From Escherichia coli (GTDB lineage: Bacteria > Pseudomonadota > Gammaproteobacteria > Enterobacterales > Enterobacteriaceae), in the NCBI RefSeq assembly GCF_003334315.1, contig NZ_QOWR01000036.1: DNA of 46,318 nucleotides. The stretch is one strand, 5' to 3'. Under the pieces are notes generated by a model. It saw nothing but the letters and a program-made list of their open reading frames with translations. It made no database searches and was not told where the DNA came from. The translations under genes were made by a program, and so were the position numbers. Below are positions 1 to 46,318 of this stretch, in pieces (the stretch's first letter is position 1; the number at the start of each line of letters is the position of its first letter).

Positions 1-10524: not shown

Positions 10525-12117
10525 CTATAACCCAGGCGCTTTCCATAACGACGTCGTCAGTCCATGATCAACCAGCCCCAGCTGATCCTGATAAACTGCC
10601 TGCCACTTATCGCGTGAATCCTGATAAAGTTCATGCTTTTCCGGGTCTGGTGTGTGCGTCCGTTCCCAGCGAACCAGGCGTTCTCCGGTTTCTGCCATTG
10701 ATGAAAAAATTCCGGCACCGACGCCAGCTGCAATGGCACATCCTAATGCAGTGGCTTCTTTGACCACCGGAATATTGACGGGTAATCCCGAGACATCAGC
10801 GAGAATTTGACTCCATAATTTCCCTTTTGAACCTCCGCCTGCAAAGACTAACGATGAAGGATGAATATTCGAGAAATCAGCAATTTGCTGCAAGTTACAC
10901 GCTGATACAATCGCCGCATTTTCTTCCAGCGCACGGAACAATGTCGCTTTGTTACATTTATCCGGGTCAATGGACAAGTTAATAAAGGAAGGCGCAGCGT
11001 GATACCAGGTTTTAAAGCGCATTCTGTCGGAGAATATCGGCATTACGCCCCACGACCCAGGCGGCACCCGGCTGGCCATCTCTTCCAGCAGCGTATAGGT
11101 GTCGATGCCTAAACGTTCGGCAATCAGTTTTTCTTCGGCACAGAAAGCATCGCGGAACCAGCGCATGGTGAGTCCGGTAAAAAAGCTTATAGATTCAGCT
11201 TGTACCATGCCAGGAATAACATGAGGATTAACGCGCACGTTCATTTCTGGGTCTGTCACCGGCGCGGCTAAATTTACAACTTGCTGCCAGAATGTGCCGC
11301 CAAGAACCGCGGTTTGTGCCGGACGCACAACGCCTAACCCAAGGCTACCAAGCTGCACGTCGCCTCCTCCAACGACCACCGGAGTGCCTGCCTTCAGACC
11401 GCAGAGTTCCGCCGCTTGTGAACTTACCACGCCCAGCAATGTGCCGGTTTCTTTGACAGGAGAAAGAATATCGGCACGCAGGCCAGCCATATCCAGCAAT
11501 GCAGGTTTCCAGTCACGGGTGGTTAGATCAAGAAGTCCCGTGGTGCCAGCGTTAGAGGGATCCACCGCCAGTTCGCCGCTGAGCATATAGGCCAGCCAGT
11601 CGCTGATCATGGTGATGGTTGATGCCTGACGGTAAATATCGGAACGATGGTGCGCCAGCCAAAGTAATCTGGGGATGGCACTTAAAGCCAGTGTTTGTCC
11701 GGTCGCGCGATAAACTTCGTTTTCAAAGGTATTGTTGTGCAGTTCTTTAAGTTCGCTAACTTCGCGCGCCGCTCTGGCATCCACATTGGCGCAGGCCCAG
11801 ATCGGTGTTCCTTCATTGTTATATAAAACAATGCCTTCACGCATAGAACATGCCGAAACGGCAGCGATATACTCCGGGTCTATGCCGGCGTTGTGCAGCG
11901 CCTGGCGCATACACTCACACGCCAGTTGCCAGTTTTTGTTGAGATCAAATTCCATAGAACCAGGAACGTCCGGTACTGCCAGATGCCGCCACTCCGCCTG
12001 TCCCACTGCTATTTGATTGCCTTCCAGGTCGAATATCACAGCCCGAATACTTCCGGTGCCTGCATCCAGCGCCATCAGGTAGTACTTTGATTCTGAAGGG
12101 GTAAAGAGTCGAGCCAT
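10525..12117 (-). CDS. lsrK: autoinducer-2 kinase LsrK
   Basis: 530 aa, [30 protein letters not shown]...; FGGY-family kinase. Confidence 0.95.
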
Positions 12118-12195
12118 TAGATTATCCTCGGCTTATGCGTTCTGTCTGTTCCTCTATACGTTCTCCATCATTCCCGGTAATAAGGTCATGCAAAT

Positions 12196-13149
12196 TTAAC
12201 AACGTAAAATCGCCGCTGCTGTGTCCTGATCGGTAACCAGTGCGTTGATATAACCGCCTTTCATTGCAGCGGCAATTGCTTCGGCTTTATTTTCTCCCCC
12301 TGCCACGCCAACCCGGACGGGTATGGTCTTCAGCGCGCTTAAAGGTAAGCCAATCAGTTCGTTATGTATTTTGATATCCGTGACAACGTCACCTTTTGCA
12401 TCAAAAAAGTAGCCTAAAATGTCGCCAACCGCCCCTTTTCGGCCAATCATTAACTGTTCGCCCTGGCTGATATAACCGGAGCGAATGATCGTCGCGTCGT
12501 CTTGTTGACTCACGGCCCCAATGCCGACAATCGCCACATCCGCTGCTTGCGCGGCTAGCAGAACATCTTTGACGCAATTTTCATTTTTTAGCGTACGGGC
12601 AATGTCAGCGGAGGATGCCCGCAACGGAGCCGGAATAATATTCACACTGCACGCCGCGTTAAGCTGCCCGATACCCGTCATATAAGAACCGACGCCACCG
12701 GAGAGCGTGACCAGGCGAATTTGCTGTGACGAAATAAAACCACTTAAGCGTTGCAGCGTATTCATGGTTGCCTCGCCAAAACCAATCGCCAGCATCTGTT
12801 GTGGTTGAAGTAAACTCATCAACATATGCGCCGCGCCTATCCCTAGTCGCCCGCCGACATCAGCATCCGCAAGCCCAGGGATCACCCGGACATGTTGCAG
12901 CGAAAACTGACGACGTAATTGTGTTTCATATTCCAGACAGCCTTCAAAGCGAGAATTAATCTGCACGCGAATGATGCCGGACTGATGCCCTTTCTCCAGT
13001 AATCGCGACACTTTCAAACGGGTCAGGCCGAGACGATCGCTGATCTCACTCTGGGTCAGCCCGTCGTGGTAGTAAAACCACGCGATCCGCGCGACCTGTT
13101 CTTCTTCACACATTCCCTGTTCTGAAATTACTGAATCGTTGATTGTCAT
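12196..13149 (-). CDS. lsrR: lsr operon repressor LsrR
   Basis: 317 aa, [51 protein letters not shown]... Confidence 0.95.
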
Positions 13150-13397
13150 AATTCATTCTTCACTTTGAACATATTTAAATCTTTAATGCAATTGTTCAGT
13201 TCTTGCGCATTTATATCTGTGATGGCAACCACAGTTTGACTCTACGAGCATGAACAAACGCAACCGTGAAAATCAAAATAGCATAAATTGTGATCTATTC
13301 GTCGGAAATATGTGCAATGTCCACCTAAGGTTATGAACAAATTAAAAGCAGAAATACATTTGTTCAAAACTCACCTGCAAAACTGAACGGGGGAAAT
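13150..13397. promoter_or_regulatory. divergent lsrR / lsrACDBFG promoter region
   Basis: 248-bp AT-rich intergenic region between divergent lsrR and lsrA; individual LsrR/CRP sites not resolved by eye. Confidence 0.5.
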
Positions 13398-14933
13398 ATG
13401 CAAACGAGTGATACCTGCGCGTTACCGCTACTTTGCGCCCGCTCGGTTTATAAACAGTATTCAGGGGTCAATGTCCTGAAAGGCATCGATTTTACGTTGC
13501 ATCAGGGGGAGGTCCACGCCCTGCTCGGCGGCAATGGTGCCGGTAAATCGACGTTAATGAAGATTATTGCCGGTATTACCCCTGCTGATAGCGGTACGCT
13601 GGAGATTGGAGGCAACAACTACGTCAGATTAACGCCAGTTCATGCTCATCAGCTGGGTATTTATCTCGTTCCCCAGGAACCGCTGCTTTTCCCAAGCCTG
13701 TCGATAAAAGAAAACATCCTGTTTGGGCTGGCAAAAAAACAGCTCTCCATGCAGAAAATGAAGAACTTGCTGGCGGCGCTGGGCTGCCAGTTTGATCTGC
13801 ATAGTCTGGCAGGATCGCTGGATGTCGCCGATCGCCAAATGGTGGAAATCCTCCGCGGGCTGATGCGCGACTCGCGGATTCTGATCCTCGATGAACCTAC
13901 CGCCTCGCTTACCCCTGCGGAAACCGAACGCTTGTTTCGTCGCTTGCAAGAGCTGCTTTCTACTGGCGTGGGTATTGTTTTTATCTCGCATAAGCTGCCG
14001 GAAATTCGCCAGATTGCCGATCGAATTAGCGTGATGCGCGACGGAACCATCGCCTTAAGCGGCAAAACCAGCGAACTGTCTACCGACGACATTATTCAGG
14101 CCATCACTCCAGTGGTACGGGAAAAATCGCTCTCTGCCAGCCAAAAATTATGGCTGGAGTTACCTGGTAACCGCCCACAACATGTCGCCGGAACGCCGGT
14201 GCTGACACTGGAAAATCTGACCGGCGAAGGTTTCAGGAATGTCAGCATGACGCTCAATGCCGGAGAAATTCTGGGCCTGGCTGGGCTGGTGGGGGCCGGA
14301 CGCACAGAACTGGCCGAGACGCTCTATGGTCTGCGTACTTTGCGTGGCGGACGCATTATGCTGAATGGTAAAGAGATCAATAAATTATCCACTGGAGAAC
14401 GTTTACTGCGCGGTCTGGTTTATCTGCCGGAAGATCGCCAGTCATCCGGACTGAATCTCGATGCTTCGCTGGCCTGGAACGTCTGCGCCCTTACTCATAA
14501 CCTTCGTGGATTCTGGGCGAAAACCGCGAAAGATAATGCCACCCTGGAACGTTATCGTCGGGCGCTGAATATTAAATTTAACCAACCGGAACAAGCTGCA
14601 CGGACATTATCCGGTGGCAACCAGCAAAAAATCCTCATTGCCAAATGCCTGGAAGCTTCGCCGCAAGTATTGATTGTCGATGAGCCGACGCGCGGCGTGG
14701 ATGTCTCGGCCCGTAATGATATCTACCAGCTGTTGCGCAGCATCGCCGCACAAAATGTGGCTGTGCTGCTTATCTCCTCCGACCTGGAAGAGATCGAACT
14801 GATGGCAGATCGTGTGTATGTGATGCATCAGGGCGAAATTACCCACTCTGCACTGACCGGGCGCGATATTAATGTCGAGACTATTATGCGCGTTGCCTTC
14901 GGCGATAGTCAGCGTCAGGAGGCGTCATGCTGA
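13398..14933 (+). CDS. lsrA: AI-2 ABC transporter ATP-binding protein LsrA
   Basis: 511 aa with two ABC ATPase domains ([17 protein letters not shown]). Confidence 0.95.
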
Positions 14934-15955
14934 AGTTTATTCAGAACAACCGTGAAATCACGGCACTGCTGGCGGTGGTGCTGCTGTTTGTATTACCCGG
15001 TTTTCTCGACCGCCAGTATTTAAGTGTGCAAACGCTGACCATGGTTTATAGCAGCGCGCAAATCCTGATCCTGCTGGCAATGGGCGCGACGCTGGTAATG
15101 CTTACGCGCAATATTGATGTTTCAGTGGGTTCGATTACCGGAATGTGCGCGGTGCTGTTGGGGATGTTACTGAACGCAGGATATTCACTACCTGTTGCTT
15201 GTGTCGCGACTTTACTGCTTGGTTTGTTCGCGGGATTTTTCAACGGTGTCCTGGTCGCGTGGCTAAAGATCCCTGCCATTGTTGCCACCCTTGGCACGTT
15301 AGGGTTGTACAGAGGCATCATGTTGCTGTGGACTGGCGGTAAATGGATTGAAGGGTTACCCGCTGAACTGAAACAGCTCTCCGCCCCGCTGCTGCTTGGC
15401 GTTTCAGCAATTGGTTGGTTGACGATAATTCTGGTGGCATTTATGGCCTGGCTGCTGGCGAAGACGGCGTTTGGACGCAGTTTTTATGCCACGGGCGATA
15501 ATTTACAGGGCGCTCGTCAACTGGGCGTTCGTACGGAAGCCATTCGCATTGTGGCATTTTCGTTGAACGGCTGCATGGCGGCACTGGCGGGAATTGTGTT
15601 TGCTTCGCAGATTGGTTTTATCCCCAACCAGACCGGTACCGGGCTGGAGATGAAAGCAATTGCAGCCTGCGTGCTGGGCGGCATTAGTTTGCTCGGCGGT
15701 TCCGGTGCGATCATCGGTGCGGTACTCGGCGCATGGTTCCTGACGCAGATCGATAGCGTACTGGTGCTGTTGCGCATTCCGGCATGGTGGAACGATTTTA
15801 TCGCGGGCATGGTTCTGCTGGCGGTGCTGATGTTTGATGGACGCCTGCGTTGTGCGCTGGAACGTAATATACGGCGGCAAAAATATGCCCGCTTTATGAC
15901 GCCACCGCCATCCGTTAAACCCGCTTCGTCAGGTAAAAAACGGGAGGCCGCATAA
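14927..15955 (+). CDS. lsrC: AI-2 ABC transporter permease LsrC
   Basis: 342 aa polytopic membrane protein; overlaps lsrA by 7 nt. Confidence 0.95.
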
Positions 15956-16947
15956 TGCGTATTCGCTACGGTTGGGAACTGGCTCTTGCCGCACTGCTCG
16001 TTATTGAGATTGTCGCATTTGGTGCAATTAACCCGCGGATGTTAGATCTCAATATGTTGCTGTTCAGCACCAGTGACTTTATCTGCATTGGCATTGTCGC
16101 CCTACCGCTGACGATGGTGATTGTCAGTGGCGGGATCGATATTTCGTTTGGTTCGACCATCGGCCTCTGCGCCATTGCATTGGGCGTACTGTTTCAAAGT
16201 GGTGTGCCGATGCCGCTGGCGATACTCCTGACCTTACTGCTCGGCGCATTGTGCGGGCTGATCAACGCCGGATTAATTATCTATACCAAAGTTAACCCGC
16301 TGGTGATTACGCTTGGCACGCTGTATCTGTTTGCCGGAAGTGCCCTGCTGCTTTCCGGGATGGCCGGAGCGACGGGGTACGAAGGTATTGGTGGATTCCC
16401 GATGGCGTTTACAGATTTCGCTAACCTCGATGTGCTGGGACTCCCCGTTCCGCTGATTATCTTTCTGATATGTCTCCTCGTTTTCTGGCTCTGGCTGCAT
16501 AAAACCCATGCCGGACGTAATGTGTTTTTGATTGGGCAAAGCCCGCGCGTGGCGCTTTATAGCGCGATTCCTGTTAACCGTACCTTATGTGCGCTCTATG
16601 CCATGACGGGGCTGGCGTCTGCGGTCGCCGCTGTGCTGCTGGTGTCGTATTTTGGTTCAGCACGTTCCGATCTCGGTGCGTCATTTCTGATGCCCGCCAT
16701 CACCGCCGTGGTGCTTGGCGGGGCCAATATTTATGGTGGTTCCGGTTCCATTATCGGCACCGCCATTGCGGTTTTATTAGTGGGATATTTGCAACAAGGT
16801 TTGCAAATGGCAGGAGTGCCAAATCAGGTGTCCAGCGCCCTTTCCGGTGCGCTACTTATCGTCGTTGTCGTAGGTCGTTCCGTTAGCCTGCATCGCCAGC
16901 AAATTAAAGAGTGGCTGGCGCGTCGGGCCAATAACCCATTGCCATAA
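15955..16947 (+). CDS. lsrD: AI-2 ABC transporter permease LsrD
   Basis: 330 aa membrane protein; start overlaps lsrC stop. Confidence 0.95.
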
Positions 16948-16958
16948 AGGATATCTTC

Positions 16959-17981
16959 ATGACACTTCATCGCTTTAAGAAAATCGCCTTACTTAGCGCT
17001 CTTGGCATTGCCGCAATCTCTATGAATGTGCAGGCCGCAGAGCGTATTGCATTTATTCCCAAACTGGTTGGCGTGGGATTTTTTACCAGCGGTGGCAACG
17101 GCGCACAACAAGCGGGTAAAGAGCTGGGCGTTGATGTGACCTACGACGGGCCGACAGAACCCAGTGTTTCTGGTCAGGTACAGTTGATTAATAACTTCGT
17201 CAATCAAGGTTATAACGCCATTATCGTTTCTGCGGTTTCGCCTGATGGCTTGTGTCCGGCACTGAAACGCGCCATGCAACGTGGTGTGAGAGTGCTGACC
17301 TGGGACTCTGATACTAAACCGGAGTGCCGCTCTTACTACATTAATCAGGGAACGCCCGCCCAGTTGGGAGGTATGTTGGTGGATATGGCTGCGCGTCAGG
17401 TGAATAAAGACAAAGCCAAAGTCGCGTTTTTCTACTCAAGCCCCACCGTTACGGACCAAAACCAGTGGGTGAAAGAAGCGAAAGCGAAAATCGCCAAAGA
17501 GCATCCAGGCTGGGAAATTGTCACTACGCAGTTTGGCTATAACGATGCCACTAAATCGTTACAAACCGCAGAAGGAATATTAAAAGCGTATAGCGATCTC
17601 GACGCCATTATCGCCCCCGATGCCAACGCCCTGCCCGCTGCCGCACAAGCCGCAGAAAACTTGAAAAATGACAAAGTAGCGATTGTCGGATTCAGTACGC
17701 CAAACGTGATGCGTCCATATGTGGAACGCGGCACGGTGAAAGAATTTGGTCTGTGGGATGTGGTTCAGCAAGGCAAAATTTCAGTGTATGTCGCGGATGC
17801 ATTATTGAAAAAAGGATCAATGAAAACGGGCGACAAGCTGGATATCCAGGGCGTAGGTCAGGTTGAAGTCTCGCCAAATAGCGTTCAGGGCTATGACTAC
17901 GAAGCGGATGGTAATGGCATCGTACTGTTACCGGAGCGCGTGATATTCAACAAAGAGAATATCGGCAAATACGATTTCTGA
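16959..17981 (+). CDS. lsrB: periplasmic AI-2 binding protein LsrB
   Basis: 340 aa with N-terminal signal peptide [26 protein letters not shown]. Confidence 0.95.
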
Positions 17982-18007
17982 TGTGCATTACTTAACCGGA
18001 GTAAGTT

Positions 18008-18883
18008 ATGGCAGATTTAGACGATATTAAAGATGGTAAAGATTTTCGTACCGATCAACCGCAACAAAATATCCCTTTTACCCTGAAAGGTTGCGGTGCG
18101 CTGGATTGGGGAATGCAGTCACGCTTATCGCGGATATTTAATCCGAAAACGGGTAATACCGTGATGCTGGCCTTTGATCATGGTTATTTTCAGGGGCCGA
18201 CTACCGGACTTGAACGCATTGATATAAATATCGCCCCGCTGTTTGAACATGCCGATGTATTAATGTGTACGCGCGGCATTTTGCGCAGCGTAGTTCCCCC
18301 AGCGACCAATAAGCCGGTGGTACTGAGGGCGTCAGGTGCGAACTCTATTCTGGCGGAATTAAGTAATGAAGCCGTGGCGTTATCGATGGATGATGCCGTG
18401 CGCCTGAACAGTTGCGCGGTGGCGGCGCAGGTTTATATCGGCAGCGAATATGAACATCAGTCGATCAAAAATATTATTCAGCTGGTTGATGCCGGAATGA
18501 AAGTGGGAATGCCGACCATGGCCGTGACTGGCGTGGGCAAAGATATGGTGCGCGATCAGCGTTATTTCTCGCTCGCGACTCGAATCGCCGCTGAAATGGG
18601 GGCGCAAATTATCAAAACCTATTATGTCGAAAAAGGTTTTGAACGGATTGTTGCCGGATGTCCGGTACCCATTGTTATTGCTGGCGGTAAAAAATTACCG
18701 GAGCGCGAGGCGCTGGAAATGTGCTGGCAGGCTATCGATCAGGGCGCTTCTGGTGTGGATATGGGGCGTAATATTTTCCAGTCTGACCATCCGGTGGCGA
18801 TGATGAAAGCCGTACAGGCGGTGGTTCACCATAACGAAACGGCTGATCGAGCATATGAACTCTATCTGAGTGAAAAACAGTAA
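18008..18883 (+). CDS. lsrF: LsrF, class I aldolase-fold thiolase of the AI-2 pathway
   Basis: 291 aa, [28 protein letters not shown]... Confidence 0.95.
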
Positions 18884-18906
18884 CTGCGGATCTAAGGAGA
18901 AGAATT

Positions 18907-19197
18907 ATGCACGTCACACTGGTTGAAATTAACGTTCATGAAGACAAGGTTGACGAGTTTATCGAAGTTTTTCGCCAGAACCACCTGGGCTCTGTACAGG
19001 AAGAAGGCAATTTGCGCTTCGATGTCTTACAGGACCCGGAAGTGAATTCGCGCTTTTATATCTACGAAGCCTATAAAGATGAAGACGCAGTGGCGTTCCA
19101 TAAAACCACGCCCCACTACAAAACCTGTGTCGCGAAACTGGAATCTTTAATGACCGGGCCGCGTAAAAAACGTCTGTTCAATGGTTTGATGCCGTGA
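18907..19197 (+). CDS. lsrG: LsrG, phospho-AI-2 isomerase
   Basis: 96 aa, [40 protein letters not shown]... Confidence 0.95.
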
Positions 19198-19253
19198 GGC
19201 GAATTTATCAATTTTATCTACAATTGGGGTAACGCGCTGACGGGAGTAAAAAA

Positions 19254-20012
19254 ATGTCTGACTGGAACCCCTCTTTATATTTGCACTTTTCCGCTGAACG
19301 ATCGCGTCCGGCGGTGGAGCTGCTTGCCAGAGTGCCGCTGGAAAATGTCGAATATGTTGCCGATCTTGGCTGTGGCCCAGGTAACAGCACCGCCCTTCTA
19401 CAACAACGTTGGCCTGCGGCCAGGATAACAGGCATCGACTCGTCTCCGGCGATGATTGCTGAAGCGCGCAGTGCTTTGCCAGACTGCCAGTTCGTGGAAG
19501 CAGACATCCGCAACTGGCAACCGGTACAGGCACTCGATCTGATTTTTGCTAATGCCTCACTGCAATGGCTGCCCGACCACTACGAATTGTTTCCTCATCT
19601 GGTTTCTTTACTTAATCCGCAGGGCGTGCTGGCAGTACAGATGCCAGATAACTGGCTGGAGCCGACCCATGTGCTCATGCGCGAAGTTGCCTGGGAACAA
19701 AACTACCCGGATCGCGGGCGTGAGCCGTTGGCTGGCGTTCATGCTTACTACGATATTTTGAGCGAAGCCGGATGTGAGGTCGATATCTGGCGAACCACCT
19801 ACTATCACCAGATGCCGTCACACCAGGCGATTATCGATTGGGTGACTGCCACTGGATTACGTCCGTGGTTACAGGATCTGACCGAGAGCGAACAGCAGCT
19901 TTTTCTTAAGCGCTACCATCAGATGCTGGAAGAGCAGTATCCACTGCAAGAGAACGGACAGATACTGCTGGCATTTCCGCGTCTGTTTATTGTTGCCCGG
20001 CGTATGGAGTAA
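19254..20012 (+). CDS. tam: trans-aconitate 2-methyltransferase
   Basis: 252 aa with SAM-binding motif [12 protein letters not shown]. Confidence 0.95.
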
Positions 20013-20015
20013 ATA

Positions 20016-20930
20016 TCACGTCAGCTGGTAATGACGATCGGGAAGAATTTTTGCTGGAATTTCGGCTTCATCGTTCATCTGTAACAGGTCAATTTCAATA
20101 GCGTTGCAGATGGCATCCAGTGGTAAATCATTGTTTTCAGTACCGAACGGATCTTCCAGTTCTTCCGCCAGACAATCCAGCGAAATAAAAGTGTAGGAAA
20201 TCAGCACAGAGATAAAAGGCGTCATGTAATGCAGGTCCACGACCAGCGCGAACGGCAGCATGATACAAAACAGATAAACGGTACGATGCAAAATCAGGGT
20301 GTAGGCAAAGGGAATTGGCGTATAGGCAATGCGCTCGCATCCTGCCAGGACCGCTGAAATATCATTAAGCCGATCGTTGAGGCTAATAAACAGGATATCT
20401 GAAAGCTGTCCATTGCGGCGCTGAACCGCCAACCATTCTCCCATTATTAACAAGATACGGTTAGCTGGAGAGTTCGAAGCCAGTACACGCTGAAGATCTT
20501 CAGTCTTGAGATAATGAGCCAGCACTTCCGCCTGTGGCTGTTTGCGTAATGTCATGCGTAAACAGTGGGCGAAAGCGATTTGCAGCCGGGCAAACTCCCT
20601 TACACTTGCCGAACCCGGCAATGTCGTTTTTACCTCGCGCAGTAACGACCGTGAGGCAATCATCAACTGCCCCCAAAGTTTTCGCGCTTCAACGTAACGG
20701 GCGTACCCGGCATTATTACGAAAACCAAGAAAAATGGCGATGGCGACACCGAGAATGCTGAACGGTGCGAGGGTGAATTTGATGCCCAGATGCGTGTACC
20801 AGGGCAGCATGAAAATAACAGCGATAGAAAAGAGAAAATTGAGTAGTAAGCGCGAGGATATCTTGGATAATACTGAGCCGTGCCAGACAAAAATACGGCG
20901 CAGCCAGTGTTGTTGTGGACGAACAATCAT
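20016..20930 (-). CDS. yneE: bestrophin-family membrane protein YneE (304 aa)
   Basis: Translation from MIVRPQQHWLRRIFVWHG...; start is 17 codons inside the track ORF. Confidence 0.9.
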   Translation of the reverse strand: MIVRPQQHWLRRIFVWHGSVLSKISSRLLLNFLFSIAVIFMLPWYTHLGIKFTLAPFSILGVAIAIFLGFRNNAGYARYVEARKLWGQLMIASRSLLREVKTTLPGSASVREFARLQIAFAHCLRMTLRKQPQAEVLAHYLKTEDLQRVLASNSPANRILLIMGEWLAVQRRNGQLSDILFISLNDRLNDISAVLAGCERIAYTPIPFAYTLILHRTVYLFCIMLPFALVVDLHYMTPFISVLISYTFISLDCLAEELEDPFGTENNDLPLDAICNAIEIDLLQMNDEAEIPAKILPDRHYQLT

Positions 20931-21094
20931 GGTTATCTTCAGGCGTGGAAAAGTCGCCCTATTAAACGTGATTACGATCACATTCTCAAGACGCTACTTA
21001 CAAATTACCTACAAGCTTACAACATTAGCAGGCGCTGCATGTGGCACCTGTTAATGATAAAGGCATATAGGATGTTGTAACTAATATAGTGAAA

Positions 21095-21125
21095 TAAGAA
21101 ACCCGGTCGAAACCGGGTTCAGAAG
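21095..21125 (-). terminator. hairpin terminator downstream of uxaB
   Basis: Inverted repeat aacccggt-cgaa-accgggtt at 21100..21119, followed on the minus strand by a T-rich run. Confidence 0.55.
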
Positions 21126-21136
21126 TAACGGTGTTA

Positions 21137-22588
21137 TTAGCACAACGGACGTACAGCTTCGCGCATCCCTTTTTCAAGAATCGCATCCAGGTCATTAGCA
21201 ACCTGCTCGACCAGACCAGGCACTTGCGTCAGGTCCTGCTCCCAGTGGTCTTTTTCTGCCAAAACAATCGCTACCAGTTCCTGGGTGCCGATAACACGGT
21301 CACGATGCTGGCTCCAGAGTTGCTGATAACGTTCCAGCCAGTGTGCATCGTCCTGTACCGGATATGTTTCGCCGTTACGCTCACCACGATAGAACGCAAT
21401 CAATGCCGCTAATGCGAAAGTAAGGCGCGCCGGAAGTGTGCCGTTTGCCTTCTGCCCTGCCAGCAGCTGTGGCAGGATGCGGGTGCGGAACTTGGTCATA
21501 CCGTTGAGCGCGATAGACAGCAGCTGATGCTTAATGTACGGGTTACGGAAACGCCCGGTGACTGCACTGGCGAAAGATTCCAGTTCATCACGAGGCAAAT
21601 CCAGTACCGGAATAATTTCTTCGTAGATAGCTTTTTCAACGAATGCGCAAATTTCAGCATCGTTCATCGCTTCACCTACGGTATCCAGCCCTGCCTGGAA
21701 CGCCACCGGCACCAGCGCGGTGTGCGCACCGTTGAGGATTGCCACTTTGCGTTCTTTGTACGGTTTAATATCGTCAACAATCAGCACGTTGAGCGGATAT
21801 TTGTCCAGACGCAGTTCAGTCGCTAAGGATTTCGGTCCCTGAATCACAAACAGGTAAAAGTGTTCAGCGGTGTCGAGAAAACCATCGTGATAACCCAGTT
21901 CTTCTTCCAGTTTAGCCACTTCATCGCGCGGATAACCGGTAACGATACGGTCCACCAGCGTAGAACAGAAGCTGTTAGCCTGATCCAGCCATTGAATAAA
22001 TGCTTCTGGCAGTGCCCACTCTTGCGCATAGCGCAGCACCAGTTCACGCAACGCGTCGCCATTGTAGTCAATCAACTCACACGGAATGATGATCCAACCT
22101 TTATCCAGCGCACCGTTGAAATGGCTAAAGCGTTCGAACAGCAGACGGGTCAGTTTTGCCGGATAGCTTACCGCTGGCGCGTCATCGAATTTATCGCCCG
22201 CATGGTAGCTGATACCCGCTTCGGTGGTGTTAGAGAAAACAAAGCGCATTTCCGGGTTGTGCGCCAGTTTCAGGAATTCATCGTATTCACTGTAGACGCT
22301 GATTTCACGATTAACCGAGCGAATCAGACGCGCGTCGCTGACCGCTTCCCCCTTCTCATTCAGGCCACGGATAATGGTGGTGTACAGACCATCCTGCGTG
22401 CTCAGTGACGGCGGGAATGAAGTTTCAATCGGACGAACAACGACCACGCCAGAATTCAGATCGGTGTGCTCATTCAGGAGATCGATTTGCCAGTCAACAA
22501 AGGCGCGCAGGAAGTTACCTTCACCAAACTGAATGATACGTTCTGGATACTGTGCACCGGGAAAATCGCGACGATTTAGTGTTTTCAC
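21137..22588 (-). CDS. uxaB: altronate oxidoreductase (tagaturonate reductase)
   Basis: 483 aa, [38 protein letters not shown]... Confidence 0.95.
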
Positions 22589-22814
22589 AATGGGTTCCCT
22601 TCTGATTAGTCATACAACCTGTTTGAATTGGTACGACAGGTTAGCAAACTTTAATACGCCGAACCCCTGTTTTGATCAACTCCTGATGATTAATGAGCAG
22701 TTTTATGAGAAAAGTGTGGCGCGGATCATGGTTTAATCGAGGAAAAACGCCTTTTCCTGGATCATAAAGTGGTAGAACACATTGCATTCAAATCGCGCGT
22801 AATGAATAAAGATG

Positions 22815-23762
22815 TCAGACAACTTCCTCACCGTAACGCATAGTGCTGGTACGGTTGCGCCCATCTTTCTTCGAGCGATACAGACACGTATCGGCTTCGA
22901 CCATCAATTTATTAAAGTCATCGGTCAGCGTTCGGTACGATGCGCGACCACTACCGACGCCAATACTTACCGTGAGATAAAGCGTTTTTTGTTGCCAGGT
23001 GAATGGTTGCAGTTCAACGCCTTTACGGATTTTTTCCGCCATTAGCAGACCATCGACAGGATTCACCGACGGCACTGCAACAGCAAATTCTTCGCCGCCC
23101 ATTCGCGCCACCAGCCCCTTATCACCGACAATCTTCTGAATATGCCGGGCAAACACGCTTAACACTTTATCGCCACATTCATGTCCATAGTTATCGTTAA
23201 TGCTTTTGAAATAGTCGATATCAAGCAGCATGACAGTCAGATGTTGTGTCTGTTTCAGCGATGGACTTTTCAGCGCCTCATAAAGACCGGACCGTGAGTA
23301 AACCTGAGTCAGAAAATCAAAGTCGGCTCGCAGCGCAACTTGCTTCATTAGCGAATTGATCGCTGCCACGCTAAAAGAAACCATAATTGGGCATATCGCC
23401 ATCGTGGCAATACCGAGACGTGCGGAGAACATTTGCGGAATGGAGAACGGCGAACCGACCGAGATATCAATCACCGAATTTGCCACCAGTACGATTTCCA
23501 CCGCACCGGTGACAAAGGTCAACAGACATGTTACCTGCGGCGTATAGCGCACTGCACACCAGATTAATGCAGGCAGCGGGAACGCCAGACTCCCCGCTCC
23601 GCCAATGACTACCGAGGCAATAACCGACACAATAAGCGCGATGGCGGGCATCATCTGTTCTGCTTTAAAGCGCGGCAGCACTCCAGGAATAGCCAACGTC
23701 AGCATACAAGGCACGATCAACACGCCCGTTGAGAATTGCTCACTGAACCAGTCCGCAAGCAA
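22815..23762 (-). CDS. dgcF: membrane-anchored GGDEF diguanylate cyclase DgcF (YneF)
   Basis: 315 aa; N-terminal transmembrane segments and a GGDEF domain with canonical motif (ARMGGEEFAVAV). Confidence 0.9.
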   Translation of the reverse strand: MLADWFSEQFSTGVLIVPCMLTLAIPGVLPRFKAEQMMPAIALIVSVIASVVIGGAGSLAFPLPALIWCAVRYTPQVTCLLTFVTGAVEIVLVANSVIDISVGSPFSIPQMFSARLGIATMAICPIMVSFSVAAINSLMKQVALRADFDFLTQVYSRSGLYEALKSPSLKQTQHLTVMLLDIDYFKSINDNYGHECGDKVLSVFARHIQKIVGDKGLVARMGGEEFAVAVPSVNPVDGLLMAEKIRKGVELQPFTWQQKTLYLTVSIGVGSGRASYRTLTDDFNKLMVEADTCLYRSKKDGRNRTSTMRYGEEVV

Positions 23763-23873
23763 AGGCCAGAAATCCAGACTATCAATACTGACCGAACCAA
23801 GATAGCATGTTCGCTGACAGCGGCGGCAAATAAAGGTACCCTGGGAATGCTATTTTGTCGTTTTCCGCAATTC

Positions 23874-46318: not shown

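Follow-up and report, generated by a model that had tools for sequence, protein, structure and literature searches.

The closest described counterparts of the locus analysed here are the lsr genes of Escherichia coli K-12 MG1655 (b1511-b1518) and those of Salmonella Typhimurium, where lsrACDBFGE stands divergent from lsrRK; both represent the same system and mechanism for the uptake and processing of autoinducer-2 (AI-2). Salmonella has an extra gene, lsrE, after lsrG. The signal synthase gene luxS sits elsewhere on the E. coli chromosome and is absent from the window, by which we mean the whole 46,318-nucleotide stretch of E. coli DNA that was analysed. Within the E. coli genome, the lsr locus counts among the more labile regions: its function has been lost at least eight times independently, mostly via truncations and indels (PMC3595036). 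Of the 44 strains studied by Brito et al., only 38% had the operon complete, and luxS was present in all natural strains they examined.

The steps of the Lsr pathway are summarised in PMC8016206. Applied to the present locus, AI-2 (R-THMF) would be bound by LsrB in the periplasm and handed to the LsrC/LsrD permease, with the LsrA ATPase powering import, and LsrK would phosphorylate the imported signal. Phospho-AI-2 would then free LsrR from two palindromic operators in a 248-bp divergent region, and this release would de-repress both lsrRK and lsrACDBFG, with cAMP-CRP acting as co-activator. The signal would be ended by LsrG, which would isomerise phospho-AI-2, and by LsrF, whose subsequent transfer of an acetyl group to CoA would yield DHAP and acetyl-CoA. 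From the work on K-12 and Salmonella, we infer that the system is probably expressed and active in this strain.

Gene content and organisation

Genes were identified by searching NCBIfam equivalog models with their specific cutoffs and requiring end-to-end coverage of the model. All eight lsr genes were found at full length, each above the cutoff of its own model:

10525-12117, minus strand: lsrK, autoinducer-2 kinase, 530 aa (NF008187, 999.6 bits against a cutoff of 528, full length)
12196-13149, minus strand: lsrR, SorC/DeoR-type repressor, 317 aa (NF011947, 619.6 bits against 486)
13398-14933, plus strand: lsrA, ABC transporter ATPase with two nucleotide-binding domains, 511 aa (NF011967, 955.1 bits against 586)
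14927-15955, plus strand: lsrC, permease, 342 aa (NF011961, 665.8 bits against 388)
15955-16947, plus strand: lsrD, permease, 330 aa (NF011612, 597.3 bits against 500)
16959-17981, plus strand: lsrB, periplasmic AI-2 binding protein, 340 aa (NF011937, 700 bits against 384)
18008-18883, plus strand: lsrF, 3-hydroxy-5-phosphonooxypentane-2,4-dione thiolase, 291 aa (NF006081, 559.4 bits against 297)
18907-19197, plus strand: lsrG, phospho-AI-2 isomerase, 96 aa (NF007791, 191.8 bits against 135)

Since all eight proteins score between 192 and 1000 bits on specific equivalog models, chance is not an issue. The preliminary description had recorded a complete lsr locus at 10525-19197, with lsrK and lsrR divergent from the other six genes, full-length reading frames and tight or overlapping junctions between lsrA, lsrC and lsrD, and our analysis bears it out on each point. 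Its coordinates are exact: the lsrK stop codon (minus strand) ends at 10525 and that of lsrG at 19197. The two transcription units share one control region, all eight frames begin with ATG, contain no internal stops and have the lengths of their K-12 counterparts, and lsrA overlaps lsrC by 7 nt and lsrC overlaps lsrD by 1 nt (TAATG). The other junctions in lsrACDBFG are gaps of 11, 26 and 23 nt, each with a Shine-Dalgarno-like motif ahead of it.

K-12 has the same eight genes in the same order and on the same strands, with the same lengths, starts and stops, overlaps and spacers, and the flanking genes are also common to both (yneO upstream and tam downstream, the latter directly after lsrG where Salmonella has lsrE). 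The window as a whole is collinear with K-12 at 1.59-1.63 Mb. In near-identical RefSeq genomes, the same lsr gene names are given at matching positions. With its genes identified and complete, collinear with K-12 and conserved in both operators and functional residues, the locus is almost certainly a canonical, intact E. coli Lsr system, and no sequence feature speaks against this. The locus is known biology rather than a discovery, and no new biology is implied; its main value lies in reliable annotation and in a core-genome anchor from which the rest of the window can be read.

Functional residues of the Lsr proteins

The conserved residues agree with the gene assignments, and for five of the proteins there are full-length matches to solved structures from E. 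coli or Salmonella. All six residues of the AI-2 site, used as the criterion for AI-2 binding in PMC3386761, are present in LsrB (K35, D116, D166, Q167, P220 and A222); the protein matches 5gta at full length and matches the Salmonella structure 1tjy strongly (residues 26-340, E = 1.5e-187, 625.6 bits), with which all six residues are shared. It differs from K-12 LsrB only by K297Q. The residues considered for LsrF and LsrK were taken from PMC2728841 and PMC8016206. In LsrF (matches to 3gkf and 4p2v), the catalytic lysine K203 and the general base D57 are intact, as are R254, G226, G227, G253, D251 and M252, which include phosphate-binding residues; K20Q, K50N and R102K are its three differences from K-12. 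LsrK, an FGGY kinase with a full-length match to 5ya0, retains the HPr pocket (E122, L123, I148, L151, L152, A155, Y162, M210 and A211) and differs from K-12 at four positions (L7P, A80D, A104T and C258S). LsrR matches 4l5i and 4go1 at full length and carries three differences (A7V, N258D and S317C). LsrD is identical to the K-12 protein, and lsrG, whose product matches 3qmq, is identical to K-12 at the DNA level.

These residues also bear on whether the cluster might be a sugar ABC transporter of the ribose or rhamnose type, accompanied by a pentulose kinase, rather than an AI-2 system, an idea to which the additional matches of the proteins to RbsA, RbsC, RhaS and XylB family models lend some colour. 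Those matches fall far below the cutoffs of the sugar families themselves (RhaS, for instance, 252 against 342, and XylB 194 against 380), whereas the proteins clear the Lsr cutoffs by a long way. D166 and A222, by which AI-2 binders can be told from rhamnose binders, are both present in LsrB, and the genes are about 99% identical to the experimentally characterised genes of K-12. We consider a sugar transporter extremely improbable and have rejected this identity on the basis of the equivalog cutoffs, the K-12 identity and the LsrB residues.

The divergent control region

The spacer between lsrR and lsrA contains the following features, none of which is assigned to a strand:

13150-13397: divergent lsrR-lsrA control region, 248 bp
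13166-13198: predicted LsrR operator adjoining lsrR (p-lsrR box), palindrome TGAACA-N21-TGTTCA
13218-13233: CRP-like site TGTGATGGCAACCACA, one mismatch to TGTGA-N6-TCACA
13311-13318: TGTGCAAT element, read from the sequence, a putative CytR site adjoining CRPI in the literature
13334-13366: predicted LsrR operator adjoining lsrA (p-lsrA box), TGAACA-N21-TGTTCA, at -64 to -32 from the lsrA ATG

The pattern TGAACA-N21-TGTTCA occurs twice in the window, both times in this spacer, where 0.04 occurrences would be expected by chance; the two boxes are 76% identical to each other and spaced 168 bp apart. The p-lsrR box has been placed at -237 to -197 of the lsrA ATG (PMC5137460), which corresponds to 13161-13201 here, and the palindrome at 13166-13198 falls within this interval. 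Its reverse strand holds the published core sequences AACAAT and AAGATTTAA (PMC5137460). From its position, the palindrome at 13334-13366 would correspond to the 'p-lsrA-box' of the same study (PMC5137460). We suggest a putative CRP assignment for TGTGATGGCAACCACA because it lies between the two LsrR boxes and because CRPI and CRPII boxes have been described for the K-12 control region (PMC5137460); its sequence is that of K-12, and it would presumably match one of these published boxes. Over the window as a whole, the CRP-like pattern is no commoner than chance predicts (18 matches, with 21 expected). A TGTGA half-site at 13289-13293 lies near the TGTGCAAT element, in which a G>A change strengthens the lsr promoter (PMC5137460). 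Over the whole control region there is a single substitution relative to K-12, T>G at 13207, outside the LsrR boxes, the CRP-like site and the TGTGCAAT element. A generic scan for sigma-70 promoters returned 5 sites against 12.0 in shuffled sequence, none of them usable in the lsrR-lsrA control region.

Divergence from K-12

The preliminary description had named frameshifts or truncations on careful alignment as the finding that would count against an intact locus. Alignment to K-12 MG1655 gave 99.0% nucleotide identity, with 87 substitutions in 8,673 bases and no indels; all nine gaps of the 41.8-kb alignment lie outside the lsr locus. The proteins differ at 23 amino acids (four in LsrK, three in LsrR, eight in LsrA, four in LsrC, one in LsrB and three in LsrF). 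The same description held that nothing here is unusual, which is essentially right and, as regards intactness, stands in full, but it needs qualifying in respect of the substitution LsrC V302M, an excess of amino acid changes in LsrA, and a clustering of SNPs.

The SNPs are concentrated in a 7.8-kb block at 11035-18850, where they reach 1.1% compared with 0.06% in the flanks (about 99.94% identical). The block comprises most of lsrK through lsrF and thus nearly coincides with the lsr locus. A recombination tract is suggested by this pattern, and recombination as such is likely. For AI-2 reception in E. coli, balancing or diversifying selection has already been proposed, and one could imagine that the whole locus was replaced with another allele by homologous recombination and kept by such selection, with V302M as a further functional tuning. 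This reading as a whole we think unlikely; the window has comparable patches of SNPs at 24067-24395 and 32001-44446, so that a selection-driven and lsr-specific tract is a hypothesis only.

LsrA and LsrC variants

LsrA carries 8 amino acid changes relative to K-12 among 12 nucleotide differences, and the codon differences divide into 8 nonsynonymous and 3 synonymous. Among eight alleles sampled, R7C, A188S and A263V occur in this one only. The direction of change, once worked out, places E71G and E488G on the K-12 side. LsrC has four amino acid differences from K-12, including V302M, a nonsynonymous G>A change at 15830 (GTG to ATG). Among the 4,254 complete E. coli genomes with this segment, none matches the 141 bases around the position exactly, the closest being 99.3% identical, and V302M is, as judged from the sequence, a private, conservative substitution.

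Taken with the repeated loss of lsr function in the species, the unmatched V302M codon and the excess in lsrA could be read as the early decay of a locus that is intact on paper, with transport weakened by V302M and/or by LsrA R7C, A188S and A263V. We regard this as very unlikely based on the following observations: in a membrane protein, the replacement of valine by methionine is conservative, the Walker A (residue 44), Walker B (161 and 424) and LSGGN signature motifs of LsrA and the other known functional residues are all untouched, the LsrA allele (WP_001194849.1) is annotated in two distinct genomes, those of strains 162.2 and 2018-11-3CC, and the truncations and indels by which decay mostly proceeds are absent here. 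The nonsynonymous excess in lsrA has, moreover, already been published as a species-wide pattern in E. coli and attributed to diversifying selection, with codon 181 a published target. As the pattern is species-wide, two of the changes are to be placed in K-12 rather than here, and the motifs are spared, we have rejected incipient decay as the explanation of the excess and retain the reading of a canonical, intact system.

Relatives and prevalence

In strain 162.2 (NZ_CP059929.1) and about 14 other complete genomes, the lsr locus is identical over 8.9 kb apart from two SNPs. The bases that set the window apart from strain 162.2 are A at 15830, which gives LsrC V302M, and T at 17750, a synonymous change at LsrB G264. 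The protein accessions of LsrK, LsrR, LsrA, LsrD, LsrB, LsrF and LsrG are the same in both, as is a neighbouring frameshifted autotransporter. A match in two pieces, H15, scores above strain 162.2; it has an IS1 downstream of lsrK and shows the same two differences. At least 80% of the locus is present in one piece in 4,161 of 5,426 complete E. coli genomes (77%), and since only about this share holds most of the locus, an intact AI-2 receiver is worth recording. Uptake and quenching of AI-2 would be the likely phenotype of the strain.

RNA elements

One further feature lies beyond the 3′ end of lsrK:

10481-10520, minus strand: candidate intrinsic terminator of lsrRK, made up of a 12-bp hairpin and a U run after it, beginning 5 nt past the lsrK stop codon

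The minus strand of 10470-10530 folds with -19.7 kcal/mol (z = -3.95), and none of 200 shuffled sequences folds as well. The hairpin is thus likely to function as the intrinsic terminator of lsrRK. A simple terminator scan was uninformative and missed it because its loop is longer than 8 nt. Scanning the whole window at the Rfam gathering thresholds revealed no RNA family in or adjoining the lsr locus. The sole Rfam match in the window is STnc560, at 34643-34856.

Gene content and organisation

The window carries a complete and intact lsr locus for the uptake and processing of autoinducer-2 (AI-2), an already known system in an ordinary chromosomal context. A preliminary description made from the sequence had reported an intact locus, and both its observation and its interpretation are confirmed, with eight full-length matches to equivalog models and zero indels relative to the reference strain E. 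coli K-12 MG1655 (K-12). The layout that it gave agrees exactly with a six-frame ORF listing, and the bounds of the locus, 10525 and 19197, coincide with the stop codons of the two outermost genes, lsrK and lsrG.

The lsr genes from the six-frame ORF listing, with the score of each translation against its own NCBIfam equivalog (curated cutoff in brackets) and its amino-acid differences from K-12
lsrK, 10525-12117, minus strand, 530 aa; 999.6 bits (528); 4 differences
lsrR, 12196-13149, minus strand, 317 aa; 619.6 bits (486); 3 differences
lsrA, 13398-14933, plus strand, 511 aa; 955.1 bits (586); 8 differences
lsrC, 14927-15955, plus strand, 342 aa; 665.8 bits (388); 4 differences
lsrD, 15955-16947, plus strand, 330 aa; 597.3 bits (500); 0 differences
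lsrB, 16959-17981, plus strand, 340 aa; 700 bits (384); 1 difference
lsrF, 18008-18883, plus strand, 291 aa; 559.4 bits (297); 3 differences
lsrG, 18907-19197, plus strand, 96 aa; 191.8 bits (135); 0 differences

The junctions of lsrA, lsrC and lsrD, described as tight or overlapping, were measured as overlaps of 7 nt (lsrA/lsrC) and 1 nt (lsrC/lsrD, TAATG). Gaps of 11 nt (lsrD-lsrB), 26 nt (lsrB-lsrF) and 23 nt (lsrF-lsrG) follow, each with a purine-rich Shine-Dalgarno-like motif ahead of it.

Identity was judged with the NCBIfam equivalog models, each with its curated cutoff; all eight translations match their own model end to end, far over that cutoff. Paralogous models, among them RbsA, RbsC, RhaS and XylB, match as well, but all under their own cutoffs, and a reading of the locus as a generic sugar transporter is therefore excluded. 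The best-matching complete genomes have the same eight gene names annotated at equal relative positions.

Residues of known function are retained in LsrB, LsrF, LsrK and LsrA. The six residues that bind AI-2 and mark a functional LsrB receptor, K35, D116, D166, Q167, P220 and A222, are all present in LsrB. LsrF has its catalytic lysine, K203, its general base, D57, and the residues that bind phosphate, G226, G227, G253 and R254. E122 and the hydrophobic pocket for HPr are intact in LsrK, as are Walker A (residue 44), both Walker B motifs (161 and 424) and an LSGGN signature in LsrA. Solved Lsr structures align over the full length for LsrR (4l5i), LsrK (5ya0), LsrF (3gkf), LsrB (5gta/1tjy) and LsrG (3qmq). 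From the K-12 and Salmonella literature summarised in PMC8016206, we infer that in this strain LsrB would hand AI-2 to the LsrACD transporter, LsrK would phosphorylate the imported AI-2, and phospho-AI-2 would take LsrR off the divergent promoters, with cAMP-CRP as co-regulator. HPr would be expected to inhibit LsrK, and LsrG followed by LsrF would convert phospho-AI-2 to DHAP and acetyl-CoA (PMC8016206).

Comparison with K-12 and other genomes

Alignment to the K-12 operon (b1511-b1518) revealed neither frameshifts nor truncations: gene lengths, start codon positions and stop positions are equal for every lsr gene, and the 8,673 bases differ by 87 substitutions (99.0% identity), without a single indel or internal stop. 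Collinearity of the window with K-12 extends from hipA to ydfJ (2658-44453, 99.4% identity), and none of the nine gaps in this 41.8-kb alignment lies inside the lsr locus, which occupies its usual chromosomal site with the yneO autotransporter pseudogene on one side and tam on the other. The remark that nothing is unusual holds for the intactness and the ordinary context, but must be qualified by three minor departures: changes in LsrA, LsrC V302M and a cluster of SNPs.

Relative to K-12, lsrA has eight nonsynonymous and three synonymous codon differences, and none of the eight changes falls in the Walker motifs or the LSGGN signature. Excess nonsynonymous polymorphism has been reported for lsrA, with codons 76, 181 and 482 as named targets (Brito et al., PMC3595036). 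Among eight sampled alleles, codon 181 encodes S, R, I or T, codons 76 and 482 are variable too, K-12 is the odd allele at positions 71 and 488, and R7C, A188S and A263V occur only in the window's allele (WP_001194849.1, annotated in two separate genomes). In lsrC, 15830 G>A produces the conservative change V302M, whereas K-12, strain 2018-11-3CC and strain 162.2 (NZ_CP059929.1) all have GTG at this codon; the lsr locus of strain 162.2 is nearly identical to that of the window, the two differing at positions 15830 and 17750. Across the 4,254 complete E. coli genomes carrying the segment, there was no exact match to the 141 bases around 15830, and the change is either private to the window's strain or possibly an error in base calling.

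The SNPs relative to K-12 are strongly clustered, with 87 in 11035-18850 (1.11%) versus 8 in 13.6 kb of flanks on both sides (0.06%; binomial P ~3e-29). This block starts inside lsrK, reaches the end of lsrF and so nearly coincides with the lsr locus; it looks like a homologous-recombination tract separating the K-12 lineage from that of the window. Blocks that differ from K-12 by ~1% alternate with almost invariant stretches, a mosaic that probably reflects recombination tracts. Comparable patches elsewhere in the window (24067-24395 and 32001-44446) mean that the clustering does not in itself demonstrate selection specific to lsr.

A megablast search with 10400-19300 as query (identities of '100.0%' are rounded values) detected the locus in 5,345 of the 5,426 complete E. 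coli genomes; 4,161 (77%) cover at least 80% of its length at a single location. Of the 5,426 genomes, 4,174 hold lsrA. In an earlier survey of 44 strains, only 38% had a complete lsr operon, and at least eight independent losses were reported, mostly large truncations (Brito et al., PMC3595036). The intact locus is the majority state in E. coli, though not a universal one, which gives its recording a modest value.

Control region and terminator

The 248-bp spacer between lsrR and lsrA (13150-13397) has a single substitution relative to K-12, 13207 T>G, which lies between the p-lsrR box (an LsrR operator) and the putative CRP site, outside both.

Elements of the spacer and of the lsrK 3' side
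13166-13198, palindrome TGAACA-N21-TGTTCA, 33 nt
13218-13233, putative near-consensus CRP site TGTGATGGCAACCACA, between the two palindromes
13311-13318, TGTGCAAT, putative CytR element, between the two palindromes
13334-13366, palindrome TGAACA-N21-TGTTCA, 33 nt
10481-10520, minus strand, 12-bp hairpin then U run, 3' of lsrK (-19.7 kcal/mol, z = -3.95)

The two palindromes are the only matches to their pattern in the whole 46-kb window (0.04 expected by chance). The p-lsrR box has been placed at -237 to -197 relative to the lsrA start codon, with core sequences AACAAT and AAGATTTAA (PMC5137460); this span maps to 13161-13201, and the first palindrome contains both cores, read on its reverse strand. 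The second palindrome, at -64 to -32, would by its position be the p-lsrA box, the other LsrR operator. The putative CytR element was described as adjoining CRPI (PMC5137460). Taken alone, the CRP pattern is not enriched within the window, which leaves its context and the identical K-12 sequence as the grounds for the CRP assignment. The hairpin is plausibly the lsrRK terminator.

Genomic neighbourhood

The yneO gene (4575-9994, minus strand; ECSE_1600-family autotransporter) adjoins lsrK and carries one frameshift near 5324-5336, inside the beta-barrel domain, leaving ORFs of 1553 and 249 aa that align to positions 1-1552 and 1558-1806 of the family model. K-12 and strain 162.2 likewise have yneO as a pseudogene; total lengths differ among the three (5422, 5421 and 5420 nt), which implies that they do not all share one frameshift. 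The close relative 2018-11-3CC (NZ_AP021895.1) has an IS1 in the yneO-lsrK spacer (12174-12871 in the coordinates of its own locus), with 31 nt between the end of the transposase gene and the lsrK coding sequence; this IS1 is absent from the window. It illustrates the IS activity around lsr that has been linked to operon decay (Brito et al., PMC3595036).

Bases 1-454 and the final 454 bases (45865-46318) are exact reverse complements of each other, and each encodes the C-terminal part of an IS1 transposase. The window is thus bounded by inverted partial IS1 copies with the same internal cut, and looks like a draft contig broken inside a repeat; some complete genomes have IS1 at both sites. The left flank beyond hipA (455-2657) is unlike K-12, where yneL and the ydeQRST fimbrial genes stand. 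NCBIfam gave no match for its ORFs at 945-1379 and 1532-2479, which other genomes list as hypothetical proteins or, in one case, as a TolA C-terminal domain protein; strain 2018-11-3CC has integrase fragments, IS1 and IS5 at the equivalent position. On the right (44204-45864), similarity to K-12 falls off just past ydfJ, with 29 SNPs and 5 gaps in 44204-44446, and then stops, at the K-12 site of the Qin cryptic prophage. There the window has ~1.4 kb of AT-rich DNA (GC 0.35-0.37), with no ORF over 86 aa, and then IS1. The only Rfam match in the window at the gathering threshold is the Hfq-binding sRNA STnc560 (34643-34856, minus strand, 281 bits), at a site corresponding to the mgrR/mgtS/mgtT region of K-12.
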